NCBI RefSeq assembly: GCF_044324875.1
Contig: NZ_CP172187.1
Length of the DNA: 64,000 bases
Reading direction: 5' to 3' (one strand)
DNA from: Escherichia coli
GTDB taxonomy: Bacteria > Pseudomonadota > Gammaproteobacteria > Enterobacterales > Enterobacteriaceae
Part shown: positions 1-64,000 of the stretch, piece by piece
Layout of the letters: each line of letters begins with the position of its first letter
Position numbering within the stretch: position 1 is the first letter of the stretch
Position numbers and translations under genes: made by a program
The notes under the pieces: model-generated
What the model saw: the letters and a program-made list of their open reading frames with translations, nothing else
Databases searched by the model: none
What the model was told of the DNA's origin: nothing

Positions 1-549
1 TCCAGCACCGTGCATTTTTCCGGTAATAATCACGGCACCATCCCCGATTGCCTCGCGAATATCTCTCGCTGCCAGCCCCAGAGCGCAATTGCTGACCCCG
101 TTATTAGGATTACCTGTTAGCACCAGAATTTTTGCGCCCATATTAACTAGCTTACGGGCATTGTTAGCCGTTGCTGCCCGCCCTGATTTCATTTTCCAGA
201 TATCGTCATGAGCAACAGCAAATTCAGGGTCTACGGCCTCCAGGTTCACACCAATGATACGGCCTGTCAGGCGTTGCAGTTCATGCAACGTTTGTTCTGG
301 TGCAATACCTGCGGGTAATCCCTGAATATACGGATTTTCACTGTCAAACATATTAACCAGTAAAATATCTGCGCCCTGTGATGCAGCAAGTTCGGCATTC
401 GTGACATTGTTCAGTAATGGCTGGGTAATCGCGATGGATTCGCTAACCATCACACGGCCTTCACTGGCACGAATAGCGTACAGAAGCCTGGTTTTATCCA
501 TCGATACAAAATCGGAAGCACAGCAGTCCAGCAGCCGTTTATTGGTCAT
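1..549 (-). CDS. hypothetical protein, partial (3' end beyond window edge); start ATG overlaps the stop of the upstream PTS gene
   Basis: Open minus-strand frame from ATG (complement of 547-549; MTNKRLLDCC...) running off the window; ATGA start/stop overlap with the PTS gene; family not recognised. Confidence 0.5.
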   Translation of the reverse strand, partial: MTNKRLLDCCASDFVSMDKTRLLYAIRASEGRVMVSESIAITQPLLNNVTNAELAASQGADILLVNMFDSENPYIQGLPAGIAPEQTLHELQRLTGRIIGVNLEAVDPEFAVAHDDIWKMKSGRAATANNARKLVNMGAKILVLTGNPNNGVSNCALGLAARDIREAIGDGAVIITGKMHGAG

Positions 550-1943
550 TGAGCGCCTCCTTGCTGATTAACCAGTTCACTGATTTCACCCGCGATAATT
601 TCTGCCCGGGTTCCTACAATGACCTGTAGCCCGGTATCTCCGCGTTTTACAACGCCCATGGCTCCGAGTTTCCTGAGTTCTGGCTCTTGAATCATGTCCA
701 TGTTTGCGACCTCCAGGCGCAGACGGGTAATACAGGCATCAATACGCATAATGTTTTCTTTCCCACCCAAAGCGGCAAGATACGCCGTTGCTAAATCGGA
801 GGAACCGGCAATAGCTGAAATGGTTTCCTCATTATCTTCTCTTCCTGGCGTAGCGAGATTAAAGCGACTAATAAAAAAGCGGAACAGGAAGTAATAAATC
901 AGTGCCCATAAGCCCCCAATAGGTAGCATTAATAACGGATGTGAGGCCAGTCCGAATGACAGTACATAATCAATTAACCCAGCCGAGAACGTAAATCCAA
1001 GTTTAATCCCAAGAATTTGACACACAGCCATAGAAACGCCAGTCAGTACCGCGTGGATACCGTAGAGCACAGGCGACAAAAACAAGAAGGTGTATTCCAC
1101 GGGTTCCGTAATCCCCGTCAGGAATGTCGTCAGCGCGAGTGACAGGAATAACCCGGCGACAGCGGGGCGTTTATCTTTCGGGGCTGCGTGATACATCGCG
1201 AGGCATGCAGCAGGCAGAGCAAACATAAATACCGGGAAATATCCCGCCATAAATGCCCCGGCAGAGGGATCACCGGCAAAGAATCGGTGGATATCACCGG
1301 TCACCACGGTACCATCCGCCGCCGTAAAGGAACCGAAAACAAACCAGACCAGCGAGTTAACAATATGGTGCAAACCCACGACGCGAAAAAGAACGTTCAG
1401 TATACCGTACACAAAGGGGCCAACCGGGCCAGACGCTACCAGCCAGTTACCAATTGCATTCACGCCATGCTGTACCGGTGTCCATGCCCAGCCAAGAATA
1501 ACACCCAGCAGCAGGCAACTTAACCCAGTGGCTATTGGGACAAAACGTTTTCCACCGAAAAAAGCCAGATATTCCGGTAACTTGATATTATGATAGCGAT
1601 TATACAGCACGCCCGCCAACAACCCAGTCAGAATGCCAGACAGGACCCCCATATTAAGTTCAGGATTGATAGCCTGCATCACAGAAGTCAGTACCAGGTA
1701 ACCAATCGTACCTGCCAGGCTGGCGGCACAGTGATTGTCCTTTGCAACCCCCCCACTGATACCTATGGCAAACAGTAGTGGTAAGTTTTCAAACAGTGTT
1801 TGCCCTGCTTTCATTACAAACACAATATTGAAAACATCGGGCTGCCCAAGACGTAGCAGCAACCCGGCGACGGGTAATACAGCAATAGGTAGCATCAGTG
1901 CCTTGCCCAGGCGCTGCATGATGACGAAAAAATTCCCCTGCAT
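546..1943 (-). CDS. PTS system glucose-family EIICB component (sugar unknown)
   Basis: 465 aa ORF; N-terminal multi-TM EIIC resembling PtsG/NagE; C-terminal EIIB with DACITRLR cysteine motif. Confidence 0.85.
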   Translation of the reverse strand: MQGNFFVIMQRLGKALMLPIAVLPVAGLLLRLGQPDVFNIVFVMKAGQTLFENLPLLFAIGISGGVAKDNHCAASLAGTIGYLVLTSVMQAINPELNMGVLSGILTGLLAGVLYNRYHNIKLPEYLAFFGGKRFVPIATGLSCLLLGVILGWAWTPVQHGVNAIGNWLVASGPVGPFVYGILNVLFRVVGLHHIVNSLVWFVFGSFTAADGTVVTGDIHRFFAGDPSAGAFMAGYFPVFMFALPAACLAMYHAAPKDKRPAVAGLFLSLALTTFLTGITEPVEYTFLFLSPVLYGIHAVLTGVSMAVCQILGIKLGFTFSAGLIDYVLSFGLASHPLLMLPIGGLWALIYYFLFRFFISRFNLATPGREDNEETISAIAGSSDLATAYLAALGGKENIMRIDACITRLRLEVANMDMIQEPELRKLGAMGVVKRGDTGLQVIVGTRAEIIAGEISELVNQQGGAQ

Positions 1944-2176
1944 AAATTCACCTCAGTAGTCGTTGTTCATTTTGCGCATGAGACAGTAAACCATCTATGT
2001 ACCATTTGTAGACCATAATGTTTTATGGCTAAAAAGACCTACTGATAGATAGCTGTTTTGTGATCTAACGAGCTTTATTTTTCTTCTGTGAGTGATTTCC
2101 AGGATGACAATGGACGCTCACTGGTTAAGAATTGGTATACAGAGATTGAACCAGATATAACCTGCTAAGAGGAACG

Positions 2177-2926
2177 ATGAAAAAAACTCCGCAACCCGAA
2201 TTTCATCTTGATGAATCCAGCGCGATGCCGCTGTATATGCAACTGGTTAATGCCATTAAGTTAGCCGTAGCGGAAGGTCGACTGCATCCTGGTGACGTTT
2301 TGCCGTCAGAACGGACACTGGTAGAGACGTTGAACATTGCGCGAGGCACAGCCCGTAAAGCATTGCAGCAACTGCTGGAAGAGGGCGTTCTCGTGCGTAA
2401 TCAGGGTTCTGGTACATTCGTTGCTCCACATGTACTTCAATCTCTGCCGTTATTGGAAAGTTTCAGTGAAATGGCCGTTGCCAGTGGTGGAGAAGCACAA
2501 AGCGAACTGGTCGGGTATCAGCGTCGGGCATCTGCGCCGGAAGAGCGTCGTGCCCTGCAACTGACAGATGGTAAAGATGAGGTTGTGGAGCTAACCCGAC
2601 TGCGGAAGATTAACGGTATTGCCGTTTCCCTTCAGACAGCGATTTTACCTGCGGCTCTGCTGGATAAAATCAGTGAACTGGATGAGTCGTTGTACCTGCA
2701 TCTGGAGAAGAAAGGCGCTCCAGTGCTGCGGGCGAGTCAGAGCTTCCGCGCAGTGCCAGTGGACAATAAACTGGCACACTATCTGAACATCGGGGAGCAT
2801 GAACCACTCCTGTTGGTAACCCGCACAGGCTTCACTCACGAAGATAAGCCGGTGGAATACACCCGGACATGGTGCCTGAATGATTACTATGATTTTACGA
2901 TTGAGCTACATCGAAAAGAATCATAA
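2177..2926 (+). CDS. GntR/HutC-family transcriptional regulator (HTH plus UTRA-like effector domain)
   Basis: 249 aa; N-terminal GntR-type HTH (SERTLVETLNIARGTARKALQQL); divergent from the PTS operon. Confidence 0.8.
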   Translation: MKKTPQPEFHLDESSAMPLYMQLVNAIKLAVAEGRLHPGDVLPSERTLVETLNIARGTARKALQQLLEEGVLVRNQGSGTFVAPHVLQSLPLLESFSEMAVASGGEAQSELVGYQRRASAPEERRALQLTDGKDEVVELTRLRKINGIAVSLQTAILPAALLDKISELDESLYLHLEKKGAPVLRASQSFRAVPVDNKLAHYLNIGEHEPLLLVTRTGFTHEDKPVEYTRTWCLNDYYDFTIELHRKES

Positions 2927-3013
2927 GGTAATTTTTTCGCATTCTCCAAAAACGGTTTTTAATATACAAAAATCATTATTTATCAAATACATTATTTTAT
3001 GAAAATAAATGTT

Positions 3014-3376
<363 letters not shown>

Positions 3377-3406
3377 TCAACATAGGTCATCCTAAAATAC
3401 ATTAAA

Positions 3407-3487
3407 GATAACAAGATAACAAGATAACAAGATAACAAGATAACAAGATAACAAGGTGTTATCTTGTTATCTCAAGGTGTTATCTTT
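3407..3487. repeat. iteron array: six direct copies of GATAACAA followed by three inverted copies (TGTTATC)
   Basis: Read directly at 3407-3454 (direct) and 3455-3487 (inverted); immediately downstream of the parG-like gene. Confidence 0.85.
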
Positions 3488-3782
3488 GTTTTACTTCTGC
3501 TATCAATCGTGATACCTCTGTTTTTGATAGTGTTTTAAGTGCTTCTACCGCCGCCCTGACAACATCAGAACGATTCACTCTGCCTTTACCTGAAACCATC
3601 TCAGCCGTTATAAGGGCATCAATGTCTTTTAGGTTTTCTTCAAAAAAAGAAATACTCACTGGTTTTGCTTTGCTTACAACCGATGATTTATCTGATGACT
3701 TTTTGGTATTATCAAGGCCAGCCGTGCCACCGTTAATAAATGCTGCCTCGTCACGAGGTGAAGTGTTTGCTCTATTTCTCAC
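3480..3782 (-). CDS. ParG-like ribbon-helix-helix centromere-binding partition protein
   Basis: 100 aa with flexible basic N-tail and RHH-like C-terminus; 4-bp overlap with the upstream ParA-family gene, typical of type Ib par operons. Confidence 0.6.
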   Translation of the reverse strand: MRNRANTSPRDEAAFINGGTAGLDNTKKSSDKSSVVSKAKPVSISFFEENLKDIDALITAEMVSGKGRVNRSDVVRAAVEALKTLSKTEVSRLIAEVKQR

Positions 3783-4405
3783 AGAATAACCTCTTTCACT
3801 AACGCTTCGATTTCTTGCTGGGCTTTATCATTTTGCGTTTCAAAAATTGTCATTGATTCGGCCCAAGCATCTCGATGTGCTTTACGATCACATACCCGGG
3901 AGTTTGCCAGATGCATTTCAGGGTAATCCTTAAGTACTTCAGCTGCCTCATTGGCTTCATTAACAAACATATTTGTGGGCGTCATGTTTAAAACGAGATA
4001 TCCCCGAACATCCTCATTAAAATCTTTTGCTGCTGTAAAAACGGAGCATGTATGAGGCACAACATCCAGGTCCATCTGAGATGGGCGCAAAGGAGAAATG
4101 AATACATCTGCGGCCATCAATCCACTACGCATTTCTGCGCTATCACGGCCAGCACAGTCTGCAATAACAAAATCATAGGATTTTTCGTGTTCCTTTAACA
4201 TGGCTTTGATGTTACCTGTCGCGCCTGTAACCGGAATATGAGGGAGATCTTCAGGGCGATTGTTGTACCAGGTTAATACTGATTTCTGGTCATCTGCGTC
4301 GACAATAATCACTCTATTGCCTAGTGACATCAGATACGCAGCTATAGATACCGCCAGTGTACTTTTACCTACCCCACCCTTTTGACTACCTAATACTATT
4401 ATCAT
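3779..4405 (-). CDS. parA: ParA/ParF-family partition ATPase (small, type Ib)
   Basis: 208 aa; deviant Walker A KGGVGKST at N-terminus; GAGG RBS upstream of ATG. Confidence 0.85.
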   Translation of the reverse strand: MIIVLGSQKGGVGKSTLAVSIAAYLMSLGNRVIIVDADDQKSVLTWYNNRPEDLPHIPVTGATGNIKAMLKEHEKSYDFVIADCAGRDSAEMRSGLMAADVFISPLRPSQMDLDVVPHTCSVFTAAKDFNEDVRGYLVLNMTPTNMFVNEANEAAEVLKDYPEMHLANSRVCDRKAHRDAWAESMTIFETQNDKAQQEIEALVKEVIL

Positions 4406-4413
4406 TATAGCCT

Positions 4414-4500
4414 CATATTAAGTTGTTAAGTTAACAACTTAATATTGCCATCTGAACGCGAATCATGCAATTATTTTTGTTATATTAACAACTTAACAAG
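4414..4500. promoter_or_regulatory. palindromic operator-like sites upstream of the par operon (TTAAGTTGTT-AAGTT-AACAACTTAA and repeated AACAACTTAA motifs)
   Basis: Perfect inverted repeat read at 4414-4443 and related motifs to about 4500, in the par promoter region. Confidence 0.5.
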
Positions 4501-4532
4501 TTATTAAGTATTTGATTTATAGATTAATTAAT

Positions 4533-4580
4533 ATAACAAGATAACAAGATAACAAGATAACAAGATAACAAGATAACAAT
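4533..4580. repeat. iteron array: six tandem copies of ATAACAAG (same 8-bp unit as 3407-3487)
   Basis: Read directly; upstream of the par operon, so the par cassette is bracketed by the same iteron. Confidence 0.85.
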
Positions 4581-4600
4581 ATTATGGGTGGATTACATAT

Positions 4601-5872
4601 TCATAACTGGGCTACTGGCAAATCTGTCCATCTGGTGGTATACGCAGGAGAAAGCATTTCCCGTTTCATTTGCCATTCAGGGGCGGTTCCTCGCCCCGCA
4701 AACCACACTTTCCCTTTTCCAGACTGGTTCAGTTCATCGAGTGTTTTCATTAACTTTTCGCTGTTTTTACGGGGCTGGATCTCATCAAATAATCCCGGCT
4801 GCGCTATACCCGATGGTGTGAAATCAGCCAGCATGACTCCTGCCTTCATATAGCGGTACCCTTCACGCCAGACATGGTTTAAGGCTCTGCATGCGGCGGC
4901 AATAATGTCCCGGCTGTCCTGTGTGGGCAATGGAAGCTTTTCCACAGCGGCATTGCTGTAACAGGGTTCTTTTACTGCAAAGGGGGATGTCCGTACAAAT
5001 GTCGTCACCTGCCGGCAATACTGACGTTCCCCACGTAGTTTCTCTGCGGCCCGCTCTGCATACTGAACAACAGCCTGGTGCATGGCATCTTTGTCTGTGA
5101 TTCGTTCACCAAAACTGCGACTACAGACAATCTGCTGTTTTGCCGGTGGTGCTTCTTCCAGGGATATGCAGGACTCGCCGTTGAGTTCGCGTACCGTACG
5201 CTCAAGAATGACGCTGAAGTTTTTCCGGATGAATGCCGTGTTAGCCTGCGCCAGCTGCAGTGCTGTGTTAATACCCAGCGCATTCAGCTTTTCCGTCAGT
5301 CTGCGTCCTACTCCCCAGACCTCACCAACTGGCTGCAGCCCCAGTAGCTTCAAGGTCCGATTACGGTTTTCTGCCGTCAGCGCGACCACTCCGGAAAACT
5401 GTGGCCATTGCTTTGTTGCCCACTGTGCACTTTTAGCCAGCGTTTTTGTAGGCGCAATGCCCACCCCCATGGTGAGTCCTGTCCAGCTCTTTACCTGTTC
5501 CCTGAGCTGATGACCAAAAACCTCCGGAGAGATGCAATGATTTATCCCCCGCAAATCAATGAACATTTCATCAATTGAGTAGGGCTCAACTGCGGGAGAA
5601 AGCGACTCCAGAACAGCCATAACCCGTTGGCTCATGCTGTGGTACAGCGCATAATTGCTGGAAAATACATGTATTTTCTTCTCCAGGCGCATTTGTCTCA
5701 CCTGAAACCAGGGCTGCCCCATTCTGATGCCAAGGGCTTTTGCCTCCGGGCTGCGCGCGATCACACAGCCATCGTTATTGCTGAGTACGATGACCGGTTC
5801 GTTGCGAAGGTCCGGGCGGAAAACTTTTTCACATGAGGCGTAGAAACTGTTGATATCAGCCAGTGCAAACAT
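4601..5872 (-). CDS. impB: Y-family error-prone DNA polymerase subunit (UmuC/MucB/ImpB family)
   Basis: 423 aa starting MFALADINSFYASCEKVFRPDL, the conserved UmuC-family N-terminus; gene order small-DinI-like/UmuD-like/UmuC-like matches impCAB (symbol by synteny, from memory). Confidence 0.85.
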   Translation of the reverse strand: MFALADINSFYASCEKVFRPDLRNEPVIVLSNNDGCVIARSPEAKALGIRMGQPWFQVRQMRLEKKIHVFSSNYALYHSMSQRVMAVLESLSPAVEPYSIDEMFIDLRGINHCISPEVFGHQLREQVKSWTGLTMGVGIAPTKTLAKSAQWATKQWPQFSGVVALTAENRNRTLKLLGLQPVGEVWGVGRRLTEKLNALGINTALQLAQANTAFIRKNFSVILERTVRELNGESCISLEEAPPAKQQIVCSRSFGERITDKDAMHQAVVQYAERAAEKLRGERQYCRQVTTFVRTSPFAVKEPCYSNAAVEKLPLPTQDSRDIIAAACRALNHVWREGYRYMKAGVMLADFTPSGIAQPGLFDEIQPRKNSEKLMKTLDELNQSGKGKVWFAGRGTAPEWQMKREMLSPAYTTRWTDLPVAQL

Positions 5873-6309
5873 CAGCGTAACTCCCGCGTCCTGTGTATCA
5901 CGTGAGTGACAACACCAAAAATACAGATGTTTTCCGGATACAGTGTGCGGAACTCCGGGCTGTCTGAAACCGGCTCCAGTGCCGGGCGTGGGCGCAACAG
6001 CAGTCGTTTGACGGTGAACTCACCATCGATCTCAGCGATAACGATGTCCCCGTGTTGTGGTTTTTCGGCCCTGTCCACTACCAGCAGATCACCATTCTGC
6101 ACGCCAGCCTGGTTCATCGATTCACCGCTGGCGCGCAGAAAGAAGGTGGCTGCAGGTCTGCTGATGCAATAGCTGTTCAGATCCAGTTCCTGCTCAGCAT
6201 AATCAGTGGCAGGCGAAGGAAAACCGGCCTGGCAACGATCGGCAAACAACGGTCGCACGTAACTGTCATTGCCTGAAGGGTCAGCCGGACGGTGATAAAC
6301 GGTACTCAT
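5872..6309 (-). CDS. impA: UmuD/MucA/ImpA-family LexA-like S24 peptidase subunit
   Basis: 145 aa; C-terminal S24 peptidase region (GESMNQAGVQNGDLLVVD...); ATGA overlap with downstream polymerase gene. Confidence 0.85.
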   Translation of the reverse strand: MSTVYHRPADPSGNDSYVRPLFADRCQAGFPSPATDYAEQELDLNSYCISRPAATFFLRASGESMNQAGVQNGDLLVVDRAEKPQHGDIVIAEIDGEFTVKRLLLRPRPALEPVSDSPEFRTLYPENICIFGVVTHVIHRTRELR

Positions 6310-6554
6310 GCTGCAGGCAGCCAGCTGTCGTCCTGCCAGATTTCTTCCAGCAGAGACAGGATACGTTCTTTATCCTTGTCGTTGCGGGCTCCTGTGACAG
6401 ATACAGACGGGGCGCTGCCCTGGTCTATACGCAGCCAGATTTCCGGGTAGTGTGGTTTCAGACGTCGTTCGATTTCATTCTGTAGCGCCTGAAGTGTGCC
6501 TGATTTGAGGTTTTTTGTGCTCTGGCGGTCGAAAAGAATTTCAATGCGGATCAT
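6306..6554 (-). CDS. impC: DinI-like small protein (ImpC-like), first gene of the operon
   Basis: Start chosen at internal ATG (MIRIEILFDR...) preceded by GGGAGA RBS; C-terminus ...ILSLLEEIWQDDSWL resembles DinI family. Confidence 0.7.
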   Translation of the reverse strand: MIRIEILFDRQSTKNLKSGTLQALQNEIERRLKPHYPEIWLRIDQGSAPSVSVTGARNDKDKERILSLLEEIWQDDSWLPAA

Positions 6555-6577
6555 GTTCTCATCTCCCTTTTCTTTTG

Positions 6578-6593
6578 CTGTATGTATATACAG
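6578..6593. promoter_or_regulatory. LexA box (CTGT-N8-ACAG): CTGTATGTATATACAG
   Basis: Consensus SOS box 24 bp upstream of the impC-like start codon. Confidence 0.8.
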
Positions 6594-6862
6594 TATTCTA
6601 ATAACTGAATCCACACACAGTCAAATGTCATTATTGTGACTAAAAAACGCTCAATTCTCTGAGGGTGTGGCTGTATGCCTGCTGTGGACTGCTGTGTCCA
6701 GCTTATCCACAGCATTTTGCGCACGGTTCTGTGAATAAAATACCTGGTTACCCAGGCCGTGCCGGCACGTTAACCGGGCTGCATCCAATGCAAGTGTGTC
6801 GCTGTCGCCGGCATCCTCACCAGGTCACTCAGCAGTCAGGGAGAAAAATGGCGGATGAAGTA

Positions 6863-7221
6863 TGACGGAGACGGTCGGGCAAGTGCCCGTTTCTTTTCCG
6901 ACAAAGGATGTCGCCGTGCTCCTCTTTTTACTGCGCCGGCTGACGCGGCGCGGCATAAACGCTGCCTGTGGTCAGTGTCCCGCGTCCGGCGGGCACGGGA
7001 CGGGCGCTTTTACCGCTCCCGGCTGGCGTCGGTGACAGTGTACGCCAGCCCGTCGCCCTTTTCTGATGAACGCCCTTCAAGCCGCTTTCGCGGCATAGCC
7101 TTGCCGTCAAAAAGACGACGGCTGCGGTATTCCACGGTCGGCCTGACCCGTTACCGGACGCGGTGAACAGCCCACAGGCAGCGGGGAACGGGCACCACAG
7201 GGGGGCCCTCCCGGTGCTCCT
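6863..7221 (+). repeat. leading-region repeat family A, copy 1 (~360 bp, GC-rich, contains long imperfect inverted repeat arms 6954-6989 / 7154-7184)
   Basis: Near-identical to 8168-8526; ends at the RBS of the downstream gene. Confidence 0.85.
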
Positions 7222-7236
7222 GTGAGGAGAATTCCC

Positions 7237-8163
7237 ATGCCAAACTGGTGCTCAAATCGTATGTATTTTTCTGGTGAACCAGCACAGATCGCTGAGATTA
7301 AACGACTGGCCAGCGGTGCAGTCACACCGCTTTATCGCCGCGCCACAGATGAAGGTATTCAGCTGTTTCTGGCCGGTAGTGCCGGACTTCTGCAGACCAC
7401 TGAAGATGTGCGGTTTGAACCATGCCCCGGACTGACGGCTGCCGGACGTGGTGTTGTATCGCCGGAGAATATCGCGTTCACCCGCTGGCTGACACACCTG
7501 CAGAACGGTGTGCTACTGGATGAAAAAAACTGCCTGATGCTGCATGAACTCTGGCTGCAGAGTGGTACTGGCCAGCGTCGCTGGGAAGGATTACCGGATG
7601 AGGTCAGGGAAAGCATCACCGTGCATTTCACCGCCAAAAGAGGTAACTGGTGTGGCTTCTGGAGTAACGAGGATGTATCGGTGTGGTGGAACCGTCTGTG
7701 TGACAATGTACTGCCGGAAAAAACCATGCCGTTTGACCTGCTGACGGTTCTGCCCACCCGCCTGGATGTTGAAGTGAATGGCTTTAACGGTGGTGTTCTG
7801 AACGGTGTTCCTTCTGCGTATCACTGGTATACGGAACAGTATGGCGTGAAGTGGCCTGTGGGGTATGAGGTGAATATCAGCAGTCAGGGAGACAACTTCA
7901 TTCAGGTTGATTTCGACACGCCGTGGTGTCAGCCGGAAAGCGACGTTATTGCAGAATTAAGCCGCCGTTTCAGTTGCACACTGGAGCACTGGTATGCCGA
8001 GCAGGGCTGCAATTTCTGTGGCTGGCAGCGATATGAGCGTGGAGAGCTTGTTGATGTCCTGTGGGGGGAATTGGAATGGTCTTCCCCGACAGATGACGAT
8101 GAGCTGCCGGAAGTCACCGGACCTGCGTGGATTGTCGACAAGGTGGCGCATTACGGTGGATGA
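7237..8163 (+). CDS. hypothetical Cys-rich leading-region protein (family not assigned)
   Basis: 308 aa from ATG preceded by GAGGAG RBS (MPNWCSNRMYF...); multiple Cys/Trp-rich motifs incl. CNFCGW. Confidence 0.7.
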   Translation: MPNWCSNRMYFSGEPAQIAEIKRLASGAVTPLYRRATDEGIQLFLAGSAGLLQTTEDVRFEPCPGLTAAGRGVVSPENIAFTRWLTHLQNGVLLDEKNCLMLHELWLQSGTGQRRWEGLPDEVRESITVHFTAKRGNWCGFWSNEDVSVWWNRLCDNVLPEKTMPFDLLTVLPTRLDVEVNGFNGGVLNGVPSAYHWYTEQYGVKWPVGYEVNISSQGDNFIQVDFDTPWCQPESDVIAELSRRFSCTLEHWYAEQGCNFCGWQRYERGELVDVLWGELEWSSPTDDDELPEVTGPAWIVDKVAHYGG

Positions 8164-8167
8164 ATTC

Positions 8168-8526
8168 TGACGGAGACGGGCGGGCAACCGCCCGTTTCTT
8201 TTCCGACAAAGGATGTCGCCGTGCTCCTCTTTTTACTGCGCCGGCTGACGCGGCGCGGCATAAACGCTGCCTGTGGTCAGTGTCCCGCGTCCGGCGGGCA
8301 CGGGACGGGCGCTTTTACCGCTCCCGGCTGGCACCGGTGACAGTGTACGCCAGCCCGTCGCCCTTTTCTGATGAACGCCCTTCAAGCCGCTTTCGCGGCA
8401 TAGCCTTGCCGTCAAAAAGACGACGGCTGCGGTATTCCACGGTCGGCCTGACCCGTTACCGGACGCGGTGAACAGCCCACAGGCAGCGGGGAACGGGCAC
8501 CACAGGGGTGCCCTCCCGGTGCCTTC
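8168..8526 (+). repeat. leading-region repeat family A, copy 2
   Basis: Near-identical to 6863-7221; ends at RBS of the methyltransferase gene. Confidence 0.85.
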
Positions 8527-8546
8527 TGTAAGAGAAGGAGGCTTTT

Positions 8547-9230
8547 ATGTCCCGTTTTATCCTGGGTGACTGCGTGCGAGTTATGGCCACGTTTCCGGAC
8601 AATGCTGTCGATTTCATCCTCACCGACCCGCCGTATCTCGTCGGTTTCCGTGACCGTTCCGGGCGCACCATTGCCGGTGACGTTAACGATGACTGGTTGC
8701 AACCTGCCAGCAATGAGATGTACCGCGTACTCAAAAAAGACGCTCTGTTGGTCAGCTTCTACGGCTGGAACCGTATTGACCGCTTTATGGCGGCCTGGAA
8801 ACGCGCCGGATTCAGCGTGGCAGGGCACCTCGTGTTCACCAAAAACTACACATCCAAATCTGCGTATGTCGCGTACCGCCACGAATGCGCCTACATCCTG
8901 GCAAAAGGCCGTCCACGTCTGCCACAAAACCCGCTGCCGGACGTGCTGGGCTGGAAATATTCGGGCAATCGTCATCACCCGACGGAAAAGCCTGTTACCA
9001 GCCTGCAACCGCTGATTGAGAGCTTCACACACCCGAACGCAATTGTGCTGGACCCGTTTGCAGGCAGCGGCTCAACCTGCGTTGCCGCCCTCCAGTCCGG
9101 ACGCCGGTATATCGGTATCGAGCTGCTTGAGCAGTATCACCGTGCCGGACAGCAACGACTGGCTGCCGTTCAACGGGCCATGCAGCAGGGGGCCGCGAAT
9201 GATGACTGGTTTATGCCGGAGGCTGCGTAA
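8547..9230 (+). CDS. orphan N6-adenine DNA methyltransferase (DPPY motif before FAGSGS motif; beta-class order)
   Basis: 227 aa; LTDPPY and DPFAGSGSTC motifs; AGGAGG RBS; no adjacent restriction endonuclease. Confidence 0.8.
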   Translation: MSRFILGDCVRVMATFPDNAVDFILTDPPYLVGFRDRSGRTIAGDVNDDWLQPASNEMYRVLKKDALLVSFYGWNRIDRFMAAWKRAGFSVAGHLVFTKNYTSKSAYVAYRHECAYILAKGRPRLPQNPLPDVLGWKYSGNRHHPTEKPVTSLQPLIESFTHPNAIVLDPFAGSGSTCVAALQSGRRYIGIELLEQYHRAGQQRLAAVQRAMQQGAANDDWFMPEAA

Positions 9231-9452
9231 ATGAACTATGCCGGACACGAAAAACTTCGCGCCGAAGTGGCGGAGGTGGCCAACACCATGTGTGACCTTC
9301 GGGCCAGGCTGAACGATATGGAGCATCGCTGTCGTTTTGATTCCGATGTGCTTGTTGAACGCCTGACACGCCAGACGCTGTATCGCGCCAATCGCCTGTT
9401 TATGGAGGCGTATACCGAAATTCTTGAACTGGATGCGTGCTTCAAAGATTAA
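9231..9452 (+). CDS. hypothetical small protein (73 aa)
   Basis: ATG overlaps upstream stop (TAAATG); within a co-directional gene block. Confidence 0.5.
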   Translation: MNYAGHEKLRAEVAEVANTMCDLRARLNDMEHRCRFDSDVLVERLTRQTLYRANRLFMEAYTEILELDACFKD

Positions 9453-9464
9453 GGGGGAGACGAA

Positions 9465-9899
9465 ATGTACGGAACATGCGAAACACTCTGCCGGGAGCTG
9501 GCAGCGCAGTATCCGGGAGACACGCCGCTGATGCTGGTTGTCTGGTCCCCGGAAGAGATTCAGGCACTGGCTGACGGTATGGAAATTTCTCTGACCGATC
9601 ATGAAATCAGGACCGTCCTGTCGCGCCTGGAGGACATCCCGGAAGACCAGCGGAGTGAATCCGGTATTTCTTCTGCCGCTGCGATGGAGATTATCAGCAA
9701 CGTGAGCGAAAACCGCCAGGTGACCGTCCCTGCTGAACTGCTGGCGTCCCTGATTCAGACCGCCGAACAGGCACTGTGGAAACGTGAATGGGCCGCCCGT
9801 GATAACGGCCTTGCCGTCCCGGAATGTGTTACCCGCCGTCAGGCAGTGATTAATCAGGCCCGCACCCTGCTGAAAAACAACACACACGAAAACAACTGA
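9465..9899 (+). CDS. hypothetical leading-region protein, paralog of the 11376-11798 product
   Basis: 144 aa; GGGGAGA RBS; shares MY..E..RE...VTVPA..L backbone with the 11376 ORF. Confidence 0.65.
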   Translation: MYGTCETLCRELAAQYPGDTPLMLVVWSPEEIQALADGMEISLTDHEIRTVLSRLEDIPEDQRSESGISSAAAMEIISNVSENRQVTVPAELLASLIQTAEQALWKREWAARDNGLAVPECVTRRQAVINQARTLLKNNTHENN

Positions 9900-10013
9900 T
9901 GTTATCGCCGCCTGCCCTCTGCCATTCAGAGACTGACCGGAACCGGGGCGGAACTGGTACTGTCCGGCAGTCAGTGGCAGTCGCTGCCGGTACTTCCGGC
10001 AGACGGAACGCAG

Positions 10014-10487
10014 GTGTCTTTCCCGTATGCCGGAGAATGGCTGACCGAAGACGAAATCAGGGCTGTTCTTGATGCGGTGCACGATGCGGTACGAAGCATC
10101 TGTTACCAGGTGGCAGAAGATACGCGGCGTATCCGTGCGGCGCTGACCACCACCGGTCAGACGTTGCTGACCCGCCAGACGCGCCGCTTTCGCCTGGTCG
10201 TGAAGGAAAGCGATCATCCCTGCTGGCTCGATGAAGATGACGAAAACCTGCCCGTAGTGCTCGATGTCATCGTGAACCGGGGCGCACGTTTTTCGGCAGT
10301 GGAAATGTACCTGGTCAGCGATTGTATTGAGCATATCCTGTCCAGTGGGCTGGCCTGCGATGTGCTGCGTATACCGGATGAACCGCCCCGCCGCTGGTTT
10401 GACCGTGGTGTTCTGCGGGAGGTGGTCCGGGAAGCCCGGACCGAAATCCGCAGCATGGCGGATGCCCTGGCAAAAATCCGTAAATGA
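10014..10487 (+). CDS. hypothetical protein; start uncertain (frame open back to the TGA at 9897-9899)
   Basis: 157 aa from GTG; same frame as the preceding ORF with only one intervening stop. Confidence 0.45.
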
Positions 10488-10638
10488 TGACACTGGCGGG
10501 GTAAATCCCCGCCTTTTTCCTGCCGGTCCCCGGACAGAGCACAAAGGAAGTCGCCGCCGGCTCCGCTTTACCCGGCCATGCGGGGCATGGCCTTGTGGAT
10601 TTTCAGTTATGTGGCCTCAGCGTCGTGTGCGGGCTGTG

Positions 10639-10858
10639 CCGTGCCTCCATCGTAGCCGGGCTTCTGCGGGCGGGTTGCAAGGTAAGGTGAACCGCTGCGG
10701 TCACCCGGTCCCTCCTTCCCGTCTGCCGTGATTTTCCGGTCGTTCACCCGCTCAGATTTCGCGGTCTCACCCTCCAACTCCCGCCAGCCGTGTGCGTCAG
10801 GCTGCGGCTTCCCTTGCGCCCTTGCAACCCTGCAGGCCCGGCAAAGATGGAGGCACGG
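10639..10858 (+). promoter_or_regulatory. long inverted repeat (arms ~40 nt at 10639-10682 and 10820-10858) able to form a large hairpin in ssDNA; Frpo/ssi-like candidate
   Basis: Arms read directly (CCGTGCCTCCATCGTAGCCGGGCTTCTGCGGGCGGGTTGCAAGG vs reverse complement of CCTTGCAACCCTGCAGGCCCGGCAAAGATGGAGGCACGG); just upstream of the klcA-like gene. Confidence 0.6.
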
Positions 10859-10903
10859 CACCGCCCGGTGTCGCGGAATATGTGAACAACGGAGGAAAAC
10901 ATC

Positions 10904-11329
10904 ATGCAATATGCGAAACCTGTCACTCTGAATGTTGAAGAGTGCGACCGTCTGTTTTTTCTGCCTTACCTGTTTGGCCAGGATTTTCTGTATGCCGAGG
11001 CATCTGTGTACGCGCTGGCGAAAAAAATGATGCCGGAATATGACGGCGGATTCTGGCACTTCATCCGCCTGCCGGACGGTGGCGGTTACATGATGCCGGA
11101 TGGCGACCGTTTTCATCTGGTCAACGGTGAAAACTGGTTTGACCGTACGGTCAGCGCCGATGCCGCAGGCATCATTGTGACTTCCCTTGTGATTAACCGT
11201 CAGTTGTGGCTGTACCACGACAGCGGTGATGCAGGACTGACTCACCTGTACAGGATGCGCGATGCGCAGTTGTGGAGCCACATCGAATTTCACCCCGAAT
11301 GCAATGCGATTTACGCGGCACTGGACTGA
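10904..11329 (+). CDS. klcA: KlcA/ArdB-family antirestriction-like protein
   Basis: 141 aa; GGAGG RBS; size and sequence character match KlcA/ArdB family from memory; followed by GGCGGCAATGCCGCC hairpin. Confidence 0.6.
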
Positions 11330-11375
11330 TTAACGGACGGGGCGGCAATGCCGCCCCTGTAAAGGAGACGAGAAC

Positions 11376-11798
11376 ATGTACTGTACTGTTAAAGAAATTA
11401 TCCGCGAAGTGCTGGATACAGACGTGCCGGACAGTGAATGCGTTTTTGCCGTGGTGCTGACCCGTGGGGATGTGCGCCACATAGCTCAGGACTGGAGTCT
11501 GGCAGACGATGAGCTGGAAACCGTCATGCAGCGGCTGGACGATGCCTTTGAGCATGGTGCGGATGTCAGCGTTGTTCACGACGTTGTTCGTGAACTGATG
11601 GAAGAAAAGCGCGCCAGCCGTCATGTGACAGTCCCGGCGATGATGCTGGAAAAAGTGATGGCGCTGGCAGGCAGTGAAATGAAGCGCCTGTATGCCGTCG
11701 GAAGTGAGAACGGGGGCGACGGTGACGCATTCGTCAGGGAGGAACGCGAAGCAATGGACGTTGTGTTACAGGCGCTGGACGGGGAGACGATGTCATGA
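11376..11798 (+). CDS. hypothetical leading-region protein, paralog of the 9465-9899 product
   Basis: 140 aa; AAGGAGA RBS; paralogy visible by eye. Confidence 0.65.
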   Translation: MYCTVKEIIREVLDTDVPDSECVFAVVLTRGDVRHIAQDWSLADDELETVMQRLDDAFEHGADVSVVHDVVRELMEEKRASRHVTVPAMMLEKVMALAGSEMKRLYAVGSENGGDGDAFVREEREAMDVVLQALDGETMS

Positions 11799-11986
11799 AT
11801 ATCAGCACAGAAACCCGCGAAATTCTGCGTAATTACAGGGCCGTGATTAATGCGCGGCGTCGTGAAATGGGGCAGAAACCGCTCACCACCGCGCAGATTG
11901 TTGATGAAATCTGCGATTTTGTGGCGAATCAGCAGGCGGTTTTCCTGGGCGGTCACTACATCTTACAGGGCAGCAGAAACAGGTGA
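11795..11986 (+). CDS. hypothetical small protein (63 aa)
   Basis: ATGA overlap with upstream gene. Confidence 0.4.
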   Translation: MNISTETREILRNYRAVINARRREMGQKPLTTAQIVDEICDFVANQQAVFLGGHYILQGSRNR

Positions 11987-12178
11987 TACAGGGGCAGGCG
12001 GTGGAGGCCGCCTGTCAGCCCGCGCGAAAACCCCTGGCAGGCTGACGCCTGCCGGAAGGGAAGCGGGCCACGCTGGCGCGTCGCCCGTTACCCTTCCCGT
12101 CTGTGATGTGTCTGACTCAGGAGTGTTTCTTTCTTATGTTGCGGAACTGTTCCTGATGTTGTTGTTGTTCCTTTATCT

Positions 12179-12788
12179 GCTGCTCTGATTCTGACTACTG
12201 CAGTGTTGTTCTGTCTGCCGGGCGCACCTTCGGCTCCCGGCTGCCTGGCGGCATCCGGTCGTCAGGCCCGACTCCGACAGGCAGCTGCTGGCGCACCTGC
12301 CAGTCTCCGCCGAACCCGCTGGCGCGGCTTCGGGCTGCCGCTACGGTCCGATGCGTGAAAACCCCGGGCTTGCAGCGACCGTTCTGGTCGCGCCGCCTCT
12401 GTCGCGCCGTGGCCTGCGCTCCAGGCATCCCGGCAAAAAGACGCCGGGATGTAAGGCGCAACGCCGTTTCGCAAACCGCGCTTCACGTCGTTGCTGCGGG
12501 TCCCTGCTCATTGCCTGCCGGGTGCCACACACCCGTATGAGTCCCTGTCGCCGGGGGCATAGACAGCCACAACCTGCCGCACTGACTGTCCAGGGTAAAT
12601 GAACAGCCCACAAAATTTTTTACCCAAAACCCGGTAAAAAATTTTGCGTTCTGCCCAGGACAGGTGCGTCAGGCCGTGGCAGTGATGCCCCTTGCGGCGA
12701 AGGTTCTCAAACGGGTGAAGTTCATACCACAGGGAATACAGCAGCAGGTTCCCGCGAAACGTCAAAACCGCGGCTCCCGAAACTCAAC
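12179..12788 (+). repeat. leading-region repeat family B, copy 1 (~610 bp, GC-rich, internal palindromes); Frpo/ssi-like
   Basis: Three near-identical direct copies (12179-12788, 15536-16167, 23600-24229); contains hairpins such as CATCCCGGC-AAAAAGAC-GCCGGGATG. Confidence 0.85.
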
Positions 12789-13027
12789 GGGTGATGTTCT
12801 TTAAAAATCAGGATTTATTTCAGGCTCCGGCAATACGCATTTATGTGTTCTGTCAGTCATCCGGCTGGCAGGTAATGAGAACGCAGGAACAGAAGGAGGA
12901 AAACACCGGAGAACGTCAGACGCAGATATGAAAAAAGCAGGCCGGGGAGGACCTGCTTAATCCACACCGCAAAAACTGTTCGAGCAGTTTCTGCGGTTCC
13001 ATTCAACAGTCATAAGGAGTTTCATTT

Positions 13028-13258
13028 ATGACGGTAAGTATTGTTTCACCTTCCGCAGCGGCTGTAAAGCCCCGCCGTCATCCCCGTTTCAGACGCGAAG
13101 ACATCCCCGCGCCGGAAATTGACCCCGTGCTGAAAGCCTTCGGGCGACACATAGCCCGGAGTTTTCACCGGGGGCGTGGTGTACACATCCCCGCCATGAA
13201 AAACACGGCCTTCGGGCAGGTGCTCCGCACACTCGAACTGAAACGCGCTTTTAACTGA
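13028..13258 (+). CDS. hypothetical basic small protein (76 aa)
   Basis: AAGGAG RBS; first ORF after repeat B1. Confidence 0.45.
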   Translation: MTVSIVSPSAAAVKPRRHPRFRREDIPAPEIDPVLKAFGRHIARSFHRGRGVHIPAMKNTAFGQVLRTLELKRAFN

Positions 13259-13309
13259 TGAGGTGAGCCGCCCCGCGAGGGGCGGCAACAGATGGAAGGA
13301 GAACATTTT

Positions 13310-14671
13310 ATGACATTAGCAGCAATCACCATGACCGCCCCGGAAGCCGCCAACCCTGTGCAGATGTACCGCGCGACCTACTCACCGGATGACAACAAAC
13401 TGCGCCTGTATGCCGCGTCACGTCTTGACCCGGAGACGTATAAAAAAGTGCATGATGCCGGTTTTCGCTGGGCACCCAAACAGGCGCTGTTTGTCGCGCC
13501 AGCCTGGACACCGGGCCGGGAAGACGTGCTCCTCTCACTTGCCGGAGAGATTGAGGATGAAGACAGCACGCTCGCTGAACGTCAGGAAGCACGGGCGGAG
13601 CGGTTTACCGGATACAGCGGAAAGCGGGCCAGTGAATCCGCACAGGCACTTGATGAAGTGGAAAGACTGGCCGCGATGATCCCGCCCGGTCAGCCCATTC
13701 TTGTGGGGCATCACAGCGAACGCCGCGCCCGTCGTGATGCGCAGCGTATTGAAAACGGCATGAAACGTGCCGTGATGCTCTTTGAGCGTGCGGAATACTG
13801 GGAGGAGCGGGCGCGGTCGGCACTGCTTCACGCGAAGTATAAAGAACGCCCGGACGTTCGCTGGCGTCGTATCAAAAAAATCGAAGCGGATTTGCGCAAG
13901 GCTGAAAAGACCATCGCGCAGTCGCAGAAATATCTGACGATGTGGCGGGCTGAATCGCTGGATCTGAATATGGCAAAACTCATCAGCAGTCATGACCATA
14001 TCAGCGCCTGTTTCCCGCTGGACAGGTATCCGCGCCCGGCAGAAAAAAGCCAGTATGAAGGAAGTCGATCGTTATGGTCGGCCCTGGATGATGACATCAT
14101 CACCACGGAGCAGGCCCGCGAAATTGCGATCCGCTGTCATGAACGGCAGATTCAGCATCAACAACGCTGGGTTAACCACTATCATAACCGCCTGATCTAT
14201 GAGCGTGCCATGCTGGACGAAAGCGGCGGCGTGGTTACCCGGACACAGGATTTTGAGCCGGGCGGACAGGTTTTCAGCCGGGGCGAGTGGCTGACCATCA
14301 TCCGCGTGAACAAAAGCAACGGGGCGGTGAGTTCAGTCACAACGCCGAATTACAGTTTTCTCGGGTACAGCGGCACGATGAAAGTGACACCCGATCGCAT
14401 CACGGACTACAAAGCACCATCGGCAGAAGAGGCTGCCGTCGCCAGTCAGGCCGCGAAGCGTCCGCCGGTAGTCAACTATCCGGGGGAAGGTTTCCGGGAA
14501 ATGACAAAGGCGCAGTGGGCCGCCCTGCCCCGGGACTGTAAGGCCGTGCGCAGTGTGGCAGAGACAGAAGACCACGGGGCATACCGCTACCGCCGCACAA
14601 TGGACAATAATTTCCGCCTGGTGAATGTGTATATCACTGACATGAAAATCACGGAAATCCCACAGAAATAA
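13310..14671 (+). CDS. hypothetical leading-region protein (453 aa, coiled-coil-rich middle)
   Basis: Start at ATG after GGAAGGAGA RBS (MTLAAITMTAP...); no family recognised. Confidence 0.7.
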   Translation: MTLAAITMTAPEAANPVQMYRATYSPDDNKLRLYAASRLDPETYKKVHDAGFRWAPKQALFVAPAWTPGREDVLLSLAGEIEDEDSTLAERQEARAERFTGYSGKRASESAQALDEVERLAAMIPPGQPILVGHHSERRARRDAQRIENGMKRAVMLFERAEYWEERARSALLHAKYKERPDVRWRRIKKIEADLRKAEKTIAQSQKYLTMWRAESLDLNMAKLISSHDHISACFPLDRYPRPAEKSQYEGSRSLWSALDDDIITTEQAREIAIRCHERQIQHQQRWVNHYHNRLIYERAMLDESGGVVTRTQDFEPGGQVFSRGEWLTIIRVNKSNGAVSSVTTPNYSFLGYSGTMKVTPDRITDYKAPSAEEAAVASQAAKRPPVVNYPGEGFREMTKAQWAALPRDCKAVRSVAETEDHGAYRYRRTMDNNFRLVNVYITDMKITEIPQK

Positions 14672-14717
14672 GGTATATCCCCCCGGGAAATCCCCGGGGG
14701 ATGACGGAGATAATGAC

Positions 14718-15281
14718 ATGCACAGTCAGTTAAGAGAACGTATCCGGCTGATGCGCGCAAGGCTGGATAACGCCGCGCCGGTTGCTGAAATCCGGGCTGA
14801 ATCTCAGCTTTTTGTGACTCCTGCCCCGGTCTGTGATCGCCTGGTGACGCTGGCGGAAATCAGCAACCGTGATCACATTCTGGAACCCTCTGCCGGCACC
14901 GGGGCCATACTGCTGGCGATTCGGGATACCGCGCCGGAGGCCATGTGTGATGCGGTGGAGATTAACAGCGGGCTGGTCCGGTATCTGCGGGAAAATTTTA
15001 ACGGTGTCAGGGTACAGTGTGGCGACTTCATGGAATGGCAGCCGGTGCAGTATTACAGCCGGATCATTATGAATCCGCCGTTCAGTCACGGGCAGGATAT
15101 CCGGCATATCCTGCGGGCTTTTTCCCTGTTGCGTCCGGGGGGCGTTCTGGTTGCCGTCTGTCTCAACGGGCCGCGCCAGCAGGAGAAGCTGTTACCGTTT
15201 TCTGACGTCCGCGAGGAGCTGCCGCGCGGCACGTTTGCTTATACCGATGTCCCGACGATGATTATTCGTTTGCGTGCCTGA
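14718..15281 (+). CDS. small SAM-dependent methyltransferase-like protein (motif I EPSAGTGAI, motif IV NPPF), no obvious target-recognition domain
   Basis: 187 aa; N6-adenine MTase-type motifs read in the ORF; GGAGA RBS. Confidence 0.7.
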   Translation: MHSQLRERIRLMRARLDNAAPVAEIRAESQLFVTPAPVCDRLVTLAEISNRDHILEPSAGTGAILLAIRDTAPEAMCDAVEINSGLVRYLRENFNGVRVQCGDFMEWQPVQYYSRIIMNPPFSHGQDIRHILRAFSLLRPGGVLVAVCLNGPRQQEKLLPFSDVREELPRGTFAYTDVPTMIIRLRA

Positions 15282-15460
15282 TGACACAGGGCTGGCGGGA
15301 GGATAAATGCCCGTCTGTCCGCGCCGGGAAAAGACCGCGCGCCGGTGGCGCTGAAAGGGGCCGCGCTCACGCGCCGCCCCTTTCATTACGCGGACGTTCT
15401 GATGGGGGCTTCTGTCTTTTCAGACCTGTCATTTGTCTGTTACTGATGATGTTGTTGTTC

Positions 15461-15525
15461 CTGCTACTGCTACTGCTACTGCTACTGCTACTGCTACTGC
15501 TACTGCTACTGCTACTGCTACTGCT
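15461..15525. repeat. hexanucleotide tandem repeat (CTGCTA)n, ~11 copies
   Basis: Read directly; absent at the equivalent position of repeat copies B1 and B3. Confidence 0.9.
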
Positions 15526-15535
15526 CTTCTTTTTC

Positions 15536-16167
15536 CTGCTGCTCTGATTCTGACTACTGCAGTGTTGTTCTGTCTGCCGGGCGCACCTTCGGCTCCCGGC
15601 TGCCTGGCGGCATCCGGTCGTCAGGCCCGACTCCGACAGGCAGCTGCTGGCGCACCTGCCAGTCTCCGCCGAACCCGCTGGCGCGGTTTCGGGCTGCCGC
15701 TACGGTCCGATGCGTGAAAACCCGGCTTGCAGCGACCGTTCCGGTCGCGCCGCCCCTGTCGCGCCGTGACCTGCGCTCCAGGCATCCCGGCAAAAAGACG
15801 CCGGGATGTAAGGCGCAACGCCGTTTCGCAAACCGCGCTTCACGTCGTTGCGGCGGGTCCCTGCCCGTTGTTGTGTCCGGTGCCATTCACCTGTTTAAGC
15901 CCCTGTCGCCGGGGGCTGATACAGCCACAACCTGCCGCACTGACTGTCCAGGGTAAATGAACAGCCCACAAAATTTTTTACCCAAAACCCGGTAAAAAAT
16001 TTTGCGTTCTGCCCAGGACAGGTGCGTCAGGCCGTGGCAGTGATGCCCCATGCGGCGAAGGTTCTCAAACAGGTGATGGTGAATACCGGAGGGAACAAAG
16101 AGCAGGTCCCCGCAAAACGTCAAAACCGCGGCTCCCGAAACTCAACAGATGATGGGGGCTGAAAACA
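15536..16167 (+). repeat. leading-region repeat family B, copy 2 (immediately upstream of ssb)
   Basis: Near-identical to copies at 12179 and 23600. Confidence 0.85.
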
Positions 16168-16187
16168 TCAACAGAAGGAGACACATC

Positions 16188-19100
16188 ATGGCAGTTCGTG
16201 GCATTAACAAGGTCATTCTTGTCGGTGTGCGCCGTTGAAGCGCGGTGTTTTATGGAGTGTTGCCTGAAAAGCAACATGGCTTAGTGGTATAGCCATTGCA
16301 TACTGTGGTTAGCCTTGCTTGGTAACAGGCTCGGAGATCCTGAAAAGGAGAGGTGAACATAGCATCCACAGAAAAGGGTGGTGAATATGGAAATCGTTAT
16401 AAGTATCACCATTCAATGCAAGATGTATATGGATAAACTGGGTTTGTTGAAGTCGAGATCTATGTGGGAAACAGGAAACCAATAACGCAGAACGATTGAA
16501 GCGTTATTCCCGTACTAGCACAAGAAATCCGTCCGACGTTGATTGTGACCACTCTAACGGGCCAGCTATTGATGAAATAGTTAAACGATCGAAAGACATC
16601 CTAAGTACATCGCATCTCCACACCGTGAAACTACGGGACTACCTAAACTGGATTTATACCCAGCATGGTAGCGGAGTCTCCATAGTACTCAAGGTCGGCC
16701 TGTAATGGGTTCCGGCAGTCCGCATTATACGGAAGCAGCAAAGGTATAAATCAACCGGAAGGAAGATGAAAGCCTCACAGTGCTGCGGGGAAGGGAGACA
16801 GTTGTTAGATACATCAATCTCTAAGAGGAGGGTTAGCCAATGCTGCCTGATGAACTTGAGAAAAGATTAGATGGAATTGAGGATGCTTCAAAAAAAGGGT
16901 ATCCAGTACGTAATCTATACAAAATTGCGTGTGAGCCCGGACTGTGGCTGCAAGCCTACGTGAATATACGGGCCAATGCAGGTGCACTGACTCAAGGTGT
17001 ATCAACAGATACCATTGATGGCTTTTCTATCGAAAGAGCAGAGAAGCTGGCAAAAACATTGCGGAGTAGAGAATACGTAGCGAAACCTGTACGCAGAGTT
17101 CAGATCCCAAAAAAGGACGGAAAAACCAGACCGCTGGGGATTCCAGGTGGAGACGATAAACTGGCGCAAGAAGTAGCAAGAATTATTCTGGAAAGGGTTT
17201 ATGAACCAGTATTCTCTGAACACTCTCATGGATTCAGACCAAAACGTTCGTGTGAAACTGCGCTCAGATCTATTCGTCCAGTCTGGAACGGAGTTAAATG
17301 GATCGTGGATGTTGATATCAAAGGTTTCTTTGACAATATCCCCCACAAACTATTGCTGAATACACTGGCAGAGAAAATTAAGGATAAGAATTTCCTGAAA
17401 TTAATCGAACAGTGGCTGAAGGCAGGATATGTGGACAATTGGAAATACCATCGCTCATATTCTGGCACGCCACAAGGTGGGATAATTTCTCCCTTACTGG
17501 CAAATATATACCTCGACAAACTGGACCGTTTTGTAGAACAGAATTTAATTCCTGCATATACAAGCGGTACAAAACGAAGAGCGAATCCAGATATGAACAG
17601 GCTGGCCCATAAGATTCATAAACTACGAAAGAAAGTAGACGGTATGGCAACTGATTCTGAATCAGAAAAAGAAGCCATAAAGAAAGAAATTGAACGACTG
17701 CTTGAAGAAAAACGTTCTATACCATCTCAGGTCATGAACGATCCAAACTTCAGGCGTATGTACTATGTTCGATATGCTGATGACTTCGTAATCGGTGTCA
17801 TCGGCTCGAAGAAAGATGCTGAACATATATCAAGACAGGTCAGAAACTTTATTACTACTTCACTGGGATTGGAAGTTAATGAAGCAAAGACCAGGATCCG
17901 CCATATCTCAGAAGGAGTTAATTTTTTAGGCTATGAAATCAGACAGGCAGATGCAAAGAAATTGCTGAAGCAGAAAATGCAAGGGCGGCACGCTCTCCGG
18001 AGATCCACCACAGGAATTGTGCAGCTCTTCGTTCCTGACAATATAGCCGCTAAATTTTGTCACCAAAAGAAATATGGCTGTTATGAGAATGTGAAGGCTG
18101 TACATCGTTCAAGTCTACAAAATCTCAGTGAAGCTGAAATTGTTCTGACTTTCAACGCGGAAATGCGCGGATTGGCGAACTACTACAGTCTGGCGCTGGA
18201 CATGAAATATAAATTATCAAAATTATATTTCATATGGCAAATAAGCCTTTTTAAGACCCTGGCGAATAAACGACGTAGTTCAGTGAATAAAGTCGCCAAA
18301 TCGCTACGGCAAAATAATGGAGATCTGGCTATTACCGTTCAGGCCAAAAATGGATCCCGAAAGATTGAGGTTTTCAAACTCAAACATGTCAATCGCAACC
18401 GAACAACGATTGTCGATACGGAACCGAGAACCGCACATATCACAACCCGCACAACAGAGATCATGCGTCGATTAGGGGCAAGGATCTGCGAGTATTGTGC
18501 GAAGACTGGGCGCTGCGAAGTACATCATGTCAGAAAGCTAAAAGACCTGAAGAAAGGTCGTAAGGCCGGATATAAACCCAGCTTGTGGCAACTAATGATG
18601 ATCGCACGCCGCCGGAAAACGATGATTTTGTGCGCAAGTTGCCACGACAAGTTACATAGCGGAAAACTACCCGATTTGAGACAGGAAAAGGGAAGAATAC
18701 TCCTGCAACCACCTGTCTCAAGCGGGGATTCTGCTAAATGAGTTTATCCCCAATAAGCTAGCAATGGAGAGCCGTATGCACTGAAAGGTGCACGTACGGT
18801 TCGGAGGGGGGGTAACGGTGATCTAACTCAAGATAAGCAGGACATATTCGCCATTTATCTTGAAAGACCACACGTACCCTACCCTACCGTCTGGGAAAAG
18901 ATCCGGAAGTCCGTTACATCCCAAACGGGGGCGCAGTGGCAAACCTGCAGGTGGCCACGTCAGAAAGCTGGCGCGACAAACAGACGGGGGAGATACGGGA
19001 GCAGACAGAATGGCATCGCGTGGTGCTGTTCGGCAAGCTCGCGGAAGTGGCTGGTGAGTATCTGCGCAAGGGCGCGCAGGTCTACATCGAAGGTCAGCTT

Positions 19101-29598: not shown

Positions 29599-30313
29599 TA
29601 CGGCAATAATATTCGGCGGCCTGTTTTTTTCCTGCAGCGTGATGGCCGCAAACGGTACGCTGGCCCCCACTGTGGTGCCAATGGTGAACGGTGGTCAGGC
29701 CAGTATTGCCATCAGCAATACCAGCCCGAATCTGTTTACCGTTCCCGGTGACCGGATTATCGCCGTGAACAGTCTGGATGGTGCCCTGACCAATAATGAG
29801 CAGACCTCCTCCGGCGGTGTGGTGGTGGCCACCGTCAACAAAAAGCCCTTTACGTTCATTCTGGAAACAGAACGTGGTCTGAATCTTTCCATTCAGGCCG
29901 TTCCCCGTGAAGGCGCGGGGCGTACCATTCAGCTGGTCAGTGACCTGCGCGGAACCGGAGAAGAAGCCGGTGCGTGGGAAACGTCCACGCCTTACGAATC
30001 CCTGCTTGTGACCATCAGCCAGGCTGTCCGTGGCGGAAAATTACCTGCAGGCTGGTATCAGGTTCCTGTGACAAAGGAAACCCTGCAGGCCCCGGCGGGG
30101 CTGTCTTCAGTGGCAGATGCCGTATGGACGGGGAATCACCTGAAGATGGTCCGCTTTACCGTGGAAAATAAAACGCTGTCTGCCCTGAATATCCGGGAAA
30201 GTGATTTCTGGCAGCCGGGAACCCGTGCCGTGATGTTCAGCCAGCCTGCCAGCCAGTTACTGGCAGGTGCGCGCATGGATGTGTATGTCATCCGTGACGG
30301 GGAGGGCAACTGA
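29585..30313 (+). CDS. traK: TraK (secretin-like)
   Basis: 242 aa; synteny. Confidence 0.85.
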
Positions 30314-31740
30314 TGGCCAGTATCAACACCATTGTGAAACGCAAGCAGTACCTGTGGCTGGGGATTGTGGTTGTCGGTGCAGCCTCCGCGATTGGTGGGG
30401 CACTGTATCTGTCTGATGTGGACATGTCCGGTAACGGTGAGGCGGTGGCTGAACAGGAGCCTGTACCGGATATGACCGGTGTGGTGGATACGACCTTTGA
30501 TGACAAGGTGCGTCAGCATGCCACCACAGAGATGCAGGTGACGGCAGCGCAGATGCAGAAGCAGTATGAGGAAATCCGTCGTGAGCTGGATGTCCTGAAC
30601 AAACAGCGCGGTGATGACCAGCGTCGTATTGAAAAGCTGGGACAGGATAATGCTGCCCTGGCAGAGCAGGTAAAAGCCCTGGGTGCAAATCCCGTCACCG
30701 CGACCGGTGAGCCAGTACCGCAGACGCCAGCCTCACCGCCCGGCCCGGAAGGCGAACCACAGCCAGGAAACACACCCGTATCTTTCCCGCCGCAGGGCAG
30801 CGTTGCTGTTCCACCGCCGACGGCGTTTTATCCCGGGAATGGTGTCACGCCACCACCACAGGTGACGTACCAGTCTGTGCCGGTGCCTAACCGGATACAG
30901 CGTAAGGTGTTTACCCGTAATGAGGGAAAACAGGGACCATCACTGCCGTACATTCCGTCAGGAAGTTTTGCGAAAGCCATGCTGATTGAAGGGGCGGATG
31001 CCAATGCCTCTGTCACCGGTAATGAATCCACGGTGCCGATGCAGCTGCGTATCACCGGCCTGGTGGAAATGCCGAACAGCAAGACGTATGACGCAACGGG
31101 ATGTTTTGTGGGTCTGGAAGCCTGGGGGGATGTGTCCAGTGAGCGTGCCATTGTACGCACCCGCAATATCAGCTGCCTGAAGGACGGCAAAACTATTGAT
31201 ATGCCGATTAAGGGGCATGTCAGCTTCCGGGGTAAAAACGGTATCAAGGGCGAAGTGGTGATGCGTAACGGCAAAATCCTCGGCTGGGCATGGGGCGCGG
31301 GATTTGTTGACGGTATCGGTCAGGGAATGGAGCGTGCCTCCCAGCCGGCTGTCGGGCTGGGTGCCACCGCTGCTTACGGGGCCGGCGATGTCCTTAAAAT
31401 GGGTATCGGTGGCGGCGCATCGAAAGCCGCACAGACGCTCAGTGACTACTACATCAAACGTGCCGAACAGTATCACCCGGTGATACCGATTGGTGCGGGC
31501 AACGAAGTGACCGTGGTGTTCCAGGACGGCTTCCAGCTGAAAACCGTGGAAGAGATGGCGCTGGAACGCACGCAGAGCAGAGCTGAAGAAGACAATCCGG
31601 AAAGTCCGGTTCCTGTTCCGCCATCGGCTGAAAGTCATCTTAACGGCTTTAATACTGACCAGATGCTGAAGCAGCTGGGCAACCTGAATCCGCAGCAGTT
31701 TATGTCCGGCAGCCAGGGAGGGGGCAACGATGGCAAATAA
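30313..31740 (+). CDS. traB: TraB (VirB10-like)
   Basis: 475 aa; Pro-rich linker; synteny. Confidence 0.85.
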   Translation: MASINTIVKRKQYLWLGIVVVGAASAIGGALYLSDVDMSGNGEAVAEQEPVPDMTGVVDTTFDDKVRQHATTEMQVTAAQMQKQYEEIRRELDVLNKQRGDDQRRIEKLGQDNAALAEQVKALGANPVTATGEPVPQTPASPPGPEGEPQPGNTPVSFPPQGSVAVPPPTAFYPGNGVTPPPQVTYQSVPVPNRIQRKVFTRNEGKQGPSLPYIPSGSFAKAMLIEGADANASVTGNESTVPMQLRITGLVEMPNSKTYDATGCFVGLEAWGDVSSERAIVRTRNISCLKDGKTIDMPIKGHVSFRGKNGIKGEVVMRNGKILGWAWGAGFVDGIGQGMERASQPAVGLGATAAYGAGDVLKMGIGGGASKAAQTLSDYYIKRAEQYHPVIPIGAGNEVTVVFQDGFQLKTVEEMALERTQSRAEEDNPESPVPVPPSAESHLNGFNTDQMLKQLGNLNPQQFMSGSQGGGNDGK

Positions 31741-32314
31741 TATGTCACTCCGTCAGATATGCCATGCCACCCGGTATGTTGTTGTCCGGGGCCTGTGTTG
31801 GTTGTTCTGGTGTCTGAAATACGCCGTCATTCTGCCACTGGCCACAATGGCCCTGATGGCTCTGTTTGTTTTATGGAAGGACAACACCACACCGGGAAAA
31901 TTACTGGTTCAGGAAATTGACTTCGTAAGACAAACAGCCCCTGCCGGGCAGTTTCCTGTAAGAGAATGTTTGCCTTCTCTGCATGATCTTCCAGGAGCAG
32001 AAGAGAAAATCTGCCGTTACCGTGCTGCTGATGCTGCAGATTATGTCAGGGAGACTGACCGGTCACTGATGCAACTGGTCACCGCATTCTGGGCAACGCT
32101 GGCACTTATGTATATGTCGTTTGCGGCAGGCACCGGGAAATATCCGGTGCGACCCGGAAAAATGAAATGTGTCCGTGTGGCAACAGCAGATGAGCGTCTG
32201 AAGGAAGTTCTTGCAGAAGACACTTCCCTGCCGGGAAAAATCAGGGAATGCCATGTTTATTTCCCTGATGACAGAACAATCAGAAACAACGGAGATAAAA
32301 ATGAACATGCGTAA
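31730..32314 (+). CDS. traP: TraP
   Basis: 194 aa; synteny. Confidence 0.75.
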   Translation: MANNMSLRQICHATRYVVVRGLCWLFWCLKYAVILPLATMALMALFVLWKDNTTPGKLLVQEIDFVRQTAPAGQFPVRECLPSLHDLPGAEEKICRYRAADAADYVRETDRSLMQLVTAFWATLALMYMSFAAGTGKYPVRPGKMKCVRVATADERLKEVLAEDTSLPGKIRECHVYFPDDRTIRNNGDKNEHA

Positions 32315-32621
32315 TATTAATGTTATTACTGCCCGCTCTGTACCGGATAAAAGCGTATCAGATGATTTTATGCATGCTGTTCTCAGTAACTGCACCACAA
32401 GAATCGTACTTCCTGCACCGAAGGAATTCAGTTCTGAATCATTGCCGCACAATTTTAATATGGCTGCTGTCGGTGTGATGAAGAAGGGTATGTCGATGAG
32501 CTTATTTTCTTCTCCGGGGCATATTGTGGTTGCCGGACAATCCGGTGGCGGAAAATCTGTTCCGGTGAAAGAACTAATCGACAGAATTATTCAGAAATAT
32601 AAGGAACCCTTCGATGAATAA
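32301..32621 (+). CDS. trbD: TrbD-like (larger than F TrbD)
   Basis: Start at ATG after GGAGA RBS; position. Confidence 0.6.
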   Translation: MNMRNINVITARSVPDKSVSDDFMHAVLSNCTTRIVLPAPKEFSSESLPHNFNMAAVGVMKKGMSMSLFSSPGHIVVAGQSGGGKSVPVKELIDRIIQKYKEPFDE

Positions 32622-32865
32622 GCTGGTTTCTGATGGCAGCGTCAAAAAAATAAATTATCCGGTGCTGTATGAATCCGGAATAACACCTCCGTTATGTGAA
32701 GTCAGTGCGCCAGAACCTGATGCGGGGGGGAAACGCATTGTGGCATATGTTTATAAATCATCACGGAATACGGTTTTTGAAAATCCTGACATTGTAAAAA
32801 CCTGTACGGTCAGGGATTTGAAGAATGATTTTGTGAACTGCGATGAGAAAGGTGAGGGACAATGA
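32614..32865 (+). CDS. trbG: TrbG
   Basis: 83 aa; position. Confidence 0.7.
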   Translation: MNKLVSDGSVKKINYPVLYESGITPPLCEVSAPEPDAGGKRIVAYVYKSSRNTVFENPDIVKTCTVRDLKNDFVNCDEKGEGQ

Positions 32866-33377
32866 AACAGATTTCTTTATTTATTCCTCTGCTGGGGACC
32901 TTATTACTTTCCGGCTGTGCCGGAACCAGTACGGAATTTGAGTGTAACGCCACCACATCCGATACCTGTATGACGATGGAGCAGGCCAATGAGAAGGCCA
33001 AAAAACTGGAGCAGTCCTCAGAAGCAAAGCCGGTTGCGGCATCACTGCCGCGCCTGGCTGAAGGGAACTTCCGGACAATGCCGGTGCAGACCATTACCGC
33101 GACCACTCCGTCCGGCAGCAGACCTGCGGTGACAGCACATCCGGAGCAGAAACTGCTGGCACCACGCCCGCTGTTTACCGCTGCCCGGGAAGTGAAAACG
33201 GTTGTTCCGGTCAGTTCAGTTACGCCGGTAACACCTCCTCGTCCGCTAAGAACGGGTGAGCAGACGGCAGCATTATGGATAGCGCCTTATATTGATAACC
33301 AGGATGTTTATCATCAGCCATCCAGCGTGTTTTTTGTTATTAAACCGTCTGCGTGGGGAAAGCCACGTATTAATTAA
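32862..33377 (+). CDS. traV: TraV lipoprotein
   Basis: 171 aa; lipobox LLLSGC. Confidence 0.85.
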   Translation: MKQISLFIPLLGTLLLSGCAGTSTEFECNATTSDTCMTMEQANEKAKKLEQSSEAKPVAASLPRLAEGNFRTMPVQTITATTPSGSRPAVTAHPEQKLLAPRPLFTAAREVKTVVPVSSVTPVTPPRPLRTGEQTAALWIAPYIDNQDVYHQPSSVFFVIKPSAWGKPRIN

Positions 33378-33511
33378 CTGGCCCTGAAGTTGTATATCAG
33401 CCGGCAATGTCGGCGGGCTTTCTGTATTCAAAATCTGCCTGTAAAACGAGTGCCCTGTGCGTGAAAAGGGATGGGCGGTAGCGTGTCAGAACATGTCGGG
33501 AGGAATATTCC

Positions 33512-33733
33512 GTGAGTGATGAAGCCGATGAAGCATATTCAGTGACAGAACAACTGACCATGACAGGAATAAACCTGATACGCCAGAAAATAAATGCTCA
33601 TGGTATTCCTGTTTATCTCTGTGAAGCATGCGGAAATCCTATTCCGGAAGCCCGGCGGAAAATATTTCCCGGTGTGACGTTGTGCGTTGAATGTCAGGCG
33701 TATCAGGAAAGGCAGAGGAAACACTATGCATAA
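33512..33733 (+). CDS. traR: TraR (DksA/TraR zinc-finger)
   Basis: 73 aa; CEACGNPIPEARRKIFPGVTLCVEC zinc finger. Confidence 0.85.
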   Translation: MSDEADEAYSVTEQLTMTGINLIRQKINAHGIPVYLCEACGNPIPEARRKIFPGVTLCVECQAYQERQRKHYA

Positions 33734-34199
33734 ATCAGAAGCTGAAAAAATAGATTCTATTCTGGATGAACATCAACAGATATATCGCAGACATAACCGA
33801 ATAGATAACATCCTGGCGTTTTGTGCGTGTATTGCATGGGTTCCCTGTATTATTGCTGCGTTCGGCGTTGATGGTATATATCTGAAAATACTGTTTGCGG
33901 TCCTTGCCTGCTGTGGTGCGGTATGCTTTTTTATTTTCTTCTTCACCCTCCTGCCGGAATCACTCATGGTCCTCAGCCGTCAGAGCCTGCTTCAGCTTAT
34001 GCGTCTGACTGAAGACGTACCGGATGCGAGACAGGAACTGCTTAACCGTCTGCTGTCCGGTAAAAAACTGACTGGTCGGGATGAACAGGATATCCGGCGT
34101 CTCTGGCAGGAGAAAGTGGATGCAATGCAGGAGTCTGCCACCCGTCAGCGTGAACAGGATACTATTCGGAAGTTTACTGAAGGGAATAAATCCGAATGA
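33726..34199 (+). CDS. hypothetical membrane protein (non-core, traR-traC interval)
   Basis: 157 aa; AGAGGA RBS; two hydrophobic segments. Confidence 0.55.
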   Translation: MHKSEAEKIDSILDEHQQIYRRHNRIDNILAFCACIAWVPCIIAAFGVDGIYLKILFAVLACCGAVCFFIFFFTLLPESLMVLSRQSLLQLMRLTEDVPDARQELLNRLLSGKKLTGRDEQDIRRLWQEKVDAMQESATRQREQDTIRKFTEGNKSE

Positions 34200-34247
34200 G
34201 AATCTGCAGTGTTTTATGACCTCATAAGTTAACTGAAGGGATATTCA

Positions 34248-34493
34248 GTGATTAATATACAAGCGGAGATAATAAAGAATGCATACCTTTATTTTTCTTG
34301 TGCTGATAAAAATATTAACGGTGGCGGAAGCTGGAATATTACACCCATGCCAAATACGGACGTATGCGTGCAGGTTCTTCGGACAATCGAGTCACACGGA
34401 GGCAGGGGATTTGGAAATACAGGGGAATGTATTGAAGTTAAAACAAATAAACCTTTGAACAACGTGATGGATACACTGAATGGGGGGCAATGA
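34248..34493 (+). CDS. hypothetical protein (81 aa, GTG start)
   Basis: ORF only; weak RBS. Confidence 0.35.
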   Translation: MINIQAEIIKNAYLYFSCADKNINGGGSWNITPMPNTDVCVQVLRTIESHGGRGFGNTGECIEVKTNKPLNNVMDTLNGGQ

Positions 34494-34520
34494 GTGCTTA
34501 CTGCTTCAAAGGAAAATGAA

Positions 34521-34883
34521 ATGAAGTCGATATATTTAGAATCTGTTCTGGCTTTTATATTTGTTGGCGTTATGGCTATGTTGATATGTGGTCTTTTTTA
34601 CAATGACTACCTTGAGCAACAACCTGCAACACCAGAACAACTGAGAGAGATTACACAGGATATCCCCTGTGCAGCAGAAGCATTTAAGGAAGCTATTAAG
34701 TCTGACACATCTGATTATCAGCCTGAACCTTTAAGTCTTGGTAAGGCAAAAGAGCTTGCATCAGCGTGTAGAGAAAGAAACGAAATGGCAGAGGTGAAAC
34801 GGGTAAGAGAAAATGAGCGCAATAAGATTCGCGAAAAACAAATTCAGGCATTAAATGATGCTCATTCAGTAAAGGAACGTTAA
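34521..34883 (+). CDS. hypothetical membrane-anchored protein (120 aa)
   Basis: ATG after AAGGAAAA RBS; N-terminal TM segment. Confidence 0.5.
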   Translation: MKSIYLESVLAFIFVGVMAMLICGLFYNDYLEQQPATPEQLREITQDIPCAAEAFKEAIKSDTSDYQPEPLSLGKAKELASACRERNEMAEVKRVRENERNKIREKQIQALNDAHSVKER

Positions 34884-35008
34884 TCCTGGTTTCCTGTTAA
34901 AAGCCTCCATCTCTTATTTGTGCTGTGGTTTCAGGAATGGCACTGCGTGATATATCCACGGCCACAGACTGATATTTTCCTTTTTTAAACGCACTAAGGA
35001 ATACGCAT

Positions 35009-37639
35009 ATGAGTAATAACCCACTTGAGGCCGTCACTCAGGCGGTTAACTCCCTCGTCACAGCACTGAAACTGCCTGACGAATCAGCAAAGGCCAATGA
35101 AGTGCTGGGCGAAATGAGCTTCCCGCAGTTCAGCCGTCTGCTGCCGTACCGTGATTACAACCAGGAATCCGGTCTGTTCATGAATGACACCACGATGGGC
35201 TTTATGCTGGAAGCCATTCCCATCAATGGGGCGAATAAGTCCATTGTGGAGGCACTCGATCACATGCTGCGCACCAAACTGCCGCGCGATATTCCGTTGT
35301 GTATCCATCTGATGTCCAGTCAGCTGGTTGGTGACAGGATTGAATACGGGCTGCGTGAGTTCTCCTGGTCAGGTGAACAGGCTGAACGGTTTAACGCCAT
35401 TACCCGGGCCTATTATATGAAAGCGGCAGCGACACAGTTTCCGCTGCCGGAGGGGATGAATCTGGCCCTGACCCTGCGCCATTACCGGGTGTTTATCTCG
35501 TACTGTTCTCCTTCGAAGAAAAAAAGCCGGGCCGACATTCTGGAAATGGAAAACCTGGTGAAAATCATCCGGGCGTCGTTACAGGGGGCCAGTATCACCA
35601 CACAGACGGTGGATGCACAGGCCTTTATCGATATTGTCGGGGAGATGATTAACCATAACCCGGACTCCCTGTACCCGAAAAGACGTCAGCTGGACCCGTA
35701 TTCTGATCTGAATTATCAGTGTGTGGAGGACAGTTTTGATCTGAAAGTCCGGGCTGATTACCTGACGCTGGGCCTGCGTGAGAACGGCAGGAACAGCACG
35801 GCCCGCATCCTGAATTTCCATCTGGCCCGTAACCCGGAAATCGCCTTCCTGTGGAACATGGCCGACAACTACAGCAACCTGCTGAACCCGGAACTGTCCA
35901 TCTCCTGTCCGTTCATCCTGACGCTGACTCTGGTGGTGGAAGACCAGGTGAAAACCCACAGCGAAGCCAACCTGAAGTACATGGACCTGGAGAAAAAGTC
36001 GAAGACCTCCTATGCCAAATGGTTTCCGTCCGTGGAGAAAGAGGCGAAGGAGTGGGGGGAACTGCGTCAGCGGCTGGGCTCCGGTCAGTCCTCCGTGGTG
36101 TCCTACTTCCTCAACATCACAGCATTCTGCAAGGACAATAATGAAACGGCGCTGAAAGTGGAGCAGGACATCCTGAACAGCTTTCGTAAAAACGGTTTTG
36201 AGCTGATTTCACCGCGCTTTAACCACATGCGCAATTTCCTGACCTGCCTGCCCTTTATGGCCGGGAAAGGGCTGTTTAAACAGCTGAAAGAGGCCGGAGT
36301 GGTTCAGCGCGCAGAGAGCTTTAATGTGGCCAACCTGATGCCGTTAGTGGCGGATAACCCCCTGACACCGGCAGGTCTGCTGGCACCCACCTACCGTAAC
36401 CAGCTGGCGTTTATCGATATTTTCTTCCGGGGGATGAATAACACCAATTACAACATGGCGGTCTGTGGCACCTCCGGGGCCGGTAAAACCGGGCTGATAC
36501 AGCCACTTATCCGCAGCGTGCTGGACTCCGGGGGCTTTGCCGTGGTGTTCGACATGGGGGATGGCTACAAGTCCCTGTGTGAGAACATGGGGGGCGTATA
36601 TCTGGACGGTGAAACCCTGCGCTTTAACCCGTTTGCGAACATCACCGATATTGACCAGTCAGCGGAGCGTGTCCGCGACCAGCTGTCGGTGATGGCCAGC
36701 CCCAACGGTAACCTGGATGAAGTGCATGAAGGTCTGCTGCTGCAGGCGGTCAGGGCATCATGGCTGGCCAAAGAGAACAGGGCTCGTATTGATGACGTGG
36801 TGGATTTCCTGAAAAACGCCAGTGACAGCGAGCAGTATGCCGGGTCACCGACTATCCGCAGCCGTCTGGACGAAATGATTGTGCTGCTTGACCAGTACAC
36901 TGCCAACGGCACTTACGGCCAGTATTTTAACTCTGATGAGCCGTCCCTGCGGGATGACGCAAAAATGGTGGTGCTGGAGCTGGGCGGACTGGAAGACCGT
37001 CCGTCACTGCTGGTTGCGGTGATGTTCTCCCTGATTATCTACATCGAGAACAGGATGTACCGCACGCCGCGTAACCTCAAGAAACTGAACGTTATTGATG
37101 AAGGCTGGCGTCTGCTGGACTTCAAAAATCACAAGGTCGGTGAATTTATTGAGAAAGGCTACCGTACGGCCCGCCGTCATACCGGTGCCTATATCACCAT
37201 CACACAGAACATCGTCGACTTTGACTCTGACAAGGCCTCCAGTGCTGCCCGCGCGGCATGGGGTAACTCCTCCTACAAAATTATCCTCAGACAGAGTGCG
37301 AAGGAGTTCGCGAAATACAACCAGCTGTATCCGGACCAGTTCCAGCCACTGCAGCGCGACATGATTGGTAAGTTTGGTGCGGCCAAAGACCAGTGGTTCA
37401 GTTCCTTCCTGCTGCAGGTGGAAAACCATTCCTCCTGGCACCGCCTGTTTGTGGACCCGTTAAGCCGCGCCATGTACAGCTCTGACGGCCCGGATTTTGA
37501 GTTTGTGCAGCAGAAACGTAAAGAGGGGCTGAGTATTCATGAGGCGGTGTGGCAGCTGGCGTGGAAGAAGTCAGGGCCGGAGATGGCTTCGCTGGAAGCC
37601 TGGCTGGAAGAACATGAGAAATACAGGAGTGTTGCATGA
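35009..37639 (+). CDS. traC: TraC (VirB4-like ATPase)
   Basis: 876 aa; Walker A GTSGAGKT. Confidence 0.9.
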   Translation: MSNNPLEAVTQAVNSLVTALKLPDESAKANEVLGEMSFPQFSRLLPYRDYNQESGLFMNDTTMGFMLEAIPINGANKSIVEALDHMLRTKLPRDIPLCIHLMSSQLVGDRIEYGLREFSWSGEQAERFNAITRAYYMKAAATQFPLPEGMNLALTLRHYRVFISYCSPSKKKSRADILEMENLVKIIRASLQGASITTQTVDAQAFIDIVGEMINHNPDSLYPKRRQLDPYSDLNYQCVEDSFDLKVRADYLTLGLRENGRNSTARILNFHLARNPEIAFLWNMADNYSNLLNPELSISCPFILTLTLVVEDQVKTHSEANLKYMDLEKKSKTSYAKWFPSVEKEAKEWGELRQRLGSGQSSVVSYFLNITAFCKDNNETALKVEQDILNSFRKNGFELISPRFNHMRNFLTCLPFMAGKGLFKQLKEAGVVQRAESFNVANLMPLVADNPLTPAGLLAPTYRNQLAFIDIFFRGMNNTNYNMAVCGTSGAGKTGLIQPLIRSVLDSGGFAVVFDMGDGYKSLCENMGGVYLDGETLRFNPFANITDIDQSAERVRDQLSVMASPNGNLDEVHEGLLLQAVRASWLAKENRARIDDVVDFLKNASDSEQYAGSPTIRSRLDEMIVLLDQYTANGTYGQYFNSDEPSLRDDAKMVVLELGGLEDRPSLLVAVMFSLIIYIENRMYRTPRNLKKLNVIDEGWRLLDFKNHKVGEFIEKGYRTARRHTGAYITITQNIVDFDSDKASSAARAAWGNSSYKIILRQSAKEFAKYNQLYPDQFQPLQRDMIGKFGAAKDQWFSSFLLQVENHSSWHRLFVDPLSRAMYSSDGPDFEFVQQKRKEGLSIHEAVWQLAWKKSGPEMASLEAWLEEHEKYRSVA

Positions 37640-38022
37640 CCATAACGCAAAAAACGACGGATGTTACAGCCCCCCGACGCAGCCACTGGTGGTGGACGGT
37701 GCCGGGATACCTGGCAATGGTGTTACTGAACGCAGCCATCAGTTACGGCATTGTCAGACTGAACGCACCGGTGACTGCCGCCTTCAACATGAAACAGACC
37801 GTGGATGCGTTTTTTGACAGCGCCAGTCAGAAACAACTGTCAGAAGCACAGTCAAAAGCCCTTTCAGCGCGTTTTAACACGGCACTGGAAGCCAGCCTGC
37901 AGGCGTGGCAGCAGAAACACCACGCGGTCATTCTGGTGTCGCCTGCTGTGGTACAGGGGGCACCGGATATCACCCGGGAAATCCAGCAGGATATTGCCCG
38001 GCGAATGAGGGCGGAGCCATGA
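37636..38022 (+). CDS. trbI: TrbI
   Basis: 128 aa; synteny. Confidence 0.8.
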   Translation: MTITQKTTDVTAPRRSHWWWTVPGYLAMVLLNAAISYGIVRLNAPVTAAFNMKQTVDAFFDSASQKQLSEAQSKALSARFNTALEASLQAWQQKHHAVILVSPAVVQGAPDITREIQQDIARRMRAEP

Positions 38023-38651
38023 GATGCCGGGGGCTGATTGCCCTGCTGATATGGGGGCAGAGTGTGGCCGCCGCCGATCTTGGTACCTGGGGCGATCTGT
38101 GGCCGGTAAATGAGCCGGACATGCTGACGGTGATCATGCAGCGCCTGACGGCACTGGAGCAGTCCGGTGAGATGGGCCGGAAAATGGATGCCTTTAAGGA
38201 GCGGGTGATCCGCAACAGTCTGCGGCCCCCTGCCGTGCCCGGTATCGGACGCACGGAGAAATACGGCAGCCGGTTGTTTGACCCGTCCGTCAGACTGGCT
38301 GCGGATATCCGGGATAACGAAGGGCGGGTGTTTGCCCGTCAGGGTGAAGTGATGAATCCATTGCAGTATGTTCCTTTTAACCAGACGCTGTATTTCATCA
38401 ATGGCGATGATCCGGCGCAGGTGGCCTGGATGAAACGCCAGACGCCGCCCACACTGGAGAGCAAAATTATCCTCGTGCAGGGCAGTATCCCGGAGACGCA
38501 GAAGTCTCTGGACAACCGTGTTTACTTTGACCAGAACGGTGTGCTCTGCCAGCGCCTCGGCATTGATCAGGTCCCGGCACGGGTGAGCGCCGTTCCCGGC
38601 GATCGCTTCCTGAAGGTGGAATTTATTCCGGCAGAGGAGGGCAGAAAATGA
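38019..38651 (+). CDS. traW: TraW
   Basis: Start at MRCRGLIALL...; ATGA-coupled. Confidence 0.85.
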   Translation: MRCRGLIALLIWGQSVAAADLGTWGDLWPVNEPDMLTVIMQRLTALEQSGEMGRKMDAFKERVIRNSLRPPAVPGIGRTEKYGSRLFDPSVRLAADIRDNEGRVFARQGEVMNPLQYVPFNQTLYFINGDDPAQVAWMKRQTPPTLESKIILVQGSIPETQKSLDNRVYFDQNGVLCQRLGIDQVPARVSAVPGDRFLKVEFIPAEEGRK

Positions 38652-39640
38652 AGCGAAGCCTGTGGCTGCTGATGTTATTCCTTCTCGCCGGTCATGTCCC
38701 TGCAGCGTCTGCGGATTCTGCCTGTGAGGGGCGTTTTGTAAACCCGATCACGGATATCTGCTGGAGCTGTATTTTCCCGCTCTCGCTGGGCAGTATCAAA
38801 GTCAGTCAGGGTAAGGTCCCCGACACGGCGAACCCGTCGATGCCCATTCAGATTTGTCCGGCACCGCCGCCGCTGTTCAGGCGTATCGGGCTGGCCATTG
38901 GTTACTGGGAGCCGATGGCGCTGACGGACGTCACCCGATCACCGGGATGCATGGTTAACCTGGGCTTCAGCCTGCCGGCTTTTGGTAAAACGGCACAGGG
39001 AACGGCGAAAAAGGATGAGAAGCAGGTGAACGGGGCGTTCTATCACGTTCACTGGTACAAATACCCGCTGACGTACTGGCTTAACATCATCACATCGCTG
39101 GGCTGTCTGGAAGGTGGTGACCTGGATATCGCTTATCTTTCTGAAATCGACCCCACCTGGACGGACAGCAGCCTGACCACCATTCTCAATCCGGAAGCTG
39201 TCATCTTTGCCAATCCGATAGCACAGGGGGCCTGTGCAGCAGATGCCATTGCCAGCGCCTTTAATATGCCTCTCGATGTTCTGTTCTGGTGTGCCGGTTC
39301 GCAGGGCAGTATGTACCCGTTCAATGGCTGGGTGAGTAATGAGTCCAGTCCGTTGCAGTCCTCCCTGCTGGTCAGTGAACGCATGGCGTTCAAGCTGCAC
39401 CGTCAGGGCATGATTATGGAAACCATCGGGAAAAATAACGCCGTCTGTAATGAATATCCGTCCCCAATCCTGCCCAAAGAACGCTGGCGTTACCAGATGG
39501 TGAATATGTACCCGGACAGCGGACAGTGCCACCCGTTCGGGCGCAGTGTGACCCGCTGGGAGACGGGAAAAAATCCGCCCAACACAAAGAAAAACTTCGG
39601 CTACCTGATGTGGCGTAAACGTAACTGTGTGTTCCTGTAA
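38648..39640 (+). CDS. traU: TraU
   Basis: 330 aa; synteny. Confidence 0.85.
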   Translation: MKRSLWLLMLFLLAGHVPAASADSACEGRFVNPITDICWSCIFPLSLGSIKVSQGKVPDTANPSMPIQICPAPPPLFRRIGLAIGYWEPMALTDVTRSPGCMVNLGFSLPAFGKTAQGTAKKDEKQVNGAFYHVHWYKYPLTYWLNIITSLGCLEGGDLDIAYLSEIDPTWTDSSLTTILNPEAVIFANPIAQGACAADAIASAFNMPLDVLFWCAGSQGSMYPFNGWVSNESSPLQSSLLVSERMAFKLHRQGMIMETIGKNNAVCNEYPSPILPKERWRYQMVNMYPDSGQCHPFGRSVTRWETGKNPPNTKKNFGYLMWRKRNCVFL

Positions 39641-39668
39641 GTCATGTTAATCAATAAGAGGATCGATT

Positions 39669-39980
39669 ATGAAGGTGGGGGTAATAAGAAATAAGCACGC
39701 AGAGGACTTCAGAAAAATATGTCTTCTGTTTATCCGGTTAACGAGCAATGTATTAAAACTGTTTCCTTTTGCTATGGTGATGTGCTCTGTGGTGTGGTTT
39801 TATTTTTGCCCTGAACATATTCTCTCAGACATTGTTAACGACTGGCACGATGCAGATACACTGGAAAAAATACGGATTGTCAGACTGTATCTGAAGACGT
39901 CTTTTATTCTGACAGTGGTGGGCGTTGTTATTTCATATCTTTCTTCAGATAAGTTTATGCCCGTTAAGCGCAGGAAATGA
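39669..39980 (+). CDS. hypothetical small membrane protein (non-core, AT-rich)
   Basis: 103 aa; AGAGGA RBS; two hydrophobic segments. Confidence 0.5.
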   Translation: MKVGVIRNKHAEDFRKICLLFIRLTSNVLKLFPFAMVMCSVVWFYFCPEHILSDIVNDWHDADTLEKIRIVRLYLKTSFILTVVGVVISYLSSDKFMPVKRRK

Positions 39981-40042
39981 GTCTGGCGGTTCTCATAAAT
40001 ATAACCGTGTGTGCATGTGTACAATATAAGTAAAGGTGCGTT

Positions 40043-40564
40043 ATGGGATTTTTCTCGTTTTTACGAAAGATAAGTAATAAAGAAAAAGGGGTGGTTATCT
40101 ATGAGAAGCAGTGGTTCTCACTGCTGGAAAAGGTGAGTGCTTTTGATGAGGTCAGACAATGGGCTGAAAGTAATGGTGGAGCATATTATCCTCTGCTGGA
40201 GTGTCGTCGGCTTACAGACAGTGAAGATGTCAGGAAATCAGAGGATATACTGAACCGACTGGAGTTTATTGACAGAAGATTTCGGGAATTCATCAGCATT
40301 ATGTCTGAACATATTAATAATGATAAAACTAAATCCATGTGGGAGAGGGAATTGTCTGAATATCCACCGGAAAAAATATACCAGGTCCGGAGAGAGGGAG
40401 AACATCTGTCATTAAAAAATTACGGTGATGATATTACTCTGAACAGAGATACCGCCGTGGCTACGGTGCAGATTACTGTCAGCAGAAAATGCATTACTCA
40501 GGAAGAAATGGATGAATTATATGCATTGTCTGAGAGACTGAAAGAAAAGTGCGCCGGTAATTAA
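40043..40564 (+). CDS. hypothetical protein (173 aa, non-core, AT-rich)
   Basis: ATG after AAAGGTG; no family recognised. Confidence 0.5.
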   Translation: MGFFSFLRKISNKEKGVVIYEKQWFSLLEKVSAFDEVRQWAESNGGAYYPLLECRRLTDSEDVRKSEDILNRLEFIDRRFREFISIMSEHINNDKTKSMWERELSEYPPEKIYQVRREGEHLSLKNYGDDITLNRDTAVATVQITVSRKCITQEEMDELYALSERLKEKCAGN

Positions 40565-40590
40565 ATTATATCACTGTGCCGGGAGATGAT

Positions 40591-41229
40591 ATGAGCCGGA
40601 AAATATTTGTACTTTTTGCCCTGACAGCAGGACTGTTTATTTCTGCCCATGCTTCGGAAAATGTGAATACACCCGAAAACCGCCAGTTCCTGAAGCAGCA
40701 GGAAACACTGAGTCAGCAGTTACGTGAAAAACCGGACACACAGCTGCAGGCATGGGCAGAACAGCAGGTCAGGGCGAATCCCCTTCAGCATTCCGATAAC
40801 CAGTTTCTCGATGAACTGGTCCGTAAACAGCAGGCTTCGCAGGGTGATAAACCACAGCAGGGTGCCCTGTATTTTGTGTCGTTTTCCATACCCGAAGAGG
40901 GGCTGAAACGGATGCTGGGTGAAACCCGGCACTACGGTATTCCGGCCACGCTGCGGGGCATGGTGAACAACGACCTGAAGACCACCGCTGAAGCCGTGCT
41001 GTCCCTGGTGAAAGACGGCGCGACTGATGGTGTTCAGATCGACCCGACGCTGTTTTCACAGTACGGCATTCGCAGCGTTCCGGCCCTGGTGGTGTTCTGC
41101 AGCCAGGGGCACGACATCATCCGGGGAAACCTGCGCGTCAGGCAGGCGCTGGAGAAAGTGGCCGCCACAGGAGACTGCCGGCAGGTGGCTCAGGGACTGC
41201 TGGACGGCACCGGGGATAAATCGCAATAA
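40591..41229 (+). CDS. trbC: TrbC
   Basis: 212 aa from MSRKIFVLFALTAG; GGAGA RBS. Confidence 0.8.
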   Translation: MSRKIFVLFALTAGLFISAHASENVNTPENRQFLKQQETLSQQLREKPDTQLQAWAEQQVRANPLQHSDNQFLDELVRKQQASQGDKPQQGALYFVSFSIPEEGLKRMLGETRHYGIPATLRGMVNNDLKTTAEAVLSLVKDGATDGVQIDPTLFSQYGIRSVPALVVFCSQGHDIIRGNLRVRQALEKVAATGDCRQVAQGLLDGTGDKSQ

Positions 41230-41276
41230 GTTTACCTGCAGGCTATTACCGGATTGACCCGGACATCCGTGCACTG

Positions 41277-41597
41277 GTGTCCGCGATGAACGTGCATGGA
41301 TTTCGTACATATGCGTCCTGTCAGGGGCATGGCTTCCCTGTTACGAAACTGCCGCCTTATATCGCCTTTTCCTGTCCGGTAAAAATGGCTGCCCTTCTGG
41401 AGCAGCGACTGCGGCAGGATGCTGAATCAGCAATACCACGTCTGACATGGGGATGGTCGGTGAAGGGGACTTTTAACAGTGATTTTCAGCTTTGCTTCCG
41501 GCTTCAGCCTGAAAGCCCTCATCACTGGTATCACCGGTACTGTCGCCGCTCACTGCGTGCAGACTTCAGGACGCTGGTCCGCTTACTGAATCCGTAA
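41277..41597 (+). CDS. hypothetical protein (start uncertain)
   Basis: ORF only; no clear RBS. Confidence 0.35.
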   Translation: MSAMNVHGFRTYASCQGHGFPVTKLPPYIAFSCPVKMAALLEQRLRQDAESAIPRLTWGWSVKGTFNSDFQLCFRLQPESPHHWYHRYCRRSLRADFRTLVRLLNP

Positions 41598-41621
41598 ATC
41601 TGTTCCCGTAAGGAGGCATTG

Positions 41622-42044
41622 ATGGCGCTGACAAAGAAGCAGCGGGAAAAACTGCGTATGAAATTCGGCGGTCGTTGTGCGTACTGCGGCTGTGAACTGC
41701 CGGAAAAAGGCTGGCATGCCGACCATGTTCAGGCGGTGCTCCGCAAGTCAGAGCAGTGCATGAAGGCTGCAGAAAAGCGCATTTTCAGGCTGAAATCCAC
41801 CGGTGATGTTTTCAGACCGGAGGCCGACTGTCCGGAAAACCTCGTCCCGGCCTGTGCGCCGTGCAACCTGCTGAAAACAACATATTCGCTGGAGATGTTC
41901 AGAACGCAGGTGTCCCTGCAGGTTGAACGGGGGCGAAGAAGCAGCGTGAATTTCAGGACCGCAGAACGGTTCGGGCTGATTCAGGTGGTGAACAAACCAG
42001 TCGTGTTCTGGTTTGAGCAATATCAGAGGGAGAGTGAGGTATGA
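41622..42044 (+). CDS. HNH endonuclease-family protein, translationally coupled to traN
   Basis: CAYCGC...HADHV...CAPCN motifs; AGGAGG RBS; ATGA overlap with traN. Confidence 0.75.
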   Translation: MALTKKQREKLRMKFGGRCAYCGCELPEKGWHADHVQAVLRKSEQCMKAAEKRIFRLKSTGDVFRPEADCPENLVPACAPCNLLKTTYSLEMFRTQVSLQVERGRRSSVNFRTAERFGLIQVVNKPVVFWFEQYQRESEV

Positions 42045-43891
42045 AACGTCTTCTGCCATTGCTGCTGGGGCTGGCAGTCAGTGTGGCACAGGCTGACAGC
42101 AACAGTGATTACCGGGCGGGTTCTGATTTTGCCCGTCAGATTCAGGGGCAGGGTACAGGCAGTATTCAGGGCTTTAAGCCACAGGAGAGTATCCCCGGCT
42201 ATAACGCGAATCCGGACGAGACAAAATATTACGGTGGAGTGACTGCCGGCGGGGATGGCGGCCTGAAAAATGACGGCACCACGGAATGGGCGACCGGTGA
42301 AACCGGAAAAACTATCACAGAGTCATTCATGAACAAGCCGAAAGACATTCTTTCACCGGATGCGCCGTTTATCCAGACCGGCAGGGATGTGGTGAACCGG
42401 GCTGACAGCATTGTGGGAAACACCGGGCAGCAGTGCAGTGCGCAGGAGATAAACCGCAGTGAATTCACAAACTATACCTGTGAGCGGGACACGATGGTGG
42501 AGGAGTACTGCACACGGACTGCCAGTATCACCGGGGACTGGAAATACACGGATGAATATCGTGAGGTGACGATACCGCACTCACAGTTCCAGTTCAGTAT
42601 GAACGGGCTGAAACTGGTGTTCAGTGTCACGGCTCCGGTAACCGGTACAGTGGAAAGTGCATCATTGTCTGTATACGCCGCTTTTTTCTTCCTGAATTCT
42701 CGTTATACCTTCATGAATTCGACGTTCAATGTTGGCCTGGTAAACGGGCAGTCGGGTACTTTCCCCTTGTCCGGGGCGACAGGTTTGCAGGTGACACAGG
42801 GGCAGGTTCTGACCGGTAGTGGCTGTACTGCAAACGGTAATTGCCTCCCGCACGGGAACGGTGACAGGAAAGTCTATGAATCGCTTGTCAGTGGTGCTTC
42901 CACCTTTACGCTGAAACTCAGGATGAAGGTCCGTGATAAAGAATGGGTTCCCCGGGTGGAGTGGGTGGAGAGTTGTCCGTTTAATAAAGCGGATGGCGTG
43001 CTGAAAGGCACTGAGTGTTCAGAGCCGGGGGGTACGAAAACGGGTGTGATGGAAGGTAAACCCTGGAGCATCACACAGGCATGCTGGGCATACCGGGATA
43101 AATATGTCACACAGTCCGCAGATAACGGCACCTGTCAGAAATATGTCGATAATCCGGCCTGTACGCTGGCCTCACGTCAGTGCGCGTTTTATTCCGATGA
43201 GGGAATCTGTCTGCATGAGTATGCCACGTACTCCTGCGAGTCCAGAACATCAGGAAAAGTGATGGTCTGTGGTGGTGATGTCTTCTGCCTTGACGGTGAA
43301 TGCGATAAGGCACAGAGCGGAAAAAGCAGTGATTTTGGTGAGGCTGTATCACAGCTGGCTGCGCTTGCCGCCGCAGGTAAGGATGTTGCCGCCCTGAATG
43401 GTGTGGATGTCAGGGCTTTCACGGGCGAGGCGAAATTCTGCCGTAAGGCCGCAGCCGGCTTCAGTAACTGCTGTAAGGATGGTGGCTGGGGTCAGGATGT
43501 GGGGCTGGCGAAGTGCAACAGTGAAGAAAAGGCACTGGGAAAGGCAAAGGACAACAAACTGACGGTGAGTGTGGGCGAGTTCTGTTCGAAAAAGGTACTC
43601 GGTGTCTGCCTGCAGAAAAAGCGCAGCTACTGCCAGTTTGATTCGAAACTGGCGCAGATAGTCCAGCAGCAGGGGCGTAACGGGCAGCTGCGTATCGGGT
43701 TTGGCAGCGCCAAAAGTCCTGACTGCCGTGGAATAACCGTGGATGAACTACAGCGTATTAAGTTCGACCAGCTGGACTTCACTAACTTCTACGAAGACCT
43801 GATGAATAACCAGAAAATCCCGGACAGTGGCGTTCTGACGCAGAAAGTGAAAGAGCAGATTGCTGACCAGCTGAAGCAGGCAGGACAATAA
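42041..43891 (+). CDS. traN: TraN (Cys-rich outer-membrane mating-pair stabilisation protein)
   Basis: 616 aa; signal peptide; many conserved Cys. Confidence 0.9.
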   Translation: MKRLLPLLLGLAVSVAQADSNSDYRAGSDFARQIQGQGTGSIQGFKPQESIPGYNANPDETKYYGGVTAGGDGGLKNDGTTEWATGETGKTITESFMNKPKDILSPDAPFIQTGRDVVNRADSIVGNTGQQCSAQEINRSEFTNYTCERDTMVEEYCTRTASITGDWKYTDEYREVTIPHSQFQFSMNGLKLVFSVTAPVTGTVESASLSVYAAFFFLNSRYTFMNSTFNVGLVNGQSGTFPLSGATGLQVTQGQVLTGSGCTANGNCLPHGNGDRKVYESLVSGASTFTLKLRMKVRDKEWVPRVEWVESCPFNKADGVLKGTECSEPGGTKTGVMEGKPWSITQACWAYRDKYVTQSADNGTCQKYVDNPACTLASRQCAFYSDEGICLHEYATYSCESRTSGKVMVCGGDVFCLDGECDKAQSGKSSDFGEAVSQLAALAAAGKDVAALNGVDVRAFTGEAKFCRKAAAGFSNCCKDGGWGQDVGLAKCNSEEKALGKAKDNKLTVSVGEFCSKKVLGVCLQKKRSYCQFDSKLAQIVQQQGRNGQLRIGFGSAKSPDCRGITVDELQRIKFDQLDFTNFYEDLMNNQKIPDSGVLTQKVKEQIADQLKQAGQ

Positions 43892-43914
43892 GGTATGGAA
43901 AATAACCGGGGGAA

Positions 43915-44163
43915 ATGATGAAGGTCATATTCACGTCGAACCGTTTTATTGATTTTCTTATCCGGCTTTTGATTACAGCGATTGTCATTTCCCCGGTAAT
44001 TATCTGGTCGTGGGATACGGTAAAAGAAACCACGGCAGACGGGATGCCTGCCGCTGCTTTCGTTATCCTTTACTCCGGTGTGCTCCTGTTTATTCTGTAT
44101 TTTTGTTTTTCTGCCCTGACCTGCAGAAAACCGATGAAAGAAAAAATGATGAAAGGAATGAAG
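43915..44163 (+). CDS. trbE: TrbE-like small membrane protein; no stop codon before the in-frame traF start
   Basis: Frame continues uninterrupted into traF (ORF 43915-44907). Confidence 0.55.
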
Positions 44164-44907
44164 ATGAATAAAGCATTACTGCCACTGTTACTCTGCTGCT
44201 TTATTTTTCCGGCGTCAGGGAAAGATGCAGGCTGGCAGTGGTATAACGAGAAAATAAATCCGAAGGAAAAAGAAAATAAACCTGTACCTGCAGCCCCCCG
44301 TCAGGAGCCGGATATTATGCAGAAACTGGCCGCGCTGCAGACGGCAACAAAGCGGGCGCTGTACGAAGCCATTCTGTATCCCGGCGTGGATAATTTTGTG
44401 AAATATTTCCGGCTGCAGAATTACTGGACTCAGCAGGCCGGGCTTTTCACCATGAGTGCTAAAAAAGCTATGCTGGCACATCCCGAACTGGACTATAACC
44501 TGCAGTACAGCCATTACAACGGCACGGTCCGGAACCAGCTGGCGGCAGACCAGGCGCAGCAGCGACAGGCCATTGCGAAACTGGCTGAACACTACGGCAT
44601 CATGTTCTTTTACCGGGGGCAGGACCCCATCGACGGGCAGCTGGCGCAGGTCATTAATGGCTTCAGGGATACCTATGGTCTGAGTGTTATTCCCGTTTCC
44701 GTGGATGGTGTGATTAATCCGCTGTTGCCGGATTCCCGGACTGACCAGGGGCAGGCGCAGCGCCTCGGCGTGAAATATTTCCCGGCCATGATGCTGGTTG
44801 ACCCGAAACAGGGCAGTGTTCGCCCGTTATCATACGGCTTTATTTCGCAGGACGACCTGGCAAAACAATTCCTGAACGTTTCTGAAGATTTTAAACCCAA
44901 TTTTTAA
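44164..44907 (+). CDS. traF: TraF (thioredoxin-fold pilus assembly protein) with own signal peptide
   Basis: 247 aa from MNKALLPLLLCCFIFPASG. Confidence 0.85.
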   Translation: MNKALLPLLLCCFIFPASGKDAGWQWYNEKINPKEKENKPVPAAPRQEPDIMQKLAALQTATKRALYEAILYPGVDNFVKYFRLQNYWTQQAGLFTMSAKKAMLAHPELDYNLQYSHYNGTVRNQLAADQAQQRQAIAKLAEHYGIMFFYRGQDPIDGQLAQVINGFRDTYGLSVIPVSVDGVINPLLPDSRTDQGQAQRLGVKYFPAMMLVDPKQGSVRPLSYGFISQDDLAKQFLNVSEDFKPNF

Positions 44908-44922
44908 TCGCGGATTTGATTT

Positions 44923-45270
44923 ATGAGTGAAGATTATTTGAAACTGTTTACAGGTGTTGTTCTGTTAATATTTGTCATTATTGCCGGTTATTTCTTTTCT
45001 GAGCGTAATGACAGGAAAATGTTTCTCCTGGGCTCACTGGTTTTCCTTGTTATTAATATCGCGTGTTTATATGTGCTGACTGCCAGTCTCTGGTTTCTGT
45101 GTGGTGCAATTATGAATCAGGGCGCAGCAATGGTTGTTCCAATGGTTATTGGCTCATTACCGAACGTTACGAGCTTCGACGGGTTCAGAAGAATATTTAT
45201 CTGTATTATGTTGTCATCAGTATGGTCCGGAGTGATGTGGTTTTTTATAAGGGGGCTTATGACAGGCTAA
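44923..45270 (+). CDS. trbA: TrbA
   Basis: 115 aa hydrophobic; position. Confidence 0.7.
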   Translation: MSEDYLKLFTGVVLLIFVIIAGYFFSERNDRKMFLLGSLVFLVINIACLYVLTASLWFLCGAIMNQGAAMVVPMVIGSLPNVTSFDGFRRIFICIMLSSVWSGVMWFFIRGLMTG

Positions 45271-45271
45271 G

Positions 45272-45586
45272 TCATATAAAACGGTCATAAAAACCATGCA
45301 AAATAATGAGGTTGATTACTGAAGACCATATGATAAACCATACCGCAATCCAGTGGCTTCTGAATAGCTCACAAAAATAAATATAGATAATTGAAAATAA
45401 CCATAATACAACGATGCCTGCTGCGATACTTAATAAACTTATTACAAGATAGTCAGGGAAGGCATTGACCGGTAATGAATGTGATGCTGCATATATCAGC
45501 GCAATAATTGCCGCATTTCCCAGTAACGACTCTCTTATTATGTTTCTGATTATTTCCAGTTTTTCTTTAAAAGATCGCTTTTCCAT
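45272..45586 (-). CDS. artA: ArtA (anti-sense-oriented small membrane protein)
   Basis: 104 aa on the opposite strand between trbA and traQ, as in F. Confidence 0.65.
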   Translation of the reverse strand: MEKRSFKEKLEIIRNIIRESLLGNAAIIALIYAASHSLPVNAFPDYLVISLLSIAAGIVVLWLFSIIYIYFCELFRSHWIAVWFIIWSSVINLIILHGFYDRFI

Positions 45587-45666
45587 TTGTACCTCTGATT
45601 AATATCACACAAACGCGAATATTACAGACATGAATACTCTCATGTAAATAATAACCGGAGTTTAAC

Positions 45667-45951
45667 ATGATAAGTAAACGCAGATTCTCTTTACCCCGGC
45701 TTGATATTACGGGAATGTGGGTATTTTCCCTGGGTGTCTGGTTTCATATCGTCGCCCGTCTTGTTTACAGCAAACCCTGGATGGCTTTTTTTCTGGCGGA
45801 GCTGATTGCGGCCATCCTTGTGCTGTTCGGCGCATACCAGGTGCTGGATGCATGGATTGCCCGTGTCAGCCGGGAAGAGCGTGAGGCACTGGAAGCCAGG
45901 CAACAGGCCATGATGGCAGAGCAGCAGGAGGGCGGACATGTCTCTCACTAA
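45667..45951 (+). CDS. traQ: TraQ (pilin chaperone)
   Basis: 94 aa; position. Confidence 0.8.
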   Translation: MISKRRFSLPRLDITGMWVFSLGVWFHIVARLVYSKPWMAFFLAELIAAILVLFGAYQVLDAWIARVSREEREALEARQQAMMAEQQEGGHVSH

Positions 45952-46483
45952 ATTACTGCCGGTCATTTTGTTGATGATGGCCACAGGTGTGCAGGCCTCC
46001 ACCCGGGATGAAATTGAACGACTCTGGAATCCGCAGGGTATGGCCGCGCAGCCTGCACAACCGGCAGCAGGCACGTCAGCCAGGACAGAAAAGCCGGCCC
46101 CCCGCTGGTTCCGCCTCAGCAACGGCAGGCAGGTTAACCTGGCCGACTGGAAGGTGGTGCTGTTTATGCAGGGGCATTGCCCTTACTGTCACCAGTTTGA
46201 CCCGGTACTGAAACAGCTGGCACAGCAGTACGGCTTTTCCGTTTTTCCCTACACCCTGGATGGTCAGGGTGATACCGCCTTTCCAGAGGCATTGCCGGTG
46301 CCACCGGACGTGATGCAGACCTTCTTCCCGAATATCCCGGTGGCCACACCGACCACCTTCCTGGTCAACGTCAACACGCTGGAAGCATTACCGCTTTTAC
46401 AGGGGGCAACGGATGCCGCCGGTTTTATGGCGCGGATGGATACCGTTCTGCAGATGTACGGAGGAAAAAAGGGTGCGAAATAA
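45938..46483 (+). CDS. trbB: TrbB (thioredoxin-like, CPYC)
   Basis: 181 aa; CPYC motif. Confidence 0.85.
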   Translation: MSLTKLLPVILLMMATGVQASTRDEIERLWNPQGMAAQPAQPAAGTSARTEKPAPRWFRLSNGRQVNLADWKVVLFMQGHCPYCHQFDPVLKQLAQQYGFSVFPYTLDGQGDTAFPEALPVPPDVMQTFFPNIPVATPTTFLVNVNTLEALPLLQGATDAAGFMARMDTVLQMYGGKKGAK

Positions 46484-46787
46484 GCAGGTGGTGTTACTCA
46501 TTGCCGGAATATCCGGCATCGCGACGGGAATAATCGTCAGCCTGAATATCACCTTTATTCGTCAGGGACTTTTTTATCCCGCCAGCCCTGTAGAAATTGT
46601 CGTTTCGCTGTGTCTTACCTTTTCTGTTTCTGTTGTGTTTTTTGTGGGGGCAATTGTGGGATGGATTTTGGTGTCTGAAATATATTACAGCCGCATGACC
46701 GGTCTGAATGAATCATCAGTAATTTCAGAGGAAACTTATAATGACAGAAAACAAAAAGAATCAGGAATTCAAAATAAGAAAAATTAG
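46473..46787 (+). CDS. trbJ: TrbJ (GTG start)
   Basis: Position and hydrophobic profile. Confidence 0.6.
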   Translation: MRNKQVVLLIAGISGIATGIIVSLNITFIRQGLFYPASPVEIVVSLCLTFSVSVVFFVGAIVGWILVSEIYYSRMTGLNESSVISEETYNDRKQKESGIQNKKN

Positions 46788-47133
46788 ACGGAATATTGAG
46801 TATAGTTTCAGAGGTTCTGACAGATATTTTGATTTGTTTTTTGTTTTCCTTGTTGCCGGAATTGTTTTATGGGCAGTTATGCACGTTATTTTCGATGTCT
46901 GTATTGATTCGTGGATGGCCGACCCGAAATTACTTAATTTCCAGTATATGTGGAATGTTCTGATGAAAGTCATTCCGTTTACGTTATGGGCGCTGGCAGC
47001 AGGGTTTCTTGTTACATTTTTTCTGTCCCCAATGTGCGAATTAATATTCGGAAATATCGGGATATTCCTGCTGAAATGTCGTATGCGCCGGGAGAACAAA
47101 TTAAGGGAGGGCAAGAATGATGCCACGCATTAA
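46741..47133 (+). CDS. trbF: TrbF
   Basis: 130 aa; position. Confidence 0.65.
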   Translation: MTENKKNQEFKIRKIRRNIEYSFRGSDRYFDLFFVFLVAGIVLWAVMHVIFDVCIDSWMADPKLLNFQYMWNVLMKVIPFTLWALAAGFLVTFFLSPMCELIFGNIGIFLLKCRMRRENKLREGKNDATH

Positions 47134-48493
47134 ACCTCTTCTGGTTCTTTGTGCCGCTTTACTGACGGTCACACCCGCAGCGTCAGCGGATGTGAACAGC
47201 GACATGAATCAGTTCTTTAATAAGCTGGGATTTGCTTCCAATACCACACAGCCGGGCGTCTGGCAGGGGCAGGCCGCCGGCTATGCTTACGGTGGCTCCC
47301 TGTATGCCCGTACTCAGGTCAAAAATGTTCAGCTGATTTCCATGACGCTGCCGGATATCAATGCCGGATGTGGTGGCATCGACGCCTACCTCGGTTCGTT
47401 CAGTTTTATTAATGGCGAGCAGTTGCAGCGTTTTGTTAAGCAGATTATGAGCAATGCTGCCGGTTACTTTTTTGACCTTGCCCTGCAGACAACGGTGCCG
47501 GAAATAAAAACCGCAAAAGACTTCGTACAGAAAATGGCAAGCGACATTAACAGTATGAACCTCAGTTCCTGCCAGGCTGCACAGGGGATTATCGGCGGGC
47601 TTTTCCCCCGGACGCAGGTGTCCCAGCAGAAAGTCTGTCAGGACATTGCCGGTGAGAGCAATATTTTTGCTGACTGGGCGGCTTCCCGGCAGGGATGTAC
47701 CGTTGGCGGGAAATCTGACAGCGTCAGGGATAAAGCCAGCGACAAGGATAAGGAGCGGGTGACCAAAAACATCAACATCATGTGGAATGCGCTTTCCAAA
47801 AACAGAATGTTTGACGGCAACAAAGAGCTGAAAGAGTTTGTGATGACGCTGACCGGCTCACTGGTGTTTGGTCCCAACGGCGAAATCACACCGCTGTCGG
47901 CCAGAACCACTGACCGCTCAATTATCCGGGCCATGATGGAAGGCGGCACAGCAAAAATTTATCACTGCAACGATTCGGACAAGTGTCTGAAGGTGGTGGC
48001 GGATGCAAATGTGACCATCGCCCGGGATAAAGCCCTGAAGTCACAGATTACAAAACTGCTCACCAGTATTCAGAATAAAGCGGTCAGCGACACGCCTCTG
48101 GATGACAGGGAAAAAGGCTTCATTTCCAGCACCACCATCCCCGTCTTTAAATATCTGATTGACCCGCAGATGCTCGGTGTTTCCAACAGTATGATTTACC
48201 AGCTGACGGACTATATCGGTTACGACATCCTGCTGCAGTACATTCAGGAGCTGATACAGCAGGCCCGGGCGATGGTGGCCACAGGAAATTATGACGAAGC
48301 AGTTATCGAACATATTAACGACAACATGAATGATGCCACCCAGCAGATTGCGGCGTTTCAGTCACAGGTGCAGGTACAGCAGGATGCGCTGCTGGTTGTC
48401 GATCGTCAGATGAGCTACATGCGTCAGCAGCTTTCCGCCCGCATGCTCAGTCGTTACCAGAACAACTATCACTTCGGAGGGAGCACGCTGTGA
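47117..48493 (+). CDS. traH: TraH
   Basis: 458 aa; signal peptide; synteny. Confidence 0.9.
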   Translation: MMPRIKPLLVLCAALLTVTPAASADVNSDMNQFFNKLGFASNTTQPGVWQGQAAGYAYGGSLYARTQVKNVQLISMTLPDINAGCGGIDAYLGSFSFINGEQLQRFVKQIMSNAAGYFFDLALQTTVPEIKTAKDFVQKMASDINSMNLSSCQAAQGIIGGLFPRTQVSQQKVCQDIAGESNIFADWAASRQGCTVGGKSDSVRDKASDKDKERVTKNINIMWNALSKNRMFDGNKELKEFVMTLTGSLVFGPNGEITPLSARTTDRSIIRAMMEGGTAKIYHCNDSDKCLKVVADANVTIARDKALKSQITKLLTSIQNKAVSDTPLDDREKGFISSTTIPVFKYLIDPQMLGVSNSMIYQLTDYIGYDILLQYIQELIQQARAMVATGNYDEAVIEHINDNMNDATQQIAAFQSQVQVQQDALLVVDRQMSYMRQQLSARMLSRYQNNYHFGGSTL

Positions 48494-51312
48494 ATGAAGT
48501 TTATGTGATTGCCGGTGGTGAGTGGTTGCGGAATAACCTGAATGCCATTGCCGCCTTTATGGGAACCAGAACGTGGGATTCCATTGAAAAAATTGCGCTC
48601 ACATTGTCTGTTCTCGCGGTGGCCGTAATGTGGGTACAGCGGCACAACGTGATGGATTTGCTGGGCTGGGTGGCCGTGTTTGTGCTTATCAGCCTGCTGG
48701 TTAATGTCCGTACATCGGTGCAGATTATTGATAACAGTGACCTGGTCAAAGTTCACCGGGTGGATAATGTGCCGGTCGGACTGGCGATGCCACTTTCACT
48801 GACGACCCGTATCGGGCATGCAATGGTGGCCAGTTACGAGATGATCTTCACGCAACCGGACAGTGTCACCTACAGCAAAACGGGGATGCTGTTTGGCGCA
48901 GAACTGGTATCAAAAAGCACCGACTTTTTGTCCCGTAATCCGGAAATCGCCAATCTTTTCCAGGATTATGTGCAGAACTGCGTGATGGGGGATATTTACC
49001 TGAACCACAAATATACGCTGGAGGAGCTGATGGCCTCCGCTGATCCCTACACGCTGATTTTTTCCCGCCCCAGCCCGCTGCGGGGCGTTTATGACAGCAA
49101 TAATAATTTCGTAACCTGTAAGGACGCTTCGGTTTCGCTGAAAGACAAGCTGAATCTGGACACACAGAGTGGCGGAAAAACCTGGCATTATTATGCCCAG
49201 CAGCTATTTGGCGGACGCCCTGATCCTAACCTGCTGTTCAGTACGCTGATTGGCGACAGTTACAGTTACTTCTATGGCTCAAGTAAATCAGCCAGCCAGA
49301 TCATCCGCCAGAATGTCACCATCAATGCGCTGAAGGAGGGGATCACCAGTTATGCCGCACGTAATGGTGATTCGGCCAGCCTGGTGAATCTGGCCACCAC
49401 GTCATCGATGGAGAAACAACGTCTGGCACATGTATCAATCGGTCATGTGGCGATGCGGACACTGCCCATGACGCAGACCATCCTGACGGGGATCGCCATC
49501 GGTATTTTCCCGCTCCTGGTACTGGCGGCTGTATTCAACAAACTGACGCTGTCCGTCCTGAAAGGCTATGTGTTTGCCCTGATGTGGTTGCAGTCATGGC
49601 CAATGTTGTACGCCATTCTGAACAGCGCCATGACATTTTATGCAAAGCAGAATGGTGCACCGGTGGTGCTCTCGGAAATTTCACAGATACAGCTGAAATA
49701 CTCCGATCTGGCTTCCACTGCCGGGTATCTTTCCATGATGATCCCGCCATTATCCTGGATGATGGTCAGGGGGCTCGGGGCAGGATTTTCCAGTGTGTAC
49801 AGCCATTTCGCTTCCTCTGCTATCAGCCCGACCGCCAGTGCAGCAGGCAGTGTGGTTGACGGTAATTACTCCTACGGCAACATGCAGACGGAGAACGTGA
49901 ACGGCTTCAGCTGGAGCACCAACAGCACCACGTCGTTTGGTCAGATGATGTACCAGACCGGCAGTGGCGCAACTGCCACACAGACCCGTGACGGTAATAT
50001 GGTGATGGATGCAAGCGGAGCGATGTCCCGGTTACCGGTCGGCATCAATGCAACGCGTCAGATTGCGGCGGCACAACAGGAAATGGCCCGGGAAGCATCG
50101 AACAGAGCAGAAAGTGCCCTGCATGGGTTCAGCAGCAGTATTGCCAGTGCCTGGAACACGCTCAGTCAGTTTGGTTCTAACCGGGGGAGCAGTGATTCTG
50201 TCACCGGTGGCGCTGACAGTACGATGAGCGCACAGGACTCCATGATGGCCAGCCGTATGCGCAGTGCAGTGGAAAGCTATGCGAAGGCGCATAATATCAG
50301 TAATGAGCAGGCGACTCAGGAACTGGCATCCAGAAGTACGAGAGCTTCTGCCGGGATGTATGGAGATGCTCATGCTGAATGGGGGGTTAAACCTAAAATT
50401 CTTGGTGTTGGTGGAGGATTAGGTGTTAAAGGTGGTGGTCGCGCTGGTATTGATTGGGAAGATAATGATGCGCATACGGCAAGTAGTAATACTCAGTCGA
50501 GCCATAATGCTCGTCATGATATCGATGCCAGAGCTACACAAGACTTTAAAGAGGCCAGCGATTACTTTACCAGTCGCAAGGTCAGTGAGTCCGGCAGCCA
50601 TACTGACAATAATGCTGATTCCCGTGTGGATCAGTTGTCTGCAGCCCTGAACTCAGCAAAACAGAGTTACGACCAGTTCACGACGAATATGACCCGCAGC
50701 CATGAATATGCTGAAATGGCATCCCGTACTGAAAGCATGAGTGGGCAGATGAGTGAAGACCTGTCGCAACAGTTTGCACAGTATGTGATGAAACACGCGC
50801 CGCAGGATGCCGAAGCTATTCTGACAAACACCAGTTCACCGGAGATTGCAGAACGCCGTCGGGCTATGGCGTGGTCTTTTGTTCAGGAACAGGTGCAGCC
50901 TGGTGTTGATAATGCCTGGCGTGAATCCCGTGGGGACATCGGTAAAGGAATGGAGAGCGTACCTTCGGGTGGTGGCAGCCAGGATATTATTGCTGATCAT
51001 CAGGGGCATCAGGCCATTATTGAGCAAAGAACGCAGGACAGTAATATCCGTAATGATGTAAAACATCAGGTTGATAATATGGTCACAGAATACCGAGGCA
51101 ATATCGGAGATACTCAGAGCAGCATACGTGGCGAAGAAAATATTGTAGGAAGACAGTATTCTGAACTACAAAATCACCATAAAACAGAGGCATTATCTCA
51201 GAATAATAAATATAATGAAGAAAAATCGGGTCAGGAAAGAATGCCCGGGGCTGACAGTCCACAGGAACTGATGAAAAGAGCAAAGGAGTATCAGGATAAG
51301 CACAAGCAATAA
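48490..51312 (+). CDS. traG: TraG (mating-pair stabilisation / entry exclusion determinant)
   Basis: 940 aa MNEVYVIAGGEWLRNNLNAIAAFMGT... Confidence 0.9.
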   Translation: MNEVYVIAGGEWLRNNLNAIAAFMGTRTWDSIEKIALTLSVLAVAVMWVQRHNVMDLLGWVAVFVLISLLVNVRTSVQIIDNSDLVKVHRVDNVPVGLAMPLSLTTRIGHAMVASYEMIFTQPDSVTYSKTGMLFGAELVSKSTDFLSRNPEIANLFQDYVQNCVMGDIYLNHKYTLEELMASADPYTLIFSRPSPLRGVYDSNNNFVTCKDASVSLKDKLNLDTQSGGKTWHYYAQQLFGGRPDPNLLFSTLIGDSYSYFYGSSKSASQIIRQNVTINALKEGITSYAARNGDSASLVNLATTSSMEKQRLAHVSIGHVAMRTLPMTQTILTGIAIGIFPLLVLAAVFNKLTLSVLKGYVFALMWLQSWPMLYAILNSAMTFYAKQNGAPVVLSEISQIQLKYSDLASTAGYLSMMIPPLSWMMVRGLGAGFSSVYSHFASSAISPTASAAGSVVDGNYSYGNMQTENVNGFSWSTNSTTSFGQMMYQTGSGATATQTRDGNMVMDASGAMSRLPVGINATRQIAAAQQEMAREASNRAESALHGFSSSIASAWNTLSQFGSNRGSSDSVTGGADSTMSAQDSMMASRMRSAVESYAKAHNISNEQATQELASRSTRASAGMYGDAHAEWGVKPKILGVGGGLGVKGGGRAGIDWEDNDAHTASSNTQSSHNARHDIDARATQDFKEASDYFTSRKVSESGSHTDNNADSRVDQLSAALNSAKQSYDQFTTNMTRSHEYAEMASRTESMSGQMSEDLSQQFAQYVMKHAPQDAEAILTNTSSPEIAERRRAMAWSFVQEQVQPGVDNAWRESRGDIGKGMESVPSGGGSQDIIADHQGHQAIIEQRTQDSNIRNDVKHQVDNMVTEYRGNIGDTQSSIRGEENIVGRQYSELQNHHKTEALSQNNKYNEEKSGQERMPGADSPQELMKRAKEYQDKHKQ

Positions 51313-51332
51313 TATTGTATGGGGAGATGATA

Positions 51333-51812
51333 ATGAGATGTTTAACCCATATTGCTCTGGTAACGGTGATACAGTTTATCGCCTGTTATCTGGCTGGTTG
51401 GGGGAATGCCGAAACAATTTTTATGCTGTTCTTCATAGTACTATGGCAGGGACTGTTTATATGGTTGTTCTCTCAAATACGAAAAAAACGGAATGTGTCG
51501 GATGAGTTTAAGTTTAGTAAAGGCGTTTGGTATATAACGATGCCAGTATCTTCCTTACTCTCTCCATTATTAAGCCTGATGGTTTTTATCATTGGTACAC
51601 TATACGAATTAAGGCGAGTTAGTGGTTGTGTAAGTGTAAGAGAATGGATGCAATCTCAGGTAAATGAACAAACTAATGAAGATTTGCATCTGGATTTTGA
51701 TAATATGGATTTTCATCGTACTAATCCTGCAACAGGGTTACCTATGTCAGGTATTGGTGTGGATATCGGCGGTAATTCATATGGTTATAGTTCAAAACGA
51801 TATGATGAGTGA
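51333..51812 (+). CDS. traS: TraS entry-exclusion protein
   Basis: Hydrophobic ~159 aa between traG and traT; start chosen after GGGGAG. Confidence 0.7.
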   Translation: MRCLTHIALVTVIQFIACYLAGWGNAETIFMLFFIVLWQGLFIWLFSQIRKKRNVSDEFKFSKGVWYITMPVSSLLSPLLSLMVFIIGTLYELRRVSGCVSVREWMQSQVNEQTNEDLHLDFDNMDFHRTNPATGLPMSGIGVDIGGNSYGYSSKRYDE

Positions 51813-51860
51813 ATCTTAATTTGTATATTATGACGTTTTATTCAATATGAAGGAACATTG

Positions 51861-52592
51861 ATGAAAATGAAAAAATTGATGATGGTTGCACTGGTCAGTT
51901 CCACTCTGGCCCTTTCAGGGTGTGGTGCGATGAGCACAGCAATCAAGAAGCGTAACCTTGAGGTGAAGACTCAGATGAGTGAGACCATCTGGCTTGAACC
52001 CGCCAGCGAACGCACGGTATTTCTGCAGATCAAAAACACGTCTGATAAAGACATGAGTGGGCTGCAGGGTAAAATTGCTGATGCTGTGAAAGCAAAAGGA
52101 TATCAGGTGGTGACTTCTCCGGATAAAGCCTACTACTGGATTCAGGCGAATGTGCTGAAGGCCGATAAGATGGATCTGCGGGAGTCTCAGGGATGGCTGA
52201 ACCGTGGTTATGAAGGCGCAGCTGTTGGTGCAGCGTTAGGTGCCGGTATTACCGGCTATAACTCAAATTCTGCCGGTGCCACACTCGGTGTAGGCCTTGC
52301 TGCTGGTCTGGTGGGTATGGCTGCAGATGCGATGGTGGAAGATGTGAACTATACCATGATCACGGATGTGCAGATTGCAGAGCGTACTAAGGCAACGGTG
52401 ACAACGGATAATGTTGCCGCCCTGCGTCAGGGCACATCAGGTGCGAAAATTCAGACCAGTACTGAAACAGGTAACCAGCATAAATACCAGACCCGTGTGG
52501 TCTCAAATGCGAACAAGGTTAACCTGAAATTTGAAGAGGCGAAGCCTGTTCTCGAAGACCAGCTGGCCAAATCAATCGCAAATATTCTCTGA
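51861..52592 (+). CDS. traT: TraT surface-exclusion lipoprotein
   Basis: 243 aa; lipobox LALSGC. Confidence 0.9.
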
Positions 52593-52794
52593 ACCTCGTC
52601 AGGAGGCTGATCTGACCGGCCTCCTTGCTGACGCCTCGCGTTGCTCGTTGTCCAACCCCGGGATGTAACAAAATAAATTTTGTCACCTCCCGGCGTTTCC
52701 GAAATAAATATGAAAACACTGAGCGGTTGTGCAAATTCTTTGTGCGACCGTGAAGTGTTGCCGGCGAAGCCGGGATCTTCCGGAGAAAGTCATT

Positions 52795-53509
52795 ATGACA
52801 TCAGACAATATCGCTGAATATGTTGGTGAGAATAATCAATTTACTGAGAAGCCTGTAACTGAATACCCCCCGGTGATACAGGATAATACAGTGACCACTA
52901 AAGACTATCTGTACAGCAATAATATTGATACTGACCTTTTAGTGGTTATCGGAGGGCTTATTGTTATATTGTTTCTCATGATGCTTATCATGTACTTTAT
53001 TAATTCTCTCAGGCATAAGGAATTAACTGAAATACTGACAAAAATATCTTTTCCTGAAAAATCCGGGAGCAATTCGCTTAAACCGGAAGCGGTCAGCTGT
53101 AATTTGTTGTCCCTGTGTGTGCTGGCACCGGTATTCTGTACACCCAAAAAGCTGGCTGAAGTTTCCAGGGAGATCATCGTGGCGAGTGCGCAGGAGATTG
53201 CATGGACGCCGGGGAGCAGTCGTATTGATGGTCATCAGGGCGAAAATATTACCTGGTCTCTGTCGTCACAGTCTCATGCCGATAAATACGAGCTCATCAA
53301 TAAAACGTCCCGTGTTTCTCCTGACAGTGGCCGTTTTTATGAACCGGACACAGTTCTGGATCACCGTGAACGGGTACGCCTTTTTATTCAGATCCAGTTT
53401 CCGCATGGGAGTGACTGGTCTGAAGTATTGCGCCTGACTGACATTGTTGCAGAGAAGGTCTCTTCCGGCAGGACTGCAGGTGCGTATTCCGCTCTATTCG
53501 ATCACGGAT
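52795..53509 (+). pseudogene. unknown membrane-anchored protein gene truncated at its 3' end by IS insertion
   Basis: ORF 52729-53583 reads through into IS terminal sequence; one TM segment; AT-rich start. Confidence 0.5.
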
Positions 53510-53579
53510 TGGCATCGAAGTCCGATCAGCGATTCGCATCCATTCGATCAACCGGGAACTTAACTTTTTCTACCGCTTT

Positions 53580-54335
53580 TTAACGCGTTTTTTCGCTGCT
53601 TTCCACTACCGGGGGATTTTTCCTCAGTGACTCTCCCTGAAGGACCACTCGGTGTGAGTTATGTACCAGTCTGTCCAGGATGGCATCTGCTGTTGTTGGG
53701 TTCTCCATCAGACCATGCCATTTATCTACCGGGAACTGGCTTACCACTATCGTGCTGCTTTGTCCGTAACGATCCTCTATGAGCTCCAGAAGGTCATTAC
53801 ACTGGGCGTTACTTAACTGTTCCAGCCCCAGATCGTCCAGGATTAGAACCTGTATTTTTTGCAACTGTTTCAGATATTTCAGCCAGCTGCCATCAACACG
53901 TCCCTGAGCCAGTTGTTCCAGTAATCGCCCGGTTCTACAGTACCGGACGCTGTGTTTCTGTCGACATGCCTGTTCGCCCAGCGCATTGGCTATCCAGCTC
54001 TTGCCACATCCTGTCGGACCGGTTATCAGCAGGTTTTTCCTGTGGGTTATGTAGTGGCCGTTCAGCAGTTCTCTCATCTGTTCAGCCCGCAGACCTCTTG
54101 AGGCCGGATAGCGCAGCCCTTCCGGTGTTGCCTGGTATTTCAGGCCGGCATTTTTTCTCAACCGTGCCACACGGCTGTTTTCCCTGCTCAGAAGCTCGTC
54201 ATCAACCAGCAGCGTCAGCCTTTCCTCGAACGACAGTTCGTCGTAGGTCTGAGGCGTTTCCCGCTGCCGTATCAGGCTCCCGGCCATCGCCGGGAGTTTC
54301 AGTTGGGTCAGTTTGTTTAACAGGTTATCACTCAT
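53580..54335 (-). CDS. istB: IstB helper ATPase
   Basis: 251 aa from MSDNLLNKLTQLKLPAMAG; Walker A GPTGCGKS. Confidence 0.9.
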   Translation of the reverse strand: MSDNLLNKLTQLKLPAMAGSLIRQRETPQTYDELSFEERLTLLVDDELLSRENSRVARLRKNAGLKYQATPEGLRYPASRGLRAEQMRELLNGHYITHRKNLLITGPTGCGKSWIANALGEQACRQKHSVRYCRTGRLLEQLAQGRVDGSWLKYLKQLQKIQVLILDDLGLEQLSNAQCNDLLELIEDRYGQSSTIVVSQFPVDKWHGLMENPTTADAILDRLVHNSHRVVLQGESLRKNPPVVESSEKTR

Positions 54336-54351
54336 ACTGTTGTTCCTTCTG

Positions 54352-55887
54352 TCAGTGGTAGTAGCCCGGACCACGCAGGTTTTCATGCTCTGAAGCATAT
54401 GCCGGATGTTGTTCGCCCTGGCGGGATAATGGAAGCTCCAGGTTCTCCCGATGGTGACGCAGCAGATTGTCGATAAAGCGTCTGTCAGGGGCGTTATAGT
54501 GCAGGGCAACGTAACAGGCCTTTTCCAGCCGTTCCGGGCCGTATTTTTTCTGAAGTGCCAGCAGCCCCAGAACTGCACGATAAGCCAGTTCCGGATGGGG
54601 TTTTGCCTTCAGCATGGATTCAACCACCCGGCCTGTGGACGGGCCCGTACGTTTTCCCTGCTCGATCAGGCGTTCCGGTGTCCATGTCCCGTGCTGCCGG
54701 TGGCGCTCTGGCATGTGAAGCGGATTGGTTGTGTGTTTATATTCATGTGTGCTGCGCGGATGTTGCGCCACACACTGCCCCTTGTGCCAGAGCTGTACCA
54801 CCGACTGCCCCGCCTTCAGTGACAGACGCTGACCGACCAGTTCGTGTGGAACGGAGTACCAGTGACGGGCATATTCAACGTGGTAGTCAGGGCCAACCTT
54901 CACAGCTTTGTATTCCGTGTATTCATAAGGTGCCAGAGGCAGCGGAGAGAGTGCTGGCGCATCCAGTATGCGGAAGCGTTCTGCACGGGTTTGATTGCCG
55001 TACCCCTTCATTGGCCGGTTATTCATGTCTGTCAGTAACTCCCTAAGGCGCGCATTCAGCGCCCTGAGCGTGTGGAAGGTTTCATTACGGATGCGGGCAA
55101 GAAGCCATCGTTCAACGATGAGGACGCCGTTTTCTGCTTTTGGTTTATCTTTAGGTTTGCGTGGTCGGGCCGGGATGATAACCGTGCCATAGTGCTCAGC
55201 CAGTGCCTGATAACTGTCGTTGATGACAGGCTCATATCGATCGGCCTTTTTCACTGCGCTTCTGAGGTTATCGGGGATGAGCAGCTTCGGTACGCCGCCC
55301 AGGAAGGTCAGGCAACGGCTGTGGGCATTTAACCATGACATCATGTCCTGACCTTCGCACGCTTCAACGTAGGTATAGTTGGACGCCCCCATTACGGCCA
55401 CGAAGATTGCCACGCGGCGTATCTCACCGGTGTCCGGATTAATAACAGGAACCGTAGGACCACAGAAGTCGATAAAAAGCTTTTCGCCGGCACGATGCTC
55501 CTGGCGCATGGAGAGACGTCGCGTTTTTTTCCACTCCCGGTAGCAACGGCAGAAGTGCGAGTATCCCATCGCTTTGTTACCCGCCTGTGCCTTGTATTCC
55601 ATCCACAACAGTTGCCGCGTCACACCTGGTTTTCTCATTTCCGTATCGAAGTACAACATGTCAGGCATTACAAGCTCTGATGCAAAGGTGTCTTTGGGCG
55701 GAAAAATGAGTTTCTCCAGCGTGTCATGGGATATATCAGCAGGTAATGGCCATGACAGAGAAGAGGCTTTGAAGCGGGCAAGAACCTCAAAAACGGTTGA
55801 GGCGCTGATGTGTAACGTCAGTCCGATACAACGGTTAGTCAGCTTCTTGTCGAACTTGAGCTGAAGGATCTTAAAACAGGTTTCCAT
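54352..55887 (-). CDS. istA: IstA transposase (DDE)
   Basis: 511 aa from METCFKILQLKF...; AGGAG RBS. Confidence 0.85.
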   Translation of the reverse strand: METCFKILQLKFDKKLTNRCIGLTLHISASTVFEVLARFKASSLSWPLPADISHDTLEKLIFPPKDTFASELVMPDMLYFDTEMRKPGVTRQLLWMEYKAQAGNKAMGYSHFCRCYREWKKTRRLSMRQEHRAGEKLFIDFCGPTVPVINPDTGEIRRVAIFVAVMGASNYTYVEACEGQDMMSWLNAHSRCLTFLGGVPKLLIPDNLRSAVKKADRYEPVINDSYQALAEHYGTVIIPARPRKPKDKPKAENGVLIVERWLLARIRNETFHTLRALNARLRELLTDMNNRPMKGYGNQTRAERFRILDAPALSPLPLAPYEYTEYKAVKVGPDYHVEYARHWYSVPHELVGQRLSLKAGQSVVQLWHKGQCVAQHPRSTHEYKHTTNPLHMPERHRQHGTWTPERLIEQGKRTGPSTGRVVESMLKAKPHPELAYRAVLGLLALQKKYGPERLEKACYVALHYNAPDRRFIDNLLRHHRENLELPLSRQGEQHPAYASEHENLRGPGYYH

Positions 55888-56226
55888 AGTGCTCCTGGAT
55901 TTTCTCTTTCTGGACATTGACGTCTCCACTGGTTTAAACACGGCAATGGAGACTGTGGTGAAAAGAGTTAATTCCCGGAGTGACTGGCAGGATGCCAATC
56001 AATGATCGGAAGCATGCCAAATCGTGATCGATTGTGATGCCAAACTGTGATCGGAGATGGATGCCAAATCATGATCGATTCGAATGCCAAACTGCGATCG
56101 ATTCAGATGCCATTTTGCAGCAGGCGGGTATCACCACCGGCATACAGGGTACACCTGGTCTGTTTCTGTGAATTAACCCCACATCATCCTTTTCTGCCCT
56201 GTTCCAGATTTTCCCGGAGTTTCATC

Positions 56227-58425
56227 ATGAGTTTTAACGCAAAGGATATGACCCAGGGCGGTCAGATTGCGTCCATGCGTATCCGCATGTTCAGCCAGAT
56301 CGCCAATATCATGCTTTACTGCCTGTTTATTTTTTTCTGGATACTCGTTGGTCTGGTTTTATGGGTAAAAATAAGCTGGCAGACGTTTGTGAACGGCTGT
56401 ATTTACTGGTGGTGTACCACGCTGGAAGGCATGCGGGATTTAATCAAGTCCCAGCCAGTATATGAGATTCAGTATTACGGCAAAACCTTCCGGATGAACG
56501 CTGCCCAGGTACTGCATGATAAATATATGATCTGGTGCGGTGAGCAGCTATGGTCCGCATTCGTTCTGGCGTCTGTCGTGGCCCTGGTTATTTGCCTGAT
56601 CACCTTCTTTGTTGTCTCCTGGATTCTGGGGCGTCAGGGTAAACAACAGAGCGAAAATGAAGTCACAGGTGGTCGTCAGCTGACAGACAATCCGAAAGAC
56701 GTTGCCCGGATGCTGAAAAAAGACGGCAAGGACTCCGATATCCGGATTGGCGACCTGCCGATTATCCGGGATTCCGAAATCCAGAACTTCTGTCTGCACG
56801 GCACGGTCGGGGCCGGTAAGTCGGAGGTTATCCGTCGTCTGGCCAACTACGCCCGTCAGCGCGGTGATATGGTGGTGATTTATGACCGTTCAGGGGAATT
56901 TGTTAAAAGTTACTATGATCCCTCCATCGATAAAATCCTGAATCCGCTGGATGCCCGCTGTGCCGCATGGGATTTGTGGAAGGAGTGCCTGACACAGCCG
57001 GATTTTGATAATACCGCAAATACTCTGATCCCTATGGGTACAAAAGAGGACCCGTTCTGGCAGGGTTCAGGACGTACCATTTTTGCGGAAGCGGCGTACC
57101 TGATGCGTAATGACCCCAACCGCAGCTACAGCAAACTGGTGGACACACTGCTTTCCATCAAAATTGAAAAACTGCGTACCTTCCTGCGTAATTCACCGGC
57201 AGCCAACCTGGTGGAAGAGAAAATTGAGAAAACGGCGATTTCCATCCGTGCTGTGCTGACCAACTACGTGAAAGCCATCCGTTACCTGCAGGGGATTGAG
57301 CATAACGGTGAGTCTTTTACCATCCGTGACTGGATGCGTGGTGTCCGGGAAGATCAGAAAAACGGCTGGCTGTTTATCTCGTCGAATGCCGACACCCATG
57401 CCTCCCTGAAGCCGGTGATCTCCATGTGGCTGTCCATTGCCATTCGTGGTCTGCTGGCAATGGGAGAAAACCGTAACCGTCGTGTGTGGTTTTTCTGTGA
57501 CGAGTTACCCACGTTACACAAACTGCCGGACCTGGTGGAGATCCTGCCGGAAGCCCGTAAGTTCGGAGGCTGTTATGTGTTTGGTATCCAGTCCTATGCC
57601 CAGCTGGAAGATATCTACGGTGAGAAAGCGGCGGCCACGCTGTTTGACGTCATGAACACCCGTGCTTTTTTCCGTTCCCCGAGCCATAAGATTGCAGAGT
57701 TCGCTGCCGGTGAGATTGGTGAGAAAGAGCACCTGAAAGCCAGCGAGCAGTATTCCTACGGTGCTGACCCGGTACGTGACGGGGTATCGACCGGTAAGGA
57801 TATGGAGCGTCAGACACTGGTCAGTTATTCCGACATTCAGTCTCTGCCGGATCTGACCTGCTATGTCACTCTGCCCGGACCGTATCCGGCAGTAAAACTC
57901 TCCCTGAAATATCAGGCACGACCGAAGGTCGCTCCGGAGTTTATTCCGCGTGACATCAACCCGGAAATGGAGAACCGTCTGAGTGCCGTACTTGCTGCAA
58001 GGGAAGCAGAAGGTCGCCAGATGGCCAGCCTCTTCGAACCGGAGGTTGCCTCCGGAGAAGGCGTGACTCAGGCTGAACAGCCACAACAGCCACAACAGCC
58101 ACAACAGCCACAACAGCCACAACAGCCACAACAGCCACAACAGCCAGTGTCTTCTGTCATGAATGATAAGAAGTCAGATGCAGGTGTGAGTGTTCCGGCA
58201 GGGGGGATCGAGCAGGAGCTGAAAATGAAACCGGAAGAAGAGATGGAACAGCAACTGCCACCCGGGATCAGTGAATCCGGTGAAGTGGTGGATATGGCCG
58301 CTTATGAGGCATGGCAACAGGAAAATCATCCGGACATCCAGCAGCAGATGCAGCGTCGTGAAGAGGTGAACATTAATGTGCACCGGGAGCGCGGGGAGGA
58401 TGTTGAGCCGGGAGATGATTTCTGA
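56227..58425 (+). CDS. traD: TraD coupling protein (T4CP)
   Basis: 732 aa from [13 protein letters not shown]...; Walker A GTVGAGKS; C-terminal QPQ repeats. Confidence 0.9.
58078..58146 (+). repeat. in-frame 9-bp tandem repeat (CAGCCACAA)x~7.7 encoding (QPQ)n in TraD C-terminus
   Basis: Read directly. Confidence 0.9.

Positions 58426-64000: not shown

Follow-up and report, generated by a model that had tools for sequence, protein, structure and literature searches.

What are the three long G+C-rich repeats that precede successive blocks of genes in this stretch of Escherichia coli DNA (64,000 nt, here called the window)? A first-pass annotation had described them as near-identical direct copies with conserved palindromes, and had likened them to the Frpo/ssi elements that drive early expression of ssb and psiB in F-like plasmids. 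We propose, from sequence comparison and at a probability of roughly 0.9, that each repeat is a class-1 single-stranded DNA (ssDNA) promoter of the Frpo/ssi type (ssp1), made up of the published element of ~328 nt and a conserved structured tail. The element itself is already known: class-1 ssDNA promoters, under the names Frpo1/Frpo2, ssi1-3 and ssp1, are present in thousands of plasmids.

Three direct copies in the leading region of an IncF plasmid

Comparison of the window with itself by blastn places the repeats, all on the minus strand, at 12168-12796 (copy A, for which alignments were also used, and which comprises tail, hairpin and a short leader), 15527-16166 (copy B) and 23590-24229 (copy C). 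A repeat search and an alignment of the copies agree with blastn on three direct copies. Identities are 93.5% over 631 nt for A/B, 93.6% over 629 nt for A/C and 98.3% over 641 nt for B/C, each with E = 0. The count of three therefore stands, with limits slightly wider than first drawn, while the term near-identical suits B and C only; copy A is the outlier, and its divergence is concentrated in the lower stem of the hairpin described below. The repeats are indeed GC-rich, at 61-62% G+C against 52.0% for the window. A 31-nt core occurs exactly three times, against 0 occurrences expected by chance.

The palindrome AAAATTTTTTACC...GGTAAAAAATTTT, pointed out earlier as conserved, is invariant in all three copies (12612-12645, 15970-16003 and 24033-24066). 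It is the apex, or centre, of a far larger imperfect palindrome: in blastn every copy matches its own reverse complement at ~68% over 204-286 nt, so that each copy as a whole is a large imperfect palindrome.

On which strand, and in what order, would these copies enter a recipient cell? A nic-site motif of oriT, GTAGTGTGTGGTGCTTT, of the R100/R1 type, is found on the minus strand at 26383-26367, with traM, traJ and FinP downstream of it. In F, the nicked strand enters the recipient 5′ end first. Since the motif is on the minus strand, this is the transferred strand, the lower-coordinate side is the leading region and enters first, and plus-strand genes are templated by the entering strand. The copies lie 2.1 kb (C), 10.2 kb (B) and 13.6 kb (A) from nic, within the leading region, and all genes downstream of them are on the plus strand; the transferred strand is thus both the strand that folds and the template.

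Each copy does head a gene block, as had been claimed: in the ORF list and in an annotated relative, all three precede plus-strand blocks. Copy A heads the block 13028-15281/15547 and ends 231 nt upstream of its first ORF. The plus-strand ORFs at 13028-15281, named after the 98.3% identical plasmid NZ_OX637966, are a 76-aa ORF (13028-13258), a DUF3560 protein (13292-14671) and a class I SAM-dependent methyltransferase (14718-15281), the last with weak family matches. An antisense RNA was located after copy A. Copy C ends 20 nt upstream of the ATG at 24250, where the plus-strand block 24250-25477 begins with a 95-aa, ygeA-like ORF (24250-24537) and continues with a DUF932, ygeB-like ORF (24575-25477).

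Copy B heads ssb, a DUF905 gene, a ParB-like gene, psiB and psiA, and ends 21 nt upstream of the ssb ATG at 16188. The ssb gene (16188-19376, plus strand) is interrupted after codon 13 by a group II intron of 2661 nt, which the earlier annotation had missed and which splits the gene into exon 1 (16188-16226), intron (16227-18887) and exon 2 (18888-19376); Rfam matches Intron_gpII at 18767-18887. The spliced product is an intact SSB of 175 aa ending in DFDDDIPF. In this respect the window differs from F, whose ssb is not split. Since 2.7 kb of intron lies between copy B and most of ssb, the early supply of SSB may come later or be smaller.

The 5.1-kb stretch from A to B matches at least 5000 plasmid records, and at least 2487 of them cover at least 80% of it. 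Among the records listed, most are conjugative plasmids of Escherichia, Klebsiella, Salmonella and Shigella, and the closest is the IncF plasmid NZ_OX637966, at 98.3% identity. Its genes run in the usual leading-region order: DNA methylase, antirestriction (klcA-like), the 76-aa ORF, DUF3560, methyltransferase and ssb, followed by DUF905, ParB-like, psiB, hok/sok, the 95-aa ORF, DUF932, an SLT gene, traM and traJ. At the position of psiA, NZ_OX637966 has an unannotated gap; the window has an ORF there (22172-22891), and related plasmids annotate psiA. Rfam locates sok at 22997-23173 and FinP with the traJ 5′ UTR at 27181-27290. The window is an IncF plasmid leading region.

Palindromic, G+C-rich sequences in several copies invite the explanation that they are functionless, degenerate remnants of an IS, a MITE or a REP element, the more so as group II introns and IS26 are inserted in or beside the repeats in some plasmids. 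The repeats do not have the marks of such remnants. Terminal inverted repeats are absent (the best end-to-end match is 9-10, against a shuffled mean of 13.1), and a search for target duplications or flanking direct repeats found none. Moreover, the positions of the repeats are syntenic in at least 5000 plasmids, their structure is kept by compensatory changes, and near-identical copies have a published function. The degenerate IS or REP remnant that had been named as the outcome fatal to the Frpo/ssi assignment finds no support here, and we give this explanation next to no credence.

A long hairpin on the transferred strand

Folds were computed with DNA parameters on the transferred (minus) strand. 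Each copy is predicted to form one long hairpin around the apex given above: 318 nt with 122 pairs and a ΔG of -105.0 kcal/mol in copy A (12466-12783), 319 nt with 123 pairs and -105.8 kcal/mol in copy B (15823-16141), and 319 nt with 122 pairs and -106.5 kcal/mol in copy C (23886-24204). With their 318-319 nt, these are long imperfect hairpins of the ~328-nt size that marks class 1; a review gives the length of Frpo as 328 bp (PMC7690428). In copy B, a conserved duplex is formed by CCCTGGACAG (15953-15944) paired with CTGTCCTGGG (16021-16012).

Is this structure one of DNA or of RNA? The minus strand of copy B (646 nt) folds at -190.7 kcal/mol (z = -12.6). A plus-sense read-through mRNA would fold too (-173.2 kcal/mol, z = -11.2, for the plus strand), and the tail directly follows upstream ORFs, so the repeats could be thought to act in RNA, as a 5′ UTR, a processing site or a terminator. 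The comparison of strands speaks against it. In 12/12 homologues, drawn from the window, F, ColIb-P9, Serratia and an insect-gut element, which are related and hence do not count as 12 independent trials, the transferred strand exceeds its complement in hairpin stability by 8.6-16.1 kcal/mol; in the tails the plus-sense fold is again the less stable in 10/10. Eleven of these hairpins have more G-T pairs, which become C-A mismatches in plus-sense RNA, on the transferred strand, and in the remaining one, F Frpo2, each strand has six. This asymmetry in stability and in G-T pairs argues that the fold has been selected on the entering DNA strand and not in plus-sense RNA. In addition, Rfam gives no match in the repeats at the gathering threshold, and at E ≤ 1 only a chance miRNA match (E = 0.91); no terminator-like T-run was found after the stems. 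We consider an RNA role very unlikely, and we continue with the hairpin as a structure of ssDNA.

In distant relatives, compensatory changes preserve the hairpin. With the fold of copy B placed on an alignment of 11 sequences reaching down to ~68% identity, pairing covers 87.7% of cells and drops to 39-43% once the partners are slid by 1-3 columns, although taking the fold from one member of the alignment favours this figure. The count of pairs changed on both sides, which is less affected by that choice, is 24/160, against 9-10 in the slid controls, and 0/500 column shuffles reach the observed value. A pairwise test for compensatory changes between A and B on the copy B fold was dropped on account of register shifts caused by indels. 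In chimeras with swapped arms, to be compared with about -105 kcal/mol, A1+B2 folds at -97.4 kcal/mol and B1+A2 at -108.1 kcal/mol; these two combinations give no clear sign that the arms are co-adapted.

Relation to Frpo and ssi, and how the repeats may work

Reference sequences were taken from Samuel et al. 2024 (PMC11541004), Supplement 4 for ssiD and Supplement 11 for the Frpo2 construct. F ssiD (= Frpo, D90178, 351 nt) aligns over its full length with the minus strand of all three copies, at 87.0% with copy B (16158-15809), 86.8% with copy C (24221-23872) and 80.3% with copy A (12785-12452). The Frpo2-acrIIA4 construct, which worked in vivo by rescuing conjugation from Cas9 (PMC11541004), is 97.6% identical to the copy B region 15901-16190. 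The ssi repeats of ColIb-P9 match the apex at 78-80%. By position and sequence, copy B is the homologue of F Frpo2 (ssp1b), and copy C is the positional homologue of F Frpo1/ssiD (ssp1a). The comparison with published Frpo sequences, which had been recommended as a check, accordingly comes out in favour of the assignment, at 80-87% for full-length ssiD and 97.6% between copy B and a tested construct.

What is established about such elements comes from published work. When Frpo1 or Frpo2 is deleted, YgeA and Ssb/YfjA are no longer made early in transconjugants (PMC9849209). An Frpo-driven anti-CRISPR is effective only from the leading transferred strand, so both the strand and the position matter (PMC11541004). 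Induction of leading genes reaches ~500-fold, and starts have been mapped in transconjugants by RNA-seq and 5′ RACE (PMC12672017). The transcripts help to prime complementary-strand synthesis in vivo (bioRxiv 2026.01.09.698686), and 13,089 Frpo homologues have been counted in 6,006 conjugative elements (PMC11541004). The homology, together with this work on near-identical elements, supports the Frpo/ssi interpretation and means that the element is not new. The suggestion that the repeats resemble Frpo/ssi and drive early ssb and psiB fits in sequence, position and orientation, activity being carried by the published near-identical elements. Because F does not have the copy A block, we found no published experiment that covers that block.

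How would the three copies act in the window? The minus strand would enter the recipient 5′-first from nic, at ~26.37 kb, bringing in copy C after ~2.1 kb, copy B after ~10.2 kb and copy A after ~13.6 kb. While single-stranded, each copy is predicted to fold into its imperfect hairpin of ~319 nt, which would rebuild a duplex promoter for the host σ70 RNA polymerase, aided by SSB, as published for F and ColIb. The polymerase would then transcribe in the plus direction, towards the 5′ end of the entering strand, giving an early burst from the downstream block. Copy B would drive ssb through psiB and psiA, and copy C the ygeA/ygeB homologues, as published for the F homologues; by extension, copy A may drive the 76-aa, DUF3560 and methyltransferase genes. 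The same RNA could prime complementary-strand synthesis, which has been published in vitro and is supported in vivo. Completion of that strand would then undo the hairpin and switch the promoter off, again as published.

Which bases within the hairpin would serve as the promoter? An in silico consensus scan found no σ70 consensus promoter in duplex form inside any copy on either strand. For class 1, the expected arrangement is a -35 and a -10 box rebuilt in the stem about 17 bp apart, with mispairs at the -10. Scoring of hexamers over 11 homologues singled out no position that holds throughout and also suits the truncated functional construct. Closest to the consensus (8/12) are TTGACG-18-TTTGTT and TTGAGA-17-CATCAC, on the arm opposite an invariant TGGACA; in the truncated construct, which is functional, both would remain single-stranded, which leaves the internal promoter geometry uncertain. 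The TGGACA belongs to the loop-distal arm (15950-15945 in B) and is fully paired, with an internal loop 17-20 nt further towards the base; its -10 match is poor. It is tempting to suppose, with low confidence, that the paired TGGACA might serve as the -35 element, the internal loop as a pre-melted -10 and the A/T-rich apex as a UP-like element, in which case RNA 5′ ends might fall near 12690, 16050 and 24113.

A different emphasis is that the repeats are mainly priming signals (ssi) for the complementary strand and that downstream expression is a by-product. After all, ssiD was originally recovered as a signal for single-strand initiation, DNA synthesis is primed by Frpo RNA in vitro (PMC7690428), early conversion near psiA and ygeB is rifampicin-sensitive in vivo (bioRxiv 2026.01.09.698686), and the multi-hairpin tail, with its GNA triloops, could be a further loading site. 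Yet every copy is correctly oriented towards a start codon, from which it is separated by 20-21 nt in B and C and by 231 nt in A, and the deletions mentioned above abolish early protein production (PMC9849209). Since priming and transcription use one RNA, the two roles are not exclusive. We regard priming as a published second function of a promoter, and the view that it is the principal one as unlikely.

The structured tail and the wider family

The repeat is ~630 nt long, not 328. On the transferred strand, a tail of ~300 nt follows the main hairpin on its 3′ side, outside the published Frpo. It occupies 12168-12465 in copy A, 15527-15822 in copy B and 23590-23885 in copy C, all on the minus strand, and consists of two parts, E1 and E2, which lie at ~12168-12359 and ~12360-12465 in A and at 15527-15716 and 15717-15822 in B. 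In copy A the tail is seen as several short G+C-rich hairpins. E2, of ~106 nt, has three short hairpins followed by a conserved GCTGCAAGC; in copy B the hairpins are CATCCCGGC/GCCGGGATG, GCGC...GCGC and GCGACCG-GAA-CGGTCGC. The hairpins of the tail carry GNA triloops on the transferred strand.

E2 is present in every examined relative whose sequence reaches it, including the ~68-70% identical loci L049 and L083 and the insect-gut element; the published Serratia fragment (397 nt) stops just short of it. Of the 12 pairs of helix 14, 4 have changed at both positions (GCGACC/GGTCGC, GCATCC/GGATGC, GTATTC/GAATGC); pairing extends to 97.9% of cells there and to 97.8% in helix 12. E1, of ~190 nt in the window, exists in at least two forms. 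One is carried by copies A, B and C and recurs, at 97% identity, in an IncK plasmid, where it stands beside an IncI-type hairpin; the other, which is shorter, belongs to the two F copies and to two copies on a Klebsiella plasmid. Against shuffled sequences, on the transferred strand, E2 gives z = -5.1 and E1 z = -3.5, and the tail is 4.1-10.2 kcal/mol more stable on that strand in 10/10 homologues.

Annotation pipelines offer another account of this region, namely that it encodes small minus-strand "hypothetical proteins": for NZ_OX637966, F and the IncK plasmid, PGAP places minus-strand ORFs across the tail, and long ORFs are expected in G+C-rich DNA. These ORFs measure 74 aa in A and C, against 65 or 110 aa in B, since indels of 1 nt and 2 nt between the copies change their frame and length, and they are on the strand that is not the template during entry. 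A coding role is highly improbable.

Instead, the tail may perhaps be a functional ssDNA module of its own, a suggestion that we make tentatively. In its favour are the compensatory conservation down to ~68% identity, the greater stability on the transferred strand in 10/10 and the fact that the tail can be exchanged, as a module, between hairpins of IncF and IncI type. One could speculate that it is an insulator or roadblock that stops RNA polymerase arriving from upstream, and DNA polymerase as it advances, from opening the promoter hairpin. Equally speculatively, its several short hairpins with GNA triloops could be a separate loading site for primase (DnaG, G4-type) or PriA (phiX-type). 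A scan of a genome collection with a 17-nt G+C-rich motif of the tail returned almost entirely chance matches in high-GC genomes, the real loci being L049 and L083-L085. A lone tail in a Shigella plasmid was rejected as an independent element, being an IS26 truncation. A Rho-loading site 5′ of the repeats was also considered and dropped: the tract is striking in F, but only 66-69% pyrimidine here.

With these modules in hand, the copies can be set against those of F (NC_002483). Like copy B, F Frpo2/ssp1b precedes ssb in the same orientation and is 93.6% identical over E2, hairpin and leader; unlike copy B, it has the different, shorter E1. Frpo2 is a mosaic that resembles A where the distal arm meets the base and B along the proximal arm. 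F, moreover, is without the block of 76-aa, DUF3560 and methyltransferase genes that separates A from B, and copy A has no counterpart there. The mosaic and the missing block together fit a deletion by recombination between A and B; deletion by recombination between repeats has been proposed for an IncI plasmid (PMC3817090). F Frpo1/ssiD resembles copy C in preceding ygeA/ygeB, in the 86.8% full-length match of ssiD and in having a hairpin of equal size, whereas copy C differs in carrying an Frpo2-type apex. That B and C are 98.3% identical here, against 92% for the two copies of F, suggests gene conversion between B and C in the lineage of the window.

F ssiD/Frpo1 is reportedly the subject of work by Masai and Arai (1997), and ssi1-3 of ColIb-P9/IncI1 of work by Bates (1999) and Nasim (2004). 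Like the window, ColIb-P9/IncI1 with ssi1-3 and pO26-CRL125 with R1-R3 have three dispersed direct repeats heading leading-region blocks, an arrangement of three dispersed Frpo-type repeats per leading region that has already been described for IncI plasmids (PMC3817090). The window and the ColIb-P9/IncI1 repeats have in common the AT-rich apex and the CCCTGGAC duplex. The hairpin arms have diverged, only ~80-96 nt being alignable, at 78-80%; the hairpins adjoining the main stem also differ in sequence, and the backbone is MOBP/MPF_I, not MOBF.

A folded single strand read by RNA polymerase is also found in the sso of rolling-circle plasmids and in the early promoters of phage N4, where SSB assists. 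The sso makes only a primer; in N4 the hairpins are very small and the enzyme is a virion RNA polymerase. To our knowledge, neither is related in sequence to the repeats. The comparison with sso has been drawn before (PMC7690428).

Two further classes of element, class 2 (ssp2, before klcA/ardB) and class 3 (ssp3, before a methylase; Wen et al. 2025), also have a long hairpin on the transferred strand; in the published classification they have no sequence homology to class 1 (PMC12672017). The window's ssp2 and ssp3 positions fold with z = -4.3 and z = -5.1, and each is single-copy. The three class-1 hairpins, the class-2-like hairpin and the hairpin at the class-3 position suggest five early transcription units in the window.

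What, then, do the repeats mean for the plasmid? For the window itself, the value lies in its correct annotation, with three class-1 ssDNA promoters. The repeats also explain rearrangements of the leading region, such as the deletion in F. Possible new knowledge is confined to the conserved structured tail, which is absent from published constructs and definitions. The importance of these elements is already recognised, and they are under experimental study: Frpo-type elements time the first minutes of plasmid establishment, through suppression of the SOS response, supply of SSB and anti-restriction, and this timing role makes them relevant to the spread of resistance plasmids.

The conserved tail and insertions in or near the repeats

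The tails of copies A, B and C, which are multi-hairpin structures at positions 12168-12465, 15527-15822 and 23590-23885 on the minus strand, lie outside the published 328-nt Frpo sequence. Of the two tail elements, E2 is maintained with compensatory changes among distant relatives, and E1 comes in two versions, combined with different types of hairpin. Throughout the tail, the transferred strand is always more stable than its complement, and it carries hairpins with GNA triloops (GCGACCG-GAA-CGGTCGC and GCT-GCA-AGC).

In the window, ssb, which follows copy B (16188-19376, plus strand), is split: codon 13 is followed by a group II intron of 2661 nt in sense orientation (16227-18887; ends GTGCG...CTAC). 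This intron contains a reverse transcriptase ORF at 16840-18741 and an Rfam domain V/VI match at 18767-18887. Joining 16188-16226 to 18888-19376 in silico restores an intact SSB of 175 residues, with the C-terminus DFDDDIPF. Since the intron lies some 85 nt past the hairpin of copy B, early SSB would require an additional 2.7 kb of transcription, followed by splicing. A different group II intron is found in Klebsiella pneumoniae plasmid pKPC2_130119 (L004; NZ_CP127230, about 17658-20001), where it is inserted at approximately position 55 of the copy A tail, with ltrA on the opposite strand; the same holds for locus L084. Different plasmids thus carry two unrelated introns within these repeats or next to them. 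In the Shigella plasmid L125, a tail is truncated by IS26.

Mosaicism and variable reading frames

Compared with copies A and B of the window, Frpo2 of plasmid F (L002; NC_002483, 13171-13622) is a mosaic, A-like in some segments and B-like in others; the window's 76-aa/DUF3560/methyltransferase block is missing from F. This arrangement is consistent with a deletion in F by recombination between two repeats. The predicted hairpin of Frpo2 is also weaker than those of the window copies (-86.1 versus about -105 kcal/mol).

Just before copy B, a (CTGCTA)n tandem repeat (15461-15530, plus strand) encodes the C-terminal run of about 25 leucines in an annotated putative ORF of 88 aa (15281-15547). 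The counterpart in the IncF plasmid NZ_OX637966 has 84 aa, and the repeat number appears to differ among plasmids. The ParB-like leading gene, a yfjB homologue (19729-21686, plus strand), is split in the window into ORFs 19729-20427 and 20406-21686, which overlap, whereas in NZ_OX637966 it is a single CDS of 1959 nt; this difference points to a 1-nt frameshift, reflecting either a pseudogene or a sequencing error.

Antisense RNA and further single-strand signals

An antisense RNA, AS-pc01 (Rfam RF02875, 89.7 bits), is located after copy A at 12932-13033 on the minus strand, with its own sigma-70-like promoter (13068 to 13040, minus strand; TTTACA-17-AACAAT with TG) and a terminator (12958-12935 plus a T-run, minus strand). 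Its sequence overlaps the start of the 13028 ORF, the first after copy A, at both the ribosome-binding site and the ATG. Because its template is the plus strand, which is present only once double-strand conversion is done, AS-pc01 could silence leftover copy A mRNA when the ssDNA promoter is off.

Near oriT, between the DUF932 and SLT genes, ssiE (D90180, 190 nt), a single-strand initiation signal of F, is present at 25591-25779 (minus strand, 97.9% identity). Two long transferred-strand (minus) hairpins precede a klcA-like antirestriction gene (10545-10905; -91.4 kcal/mol, z = -4.3) and a DNA methylase gene (8200-8550; -98.1 kcal/mol, z = -5.1). The former resembles, by eye, candidate Frpo' 4 of Samuel et al. 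2024 (PMC11541004). Since published ssDNA promoters of class 2 (ssp2) and class 3 (ssp3) are located at the klcA-side and methylase-side positions, respectively, the leading region in the window may hold five ssDNA promoters in all.

Follow-up and report, generated by a model that had tools for sequence, protein, structure and literature searches.

Genomic context of the run

The window, that is, the whole 64-kb stretch of Escherichia coli DNA analysed here, corresponds to an IncF plasmid's leading and transfer region. At least 5000 plasmid records from Escherichia, Klebsiella, Salmonella and Shigella match the 1.1 kb surrounding the repeat considered below; most of them are conjugative plasmids of the MOBF/MPF_F type. 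Rfam families found in the window (scan of positions 11000-28000) include a group II intron, sok (23.0 kb), and the traJ 5' UTR together with FinP (27.2 kb). The sequence AGTGTGTGGTGCTTT on the minus strand (26367-26381), between a transglycosylase gene and traM, is presumably nic-like, judging by the F nic site. Since this candidate site is on the minus strand and the leading genes all lie on the plus strand, it is predicted that the minus strand is the one transferred.

The genes preceding the run encode an antirestriction protein, a DUF1380 protein, a small ORF, a DUF3560 protein (13292-14671) and a methyltransferase; the run is followed by ssb (Table 1). A group II intron splits the ssb gene after codon 13. 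The exon limits were set by comparison with the intron-less ssb of a homologous locus (L001). The intron contains an ltrA-type ORF (16840-18741) with Pfam domains RVT_1, Intron_maturas2 and HNH, and the Rfam family Intron_gpII matches its end (18767-18887). PLSDB has 314 records with the same exon-intron junction, on varied backbones from E. coli, Klebsiella, Shigella and E. albertii, which suggests a recurrent homing site within ssb.

Table 1. Features surrounding the hexanucleotide run (positions in the window)
Feature	Position	Strand	Description
Class I SAM-dependent methyltransferase gene	14718..15281	+	Pfam MTS/Methyltransf_25; PGAP annotation in homologous plasmids
Poly-Leu ORF across the run	15281..15547	+	PGAP 'hypothetical protein'; judged spurious
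GC-rich inverted repeat GAAAGGGGCCGCGC TCAC GCGCCGCCCCTTTC	15353..15384	.	follows the methyltransferase gene; upstream limit of the module
(Ala-Thr)n ORF across the run	15433..15717	+	TTG start; overlaps the poly-Leu ORF; judged spurious
Left flank CTGATGATGTTGTTGTTC	15443..15460	+	homologous to the B1 spacer CTGATGTTGTTGTTGTTC (alignment of B1, B2 and B3)
Microsatellite (CTGCTA)x10.8	15461..15525	+	ten full units and CTGCT
Right flank	15526..15543	+	last C of the degenerate terminal unit, then T-rich TTCTTTTTCCTGCTGCT leading into the conserved B core
GC-rich 5' domain of copy B2	15544..15712	+	common to B1 and B3 (repeat search, alignment)
Frpo2-type class 1 single-stranded-DNA promoter region	15713..16190	+	homology to the F plasmid
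ssb, intron-split	16188..19376	+	exon 1 16188-16226, intron 16227-18887, exon 2 18888-19376

The hexanucleotide run

Tandem Repeats Finder (TRF) describes the run as an array of period 6 with 10.8 copies, 100% matches, no indels and the consensus CTGCTA. These are short units repeated head to tail with complete identity, and thus the run is a microsatellite. The tract of about eleven (CTGCTA)n units described in an earlier note on this DNA is seen in the raw sequence as well. On the minus, transferred strand the run reads (TAGCAG)n. A regular-expression scan of both strands of the 64-kb window found no further stretch in which CTGCTA occurs at least twice in tandem.

In 30 order-3 Markov simulations of the window, which served as the chance baseline, the longest perfect tandems with periods from 4 to 9 covered 16-20 nt, as compared with 65 nt for the run. 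Thus the run is real, and chance is insufficient to account for it. Many metagenome contigs end near this locus, and this raised the question of whether the run might be an artefact of assembly or sequencing, if not a chance stretch of low complexity. Nothing else speaks for such an origin, whereas many laboratories and hosts are represented among the complete circular plasmid records with the run, and it is also found in 120 metagenome contigs and in a published plasmid comparison. The probability of an artefact or a chance stretch is practically nil.

The run sits between the stop codon of the methyltransferase gene (15281) and the conserved core of copy B2 of a repeated element (15544). The region from the GC-rich inverted repeat to this core is a T-rich, A-poor spacer. 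In other plasmids the left flank of the run consists of polymorphic trinucleotide runs, (ATG)0-1 and (TTG)0-4 in the allele table. At the right end the array passes into a degenerate terminal unit, which starts at 15521, within the TRF array, and reads CTGCTC in the window. In the census of 141 loci described below this unit is CTGTTC in 102 cases and CTGCTC in 36.

Repeat family B and single-stranded-DNA promoters

The repeat search of the window produced three copies of the element, which constitute family B: B1 (12163-12811), B2 (15522-16169) and B3 (23583-24232). The three-copy alignment gives the order CTGATGTTGTTGTTGTTC-CTTTAT-CTGCTGCTCTGATT in B1 and CTGATGATGTTGTTGTTC-(CTGCTA)n-CTGCTCTTCTTTTTC-CTGCTGCTCTGATT in B2. 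Since the left flank of the run is homologous to B1, the run is an expansion inside the weakly conserved 5' spacer of the repeated unit. The alignment agrees with the earlier note in that the run is absent from B1 and B3. The same note had placed the run at the 5' edge of B2, upstream of ssb. It is indeed next to B2, but not strictly at the outer edge, as homology to B1 continues on its left side; and it is indeed upstream of ssb, but at a distance of some 660 nt, with a whole single-stranded-DNA promoter module in between.

The members of family B are single-stranded-DNA (ssDNA) promoters of the Frpo/ssi class; the counterpart of B2 is Frpo2, upstream of ssb. The segment of B2 listed in Table 1 is 93.9% identical to the segment of the F plasmid that ends at the start of ssbF, and 88.9% identical to the Frpo1 segment of F upstream of ygeA. 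Promoters of this kind reportedly go back to work by Masai and Arai in 1997. Couturier et al. gave the names Frpo1 and Frpo2 and showed that early expression from single-stranded DNA depends on these elements (PMC9849209). Together with ssi1-3, the Frpo elements have been grouped as class 1 ssDNA promoters (PMC12672017). When the minus strand of 15380-16200 is folded as DNA, it forms a long hairpin at approximately 15826-16141 and a second GC-rich domain, with a z-score of -11.2 relative to shuffled sequences. Thus B2 resembles the class 1 promoters both in sequence and in the long hairpin. The microsatellite, however, is an upstream spacer and not a part of the promoter: it lies outside both the F-homologous segment and the hairpin, which in promoters of this class rebuilds the -35 and -10 boxes, and CTGCTA runs were found neither in Frpo1 and Frpo2 of F nor in B1 and B3.

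The F plasmid itself was rejected as a carrier of the run, as it has neither the DUF3560-methyltransferase segment nor CTGCTA repeats. At the matching place upstream of its Frpo2, F (NC_002483.1, locus L017) has a different pyrimidine repeat, (TTCCTCTTC)x3, within CTTCTTCTTTTTCC...TTCTTTCC (about 7985-8060 of the locus). The spacers of all three B copies are A-poor and T-rich. It seems that the 5' spacer of Frpo-type modules is generally prone to triplet-periodic, A-poor repeats. The F repeat and the composition of the B spacers together imply that the spacer as such may be under some constraint.

In plasmids of the R100/F type, the GC-rich 5' domain of B2 is replaced by an alternative version. 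Thus the run is paired with two alternative downstream 5' domains, that of the window and that of R100/F. On the upstream side, four metagenome loci (L033, L056, L126 and the second copy in L029) have a different gene before the same hairpin, spacer and run. As this arrangement is kept behind a different upstream gene, the module starts at the hairpin formed by the inverted repeat.

Three metagenome contigs (L029, L082 and L085) contain two hairpin-spacer-microsatellite modules each, 3-9 kb apart. The numbers of units in the paired modules are 3+3, 6+6 and, unequally, 4+2, and in two of the contigs the downstream domains of the pair differ. The module can thus be duplicated within one leading region. 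In two further loci, L015 and L016, the B 5' domain is broken by an insertion immediately after CTGTCTGCCGGG, about 130 nt downstream of the run; in L016 the insertion is followed by a group II intron ltrA gene on the opposite strand. The B 5' domain of the Frpo-type module is apparently another target of introns and insertions. The Rfam family AS-pc01 (RF02875, 'antisense to pHK01_035') has a match with a score of 89.7 bits on the minus strand just downstream of B1 (12932-13033), overlapping the start of the small ORF 13028-13258. Rfam gave no equivalent match downstream of B2 or B3.

Copy number among plasmids

The number n of full units was counted in two samples. The first consists of 23 homologous regions from PLSDB, taken at even steps down the match list and supplemented by records sharing the ssb intron junction. 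The second consists of 120 contigs from gut metagenomes holding a conserved 24-mer of the left flank. Among 141 complete tracts from both sources n varies from 1 to 12, given that the PLSDB sample was picked by similarity to a ten-unit query and hence is biased towards long alleles, and that short-read metagenome assemblies may under-represent them. The 118 metagenome loci have a median of five units, the counts for n from 1 to 12 being 10, 16, 14, 17, 18, 18, 15, 3, 4, 1, 0 and 2. The window allele (n=10) belongs to the upper tail of this distribution, and alleles with more than twelve units were absent from the 141 loci. The full units are uninterrupted in all 141 cases, and length differences within the run are always multiples of six, so that the run is polymorphic in whole units.

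The number of units varies on identical backgrounds. When loci are grouped by identity of 250 nt on both sides, n differs in 11 of 13 groups; with identical flanks of 400 nt it still differs in four groups out of five, e.g. 10/11/12 and 6/7/7/8/9. Each flank haplotype observed at least five times covers several values of n, and the two most common ones cover the entire range. The closest plasmid, NZ_CP100504.1, has nine units as opposed to ten in the window, although 700 nt upstream and 706 nt downstream are 100% identical. The comparison of related plasmids that the earlier note had called for therefore reveals a variable repeat number. Its suggestion of a slippage-prone tract whose length varies between isolates holds as well, in agreement with the published data (PMC6052338). 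The differences in n between loci with identical flanks follow the pattern expected from slippage and suggest that it is fast and proceeds in steps of one unit. Compared with the build-up of point substitutions in the flanking DNA, change of the repeat number is the faster process.

Of 5426 complete E. coli genomes, 2732 contain the module recognised by the left flank, nearly always on plasmids. Apart from E. coli, the run was observed in Klebsiella, Salmonella, Shigella, E. albertii and E. fergusonii. The range of 1-12 units spans IncF and some IncI-complex backbones, and the run also resides on at least one backbone of the MOBP/MPF_I type.

Copy-number polymorphism of this locus is already known. 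Wang et al. (mSphere 2018) described 6-bp GCTACT repeats in a gene named yddA of F33:A-:B- plasmids; their table lists 6-9 copies, and some plasmids are identical apart from how many repeats their yddA and traD contain (PMC6052338). GCTACT is CTGCTA read two bases later. In pHN7A8 (NC_019073.1), eight units occupy positions 32031-32078, between the methyltransferase gene (31288-31851) and ssb (32700). This number agrees with Table 2 of the cited paper, and thus both the unit and the position are the same. The flanks in pHN7A8 coincide with those of loci L011-L013, and the left one is as in the window. The published locus was considered in one lineage, with 6-9 units, and placed in a gene, whereas here n ranges from 1 to 12 on many backbones and there is no coding signal.

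Coding potential

Two ORFs cross the run on the plus strand (Table 1). Judging by the reading frame, the (Ala-Thr)n ORF is probably the yddA of the literature. A coding repeat would be either this protein or a hydrophobic poly-Leu peptide coupled to the methyltransferase, with changes of length staying in frame. Indeed, both frames are open across the run in every locus, both ORFs have been annotated, by PGAP and in the literature, and the unit length is a multiple of three. The poly-Leu frame usually ends 24 nt past the run, and in many plasmids it starts at TGATG, where the ATG overlaps the stop codon of the methyltransferase gene.

However, the two ORFs overlap, so both cannot be real, and neither of them had a match in the Pfam scan. 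In the poly-Leu ORF, the N-terminal part upstream of the hairpin is shifted by 1-nt indels between lineages, one lineage has a 20-nt deletion, and the coupling ATG is gone in TGAAG variants. Because of these indels and the lost ATG, the N-terminus of the poly-Leu ORF is not conserved. As for the Ala-Thr frame, most loci have no ATG for it, and upstream of the run it is open for only 55-58 nt. Downstream it enters the thrice-repeated B domain, where indels of 1-2 nt are common. In 67 unique copies the variable sites of this frame are distributed over the three phases as 29/31/28, i.e. with no excess in the third position. A skew of 2/10/4 seen for the Ala-Thr frame in a small set, which might have pointed to third-position bias in another frame or to the minus-strand ORF 15554-15886, was lost in the 67 copies and is discarded as a small-sample fluctuation. 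On the minus strand, one frame of the run is a series of TAG stop codons, and the Ser frame has no upstream start codon.

Thus neither a conserved start, nor a restriction to frame-preserving indels, nor a third-position excess was found for the ORFs. Changes in multiples of three follow from the unit length and leave every frame open whether or not it is translated; they are uninformative on coding. Given the weak starts, the indels, the even phases and the lack of Pfam matches, we conclude that the run is non-coding, and consider a coding repeat improbable.

RefSeq holds many accessions of poly-Leu and (Ala-Thr)n proteins produced by PGAP, roughly one per repeat-number allele, e.g. WP_249960395.1, WP_254539453.1, WP_001697809.1, WP_124767219.1, WP_001333093.1 and WP_071606928.1. 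These hypothetical proteins, of which there are hundreds, are probably annotation noise that inflates the databases.

Structure and possible relation to ssb expression

A crude consensus scan of positions 15000-16300 did not reveal any sigma-70-like promoter, and none of the six terminator-like sites in the same interval coincides with the run. No Rfam family falls on the run in the scan of 11000-28000. Some 190 nt separate the run from the Frpo2-homologous segment downstream of it, and some 300 nt from the hairpin base. In the centroid structure predicted for the minus strand, the run is unpaired. The minus strand was refolded in silico with n = 0, 1, 3, 5, 8, 10, 12 and 20. The minimum free energy remained between -216.6 and -221.3 kcal/mol, with 96-100% of the core pairs unchanged. 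Anatomy, as far as such predicted folds can tell, lends no support to a link between the run and the expression of ssb.

Two other roles of the sequence were considered and rejected. Self-structure, which might cause expansion as in CTG repeats, amounts to -3 to -4 kcal/mol per 60 nt for the run, compared with -19.8 for (CTG)20. DnaG primase recognises CTG, and the CTG triplets of the run could have been its sites. However, the presumed transferred template strand, assigned by the nic-like site on the minus strand and the orientation of the genes, has CAG and not CTG.

One possibility is that the spacer is tunable, so that n would modulate how the Frpo2-type promoter fires, how primers are synthesised or how much read-through the methyltransferase operon contributes, and thereby the level of ssb and psiB products after transfer. 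The run is directly upstream of a module that is needed in F for early ssb expression (PMC9849209), all B copies and Frpo2 of F have a pyrimidine-rich spacer of low complexity at this place, and the run is kept in most lineages. On the other hand, the run is far from both the promoter segment and the hairpin, no duplex promoter was detected at 15000-16300, and the predicted structure of the transferred strand is insensitive to n. Besides, an element of defined length is not expected to span 1-12 units evenly within single haplotypes. Finally, deletion of Frpo2 or ssbF in F left the frequency of conjugation unaltered (PMC9849209), and thus selection on fine tuning would be weak. Overall, a tunable spacer has a small chance of being the correct explanation.

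Another possibility is that the T-poor (TAGCAG)n strand is a landing pad, either a structure-free loading site for SSB, RecA or PsiB, or a repeated site bound by some protein of the plasmid, for instance the ParB-like one of the leading region. It would be consistent with the prediction that the run and its flanks are unpaired beside a very strongly structured region, and with the skewed composition of the spacers in all B copies. However, there is no evidence for a candidate binding protein, single-unit alleles are common (10 of the 118 metagenome loci), and the motif is missing from B1, B3 and Frpo2 of F. A binding array is thus most improbable.

Other repeats in the window

The second variable repeat reported along with the 6-bp one is a 9-bp repeat in traD, given as CAACAGCCG (PMC6052338). 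In the window, traD (56047-58425) contains a perfect 9-bp repeat AACAGCCAC in 7.9 copies (58076-58146). It is likewise perfect and variable in copy number on the same backbone. However, it is inside a well-supported gene, as TraD has Pfam matches, and changes the length of the protein, whereas the 6-bp run is in a spacer. Directly upstream of traD there is an imperfect tandem array (55990-56112) with period 23, also seen as period 47, and about 4.3 copies.

Two perfect 8-bp arrays, AAGATAAC x6.4 (within 3405-3472) and ATAACAAG x5.9 (within 4485-4579), flank a gene for a ParA/MipZ-type ATPase (3779-4405) and an ORF of 100 aa (3480-3782), both on the minus strand. The former array is followed by two copies of the inverted sequence TGTTATCT (3457-3472), and the latter is preceded by the imperfect repeat TTAACAAC x2.4 with 90% matches (4485-4503). 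The 8-bp arrays look like iterons of a partition site or operator. A length difference between two plasmids has been listed as an '8 bp tandem repeat' (PMC3817090).

Evolution and significance of the run

We conclude that the run is likely a near-neutral, hypervariable hexanucleotide microsatellite in a non-coding pyrimidine-rich spacer, located on the upstream side of the Frpo2-type module, which in IncF plasmids and their relatives drives ssb. When the DNA is replicated, slipped-strand mispairing would add or remove one unit, or a few, per event. MutS-dependent mismatch repair recognises loops of six bases poorly. Such loops would therefore escape repair, and tracts of this kind may be unstable even in repair-proficient hosts. 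As the unit length is divisible by three and the run lies outside the promoter, changes of length would have no on/off consequence, and the alleles of the run would simply drift. Its anatomy and pattern of variation argue that the run is probably selectively neutral. Its persistence in many lineages and with two 5' domains, or the absence of alleles longer than twelve units, may be due to weak selection or to a ceiling set by mutation.

Multiple-locus variable-number tandem repeat analysis (MLVA) of Enterobacteriaceae uses variable-number tandem repeat loci. The run shares with them short perfect units, slippage in unit steps, high homoplasy and the lack of a known phenotype. However, it is borne by plasmids and moves between hosts, and thus serves to type plasmids, not strains. 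With the phase-variable contingency loci of Haemophilus, Neisseria and Campylobacter, the run would have in common slipped-strand mispairing and a high, reversible mutation rate. Such loci switch genes, either by a non-triplet unit within an ORF or by a change of promoter spacing, whereas the unit here has six bases and the run is outside any supported ORF or promoter. Indeed, with a unit of 6 nt the reading frames are unaffected by n, no sigma-70-like match was seen in the crude scan, and the run is some 300 nt away from the hairpin.

Contrary to neutral drift, the run might be a selected structure-free stretch of adjustable length, with n tuning the engagement of SSB or RNA polymerase or read-through from the methyltransferase operon. 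Its association with two different downstream domains, its presence in half of the complete E. coli genomes, the uninterrupted state of the runs and the pyrimidine repeat of F are the points in favour of such selection, which we nevertheless consider very improbable. If this were true, the run would be a heritable and quickly reversible dial on early expression of ssb and psiB in plasmid populations. A new biological question would arise only if the copy number affected gene expression early after conjugation.

Compared with the published polymorphism, the present analysis adds the range of 1-12 units, the breadth of hosts and backbones, the rapid and recurrent change, the placement relative to a Frpo2-type promoter, and arguments that yddA and the poly-Leu ORF are artefacts of annotation. 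For a near-neutral microsatellite of this kind, the practical meaning is that the run explains small differences in length between otherwise 'identical' plasmids, and that it is a very fine marker for tracking plasmids in studies of outbreaks and transmission, with high homoplasy.

Follow-up and report, generated by a model that had tools for sequence, protein, structure and literature searches.

Which promoter serves ssb in the leading region of a conjugative plasmid, and what does it express when ssb itself is split by an intron? This question is raised by a locus in the 64,000-nucleotide stretch of Escherichia coli DNA analysed here (the window), in which a long repeat ends directly in front of an interrupted ssb gene. 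The window represents an IncF plasmid of the pEK499/pEC958 type, and a 4.1-kb query around the locus matched hundreds of E. coli plasmids at 99% identity or more.

The repeat upstream of ssb and its relation to F Frpo2

A repeat search followed by alignment detected three direct repeats of ~631 bp with mutual identities of 93-98%, all assigned to the minus strand. Global identity amounted to 98.3% for copies 2 and 3, 92.9% for copies 1 and 2 and 92.7% for copies 1 and 3, values that exclude chance as the origin of the repeat. Copy 1 (12177-12808) lies upstream of a 76-aa ORF, a DUF3560 gene and a methyltransferase gene. Copy 2 (631 bp, 15536-16166), the active form of which would be the transferred (minus) strand, is located upstream of ssb, and copy 3 (23598-24229), the equivalent of F Frpo1, precedes a 95-aa ORF (ATG at 24250) that is followed by a DUF932 gene. 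A sequence-only reading had placed copy 2 at 15536-16167, 20 bp before the ssb start codon and next to its ribosome-binding site. Alignment bore this out to within 1 nt: the shared sequence terminates at ...GGGGCTGAAAAC (16166), ATCAACAGAAGGAGACACATC comes next with the ribosome-binding site AGGAGA (16176-16181, plus strand), and the ATG follows at 16188, leaving a gap of 20-21 nt. Copy 3 is laid out alike, with 20 nt containing GAGGAGA before its ATG. In PLSDB, a 221-nt core query detected the repeat family at no fewer than 16,815 places in at least 5000 records, with ~3.4 copies each.

Several other features were noted around the repeats. The left half of copy 2 (15536-15805, minus strand) lies outside the Frpo core and is predicted to form several short G+C-rich hairpins (z -4.0). 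These left 270 bp are conserved in all three copies (97% over 202 nt between copies 1 and 2), though they are not part of the Frpo/ssiD core, and might contain priming or terminator elements. Directly to the left of copy 2, at 15461-15525, there is a perfect (CTGCTA) x 10.8 microsatellite, which copies 1 and 3 lack. Alignments of near-identical plasmids break into two pieces here and cover shorter spans, pointing to a tract of variable length. Between copy 1 and the 76-aa ORF heading the DUF3560/methyltransferase operon, Rfam reports an AS-pc01 antisense RNA ('antisense to pHK01_035', 89.7 bits) on the minus strand at 12932-13033. A second family of direct repeats, situated deeper in the leading region, consists of two 300-nt copies (6850-7149 and 8155-8454) that are 97% identical and 1305 bp apart. 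They may be class-2 ssDNA promoters in the sense of Wen et al.; folding of a slice of this family gave a weak signal (z -2.5).

The direction of transfer can be read from oriT. The F-type nic-site motif GTGTGGTGCTTTT occurs a single time in the window, at 26366-26378 of the minus strand. The SLT transglycosylase gene lies on one side of it, and traM, which comes next on the other side, traJ and FinP lie to its right (traJ 5' UTR and FinP at 27181-27290, Rfam). The location of the motif on the minus strand identifies the latter as the transferred strand and hence as the template for the leading genes on the plus strand (ssb, DUF905, the parB-like gene and psiB). As judged from the motif, the transferred strand enters the recipient 5'-first, towards lower coordinates. 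Copy 2 is therefore situated in the leading region on a strand that, when transferred, serves as template for the genes downstream, as in the Frpo/ssi class.

For sequence comparison, the supplement of Samuel et al. 2024 provided the reference Frpo/ssiD sequences, to which the F plasmid was added. Positions 15809-16158 of copy 2 are 88.2% identical to ssiD/Frpo1 over 346 aligned nt, and for positions 15713-16225, 511 aligned bases give 93.8% identity with the sequence preceding F ssb. The closest relation was found for 15901-16190, which is 97.6% identical to the 291-nt Frpo-to-ATG fragment of Samuel et al. 2024, itself a 100% match to F Frpo2. The last 36 nt up to the ssb ATG, comprising the junction of repeat end, ribosome-binding site and start codon, are the same in both. 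Copy 2 also resembles F Frpo2, for which the name ssp1b is in use too, in lying between the methylase-side operon and ssb, on the same strand relative to oriT, with overall identities of 94-98% and with the same downstream operon (ssb, DUF905, parB-like, psiB, psiA, hok/sok; sok at 22997-23173, Rfam). There are two differences. The ssb allele is of another group and is interrupted after codon 13 by a group II intron of 2661 nt, and a third class-1 copy (copy 1) is present upstream, whereas only two Frpo copies have been described for F. By homology, copy 2 is thus the ortholog of Frpo2, copy 3 that of Frpo1, and copy 1 an additional class-1 copy.

In the F plasmid, Frpo2 resides upstream of ssb and Frpo1 upstream of ygeA/ygeB (PMC9849209). 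Deletion of either element abolishes early expression of downstream genes in transconjugants (Couturier et al. 2023, PMC9849209), and in the case of Frpo2 early expression of Ssb(-sfGFP) and YfjA is lost (PMC9849209). The 291-nt fragment, fused at the ssb ATG to an anti-CRISPR gene, is a working ssDNA promoter (Samuel et al. 2024). An anti-CRISPR gene driven by Frpo from the T-strand leading region improved conjugation into Cas9-targeting recipients ~225-fold and was effective only from that location (PMC11541004). Wen et al. 2025 classify Frpo/ssi elements as class-1 ssDNA promoters and mapped starts in pESBL by 5' RACE (PMC12672017). We take the promoter activity of copy 2 from these published experiments on its F ortholog, to which the demonstration of ssDNA-only, early and transient (zygotic) expression also belongs. 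The proposal that the arrangement matches that of Frpo-driven ssb is upheld by homology, by strand and by the hairpin fold described below. Taken together, we regard it as very probable that copy 2 is the Frpo2 of this IncF plasmid, a class-1 ssDNA promoter serving an intron-split ssb operon.

One further gene of this operon deviates from F. The parB-like leading gene (19729-21686), a 652-aa ORF in F, is represented here by ORFs of 232 and 426 aa owing to a 1-nt deletion relative to F around 20375. The split reflects either a frameshift pseudogene or a sequencing error.

The group II intron in ssb

The interruption of ssb that had been recognized from the sequence is real and in sense orientation. 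Exon 1 (13 codons) occupies 16188-16226, the intron 16227-18887 and exon 2 18888-19376, all on the plus strand. Rfam model RF00029 (group II intron domain V/VI) matched at 18767-18887 with 67.4 bits (gathering score 40), ending exactly at the last intron base, and the intron ends, GTGCG (16227) and ...CTAC (18887), conform to the 5' GUGYG / 3' AY rule. Within the intron, an intact ORF for a protein of 633 aa (16840-18741, plus strand) is preceded by a ribosome-binding site of its own, AAGAGGAGGG (16824-16833). The protein contains reverse transcriptase (RVT_1), maturase (Intron_maturas2) and AI2M-like HNH endonuclease domains according to Pfam and matches LtrA (5g2x) over its full length (E 5.5e-119). 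Removal of the intron in silico gave a 175-aa SSB that aligns colinearly with F SSB and includes the complete Pfam SSB domain (E 2.3e-37), and the spliced junction, GTCGGT|CGTCTG, is matched at 100% identity by an intron-less allele that occurs naturally in NC_004998.

The intron corresponds to that of pEC958, which was named E.c.I11 by Phan et al. 2015 (PMC4398462). With 99.3% identity over 2661 nt and insertion in the same ssb site, the element of pEC958/pEK499 is this very intron, without substantial difference. The lactococcal Ll.LtrB intron offers a further parallel: it too is an LtrA-type intron with reverse transcriptase, maturase and HNH domains, inserted in sense orientation in a conjugation-related gene. 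Ll.LtrB resides in the relaxase gene ltrB of the conjugative element pRS01, and the function of its host gene depends on splicing. In contrast, the host gene here is the leading-region ssb, the first gene after an ssDNA promoter.

We detected the intron in 514 PLSDB records, almost always once per record, and 494 of the 514 copies are at least 99% identical. The Frpo/exon-1/intron junction is present in at least 313 PLSDB records and the empty site in at least 3945. The intron-bearing allele accounts for ~7% of the matched IncF/IncI plasmids, the ST131 plasmids pEK499 and pEC958 among them. The same ssb site is occupied in an IncI-gamma/K1 plasmid, where the intron is truncated by ISCro1. In an evolution experiment, a putative group II intron of an IncF plasmid, which that report does not identify as E.c.I11, appeared in the leading region of an ESBL plasmid (PMC10104558). 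We asked whether pHN7A8 offers another example of an intron directly following an Frpo copy. This was rejected, since the group II intron of pHN7A8 differs from E.c.I11 (2343 bp) and is encoded on the opposite strand. In pHN7A8 this other intron (noted at 26531-28198) lies in the leading region just upstream of the copy-1 equivalent, and ssb is intact. Among 25 matches to the 4.1-kb query, automatic annotation was seen to call exon 2 alone 'ssb', with a non-ATG start (for example at 4997-5482 of one record), and to leave exon 1 unannotated. Intron-bearing plasmids are consequently recorded with a truncated but apparently intact ssb.

Insertion after codon 13 has the consequence that SSB can be made only after splicing. 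In the unspliced transcript, exon 1 runs into a stop after three intron codons, giving a 16-aa peptide. Splicing efficiency is uncertain given the pairing of the intron with exon 1: candidate EBS1 TCCGACG (16532-16538) pairs with exon positions -7 to -2 and has a mismatch at -1, and candidate EBS2 AGAACG reaches a 5/6 match, the two being placed at LtrB-like spacing. The intron might then splice poorly or not at all, so that copy 2 would drive nothing but the 16-aa peptide, the intron protein and the downstream genes, with the plasmid SSB being dispensable. The mismatch at -1 and the early stop fit this reading, and deletion of ssbF or of Frpo2 left the transfer frequency of F unaffected in standard matings (PMC9849209). 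From the latter result the insertion in ssb is probably well tolerated, whether splicing is efficient or not. On the other hand, domain V/VI is intact, the intron ends are canonical and the LtrA-like protein is of full length with its own ribosome-binding site. Moreover, the ssb site is occupied in both IncF and IncI backbones, and this, together with the near-identity of most plasmid copies, argues for an active, recently spreading retroelement. Since retrohoming requires a catalytically competent intron RNA, this spread counts against an intron that does not splice, and we consider the loss of ssb function through failed splicing unlikely.

The predicted hairpin of the transferred strand and the probable position of the promoter

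We then considered how copy 2, as the Frpo2 ortholog, would act as a promoter on single-stranded DNA. The minus strand of 15806-16170, treated as ssDNA, was predicted to fold into a single long imperfect hairpin of ~320 nt in which ~16141 pairs with ~15823. The free energy of -107 kcal/mol compares with -60 ± 4 kcal/mol for shuffled sequences (z -10.6), none of 100 shuffles being as stable. The plus strand folds ~9 kcal/mol more weakly (-97.9 kcal/mol, z -7.7). The long and stable imperfect stem-loop typical of the Frpo/ssi class is thus predicted for the core at 15823-16141 (minus strand), which is homologous to F ssiD/Frpo1 (88%) and to F Frpo2. Its tip (15974-15999, minus strand) is a perfectly paired A/T-rich stem of 16 bp, CAAAATTTTTTACC / GGTAAAAAATTTTG, with an 8-nt loop, and is conserved in IncF and IncI homologs. 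An 8-nt bulge, TTCATTTA, is found close by on the 3' arm. Comparison of 11 IncF, IncI, Serratia and Salmonella homologs showed that 12 of the 34 consensus pairs are kept via changes on both sides.

F ssiD/Frpo1 (Masai and Arai 1997) has the homologous hairpin, and ssi1-3 of ColIb-P9 (Bates 1999; Nasim 2004) share the A/T-rich tip, the GTCCGGGG/CCCCTGGAC stem and the CAT-containing bulge. As in the window, such elements are dispersed in ~3 copies, each in front of a leading-region operon. The IncI ssi elements differ in that they have only the ~100-nt tip region in common with the F type, the F-type candidate -35 TTGAGA being replaced by TGGACC.

When both strands of the 15300-16300 duplex were scanned strictly for the sigma-70 consensus, nothing reached 9/12, which fits a promoter that is silent in dsDNA and made looser scans necessary. 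At a threshold of 8/12, matches in the five IncF copies scanned occurred exclusively on the T-strand and none on its complement. The only T-strand match common to all five was TTGAGA-17-CATCAC, a weak one (8/12). We infer from it the best candidate for the promoter hexamers, both on the minus strand: a -35 TTGAGA at 16063-16068 on the 5' arm, predicted to pair with 15895-15899, and, after a 17-nt spacer, a -10 CATCAC at 16040-16045, the central ATC of which would be unpaired in an internal loop. The original papers reportedly mention mismatches at the -10. TTTGAGA and the spacer following it do not vary among 13 F-like homologs. Among these are Serratia and insect-metagenome sequences with an expanded or deleted A/T tip. 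For this promoter, the start is predicted opposite ~15929 on the template arm, with transcription reading through the tip and a leader of ~260 nt.

The alternative candidate, TGGGTA-17-TTCATT (minus strand), has its -10 in the bulge TTCATTTA at 15954-15961 on the 3' arm and would start at ~16015-16022. It recurs positionally in F ssiD, ColIb ssi2 and Salmonella sequences. The TTGAGA/CATCAC hexamers are poorly conserved in IncI ssi sequences. TTGAGA has no predicted pairing partner in the truncated functional construct used by Samuel et al., which counts for the candidate at tip and bulge; either a pre-melted template can do without the -35 duplex, or the real promoter lies near the tip. With either assignment of hexamers the transcript is predicted to be plus-sense. 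Both also put the promoter core ~120-290 bp upstream of the ssb ATG rather than at the repeat end; the right-hand ~130-260 nt would not be promoter but would be transcribed as a shared leader.

Two further possibilities for the hexamers were discarded. The A/T tip as UP element combined with TTGTGG as -35 was rejected because the spacing to any -10-like hexamer varies between copies (15 nt in the window and in F Frpo2, 16-17 nt in F ssiD and ColIb). TTGACG at 16118-16123 was rejected as a -35 since the position of the -10 is not conserved and the pairing partner is absent from the functional construct. We also noted a discrepancy in the reference sequence: GenBank entry D90178 (ssiD) has GGGGCATACTGCC, while the F plasmid (11727-11945) and all other E. 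coli and Salmonella copies have GGGGCATCACTGCC. The better-looking -10 of ssiD (CATACT) may, in view of this difference, be a sequencing error in the 1990 entry.

The same hairpin could primarily be a single-strand initiation (ssi) site, at which RNA polymerase makes short primer RNAs from which the complementary strand is started, ssb expression being a by-product. It was in this capacity that Frpo/ssiD was first defined in vitro (PMC7690428), and a 2026 preprint provides in vivo evidence that ssp1/Frpo transcripts prime the conversion. Priming and promoter roles do not exclude each other, however. Early expression of Ssb and YfjA depends on Frpo2 in F (PMC9849209), and the ends of copies 2 and 3, both ~20 nt before a ribosome-binding site and an ATG, fit an mRNA leader. 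Copy 2 acting mainly in priming therefore appears improbable. That recombination or duplication left the repeats behind as passive remnants, or that they are a conventional duplex promoter, in either case without any single-strand role, can hardly be maintained: dispersed repeats of 93-98% identity are indeed recombination substrates, as suggested for IncI plasmids (PMC3817090), but the family's several copies per plasmid in thousands of records, the compensatory changes in the hairpin, the strand-biased fold, the restriction of promoter-like matches in IncF copies to the T-strand, the empty scan for a consensus duplex promoter and the direct experiments on the F ortholog (PMC9849209, PMC11541004) all speak against it.

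Proposed course of events after plasmid entry

With copy 2 as Frpo2, the following sequence of events can be proposed, in which hexamers, start site, splicing and timing are inferred. The minus strand would enter the recipient 5'-first from the nick at ~26370, and on arrival the segment 16141-15823 would fold back on itself into the long imperfect hairpin. Host sigma-70 RNA polymerase would take this hairpin for a promoter, most plausibly through the putative TTGAGA and CATCAC hexamers on the 5' arm, the latter partly unpaired. Transcription would proceed rightwards on the transferred strand as template, through a leader of 170-260 nt formed by the right part of the repeat, and the transcript would then cross the AGGAGA ribosome-binding site into ssb exon 1, the intron, exon 2, DUF905, the parB-like gene, psiB and psiA. 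Synthesis of the complementary strand would flatten the hairpin and switch the promoter off. The same early transcript would carry the intron RNA together with the mRNA of its reverse transcriptase/maturase.

The genes downstream of ssb have their own start sites but are moved 2.66 kb further from the promoter. As bacterial transcription elongates at an estimated ~40-50 nt/s, the extra length would add ~1 min. The interval before conversion to dsDNA lasts a few minutes (PMC9849209 and the 2026 preprint).

E.c.I11 is inserted 39 nt downstream of the ssb start codon, in the first gene after Frpo2, and no promoter-like site was found inside the intron upstream of its ORF. From this position a burst of intron RNA and protein at plasmid entry would be expected. 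We therefore suggest, tentatively and as one possibility, that E.c.I11 exploits the ssDNA promoter to produce its RNA and its reverse transcriptase/maturase upon entry into a new cell. If this were true, the burst would coincide with the first access to intron-less ssb targets on resident plasmids and would amount to a 'zygotic induction' of a retroelement, and SSB and PsiB would be delayed by the time required to transcribe and splice 2.66 kb. In a literature search, we found no link between group II introns and zygotic induction, ssDNA promoters or the leading region. In the papers covered by that search E.c.I11 is merely listed as a mobile element, and its position in ssb and relation to Frpo are not described.

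Much of what is found at this locus is already known. Frpo2 upstream of ssb is published, and the intron, already catalogued, carries an annotation in hundreds of records. The finding thus amounts to the correct recognition of known elements and is largely ordinary, the intron in ssb being its only twist. Frpo-type promoters account for the expression of anti-SOS and anti-defence genes by conjugative resistance plasmids that are not yet double-stranded, and recognition of Frpo is for this reason of help in the annotation of leading regions. What the intron adds is a common natural allele in which the first gene of the early operon requires RNA splicing. This allele may serve as a natural experiment on the splicing of a transcript derived from ssDNA, on delay of the early programme and on intron mobility coupled to conjugation.

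Follow-up and report, generated by a model that had tools for sequence, protein, structure and literature searches.

The intron and the split ssb gene

The window, a stretch of Escherichia coli DNA of 64,000 nucleotides, carries on its plus strand a plasmid ssb gene that is split after codon 13 by a group II intron of 2661 nt, present there in a single copy. Exon 1 (codons 1–13; positions 16188–16226) contains IBS1 (GTCGGT, target positions −6 to −1) and the IBS2 region, the intron itself occupies 16227–18887 (GTGCG at its 5′ end, 16227, and CCTAC at its 3′ end), and exon 2 (18888–19376, through the stop codon) begins with δ′ (C+1, G+2) and has a T at +5. The intron boundaries agree with the exon reading frame, with 20 independent junctions and with Rfam. 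Excision of 16227–18887 in silico restores the frame of a 175-aa SSB, and NC_004998.1 has an uninterrupted ssb site that is 100% identical to this spliced product. The Rfam model Intron_gpII (RF00029), which covers domains V and VI, matched at 18767–18887 with 67.4 bits (gathering score, 40); the alignment places domain V (GAGCCGUAUGCACUGAAAGGUGCACGUACGGUUC) at 18769–18802 and domain VI with the 3′ splice site (...CCUACCCUAC) at 18803–18887, with model position 77 at 18887 and a 3′ end in CCUAC. No Rfam match to the D1–D4 families was obtained in the intron, even at a permissive threshold.

The intron ORF (intron nt 614–2515; 16840–18741, plus strand, ATG start) encodes a protein of 633 aa, which matches TIGR04416 of NCBIfam (group II intron RT/maturase) with 310.7 bits (cutoff, 300 bits). 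The RT domain (about 17104–17919; Pfam RVT_1, E = 1.7e-37) contains YADDFVIG at aa 312–319 (17773–17796), with the catalytic YADD (aa 312–315; 17773–17784) intact, and FLGY, a further conserved RT motif, is also present. It is followed by an X/maturase domain (about 18049–18309; Intron_maturas2, E = 8e-11, aa 404–490) and an En/HNH domain (18487–18645; AI2M-like_HNH, PF21368, E = 1.1e-15, aa 550–602) with the endonuclease motifs CEYC, VHHV, and CASCH. LtrA of Ll.LtrB (PDB 5g2x_C) can be aligned with the protein over its full length (E = 5.5e-119, ∼40% identity): conservation extends to the YADD and, in the endonuclease domain, to the HH and the two Cys pairs, CEYC...VHHV...CASCH pairing with CELC...IHHV...CFHCH of LtrA, and the X domain is aligned as well. 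The initial annotation had pointed to YADDFVIG and a C-terminal HNH motif and had credited the intron with the equipment for retrohoming; by ORF, Pfam and motif position both motifs are present and intact, RT, maturase and HNH are all there, and the protein has no inactivating change.

By similarity rather than phylogeny, we infer that the intron belongs to the LtrB-like, ML/IIA-like lineage, in that LtrA is the best match among solved structures by a wide interval (E = 5.5e-119 versus about 1e-40 to 1e-48 for other classes), the protein combines Intron_maturas2 with an AI2M-like HNH domain, and δ adjoins EBS1. As a protein the product is already known: it is 100% identical to WP_000936285.1 of RefSeq plasmids, annotated "ltrA", a common and correctly annotated group II intron RT/maturase found unchanged in hundreds of sequenced plasmids.

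Distribution, movement and target pairing

PLSDB has 514 plasmids with the intron, and 436 of the 5426 complete E. coli genomes carry it; plasmids of ST131, for example the one in strain EC958, are among the carriers. Empty sites are far more numerous: the best 5000 PLSDB records contain at least 3942 empty IncF-type ssb sites versus 426 full-length introns, and extrapolation from the proportion of sampled rows in these same records adds roughly 1000 empty IncI-type sites, so that roughly 8% or less of the available ssb sites are occupied. Such low occupancy could reflect either low mobility or counter-selection. Decayed copies are also numerous, with insertions of IS1203, ISEc23, and IS1 and a frameshifted ORF among them. 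We considered 5′-truncated copies (intron nt 2068–2661), which are frequent, as products of abortive reverse transcription; the one copy examined is bounded by IS1, however, and is thus attributable to IS-mediated deletion. One genome is reported with eight places of intron match, which may represent proliferation or fragmentation.

The 2661-nt intron occurs with zero or one mismatch in both IncF and IncI1 ssb alleles, which are 93–95% identical over the first 300 nt of exon 2 and 63–88% identical over the 300 nt upstream. The flanks of the occupied alleles differ at −1, −4, +3, and +9, that is, right at both junctions, and homologous recombination therefore cannot explain the transfer, while retrohoming without exon co-conversion can. 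In strain 98210, two plasmids with different ssb alleles each carry an identical intron, and precise ectopic copies lie in chromosomal citX and just upstream of tdcA, where the flanks resemble the ssb site. That the intron is mobile had been suggested at the outset, and recent movement is indeed well supported, at the level of sequence comparison, by the identical copies within diverged ssb alleles and by the precise ectopic insertions.

The predicted δ and EBS1 loop (CG-UCCGAC; intron nt 304–311; 16530–16537, plus strand) is identified by complementarity, by haplotypes and by relatives, and its partners would be target positions +2 to +1 and −1 to −6. This segment has the best complementarity to all seven of seven target sites. 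The two intron haplotypes can be told apart at 18 nt. Ten of these lie in the 5′ ribozyme, among them nt 306 and 309, which fall inside the predicted EBS1 and face target positions −1 and −4, both of them polymorphic; in related introns, compensatory changes in EBS1/δ lie opposite −6, −1, +1, and +2. The fit is not perfect everywhere: the T at −1 of the window's own ssb allele is mismatched with U306, and the citX site would fit EBS1 better if the pairing register were shifted by one nucleotide, yet the insertion is in the observed register. EBS2 was not located; when five related introns were compared column by column, the only matches were ambiguous and rich in G/U, and G/U-rich segments of the intron produce many false EBS2 matches. 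The top-scoring candidate, AGGGUGG (nt 149–155), was rejected because it is a strand of a helix, in which the haplotype change at nt 186 converts a G-U to a G-C pair.

Alternatively, one could regard the intron as an immobile relic whose distribution reflects plasmid spread and homologous recombination only; no more than two main haplotypes were seen, many copies are decaying through IS insertion or frameshift, and most available ssb sites are empty. Under such a scenario, however, one would not expect identical introns in alleles that already diverge right next to the two junctions, exact insertions into non-homologous sites of the chromosome, an EBS1 that varies exactly at the nucleotides facing −1 and −4, or haplotypes whose seven ORF differences are all synonymous (7/7; P about 6e-4), and we regard it as extremely improbable. 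Our preferred explanation, to which we assign a probability of about 0.8, is that 16227–18887 is an active or very recently active Ll.LtrB-like (ML/IIA-like) group II intron whose homing site is the boundary between codons 13 and 14 of plasmid ssb (V-G before the boundary, R-L-G after it). It builds on the anatomy of the element, its intactness, its precise junctions and its recent spread to diverged alleles and ectopic sites.

The transferred strand and the role of single-stranded DNA

An oriT nic-site sequence of the R100 type (AGTGTGT and, beyond the nick, GGTGCTTT; 26367–26381, minus strand) lies between the leading region and traM/traJ, as in F. It has two mismatches to the F sequence, and since 17 of 100 shuffled sequences gave an equally good match by chance, position and context matter; the arrangement is that of plasmid F. 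With nic on the minus strand, the transferred strand is the minus strand and hence the template strand of ssb, in agreement with published work (PMC9849209). The intron and ssb both lie on the plus strand, and the entering strand, being antisense to them, therefore offers only the complement of IBS1/δ′ and no target sequence. Reverse splicing requires the IBS1 and δ′ sequences. An intact En domain is a hallmark of retrohoming into double-stranded DNA, and to our knowledge all group II introns known to target single-stranded DNA (ssDNA) are without one. The intact En domain of the ssb intron, which by sequence comparison appears to be under purifying selection, thus points to ordinary double-strand retrohoming, and neither property of the ssDNA-targeting class was found, since En is present and the target strand is not available as incoming ssDNA.

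These observations bear on the proposal of the initial annotation that the leading region, entering recipients single-stranded, is a plausible target form. The first half of this proposal holds: the leading region does enter the recipient as ssDNA and remains so for minutes (PMC9849209), and group II introns are able to use ssDNA for retrotransposition (PMC7306698). The second half does not, as the incoming minus strand is antisense, all 20 of 20 sampled ssb insertions are in sense orientation, and an endonuclease that is seemingly under purifying selection would be needless for an ssDNA target. That the intron homes into a still single-stranded leading region upon its arrival in the recipient thus seems to us hardly credible.

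A different use of ssDNA would be an endonuclease-independent route, operating in addition to homing or as the main route, in which the intron reverse splices into transient plus-strand ssDNA (at replication forks, or on the donor's retained strand during rolling-circle transfer) with nascent DNA as primer. The strand retained by the donor is the plus, or sense, strand, and donor cells build up ssDNA (PMC9849209). Both ectopic sites, in citX and upstream of tdcA, have A instead of T at +5. Second-strand cleavage by Ll.LtrB requires T+5, and in that system absence of T+5 goes with En-independent retrotransposition, so the two ectopic events may have been endonuclease independent. On the other hand, T+5 is kept in every ssb site sampled, those of distant relatives included, which fits En-dependent homing. 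On the K-12 map, we take the citX copy to be on the leading-strand template and the tdcA copy on the lagging-strand template; there is thus no strand bias (n = 2), which also counts against this route. We consider an endonuclease-independent route of this kind unlikely.

ssDNA more plausibly matters for expression of the intron than for its targeting, because a Frpo2-like single-strand promoter region (15718–16216, minus strand) is located just upstream of ssb. This region, with its hairpin on the transferred (minus) strand, shares 94.6% identity with the stretch of F that directly precedes ssbF and 89.6% with another stretch of F, located upstream of ygeA; the two matches fit the Frpo2/Frpo1 pair described in F (PMC9849209). 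The minus strand of 15860–16190 is predicted to fold with −83.2 kcal/mol (z = −9.7).

For the active or recently active homing intron that we favor, the enzymatic steps of splicing and homing can be envisioned by analogy. As in Ll.LtrB, the intron would be transcribed within the ssb transcript, and the 633-aa protein would aid its splicing, restoring ssb mRNA, and remain on the lariat. The resulting RNP would then recognize intron-less ssb alleles in double-stranded DNA through pairing of EBS1/δ (nt 304–311) with −6 to +2, through a putative EBS2 pairing and through protein contacts, after which the HNH domain would nick the opposite strand downstream and the RT would copy the intron. Following conjugation, early transcription of the intron might proceed off the incoming single strand via the Frpo2-like promoter, in which case ssDNA would serve as its expression template and not as its target.

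Relatives and comparison with known systems

All eight sampled relatives with 50–84% protein identity adjoin ssb. In each of the seven that have the 5′ junction on the contig, ssb is split at the same codon boundary, and in the eighth the 3′ junction matches; the conserved site is V/I-G before the boundary and R/N/H-L-G of SSB after it. We found no description of an intron lineage specific to this ssb boundary in the searchable literature, nor a published name (E.c.I-number) or description of the ssb intron, nor experiments on it. It is conceivable, and we offer it only tentatively, that a deep intron clade (protein identity down to ∼50%, from Enterobacterales plasmids to Chloroflexota) is specialized on one ssb codon boundary of mobile elements and that, in F-like and I-type plasmids, it may exploit conjugation: because the gene that holds the intron is the first one downstream of the Frpo2/ssi ssDNA promoter, the arriving single strand would give rise to a burst of intron expression, and the RNPs so formed could go on to home into intron-less ssb alleles of plasmids that the recipient already carries.

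Several consequences follow for those working with such plasmids. The intron can be used as a marker in strain typing of IncF and IncI plasmids, its presence makes the plasmid SSB dependent on splicing, and annotation pipelines leave the surrounding ssb split or truncated. As an apparently undescribed ssb-specific lineage whose host gene is the first one downstream of a single-strand promoter, it offers a natural system in which to study retroelement mobility timed to conjugative entry.

A second leading-region intron of IncI/IncF plasmids (555-aa WP_012372796.1; ESBL01_04913 in PMC10104558) is found in this part of the plasmids too, at a distance of about 1.8 kb upstream of ssb, and was seen in a laboratory evolution experiment to form a new junction in another plasmid of the same cell (PMC10104558). 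It is of an unrelated lineage (RVT_N + GIIM + HNH) and is absent from the 64-kb window. We had considered this movement as experimental proof of mobility for the ssb intron, but according to the supplement of that study the element concerned is another intron, which lies in yffB, runs in the opposite orientation and encodes a different protein.

Among other mobile group II introns, the known users of ssDNA or of replication forks, for which ssDNA is a genuine target, are group IIC introns, IIC-attC introns and En-less elements of the RmInt1 kind, all of them without an En domain. IIC introns recognize stem-loops (terminators, attC). Unlike all of these, the ssb intron retains its En domain intact and has its homing site in a coding sequence. 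Closer in habit are introns of Gram-positive conjugative elements, which, in the account given in PMC3522654 of Staddon et al. 2004, have a conserved target in relaxase genes; they too represent a lineage faithful to a single homing site, which lies within a conserved motif of a gene common to many conjugative elements, the site being in the relaxase gene rather than at an ssb codon boundary.

The closest counterpart is Ll.LtrB of Lactococcus lactis pRS01, whose protein, LtrA, has the same RT-X-D-En architecture as the 633-aa protein. The ssb intron, with a protein only ∼40% identical to LtrA, differs from Ll.LtrB in residing on a Gram-negative IncF/IncI plasmid. In both introns, the δ nucleotides directly precede EBS1 within a hairpin loop, and both are inserted in the sense direction within a gene of a conjugative element, which makes the host gene dependent on splicing; for Ll.LtrB this host gene is the relaxase gene, whereas for the intron described here it is the leading-region ssb.

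The ssb intron and its protein

A complete group II intron of 2661 nt occupies 16227-18887 on the plus strand; it begins with GTGCG, and the Rfam domain V/VI model matches it at 18767-18887 with 67.4 bits (gathering score 40), the match ending exactly at the ...CCUAC of the intron. It is the only copy in the window and splits plasmid ssb after codon 13, such that exon 1 (16188-16226, plus strand, codons 1-13) and exon 2 (18888-19376, plus strand), once joined, encode a 175-aa SSB. RefSeq/PGAP annotation, in the tables of L013-L022, has no model of the intron: it lists exon 1 as a fragment of a pseudogene, and for exon 2 it gives an 'ssb' shortened at the N-terminus, with a start codon that is internal or derived from the intron. 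The surrounding DNA is an F-like conjugative plasmid, with the traJ 5'UTR and FinP at about 27.2 kb, sok at about 23 kb (22997-23173, plus strand) and antisense RNAs to traG (AS-traG, 49209-49294, minus strand) and traI (AS-traI, 61274-61350, minus strand). Together with a further Rfam match, AS-pc01 (12932-13033, minus strand), sok and these antisense transcripts are small RNAs expected for such a plasmid.

The intron ORF (16840..18741, plus strand, ATG start) encodes 633 aa with Pfam matches to RVT_1 (E=1.7e-37), Intron_maturas2 (E=8e-11) and AI2M-like_HNH (E=1.1e-15, aa 550-602), and it scores 310.7 bits against NCBIfam TIGR04416, "group II intron reverse transcriptase/maturase" (curated cutoff 300). 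Its best solved-structure match by far is LtrA (E=5.5e-119; residues 25-604 versus 25-593), the protein of Lactococcus Ll.LtrB, with which it has about 40% identity and shares the RT motifs, both cysteine pairs and the HH dipeptide. The RT motif and C-terminal HNH motif reported in the initial annotation are thus both present (YADDFVIG at aa 312-319; CEYC...VHHV...CASCH within aa 550-602) and conserved relative to LtrA, and no inactivating changes were seen in either.

The protein is already known and correctly named: RefSeq WP_000936285.1, "ltrA, group II intron reverse transcriptase/maturase", is identical to it, and the exact sequence occurs in 18,547 blocks of a public assembly collection. 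The intron is present in 514 PLSDB plasmids (426 nearly full length), mainly from Escherichia with some from Salmonella, Klebsiella and Shigella; among 5426 complete E. coli genomes, 436 have it, with 564 places on plasmids and 9 on the chromosome. We found no paper in the searchable literature describing this intron or its ssb site. Eight places match the intron in one E. coli genome, reflecting either proliferation or fragmentation. Decaying copies are many (database matches H41, which is NZ_CP123060.1, and H71/L006; loci L014, L017 and L020), and their forms include IS1203 and ISEc23 inside the intron and a frameshifted ORF in a 2648-nt copy. Large poultry-associated plasmids often carry a 3' fragment, intron nt 2068-2661, which is bounded by IS1 and bears the annotation 'HNH endonuclease'; one 5'-deleted copy adjoins umuD.

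Mobility and target recognition

The initial annotation had proposed a mobile intron equipped for retrohoming, and comparative evidence strongly supports this, indicating that the ssb intron is mobile and recently so. Among 21 sampled copies there were only two main haplotypes: A, that of the window, is identical or differs by 1 nt in the IncI1-type plasmids L002, L004 and L019, and B is identical in IncF alleles, IncI-type alleles and chromosomal sites. The flanks are much more diverged than the intron (93-95% identity between alleles in the first 300 nt of exon 2, and 63-88% in the upstream 300 nt), already differing at -1, -4, +3 and +9 from the insertion site. Because of this immediate divergence at the junctions, recombination could have distributed the intron only with breakpoints falling repeatedly at exactly its ends, an explanation we rejected; retrohoming without exon co-conversion directly explains identical introns in diverged alleles. 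Strain 98210 carries two plasmids with ssb alleles GTCGGT/CGT and GTAGGA/CGC (slash, insertion site) and identical haplotype B in both.

The chromosome also has precise, full-length ectopic copies of haplotype B in sense orientation, in citX, between citF and citG (L007), and directly before tdcA (L008, L012). The flanks at both places are similar to the ssb site, which has GTCATCCTC at -15..-7 in common with citX and GT-GGT/CGT in common with tdcA. Available sites are abundant, as at least 3942 records among the best 5000 PLSDB matches to the spliced junction hold an uninterrupted IncF-type site, and roughly 1000 more, by proportion of sampled rows, an IncI-type one. In NC_004998.1 the empty site matches the exons of the window with 100% identity, plasmid F likewise has an empty site, and overall the intron occupies roughly 8% of sites at most.

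Eighteen positions distinguish haplotype A from B: the 613-nt 5' ribozyme part has 10 of them, the ORF 7 and the 3' part 1. Because all seven ORF differences are synonymous (all are also transitions; the chance of seven transitions all being synonymous is ~6e-4), the protein is, by this comparison, under purifying selection. Two of the remaining differences, at nt 306 and 309, lie within the loop of the predicted EBS1 (UCCGAC versus CCCUAC). Across all seven distinct target sites, complementarity is highest for intron nt 304-311 (window 16530-16537), CG-UCCGAC, with predicted pairing to +2, +1 and -1..-6; this segment lies in a hairpin loop in which delta directly precedes EBS1 on the 5' side, as in Ll.LtrB. 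Two independent observations support this EBS1/delta assignment. First, nt 306 and 309 face target -1 and -4, the wobble positions of Gly and Val codons, at which ssb alleles vary; haplotype A (G309) occurs only in alleles with C at -4 (5/5), and B (U309) fits the GTAGG/GTGGG alleles and the tdcA site. Second, changes in related introns are compensatory: opposite -6, C becomes U with G becoming A; opposite -1, G faces C; and at +1/+2 intron G, C becomes U, U where target C, G becomes A, A. The citX site would pair better with EBS1/delta in a register shifted by one nucleotide from that of the observed insertion. We found no assignable EBS2 in the intron or its relatives.

Single-stranded DNA as proposed target and as possible template

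It had also been suggested that the leading region, entering recipients single-stranded, is a plausible target for the intron. At 26367-26381 the minus strand reads AGTGTGT/GGTGCTTT, an R100-type nic sequence that separates the leading region from traM/traJ, the same arrangement as in plasmid F. The match is weak by sequence alone (two mismatches to F; as good in 17 of 100 shuffles), and the assignment rests also on position and context. Given this orientation and F-like arrangement, the transferred strand is the window's minus strand, which enters 5' first from oriT toward ssb, in agreement with the F T-strand, the template strand for ssbF and other co-oriented leading genes (Couturier et al., PMC9849209). 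The ssb gene and intron are on the plus strand, and the incoming strand carries only the complement of IBS1/delta'. Reverse splicing requires IBS1/delta' on the strand that receives the intron, so strand polarity contradicts the proposed target. The suggestion also fits poorly with the HNH domain noted alongside it, which serves to nick the second strand of a duplex; the group II introns recognized as relying on single-stranded DNA have no HNH domain (see also PMC7306698).

Alternatively, a minor share of insertions may enter plus-strand DNA without the endonuclease while that strand is transiently single-stranded, either at replication forks or where it is retained in donor cells. All sampled ssb sites have T at +5, whereas the ectopic citX and tdcA sites have A. 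In Ll.LtrB, a T versus A-type difference at +5 separates endonuclease-dependent homing from endonuclease-independent retrotransposition, and by this rule the ectopic sites hint that those insertions used such a route. A second, unrelated group II intron, absent from the window, precedes the ssb intron by about 1.8 kb in some plasmids of the IncI and IncF types (L004 514-2181, L005 515-2182 and L022 391-2058, all minus strand); it encodes the 555-aa WP_012372796.1 (RVT_N, RVT_1, GIIM and HNH domains). It is oriented opposite to the ssb intron, its sense strand being the transferred one, and in position and orientation it resembles the yffB intron that made a new junction (PMC10104558); for these reasons it would be the better test of the single-strand idea.

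Single-stranded DNA is probably more relevant to intron expression, upstream of ssb. The segment 15718-16216, directly before exon 1, resembles two F segments lying about 5 kb apart (F plasmid locus L023, 6175-6672 and 11559-12012): identity is 94.6% with the one immediately ahead of ssbF and 89.6% with the other, a pattern that matches the Frpo2/Frpo1 pair of single-strand promoters (PMC9849209). The minus strand of 15860-16190 is predicted to form a long hairpin (-83 kcal/mol, z = -9.7). A simple-sequence repeat, recognized from long poly-Leu and (Ala-Thr)n runs in plus-strand ORF translations, separates this Frpo2-like region from a methyltransferase-like gene (14718-15281), at about 15281-15720. 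Because ssbF of F needs Frpo2 to be expressed early from the entering strand, and ssbF deletion does not lower conjugation efficiency (PMC9849209), we infer that intron and protein would be transcribed in the first minutes after entry and that the plasmid would tolerate imperfect splicing. Such early expression would be a good moment for the putative invasion of ssb alleles of resident plasmids.

Relatives of the intron at ssb

All eight sampled relatives with 50-84% protein identity (L024-L033) adjoin ssb, and their sources are very different: L024 from Xenorhabdus (84%), L025 and L026 (75%), L027 (74%), L033 (67%), L028 (66%), L029-L031 from Ktedonobacteraceae (54%) and L032, beside AcaB/SLT genes (50%), with metagenomes among them. 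Seven of them have both junctions and split ssb at the homologous codon boundary, ..V/I-G / R/N/H-L-G.., and the 3' exon of L028 (HLGRDPE), whose 5' exon is cut off at a contig end, fits the same boundary; T at +5 is invariant throughout. Three relatives with 44-49% identity interrupt other mobile-element genes, namely a phage-type integrase gene (L034, 49%), the anti-restriction gene ardC (L035, 46%) and a helicase gene (L036, 44%). In this small sample the ssb-adjoining introns look like an ssb-specialised clade, of which we found no description in the searchable literature, itself incomplete.

Because the element is already known and annotated, the finding as initially stated is of low interest; the parts that merit follow-up are a possible link between conjugative entry and expression of the intron, and the apparent ssb-specific clade, to which introns that home into relaxase genes of Gram-positive conjugative elements would be a parallel.

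Follow-up and report, generated by a model that had tools for sequence, protein, structure and literature searches.

The traR–traC interval of an Escherichia coli F-like plasmid corresponds to the optional yfiABC module of R100, with yfiB frameshifted

The three small genes that separate traR from traC in an Escherichia coli F-like plasmid correspond, judged by sequence and gene order, to yfiA, yfiB and yfiC, an accessory module of F-like plasmids of the R100 type that was long annotated and already known. The best explanation overall, which we regard as probable, is that they form an optional module dispensable for transfer; an adaptor role for YfiA within it is a possible but doubtful mechanism. 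The window, a 64,000-nt stretch of contig NZ_CP172187.1, carries three same-strand ORFs at 33726–34883, as the first-pass annotation had reported and as the ORF coordinates and a Pfam match for traR (PF01258) confirmed. The locus is laid out as follows:

33512–33733, + strand: traR, 73 aa, with a DksA/TraR zinc finger (Pfam PF01258, E=1.8e-13) and the label traR in twin plasmids
33726–34199, + strand: ORF1, yfiA, 157 aa, ATG start
34248–34493, + strand: ORF2 as listed, containing the yfiB body, 81 aa, GTG start
34521–34883, + strand: ORF3, yfiC, 120 aa, ATG start
34884–35008, + strand: yfiC–traC spacer, of which only the last ~17 nt align with F (blastn)
35009–37639, + strand: traC, 876 aa, a VirB4-type ATPase and the downstream core gene

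The TraR of the window is 96% identical to that of R100 (NR1, the IncFII reference), in which the ORFs between traR and traC have been named yfhA, yfiA, yfiB and yfiC (PMC5052281, PMC2762410). The assignment of the three ORFs follows from their having the same position, order and strand as in R100, and from identities of 97% over 157 aa for YfiA (against a 157-aa R100 ORF; DFAST label 'yfiA'), 85% over 67 aa for the body of yfiB, and 77.5% over 120 aa for YfiC (against a 115-aa R100 ORF). Compared with R100, the window has a single yfiA and lacks yfhA, which is a truncated yfiA duplicate; its yfiB is frameshifted, and its yfiC is a 120-aa allele with an in-frame 5-codon insertion. Since further plasmids are annotated with these three genes in the same arrangement (with an additional yfiA-like copy in those of R100 type) and the substitution patterns are of coding type (dN/dS, and the in-frame yfiC indel), yfiA, yfiB and yfiC are, on this comparative evidence, genes and not chance ORFs. 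The 120-aa YfiC, named 'YfiC protein' in UniRef, is found in identical form on 750 contigs.

Searches with ORF1–3 returned nothing that satisfied the curated cut-offs of Pfam, NCBIfam, PADLOC or PHROGs (sub-threshold noise only), zero matches at E<=1 to the PADLOC anti-phage defence models, and no match below E=0.3 in a profile search against PDB sequences; the searchable literature on yfiABC holds gene names only, with no functional data and no experiment. The claim that the ORFs have no recognisable family is thus correct for curated families, but they are the named R100 genes. The first-pass annotation had itself proposed conservation in standard reference tra operons as the finding that would count against it, and such conservation is indeed seen: the standard reference R100 has the interval, as do over 1,100 plasmid sequences. 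Its interpretation is partly supported, and the confirmed observation is real but ordinary; for the window itself there is little consequence, as it contains a known optional module with one gene broken, and nothing is unusual about the plasmid.

In PLSDB, approximately 1,170–1,210 plasmids carry the yfiABC cluster, versus 2,238 records with an F-type traR–traC junction, so that the cluster is kept in about a third of related plasmids and absent from approximately two thirds. No ORF is annotated in F (NC_002483) between the end of traR at 73581 and the start of traC at 73741, as had been stated. Translation of this 159-bp spacer yields MHKSVAEHSDLIPDEHEWIFRKQKSLYM, followed in another frame by GNGALITGIPFMATAF; the former is 71% identical to residues 1–28 of yfiA allele P0066, and the latter 67% identical to residues 29–46. 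On these alignments, the F spacer is a decayed, frameshifted remnant of yfiA codons 1–46, which makes the absence of the genes the derived state and F a deletion derivative. The genes are therefore an old part of this operon slot, lost by deletion in F and many of its relatives, and the implication that they were added relative to F does not hold. Textbook F carries a deletion here, so that studies of F could never have revealed the function of yfiABC. F transfers without these genes and approximately 2,240 PLSDB records share its junction; yfiABC is thus dispensable for DNA transfer itself. The same comparison bears out the description of the ORFs as non-core: absent from F and matched by no curated family model, they fail as core components of the MPF-F type IV secretion system.

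The yfiABC genes, which lie between traR and traC, belong to the long tra transcript. The yfiA start lies within the last 8 nt of traR, giving an 8-nt overlap, and its Shine-Dalgarno sequence (GAGGA) is situated inside traR; in 8 of 8 F-type contexts examined, yfiA starts no more than 14 nt from the traR stop. The genes of the interval are all on the same strand with intergenic gaps of 27–125 nt, and yfiC has its own Shine-Dalgarno sequence (AAGGA) 7 nt upstream of its start; an alternative GTG at 34494 would extend ORF3 to 129 aa. At the downstream end, 34992–35008 includes the traC ribosome-binding site, and from there the blastn alignment of the F interval continues into traC. No promoter-like site was found on either strand of the interval and no terminator-like site on the + strand, the sole terminator-like site being a weak one on the − strand within yfiC (34833–34818), and an Rfam scan gave no match.

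The first-pass annotation also reported lower G+C content than in the flanks, and this is the case: ORF1, ORF2 and ORF3 have values of 0.466, 0.407 and 0.391, compared with 0.544 for traC, 0.574 for traB and 0.52 for the window. Such a composition, below that of traB and traC, is what horizontally acquired cargo unrelated to conjugation might show. Equally low values occur elsewhere in the tra region, though (trbD and trbG 0.42, traR 0.45), so low G+C, common to other small tra genes, gives no sign of foreign origin. A repeat scan found neither flanking repeats nor element ends (its only matches were two direct repeats, both short and at chance level, plus a single imperfect inverted repeat within traR), and the ORF list contains no transposase or integrase gene. 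With yfiA also translationally linked to traR, a yfiA remnant retained in F, and every homolog found residing on a conjugative plasmid or integrative and conjugative element (ICE), an origin as cargo is already contradicted and its probability is minimal. TrbD, TrbG, TrbE, TrbA, TrbJ, TrbF, TraP and TraR are short, mostly membrane-associated proteins encoded on the same tra transcript and dispensable for transfer. YfiABC resembles them in all these respects and in low G+C, and differs in that no sequence similarity was detected and that they are present in F, where yfiABC is not.

While the frames of yfiA and yfiC are intact in the window, that of yfiB is not. The intact yfiB family consensus has 72 aa and begins MHTFIFLVL, and ORF2 aligns with it only from residue ~14. 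Two further features define the allele:

34279–34281, + strand: conserved yfiB ATG, which in the window opens a 59-aa out-of-frame ORF (34279–34458)
34308–34312, + strand: A5 run, the frameshift site, with a 1-nt deletion relative to A6 in R100, pF16EC0362-1 and p2018-09-2CC_2 (DNA alignment A3)

The 1-nt deletion separates the conserved ATG from the yfiB body and thereby leaves the 81-aa, GTG-started ORF; a 3-nt deletion relative to R100 is also present. The first-pass annotation was right that an 81-aa ORF is present; as aligned, however, it is a frameshift allele of the 72-aa gene, with the yfiB body read from an upstream GTG, and not a normal product. The RefSeq twin pTB-nb3 has no CDS at yfiB and skips locus tag RS02395, which probably marks a pseudogene. 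For intact YfiB, the prediction is a small alpha/beta protein that is soluble and has no signal peptide. We considered MHTFIFLVL as a signal peptide or membrane anchor and rejected it: only 9 residues reach the hydropathy threshold, and the model places them as a beta-strand in a sheet.

YfiC matches its earlier description as a 120-aa membrane-anchored protein with a charged tail. Its hydrophobic segment spans residues 1–31, with a predicted N-terminal membrane anchor at approximately 5–27, and its 120 residues include 17 K/R and 20 D/E. Alignment A5 shows two conserved cysteines (C50 and C83) in the middle part and a conserved Lys/Arg/Glu-rich, helix-type tail at the C-terminus.

Gene damage in the cluster raises the question of whether the ORFs are functionless leftovers heading for loss. 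This would agree with the absence of the cluster from approximately two thirds of related plasmids, with the frameshifts of yfiB here and in several other alleles, with the deletion that removed yfiC from pF16EC0362-1, with the truncation of yfhA in R100, and with the fairly high dN/dS of yfiC (0.45–0.75). Substitution patterns point the other way. Values of 0.13–0.23 at dS up to 1.2 for yfiB, including ~0.2 at dS 0.8–1.2 between E. coli and Klebsiella plasmids, indicate that the intact gene is clearly under purifying selection, and in variant P0122 a second indel restores its frame. The C-terminal part of yfiA has a dN/dS of 0.10–0.54 in most allele pairs (0.76 in one near-identical pair) and a motif that is invariant across IncF, IncI and IncX-like homologs, and frames and lengths are preserved across large divergence. 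We consider decay toward loss quite improbable.

YfiA was correctly described as a 157-aa membrane protein. Hydropathy, an AF2 model and alignments agree on a short N-terminal stretch in the cytoplasm, a hairpin of two membrane helices at about residues 25–82, and a conserved cytoplasmic helical domain. The hydrophobic region covers approximately residues 25–84 as two overlapping 19-residue-window segments, and the model (pLDDT 81) has helices at 2–47, 51–75, 85–97, 99–111 and 117–155, with a joining loop of ~3 residues and both termini predicted to face the same side of the membrane. Family alignments A1 and A4 reveal an invariant RLLSGKxLTGRDE motif in the C-terminal domain, and all invariant residues lie in cytoplasmic parts. 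Pairwise identities in A1 average 0.80 over the C-terminal core versus 0.44 over the hairpin (minimum 0.04), where hydrophobicity is nonetheless retained. Between allele classes, the hairpin has a dN/dS of ~1.0 at dS ~0.58 and the flanking parts ~0.2–0.5, with dS differing four-fold between regions of the gene. The alleles are mosaic and recombinant, and tandem arrays mix hairpin classes, as in yfhA and yfiA of R100 and in L029, whose two full-length copies are only 37.5% identical.

This variation could mean that YfiA is a specificity or immunity-type determinant whose variable hairpin recognises a diversifying inner-membrane partner, such as an incoming type IV secretion component (a second entry exclusion) or the entry machinery of pilus-specific phages, so that plasmids would gain from new or multiple yfiA alleles. 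The dN/dS of the hairpin relative to its flanks, identities down to 4% with length and hydrophobicity retained, mosaic alleles, pairs of different hairpin classes in tandem, and a family confined to conjugative elements whose systems are of the F, I and X types all fit. A dN/dS of 1 is equally expected for a loosely constrained anchor, however, and the four-fold regional difference in dS speaks for recombination and not for positive selection per se. The predicted periplasmic loop would offer little recognition surface beyond the bilayer, PADLOC gave no match, and about two thirds of relatives manage without yfiA. The plasmid also already has a gene at the traS position and traT after traG; in the twin plasmid, this exclusion slot between traG and traD is separately occupied by a 161-aa ORF and traT, and ORF1–3 have no family match. 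On balance we find a specificity role unlikely. TraS of F-like plasmids, another tra-operon product, is likewise small and highly polymorphic and resides in the inner membrane. It differs from YfiA in locus (after traG), shows no detected sequence similarity to it, and unlike TraS, YfiA has its variable part buried in the membrane with a conserved cytoplasmic domain attached.

Beyond F-type plasmids, YfiA belongs, as far as alignments can tell, to an uncurated family that includes YafA of IncI plasmids and genes of IncX-like VirB operons and ICEs, a modestly new point. It has the full family layout, in which a short N-terminus and a two-helix membrane hairpin precede a helical C-terminal domain bearing RLLSGKxLTGRDE, and the homologs found all come from conjugative plasmids or ICEs with F-, I- or X-type transfer systems. 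YafA of IncI/IncK plasmids is a full-length homolog (41% identity, E=1e-33) that shares the hairpin-plus-C-domain layout and the motif in the form LLNRLxSGKxxTGRDE, but its gene lies in the replication/maintenance region beside fopA/yafB and not after traR; FopA/YafB is a FinO-domain RNA-binding protein, and yafA is listed as of unknown function (PMC7491321). At IncX-like loci, yfiA homologs head VirB-type operons immediately before the SLT/VirB1 gene, with a NusG-like protein encoded upstream. The small protein between that NusG-like gene and the yfiA homolog was considered as a TraR and rejected, having no Pfam match and no Cys motif. A tblastn search of PLSDB with the IncX-like homolog P0320 gave only weak matches to F-like yfiA, which indicates that this plasmid type is absent from PLSDB. 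Across the three kinds of element, the adjacent or next-but-one upstream neighbour thus encodes TraR, a NusG-like protein or FopA/YafB, all from families that act on RNA polymerase or RNA; some homologs stand alone. With homologs in IncI and IncX-like plasmids as well, these genes are a reasonable place to look for an accessory role not yet recognised in how resistance plasmids spread. A broader proposal, that the YfiA/YafA genes of IncF, IncI/K and IncX-like plasmids and ICEs form an unrecognised family serving either hairpin specificity (phage entry or second exclusion) or the docking of regulators (TraR, NusG-like ActX, FopA) at the membrane, has in our estimate a low probability; if true, a gene family left unannotated in reference plasmids for 25 years would gain a function.

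Within the favoured explanation of an optional module, we tentatively propose that YfiA is a membrane-tethered, cytoplasm-facing adaptor, a specific mechanism that is possible though doubtful. The hairpin would act chiefly as an anchor, which would explain its tolerance of almost any hydrophobic sequence and its free exchange by recombination. The cytoplasmic helices, which carry the RLLSGKxLTGRDE loop, would bind a partner that is itself cytoplasmic and conserved, most likely the co-translated TraR or another component used by the plasmid to manipulate host gene expression, and YfiA might thereby tune the regulatory or envelope-stress state of the donor while the transfer apparatus is produced. 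YfiB, as a soluble alpha/beta protein, and YfiC, as a membrane-anchored charged helix, would be further optional modulators. Features in keeping with an adaptor are the variable hairpin that keeps its hydrophobicity, the conserved cytoplasmic core, the same-side termini, the proximity to traR and the regulator neighbours elsewhere. Others are less so: synteny with traR may merely reflect descent, the intervening small protein of IncX-like loci is not a TraR and some homologs have no such neighbour, and the hairpin dN/dS of ~1, discrete allele classes and mixed tandem pairs fit a specificity role at least equally well. TraR function does not depend on YfiA, since TraR of F works without it (PMC2613031).

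Alternatively, YfiA, YfiB and YfiC could play minor helper roles in the structure or assembly of the F-type secretion machine, comparable to those of the small non-essential Trb and TraP proteins, and improve pilus or channel assembly in some conditions. Their genes lie within the pilus-assembly block and are co-transcribed with it, two of the three products are membrane proteins, the conserved YfiC cysteines are compatible with a periplasmic disulfide-bonded domain, and YfiA homologs stand directly ahead of SLT/VirB1 genes at the heads of VirB-type operons. We consider a helper role rather unlikely: F-type plasmids without yfiABC are the majority and transfer well, yafA of IncI lies outside the transfer operon and other homologs stand alone, what is conserved in YfiA lies in the cytoplasm and is common to machines without sequence-homologous components, and YfiB is a predicted soluble protein lacking a signal peptide. 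In line with helpers of this kind, the same slot (traV/traR–traC) is taken up by different small membrane proteins in other F-like lineages. Plasmids of the pSLT type have a YfiA homolog (50% identity) plus an unrelated 87-aa multi-spanning protein, and those of the Klebsiella pKpQIL/pKPN3 type have a YfiB homolog (56% identity) and five other hypothetical proteins, with no traR and no yfiA. As in the window, the slot in both lineages thus encodes small, mostly membrane proteins, and the remaining ORFs are unrelated.

While the three small ORFs between traR and traC are real, they are already known as annotated, functionally uncharacterised genes and are nothing unusual in plasmids of this group. 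They occupy the positions reported by the first-pass annotation:

33726-34199, + strand, ORF1 (yfiA), 157 aa
34248-34493, + strand, ORF2 (yfiB), 81 aa, GTG start
34521-34883, + strand, ORF3 (yfiC), 120 aa

That annotation's description of the interval was accurate. The membrane character it assigned to ORF1 and ORF3, with a charged ORF3 tail, was seen in the hydrophobic stretches (residues 25-84 in ORF1, N-terminal in ORF3) and in the Lys/Arg/Glu-rich composition that follows in ORF3. The lower G+C it noted was likewise found (0.47, 0.41 and 0.39 versus 0.54-0.57 in traC and traB), although trbD, trbG and traR are equally low. As it had proposed, no ORF belongs to a recognisable family, with no match at curated thresholds in Pfam, NCBIfam, PADLOC or PHROGs, and in the classic F plasmid (NC_002483) traC does follow traR, 159 bp away. 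Plausible Shine-Dalgarno sequences precede all three ORFs. Because a promoter/terminator scan of the interval found no promoter-like site on either strand and a single, weak terminator-like site on the - strand, and an Rfam scan gave no match, we infer that the ORFs are transcribed as part of the long tra transcript. The traR coding sequence contains an imperfect 27-nt inverted repeat (33574-33600 / 33681-33707; 78% complementary, 80 nt apart).

The idea that the interval lies outside standard reference operons fails, since the IncFII reference plasmid R100 carries yfhA-yfiA-yfiB-yfiC in the same slot, as four ORFs of 137, 157, 72 and 115 aa; such conservation in a reference operon is what the first-pass annotation had itself named as refuting its reading. 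Identity to the R100 ORFs is 97% for ORF1 (157-aa ORF), 85% for ORF2 across its conserved body (72-aa ORF) and 77.5% for ORF3 (115-aa ORF). The published R100 backbone list includes 'tra, trb, yfiABC' and yfhA (PMC5052281), and YfhA is described as adjoining traR, with no similar ORF in F (PMC2762410). DFAST labels ORF1 'yfiA', and the exact 120-aa ORF3 sequence, named 'YfiC protein' in UniRef, occurs on 750 contigs. By megablast, the interval is present in thousands of F-like plasmids; one match covered at least 80% of the query in 1,168 records for traR-to-traC and in 1,213 for the ORF interval alone. To this we make small additions: a yfiA remnant showing F to be the deletion form, a yfiB frameshift in this plasmid, and a link from YfiA to IncI YafA and IncX-like operons.

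Substitution patterns bear on whether the ORFs are genes; functionless decay is an improbable reading. Between E. coli and Klebsiella plasmid alleles, yfiB has a dN/dS of 0.13-0.23 (dS up to 1.2); the C-terminal part of yfiA gives 0.10-0.54 in most allele pairs, a single almost identical pair, in which substitutions are very few, standing at 0.76; and yfiC, whose alleles are distinguished by a 5-codon in-frame indel, gives 0.45-0.75. ORF2 itself is a broken yfiB allele. The family consensus is 72 aa and opens with MHTFIFLVL; its ATG corresponds to window position 34279. In R100, pF16EC0362-1 and p2018-09-2CC_2 the gene contains a stretch of six A (A6); because the window has A5 instead (34308-34312), its ATG frame stops after 59 unrelated codons, and the conserved body is open solely by a chance upstream extension of its frame to the GTG. 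In pTB-nb3, the RefSeq twin plasmid (100% identical across the interval), no CDS is listed at yfiB and one locus tag is skipped, which we take to mean that yfiB was called a pseudogene.

Aligning 27 YfiA alleles from F-like plasmids revealed a conserved N-terminus (MHKSxAEKIDxILDEH) and a conserved C-terminal core (LSRQxLLxLMRLTEDxPDxRQELLNRLLSGKKLTGRDExDIRRLW), separated by a highly variable two-helix membrane hairpin. The alleles average 0.80 pairwise identity across the core but 0.44 across the hairpin (minimum 0.04), where hydrophobicity is nevertheless retained. Between allele classes the hairpin's dN is close to its dS (0.59 vs 0.58). As dS falls to just 0.14 in the C-terminal part when that pair of genes is compared, yfiA alleles are recombinant mosaics. 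R100 yfhA (2199-2612 of its locus) represents another yfiA allele, from a different hairpin class and truncated at residue ~129; it is a chimera in that its 3′ end encodes the last TraR residues (…TQRKHYA), which shows that unequal crossing-over between traR and yfiA produced the tandem. Two other plasmids (L009, L013) share this arrangement. A further F-like plasmid (L029 4528-5842) carries two full-length tandem yfiA paralogs (158 and 156 aa, 37.5% identical), after which a 124-aa multi-spanning membrane protein, resembling by eye, unaligned, the 87-aa ORF of pSLT, replaces yfiB/yfiC. Database proteins P0002 (222 aa) and P0003 (229 aa) join the TraR zinc-finger domain to a complete YfiA. Such read-through fusions of traR and yfiA reflect either genuine frameshift variants or errors in sequencing the 8-nt overlap.

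The slot is modular. In pSLT-type plasmids, yfiA is accompanied by an unrelated membrane protein of 87 aa. In a Klebsiella F-like plasmid (L006 2298-4469), six small ORFs lie between traV and traC, without traR or yfiA, and a yfiB homolog is the sole link to the E. coli cluster; the 96-aa and 134-aa ORFs there have a Cys-containing motif of 39 residues in common (49% identity). In some plasmids yfiA is the lone cluster gene, and in some others yfiC is missing. YfiC homologs were found only in Escherichia, Shigella and Salmonella; they conserve the membrane anchor, two cysteines (C50, C83) and, at the C-terminus, 35 charged-tail residues. The two cysteines may point to a disulfide-bonded domain in the periplasm.

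In F, the first ~40 nt past the traR stop align with the yfiA start. The spacer translates as MHKSVAEHSDLIPDEHEWIFRKQKSLYM and, past a frameshift, as GNGALITGIPFMATAF; compared with a natural yfiA allele, the first is 71% identical to residues 1-28 and the second 67% identical to residues 29-46, and the sequence beyond leads directly into the traC ribosome-binding site. The whole spacer (L003 1575-1741; 159 bp) consists of frameshifted yfiA codons 1-46 fused to that site, and a 34-codon ORF still overlaps the traR stop. This remnant, together with the finding of neither terminal repeats nor mobile-element genes in the interval, means that the yfiABC cluster is ancestral to the slot and that F lost ~1.2 kb; foreign cargo is a highly improbable reading. 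Since 2,238 PLSDB records have the F-type junction, it is more than a laboratory oddity, and as F transfers efficiently, yfiABC is dispensable for transfer, at least in laboratory conditions. A minor assembly role, similar to that of the small Trb proteins, is rather doubtful.

Searching 1.8 billion representatives with a profile returned only 99 YfiA relatives, many of them fragments, and no Pfam or NCBIfam model covers this YfiA/YafA family. Homologs were found in these contexts (L-numbers denote loci):

Divergent F-type operons, after traR: L015, L024, L026, L029
IncX-like VirB operons, between a NusG-like gene plus small ORF and an SLT/VirB1 gene: L016 (5179-7446), L022 (1894-3914), L021 (162-1054), L017
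Chromosomal ICE-like island: L023
Alone on a plasmid: L018, L019
Beside a FinO/ProQ-domain gene, colicin Ia and IncI/K plasmids: L027, L028, L030

The IncX-like operons begin with the NusG-like gene, a 74-88 aa ORF, the yfiA homolog, SLT/VirB1, VirB3 and VirB4; the small ORF was considered as a TraR and rejected. In the IncI/K (IncI-gamma/K1) plasmid pN581 (L030 2600-3767), the homolog is annotated yafA, adjoins the FinO-domain gene yafB/fopA and encodes a protein 41% identical to ORF1 over the full length (E=1e-33); yafA is stated to be of unknown function (PMC7491321). Within the motif RLLSGKxLTGRDE, L109, L110 and G112 (window numbering) are invariant across all homologs, and most other positions are at least 90% conserved.

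What is established extends to identity, operon membership, dispensability and protein architecture only. Our best guess, a tentative one, is that YfiA may be a membrane-tethered adaptor facing the cytoplasm, because its conservation sits in the cytoplasmic parts and its periplasmic loop is tiny, because each F-type example examined shows translational linkage of yfiA to traR, and because in three kinds of element a gene shortly upstream specifies a member of an RNA polymerase- or RNA-acting family (TraR, a NusG paralog or FopA). A rival reading, in which the variable hairpin has a specificity or immunity role, is unlikely in our estimate.

Elsewhere in the window, two further non-core ORFs of 103 and 173 aa (39669-39980 and 40043-40564), without a Pfam match, fill the traU-trbC gap, which in F is a few bases only; at this point the RefSeq twin has no annotated CDS, and its locus tags jump by two. 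The trbC-traN gap holds another non-core pair (41277-41597 and 41619-42044), made up of a hypothetical protein and a small protein that the twin plasmid's annotation calls an HNH endonuclease (Pfam HNH match under the cut-off, E=0.0018, 18.9 bits vs 21.4).

Follow-up and report, generated by a model that had tools for sequence, protein, structure and literature searches.

The traU-trbC junction of F-type transfer operons is, by comparison of plasmid sequences, a recombination hot spot rather than the product of a single insertion event, and the two small genes that occupy it in the DNA analyzed here, ORF1 and ORF2, are ordinary, uncharacterized, nonessential accessory genes of the tra operon. 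Within the window (the whole 64,000-nt stretch of Escherichia coli DNA under analysis), an F-type transfer operon runs on the + strand, with traC (35009-37639), trbI (37636-38022), traW (ending at 38651), and traU (38648-39640, 330 aa) ahead of the slot and trbC (40591-41229, 212 aa) and traN (42041-43891) behind it; genes were assigned from the open reading frame list and from the annotation of CP129283, a plasmid 100% identical to the window. Between traU and trbC, the conserved left flank and the right flank of the slot, lie, all on the + strand, a 28-nt spacer (39641-39668), ORF1 (39669-39980, 103 aa), a 62-nt spacer (39981-40042), ORF2 (40043-40564, 173 aa), and a final spacer of 26 nt (40565-40590). 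A sequence-only reading had described a two-TM protein and a soluble protein with good ribosome-binding sites and a base composition different from that of their surroundings, and each of these features is borne out: the hydropathy of the two products agrees with that description, Shine-Dalgarno-like sequences stand 6 nt ahead of the ORF1 ATG (AAGAGGA, 39656-39662) and 4 nt ahead of the ORF2 ATG (AAAGGTG, 40032-40038), and the 950-bp segment 39641-40590 has a GC content of 39.8%, vs 55.3% for traU, 59.1% for traW, and 56.3% for trbC. Third codon positions differ likewise, with GC3 values of 0.44 and 0.40 in ORF1 and ORF2 vs 0.67 and 0.64 in the flanks. An Rfam search of 38500-42500 gave no structured-RNA match at E <=1.

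The same reading had taken the pair to interrupt an otherwise contiguous operon. Measured against plasmid F, which has only 8 nt between traU and trbC, this is so, but the survey of other plasmids does not support a discrete two-gene insertion. A megablast search with 39500-40700 matched the 3' end of traU in 4328 plasmids and most of the query in only 480 of them (11%), and at least four unrelated gene families occupy the slot in varied combinations. It is empty in F and F-type plasmids; R100 and a large R100-like group carry a lone ORF1-family gene; pSLT-type Salmonella plasmids carry a diverged ORF1-family gene that overlaps the start of trbC; and the window and its close relatives carry the ORF1-ORF2 pair. 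In loci L005 and L022, an ORF1-type gene of 111 aa overlaps an ORF2-type gene of 150 aa by 8 nt, while in approximately 278 plasmids a 153-aa P-loop protein (named "YfdA" in some records) is followed by the 150-aa ORF2 type. An unrelated ORF of 58/59 aa is the sole occupant in Klebsiella IncFII(K)-like plasmids and elsewhere is stacked ahead of the pair, and the remaining forms are stacked or decayed and include IS1, IS903B, and IS66 insertions. The 58/59-aa family lies directly after traU (L002, 3162-3341; L028, 2662-2838), and its E. coli and Klebsiella members are 65% identical; the Klebsiella IncFII(K)-like plasmids also have an extra 133-aa ORF between traW and traU (L028, 1254-1655). Carriers of the cassette seen in the window include KPC-bearing Klebsiella plasmids as well as E. 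coli plasmids from poultry and humans, and among complete E. coli genomes the segment occurs in 314 of 5426, with 334 of 336 copies plasmid-borne.

Several features of the flanks indicate how the slot is refilled. TraU is 99-100% identical across most plasmids that carry different cassettes, whereas TrbC shares only 82-86% identity with the R100 and F types, its differences lying mainly within the N-terminal third (first ~95 residues), and is 96.7% identical to the TrbC of L016, which has the same ORF2 type; the exchanged segment thus begins at the stop codon of traU and reaches into the 5' third of trbC. In L016-L019, where two cassettes are stacked, a 41-nt copy of the 3' end of traU (GCTACCTGATGTGGCGTAAACGAAACTGTGTCTTTCTGTAA; approximately 3902-4000 in L016) stands between them, a footprint of recombination at the end of traU, whose last ~40 nt act as the recombination anchor. 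Variants differ in mosaic fashion over the first ~75 nt of ORF1, and the 28-nt spacer ahead of it is partly common to R100, L005, and L016. As L016 retains the first part of the ORF1-ORF2 spacer after ORF1 before the traU 3' remnant interrupts it, the first ~35 nt of the 62-nt spacer appear to travel with the ORF1 cassette; at the other end, the end of ORF2 ("GGTAATTAAATT"; "GN-stop-ATT") and the first spacer bases are common to the 173-aa and 150-aa types. Together, the traU-end duplicate and the mosaic 5' end of ORF1 point to a slot refilled by homologous recombination between plasmids and not by transposition, and the absence of element-like repeats and of a recombinase agrees with this: a repeat scan of the segment found only short chance-level repeats, none of them at its borders, and the open reading frame list includes no recombinase, transposase, or integrase in the segment. 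A transposable or integrative element was therefore rejected, given the lack of flanking repeats and of a recombinase, and junctions that coincide with gene boundaries common to many plasmids. The F-type TrbC (L006, L029) begins with a different signal peptide (MKLSMKSLAALLMM...) from the M(N/S)(R/W)K(I/L)F(A/V)LFALT(A/T)G... found in all cassette-bearing types, meaning that the F junction differs by more than the absence of the ORFs.

Comparative data also show that ORF1 and ORF2 are genuine, moderately constrained genes. None of the seven aligned variants of the segment (90-99% DNA identity) has either frame interrupted, the ribosome-binding sites are conserved between variants, and a 3-nt indel in ORF2 is in frame. 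Pairwise Nei-Gojobori dN/dS, calculated over three coding windows (full-length ORF1, ORF1 from codon 26, and ORF2), was below 1 in 62 of 63 comparisons, the values above 1 being 1.02 and 1.90. For ORF1 it ranged from 0.11 to 0.36 within variants of the window type and from 0.43 to 1.02 against the more divergent L011/L012 type, and for ORF2 from 0.19 to 0.80, with a single low-divergence pair at 1.9. Distant homologs, at ~32-44% protein identity, keep both length and slot position: ORF1 is 44% identical to the 101-aa R100 protein WP_000224416.1 (blastp E 2.5e-32, alignment of 101 aa) and shares 40% identity with a 111-aa protein of CP078136, and ORF2 is 32-34% identical to the 150-aa protein found in the same slot of other plasmids; a tblastn search of 7.3 Gb of plasmid DNA gave E-values of 1e-17 to 1e-23 for ORF1 and ~1e-11 for ORF2. 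This retention of frame, size, and position in distant homologs argues that both are real genes. Their sequences are already present in hundreds of records as "hypothetical protein," and PGAP calls no ORF1 in several plasmid records.

ORF1 has two hydrophobic segments, at about residues 28-47 and 70-92, with charges of +5 on the N-terminal tail, +4 on the C-terminal tail, and -3 on the loop between them, and is thus predicted, from hydropathy and the positive-inside rule only, to be a small inner-membrane protein with both termini in the cytoplasm. The hydropathy peaks of the R100 homolog (residues 28-46 and 70-91) coincide with its own. Using the R100 protein as a tblastn query, we found the family in 2030 plasmids, and a profile search recovered 170 clusters, nearly all from Enterobacterales, none with a Pfam domain and all named only "hypothetical" or "conjugative transfer protein." Members share the motifs LKLFPF where TM1 begins, FYFxP(E/D) where it ends, and RLYLK before TM2, with P33, F44, and the loop tryptophan W59 invariant in the alignment; ORF1 itself shows similarity over its full length, approximately 100 aa with two hydrophobic segments and the loop tryptophan, and, like the IncF members, a site directly after traU on the tra strand. 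Conservation of the pair in reference F-like tra operons, which the sequence-only reading had named as counting against it, holds for ORF1, with its homolog in R100, but not for ORF2. The R100 gene and its pSLT-type counterpart WP_010999945.1 (33% identical to the R100 query, 34% to ORF1) match ORF1 in position, length, two-TM pattern, and motifs, but, unlike in the window, the R100 and pSLT-type genes stand alone, abut or overlap trbC, and have no ORF2 beside them. Because the R100 homolog is itself functionally uncharacterized, the match names a family and not a function.

The family also extends beyond IncF plasmids. A clade of 114-aa IncX proteins (L023-L025, 5001-5345; L021, 1429-1773) resembles ORF1 in family (~34% identity, profile E 1e-30 to 1e-36), in strand, and in its place at the end of an operon, being a conserved backbone gene that follows VirB10, VirB11, T4CP, and Cag12 at the end of the pilX/taxB operon and precedes an SNase nuclease gene. 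It differs in belonging to the MPF_T secretion type, in its 4-nt overlap with the nuclease gene (seen in two of three contigs), and in having no ORF2 homolog near it. Downstream of it are genes for topoisomerase III, Hha, and H-NS. The presence of the family in type IV secretion operons of two types argues against a strictly F-pilus-specific job. ORF1 had no match in NCBIfam, Pfam, PADLOC, or PHROGs, and an HMM search of the fetched loci and the window found no paralog of either protein elsewhere. Two candidate relationships were discarded: a match to VMA21 in a PDB profile search (E 0.22), taken as generic two-TM resemblance, and kinship with TrbE (hhalign probability 2.5%).

ORF2 is a hydrophilic, mildly acidic protein (pI 5.4) with no signal peptide and no TM or hydrophobic segment, and by sequence comparison it is a genuine orphan. 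No relative below 80% identity came from a word-indexed search, and when 1.84 billion representatives were searched exhaustively with a HMMER profile, the full-length hits formed only two clusters, one of the 173-aa type and one of the 150-aa type, with fragments besides; a 947-aa repeat protein (P0079) was rejected as a low-complexity artifact. By tblastn, ORF2 is present in 814 plasmids; the family occurs only in enterobacterial F-like plasmids, and a complete ORF2 is the gene immediately upstream of trbC in every sampled locus. It is often truncated or disrupted by IS elements, and many truncated forms occur; in the exceptional locus L027, for example, an IS66 insertion shortens ORF2 while ORF1 is intact. 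The ORF1-position P-loop protein that precedes the 150-aa type (WP_000277845.1; L008/L009, 2522-2983; L026, 3941-4477) carries the Walker-A-like sequence GEEDTGKST. Homologs of this "YfdA" protein, 43% identical and named "sigma 54-interacting transcriptional regulator" by PGAP, lie at the end of the IncI2 VirB-like operon, just upstream of pilN.

The family and structure searches proposed for the pair led to no named family. ORF2 had no match in a PDB profile search or in Pfam, NCBIfam, PADLOC, or PHROGs, the relatives of the two proteins gave no significant family match either, and a PADLOC "E1-E2" match of the 150-aa type (E 1.2e-4) was rejected as weak because Pfam and PDB sequence searches, including those against Cap2-like proteins, gave it no support. 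AlphaFold2 models of ORF2 had unusable pLDDT values of 51.1 (8-sequence alignment) and 50.6 (28-sequence alignment), the low-confidence prediction being mostly helical and uncertain at residues 110-150, and a Foldseek search of AFDB50 returned only ORF2 itself (A0A2Z4I1Z5, uncharacterized). Across the sequence-family and structure searches, no function for ORF1 or ORF2 emerged from homology or fold.

A natural fusion connects the two families. The representative of the 173-aa ORF2 cluster, P0011 (259 aa; 335 member sequences), consists of an ORF1-family paralog through TM2 (residues 1-92) joined directly to ORF2 residues ~3-173, and its relative P0022 was found in 73 contigs and indexed in 96 collection blocks from NCBI, JGI, ENA, and Logan assemblies. 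The ORF1-paralog portion shares 50-56% identity with the R100 and L005 types. This fusion and the overlap by 8 nt of the two gene types in L005 and L022 offer Rosetta-stone evidence that ORF2 functions beside an ORF1-type membrane anchor, and the two proteins probably cooperate. Since no export signal is present in ORF2 and the C-terminal tail of ORF1 is basic, the simplest reading is that ORF1 forms a hairpin with both termini inside and that ORF2 would lie against the inner membrane on its cytoplasmic side. The families are not obligate partners, as each occurs without the other. The description of the pair as a cargo module therefore holds in part: the genes are non-core and compositionally foreign, ORF1 is by prediction a membrane protein, and the fusion argues for joint work, but they do not travel as a discrete two-gene insertion.

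Expression of the pair is probably tied to that of the operon. A promoter scan of 39300-40900 found no promoter-like site on the + strand above shuffled expectation, its sole promoter-like site lying on the - strand and below shuffle expectation, and no terminator-like site was seen on the + strand before 40857, inside trbC. With both genes on the same strand as tra and no + strand promoter or terminator, ORF1 and ORF2 are likely read through from upstream, and as part of the long tra transcript they should be produced only while the transfer operon is active. Plasmid F is transfer-proficient yet lacks both genes, which indicates indirectly that neither is required for transfer.

With moderate confidence, we propose that ORF1 and ORF2 are co-transcribed, nonessential accessory factors that modulate the mating apparatus or the donor envelope at the inner membrane and are not needed for DNA transfer itself. 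ORF1 would be an inner-membrane hairpin with cytoplasmic termini and an acidic periplasmic loop, belonging to a family that travels with IncF and IncX type IV secretion operons; ORF2 would be cytoplasmic and act with it at the inner-membrane face; and the pair would be made only while the tra operon is on, in transfer-competent donors and fresh transconjugants. The frequent truncation and IS disruption of ORF2, together with its fairly high dN/dS, suggest that its contribution may be marginal.

Such genes have counterparts in kind in the Trb and Art proteins of F (TrbA, TrbD, TrbE, TrbF, TrbG, TrbJ, and ArtA), which are likewise short, AT-rich, often membrane-embedded, patchily distributed, and nonessential, and are set between GC-rich tra genes. 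In the window, the trbE and trbA/artA regions have a GC content of 37-42%, and trbA, trbG, and artA are poorly conserved among F-like plasmids (PMC5102898). ORF1 and ORF2 show no sequence relationship to these proteins and no NCBIfam or Pfam match to any Tra/Trb family, whereas the flanking genes do match curated Tra/Trb models. In the accessible literature, including F-like comparative genomics, we found no paper characterizing ORF1 or ORF2; the names ygeA, ygeB, and ygfA were considered for the slot genes and set aside, as they belong to F leading-region genes at a different locus.

A possible but distinctly less probable explanation is that the slot genes are moron-like cargo unrelated to the mating machine, expressed during transfer and serving plasmid competition or protection, for example by inhibiting the fertility of co-resident plasmids, by an exclusion-like function, or by protecting against pilus-specific phages or recipient defenses. 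By analogy, phage morons are also foreign small genes that sit in a fixed slot of a conserved operon and are swapped among relatives, and the AT-rich composition of the segment, the patchy and combinatorial occupancy of the hot spot, and the variable patches of ORF2 (residues 16-24 and 89-103) would all suit such a role, as would the finding of the ORF1 family and the YfdA-like P-loop protein at the tails of unrelated IncX and IncI2 type IV secretion operons, which speaks against an F-pilus-specific role. The analogy is loose, as no promoter or terminator of their own was detected for ORF1 and ORF2 and neither shows phage homology. Against cargo of this kind, the window proteins have no PADLOC, PHROG, or NCBIfam match that would place them in such a role, the one "E1-E2" hit was not reproduced by Pfam or PDB searches, and the segment has no DNA match in phage genomes. 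A broader and rather unlikely reading would make all slot occupants interchangeable members of a so far unrecognized class of conjugation-coupled, membrane-tethered factors, such as fertility inhibitors or establishment and anti-defense proteins, that are shared by IncF, IncX, and IncI2 secretion operons; if true, such modules, made only in transfer-competent cells, would tune transfer success by host or competitor.

It is improbable that the two genes are decaying passengers, functionless remnants kept through linkage to the essential genes on either side. Decay would fit the many truncated forms of ORF2, the IS insertions in the slot, the omission of ORF1 by PGAP in several records, and the upper end of the ORF2 dN/dS range (0.8, with the single pair at 1.9), but it accords poorly with frames that survive at such low protein identity with length, position, and motifs conserved, with an in-frame indel and conserved ribosome-binding sites, with dN/dS values mostly well below 1, and with the retention of at least 80% of ORF2 in 752 of 814 plasmids. 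Least probable of all is a toxin/antidote or membrane-effector/immunity module that stabilizes the plasmid or kills competitors: a small membrane protein beside a small soluble one, each with its own ribosome-binding site and the two families physically linked in several cassette types, would look the part, but ORF1-family genes stand alone in >1000 R100-type plasmids and in pSLT-type and IncX plasmids, ORF2-type genes occur with a P-loop protein in place of ORF1, ORF2 is truncated or IS-disrupted beside an intact ORF1 (which a toxic ORF1 would not tolerate), fused ORF1::ORF2 proteins are common, and no toxin-antitoxin, immunity, or effector family was matched. The suggestion of a membrane effector with a dedicated partner thus finds no support, given that the families occur apart and that no toxin-antitoxin, defense, or effector match was obtained.

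In Enterobacteriaceae, resistance and virulence genes travel mainly on F-like plasmids, and if slot genes change how efficiently a plasmid transfers, its host range, its sensitivity to phage, or its competition with other plasmids, they could help to explain differences in spread between plasmids with near-identical tra operons. The present analysis contributes a map of the hot spot, its connections to IncX and IncI2 plasmids, and the natural fusion; it does not overturn current understanding of conjugation, and the ORF1 family is still without a name.

Several other parts of the transfer region in the window stand out. Between traR and traC, at 33687-34883 (+), a region of 43% GC holds two AT-rich hypothetical ORFs of 170 and 129 aa, neither with an NCBIfam match, and looks like a further accessory slot of the tra operon. 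At 41226-42044 (+), between trbC and traN, is a second variable cassette with a 123-aa hypothetical ORF and a 141-aa HNH endonuclease (phrog_2118, E 2.4e-58; weak PtuB-like and retron-HNH matches); the cassette is absent from F and R100, and pSLT-type plasmids have only its HNH gene. At 43915-44907 (+), a single 330-aa ORF joins TrbE (residues 2-76; NF010271, E 1.9e-37) in frame with TraF (residues 83-330; NF010257, E 2.7e-144), whereas trbE and traF are separate overlapping genes in R100 and F, and PGAP annotates only traF in CP129283. Finally, an IS21-family element with istA (548 aa; NF033546, E 1e-84) and istB (332 aa; NF038214, E 2e-76) lies at 53580-55998 on the - strand, opposite to the tra operon, between traT (51858-52592) and traD (56047-58425).

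Follow-up and report, generated by a model that had tools for sequence, protein, structure and literature searches.

Genes and signals at the trbC/traN junction

We examined the junction between trbC and traN in a 64,000-nucleotide stretch of Escherichia coli DNA (hereafter the window, meaning the whole stretch analysed). The region surrounding this junction is the tra operon of an F-like IncF plasmid, a plasmid type that more than any other carries antibiotic resistance and virulence genes in E. coli, Klebsiella and Salmonella. The local gene order in RefSeq is traW, traU, trbC, a hypothetical protein, an "HNH endonuclease signature motif containing protein", traN and traF; there, the HNH gene already has an HNH-motif annotation (WP_001229309.1). 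Over the 831 bp surrounding the HNH locus, plasmid pTB-nb3 of E. coli and three other records showed 100% identity to the window, and 507 public plasmid records, from Escherichia, Klebsiella, Salmonella and Shigella, were 95-100% identical. The features of the junction are listed below.

40591..41229, + strand: trbC, F-type pilin assembly gene (Pfam TrbC_Ftype, E=1.9e-19; RefSeq coordinates)
41226..41597, + strand: ORF123, conserved hypothetical protein (RefSeq CDS WP_021534930.1; family alignment)
41598..41621, + strand: spacer with the HNH gene's own Shine-Dalgarno sequence AAGGAGG at 41610-41616 (from the sequence)
41622..42044, + strand: stand-alone zinc-ribbon HNH gene (H-N-N variant), 140 aa (phrog_2118 match; conserved motifs)
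42041..42044, + strand: ATGA overlap of the traN start ATG (42041-43) with the HNH stop TGA (42042-44) (from the sequence)
42041..43891, + strand: traN, mating-pair stabilisation protein (Pfam F_T4SS_TraN, E=1.3e-78)

A sequence-only reading of this DNA had described a 141-aa HNH protein overlapping the traN start. The frame is real, and the TTG at 41619 is in the ORF list, but the ATG at 41622 is the likelier start. This ATG lies 5 nt after a perfect AAGGAGG (41610-16), is also the RefSeq start, and gives the M-A-L-T N-terminus common to HNH homologues; therefore, the protein has 140 aa. The ATGA overlap with traN can be read directly in the sequence, as that reading stated, and the same overlap is found in the Salmonella virulence plasmid pSLT. 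Note that four-base overlaps between genes are the rule across the tra operon of the window (RefSeq coordinates), and that trbC and traN themselves overlap directly by ATGA in the F plasmid.

The signals at both ends of the HNH gene were then compared with those of F. The non-conserved C-terminal tail of the HNH protein (…QRESEV) encodes the traN Shine-Dalgarno sequence GGGAG (42028-42032), 8 nt before the traN ATG; in F, it is the trbC tail that carries the ribosome-binding site of traN. No promoter-like or plus-strand terminator-like sites were found in 41230-42044, indicating that the stretch holding ORF123 and the HNH gene (hereafter the cassette) should be read through from the tra promoter. 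From these signals, we infer that the HNH gene shares the tra transcript and that the translation of traN has come to rely on sequence within the HNH gene, so that an imprecise deletion would be penalised. The GC content of the cassette is 53-56%, matching the tra genes, and this rules out a foreign base composition; an insert between traU and trbC has 38-42% GC. In addition, a transposon-like insertion was rejected, since no flanking direct or inverted repeats were found beyond chance-level short matches. The junction shows how a foreign gene can enter a translationally coupled operon and leave it intact, where it would take over the delivery of ribosomes to the next gene.

The ORF upstream of the HNH gene had been described as a poorly supported frame of 106 aa. 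Such a frame exists, starting from GTG 41277, but it is a truncated view of a 123-aa gene at 41226-41597, and the doubt about it does not stand: ORF123 belongs to a conserved family, is under purifying selection and is called in RefSeq. Its frame is open from 41220. In relatives of ORF123, the start codon is an ATG that shares the tetranucleotide ATGA with the trbC stop, at the position of 41226 in the window. Here the window has the tetranucleotide ATAA instead of ATGA, by which the trbC stop is changed from TGA to TAA and the ORF123 start from ATG to ATA. ORF123 thus looks weak in the window because its ATG start has been mutated.

The ORF123 family forms 135 clusters at 90% identity, with members of 120-175 aa that come mostly from Enterobacterales plasmids. 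No Pfam domain was found in any of the 135 clusters, and no phage homologue of ORF123 was found. An alignment of 19 members, down to 54% identity, contains invariant GxRTYASCQGHG, PYxAF, LRxDxE and GW motifs, and dN/dS is 0.15-0.19. The AlphaFold2 model of ORF123 has a pLDDT of 84; a TYW3 / UPF0130-like fold was considered and dropped, with no significant fold or sequence match. Relatives of ORF123 occur without an HNH gene at traW/traU, downstream of traF, at trbB/traH and at traH/traG, as well as in Bordetella sp. FB-8, behind the virB11 gene of a P-type cluster on the chromosome, and an environmental 225-aa version lies beside TIR-domain genes. From this distribution, ORF123 could conceivably represent an uncharacterised T4SS-associated family that was inserted at no fewer than five F-type junctions and in one P-type operon.

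The HNH protein and its relatives in phages and plasmids

The HNH protein gave a full-length match to the phage family phrog_2118 (E=8.7e-58, 197 bits, residues 1-138), and an exhaustive search with it returned 1,463 clusters at 50% identity, 553 of them with E<=1e-10. When 49 diverse homologues were aligned, C19, C22, N73, C78, C81 and K85 were invariant, and D34, H35 and N82 were conserved in at least 90%. The window protein keeps every conserved catalytic and zinc residue (CxxC, HxDH, Asn73 and CxxCN), and its layout, CxxC...W-H-x-D-H...N...CxxC-N-xx-K, is the zinc-ribbon HNH (H-N-N) pattern. Specifically, H35 in W-H-A-D-H is the general-base histidine of the (D/E)H motif, N73 is the structural Asn, N82 in CAPCN occupies the third metal-ligand position, which gives the H-N-N variant, and the pairs C19/C22 and C78/C81 form the zinc site. 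The earlier identification of an HNH-type nuclease gene is therefore borne out by the family match and the intact motifs. The absence of catalytic His and Asn residues on alignment, which had been proposed as grounds for rejecting it, was not seen; His35, Asn73, Asn82 and both CxxC pairs are present.

The Pfam HNH profile (PF01844) scored below threshold on the window protein (18.9 bits against a gathering cut-off of 21.4, E=0.0018) and covered only the C-terminal half of the motif, because an insertion of ~25 residues splits the motif. As a result of this score, the RefSeq name goes no further than 'HNH endonuclease signature motif containing protein'. The AlphaFold2 model has a pLDDT of 95.3. 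Among the matches listed by Foldseek against the PDB, nearly all were HNH nuclease domains, mainly Cas9 HNH and CBASS Cap5, with Gme HNH included; the probability reached 0.98, yet the best E-value was weak (0.03).

By sequence profile, the best solved relative is the Gme HNH nicking endonuclease (PDB 4h9d, E=1.7e-7), a small zinc-ribbon nickase of phage/prophage type with the same layout, CxYCG...DH...N.VPxCxxCNxxK. Unlike 4h9d, the window protein has a beta-hairpin insertion of ~25 residues that separates the DH motif from the N motif, and an extra C-terminal helical region of ~50 residues; the identity is ~18-22%. Small zinc-ribbon HNH nicking enzymes have been reported to be Mn2+-dependent, site- and strand-specific nickases with a specificity of 3-7 bp. 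Given the conserved residues and the modelled fold, we infer that the window protein would be an active metal-dependent enzyme that nicks or cuts DNA.

Two other nuclease types were compared. A packaging HNH of the HK97 gp74 type was ruled out, with an hhalign probability of 2.3% and a plasmid that has no terminase. HK97 gp74 is likewise a small phage HNH protein, and in phages Bas77-80 the homologue of the window gene lies ~800 bp upstream of the large terminase gene; other phage homologues, however, are far from packaging genes. The T4 endonuclease VII family (PF02945) was also rejected (E=0.17, 12.3 bits against a cut-off of 23.6). The PHROG 'endonuclease VII' families gave partial matches only (E=4e-10 and 1e-6), and the layout CxxC...HxDH...CxxCN is common to the window protein and endonuclease VII.

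Translated searches detected HNH homologues in 179 phage genomes. The closest one (87% identity) belongs to the P22-like Salmonella phage g341c, where it lies in the early-left "ea" accessory region; the record of this phage itself notes similarity to "PSLT094.1N" of pSLT. Homologues with 81% identity are carried by the E. coli siphoviruses Bas77-80 and HC6, and a Sashavirus homologue with 69% identity is located among replication and methylase genes. The phrog_2118 proteins of these phages (g341c gp24, Bas77_0001 and Sasha gp76; 69-87% amino acid identity) share with the window protein its size, its zinc and catalytic motifs and the C-terminal FRxAxRFG...VVFWFE region. Unlike these phage members, the window gene resides in a plasmid tra operon; the family name is an annotation only. 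The window gene is thus ordinary in kind, being a further member of a known nuclease family.

Among 72,556 plasmid records, 2,706 carry the HNH family, and 2,452 of these are predicted to be conjugative. IncF-type copies at >=90% identity account for ~720 plasmid records, and in 539 records the encoded protein has at least 95% identity to the window HNH over its full length. Most other plasmid copies are 52-62% identical and are found on large IncHI1, IncHI2 and other plasmids; the IncHI homologues are set in series of small accessory genes, with no traN homologue adjoining. In a neighbour-joining tree, the IncF copies (window, E. albertii and pSLT) formed one clade, which had the g341c gene as its sister and was nested among genes of enterobacterial phages, and the IncHI copies formed a separate clade. 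This topology indicates a single origin of the IncF copies.

The spread of the family on conjugative plasmids and in early or accessory regions of phages, together with the runs of small accessory genes around the IncHI homologues, could also be explained if the protein were a defence or counter-defence nuclease. Such a nuclease would be expressed on cell entry or in phage-exposed piliated donors, where it would degrade phage DNA or a component of host defence. Weak motif-level matches to Septu PtuB and retron HNH effectors point in the same direction. However, the PADLOC matches (PtuB and PDC-M01B) covered only 20-30 residues around the zinc or HNH motifs, with E-values of 6e-4 to 6e-3. Furthermore, the adjacent genes include no partner ATPase or sensor, the 140-aa nuclease has no regulatory domain, and carriage by lytic phages is unlike a host-defence role. 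We thus regard a defence function as quite unlikely. Assignment to a known defence system was rejected in the same way, as all PADLOC and NCBIfam matches were at the motif level.

Full-text literature searches yielded neither a functional study nor any paper that describes an HNH gene between trbC and traN in F-like plasmids. HNH genes are known as cargo of the Orientia RAGE element (PMC10732058), and these are unrelated to the HNH gene described here.

Junction states, selection and flank divergence

The trbC/traN junction was found in four states, namely empty, ORF123 only, HNH only, and both genes, the last being the state of the window. The whole cassette is carried by 536 of the 3,458 PLSDB records that match the flanks, and most of the remaining flank-matching records have a 686-bp junction that is 815 bp shorter. 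A synthetic empty-junction query detected 2,928 contiguous empty junctions. Subtraction from the 687 records with >=80% identity to ORF123 left ~150 records with ORF123 only. In some plasmids of this state, a 126-aa ORF is followed by unrelated sequence, which in one case contains a 77-aa ORF on the reverse strand. The HNH-only state is represented by pSLT and by E. coli plasmid pHNAH33. The former encodes a 139-aa HNH protein with its own ribosome-binding site, and the latter encodes an HNH protein identical to that of the window. In pHNAH33, window positions 41230-41597 are exactly absent and a spacer identical to 41598..41621 follows directly after trbC; this state may be either a deletion or ancestral. 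A remnant of ORF123 was also sought in the spacer between trbC and the HNH gene of pSLT, but the alignment score was reached by 198-233 of 500 shuffled sequences, and the claim that pSLT had lost ORF123 by deletion was dropped.

Each gene therefore occurs without the other, indicating that ORF123 and HNH are independent modules and not a pair. The two genes are adjacent and co-oriented, lie 24 nt apart and occur together in ~536 plasmids, as would be expected of a two-gene system in which the nuclease is accompanied by an immunity, specificity or inhibitor protein. On the other hand, HNH is found without ORF123 in pSLT, pHNAH33 and IncHI plasmids, and ORF123 without HNH at the four other F-type positions and after the P-type virB11 mentioned above. 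HNH is common in phages, where ORF123 has no homologue, and the start codon of ORF123 is mutated in the window. These independent distributions appear largely to refute the two-gene explanation, to which we give hardly any credence. Since it is absent from pSLT and pHNAH33 and has a mutated start codon in the window, ORF123 looks dispensable in HNH-bearing lineages.

The junction states also bear on whether HNH takes part in conjugation. The sequence-only reading had placed a nuclease inside the mating-pair-formation operon. The gene does sit in the tra operon, but as an optional insert and not as a part of the machinery, and the doubt that it might be a standard tra component is removed by its absence from F and most F-like plasmids. 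It is likewise missing from the core mating-pair-formation genes, which are present in F and conserved in F-type systems. A genuine conjugation factor, acting for example in DNA processing or TraN production, would fit the location inside the tra operon and the translational coupling to traN. However, F and about 80% of F-like plasmids are conjugative and have no HNH gene, its closest relatives are phage genes, and a frameshifted allele is present in a plasmid typed as conjugative by MOB-suite, an in-silico call. A role in conjugation is therefore very improbable. F-like tra operons contain other small ORFs that are non-essential, such as trbA, trbE, trbF, trbJ and artA, and the HNH gene is like them in being optional, lying within the operon, sharing 4-nt overlaps with its neighbours and varying from one F-like plasmid to another. 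In contrast, those ORFs mostly encode small membrane proteins without an enzymatic motif, whereas the window HNH is a predicted cytoplasmic nuclease of phage ancestry.

We next consider selection on the HNH protein. Between the window and pSLT, dN was 0.047 and dS was 0.62 (dN/dS 0.076), and dN/dS between the window and phage g341c was 0.056. These ratios indicate that the protein is under strong purifying selection and is not a decaying remnant. In E. albertii plasmid pEA16-3_1, a 1-nt deletion removes the conserved C-terminal FWFE motif and the frame reads into traN, suggesting that an intact HNH gene can go missing while the plasmid apparently persists. This single frameshifted allele, and the 3' tail that supplies the traN ribosome-binding site and the ATGA coupling, would be consistent with a remnant that has no protein function and is kept for the traN translation signals in its DNA. 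However, dN/dS is 0.06-0.08 over the two comparisons, plasmid with plasmid and plasmid with phage, the catalytic and zinc ligands are intact, and the highly similar full-length protein is encoded in the 539 records noted above. The remnant explanation is thus scarcely tenable. Strong purifying selection argues for a function, without pointing to a particular one.

The flanks of the cassette were compared with those of an empty-site plasmid in 60-nt bins. Identity was 53% in the last bin of trbC but 93-98% in the bins immediately before it, and 75% in the first bin of traN but 93-98% in the next six. The divergence between cassette-bearing and empty junctions is therefore limited to ~60 nt on each side, and both stretches are naturally variable, being the TrbC tail and the TraN signal peptide. 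In the window, the last ~60 nt of trbC (ending ...GDKSQ with the stop codon TAA) and the first ~60 nt of traN (signal peptide region) are the cassette-linked alleles, and every cassette-bearing junction has these same alleles on its flanks. In a comparison of the window with pSLT, flank dS was 0.96-1.25; the HNH value of 0.62 is lower and of the same order.

This pattern raises a further explanation, in which HNH would be an active homing endonuclease of the free-standing kind, or a weapon of interference, and would cut the cassette-free F-type trbC/traN junction of a co-resident or incoming F-like plasmid. RecA-dependent repair would then copy the cassette and short flanks into the cut plasmid, or the rival plasmid would be destroyed. 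Presence and absence are polymorphic at one precise junction (536 full against ~2,930 empty), the flank divergence of ~60 nt resembles co-conversion tracts or target-site immunity, and no empty junction with cassette-type flank alleles was found among the ~2,930 contiguous empties. Moreover, the phage relatives occupy several non-syntenic positions, squeezed between genes as phage free-standing homing genes are. The locus is similar to those of the phage free-standing homing endonucleases T4 seg and mob in having a small nuclease gene between conserved genes, a polymorphic presence and localised flank divergence. Unlike in those systems, the IncF copies have a single origin, and no repeated independent invasions were seen.

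The distribution expected from repeated invasion is indeed contradicted by the monophyly of the IncF copies and their constant flank linkage, and one old insertion followed by descent and ordinary recombination fits equally well. The similar order of HNH and flank dS gives no sign of recent sweeps, the cassette frequency is only about 15-20%, and the diverged flanks coincide with segments that are variable in any case. In addition, F-like plasmids rarely co-reside, owing to entry exclusion and incompatibility, which also counts against homing. We therefore consider homing or interference at this junction unlikely. The broader proposal, that HNH is an active sequence-selective nuclease used between F-like plasmids, which cuts the cassette-free junction or some other site in a rival plasmid or phage and thereby eliminates or converts the rival, is in our estimation similarly doubtful.

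A probable phage-derived accessory gene in the tra operon

Taken on sequence evidence, the locus is best explained, with somewhat better than even confidence, as an optional accessory cassette at trbC/traN that carries a phage-derived stand-alone zinc-ribbon HNH nuclease of the beta-beta-alpha-metal type, and not as a part of the mating-pair machinery. Under this explanation, the HNH protein would be produced each time the tra operon is expressed, that is, in transfer-competent donors and presumably in new transconjugants. Its translation would start from its own strong ribosome-binding site, and the overlap of its stop with the traN start would pass ribosomes on to traN. Persistence of the gene may have two reasons. 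First, the function of the protein may be selected. Second, the gene may be wedged in, such that traN expression would suffer if it were lost imprecisely. The mobile element itself would be the most likely to benefit, through an action of the nuclease on foreign or rival DNA rather than on conjugation.

About one in five of the surveyed F-like plasmids carries a predicted nuclease in its transfer operon. If the HNH protein does cut rival plasmids or phages, the locus would provide a simple case of nuclease-mediated competition between conjugative plasmids, and if homing or interference takes place at the junction, such a system would be operating between conjugative plasmids rather than phages. 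If the gene is only a passenger, the analysis still yields a cleaner annotation of this region, with a correct start codon for the HNH gene, a real gene upstream of it, and a four-state junction marker for typing tra operons.

ORF123 and its relatives in type IV secretion operons

In the window, the tetranucleotide at which the trbC stop meets the start of ORF123, the 123-aa conserved hypothetical protein gene between trbC and the HNH nuclease gene, reads ATAA (41226-41229) in place of the ATGA found in relatives, indicating that the canonical ATG of ORF123 was lost in the window's plasmid lineage. The E. coli IncF plasmid pHNAH33 encodes an HNH protein identical to that of the window, and its flanks are 99.4% identical. 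What pHNAH33 (locus L028, coordinates 741-840 of the locus) is missing corresponds exactly to window 41230-41597, the body of ORF123, and the ORF123-HNH spacer lies directly 3' of the trbC stop.

The ORF123 family has no Pfam domain. Its members occupied a different junction in every conjugation operon examined, namely traW/traU, after traF, traH/traG, trbB/traH and, in a P-type system, the position after virB11. In one environmental case, the neighbours are TIR-domain genes. Members of the family look like accessory proteins that recur in type IV secretion operons.

ORF123-family members examined (coordinates of each locus)
L003, 5001-5396
L005, 5001-5444
L006, 5001-5384
L019, 5001-5396
L018, 6001-6414
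L015, 6001-6678

HNH homologues, and small cassettes at the trbC/traN junction

The HNH gene of E. albertii pEA16-3_1 (L025, 1020-1496) has lost 1 nt close to the 3' end; through this frameshift the conserved C-terminal FWFE motif is missing and the frame continues for 52 nt into traN. The product of this gene is not among the proteins listed by RefSeq. Homologues with 55-71% identity, some of them with N-terminal extensions, were found on IncHI2, IncHI1B and MOBH plasmids, where they are surrounded by many small hypothetical genes. Their neighbours include either a PAPS-reductase-family gene together with DUF6012, or dam, rdgC and dnaN.

HNH homologues on IncHI2, IncHI1B and MOBH plasmids (coordinates of each locus)
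L021, 4890-5423
L024, 4893-5417
L022, 4794-5468
L023, 5001-5429

In plasmids that carry only the 126-aa counterpart of ORF123 (ORF126), a 77-aa minus-strand ORF lies between ORF126 and traN (L012, 3196-3429), and its product combines a hydrophobic helix with a CxxC...C motif. The traN annotated by RefSeq in these plasmids appears to be about 100 nt too long at the 5' end. The trbC/traN junction is therefore a hotspot at which small cassettes of several kinds occur.

Other features of the window

An AT-rich insert of about 950 bp (39641-40590; GC 38-42%) separates traU from trbC. It holds two ORFs, neither of which had a significant match in Pfam, NCBIfam, PHROGs or PADLOC.

ORFs inside the traU-trbC insert
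39669-39980, ORF of 103 aa
40043-40564, ORF of 173 aa

The insert is not present in F and is carried by 550 plasmid records, a count similar to that of the HNH cassette carriers.

Compared with F, trbE of the window has a 4-nt deletion around 44116 (within 43915-44171), one CTGA of CTGACTGA being gone; the trbE frame therefore continues into traF, making a 330-aa ORF (43915-44907). In this region, traF is the sole gene annotated by RefSeq.

Upstream of the tra operon, 18767-18887 (+) matched the group II catalytic intron (Rfam RF00029, 67 bits). The other Rfam matches are the regulatory RNAs expected of an F-like plasmid.

Regulatory RNAs matched in Rfam
12932-13033, AS-pc01
22997-23173, sok antitoxin RNA
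27181-27290, traJ 5' UTR with FinP
49209-49294, AS-traG
61274-61350, AS-traI
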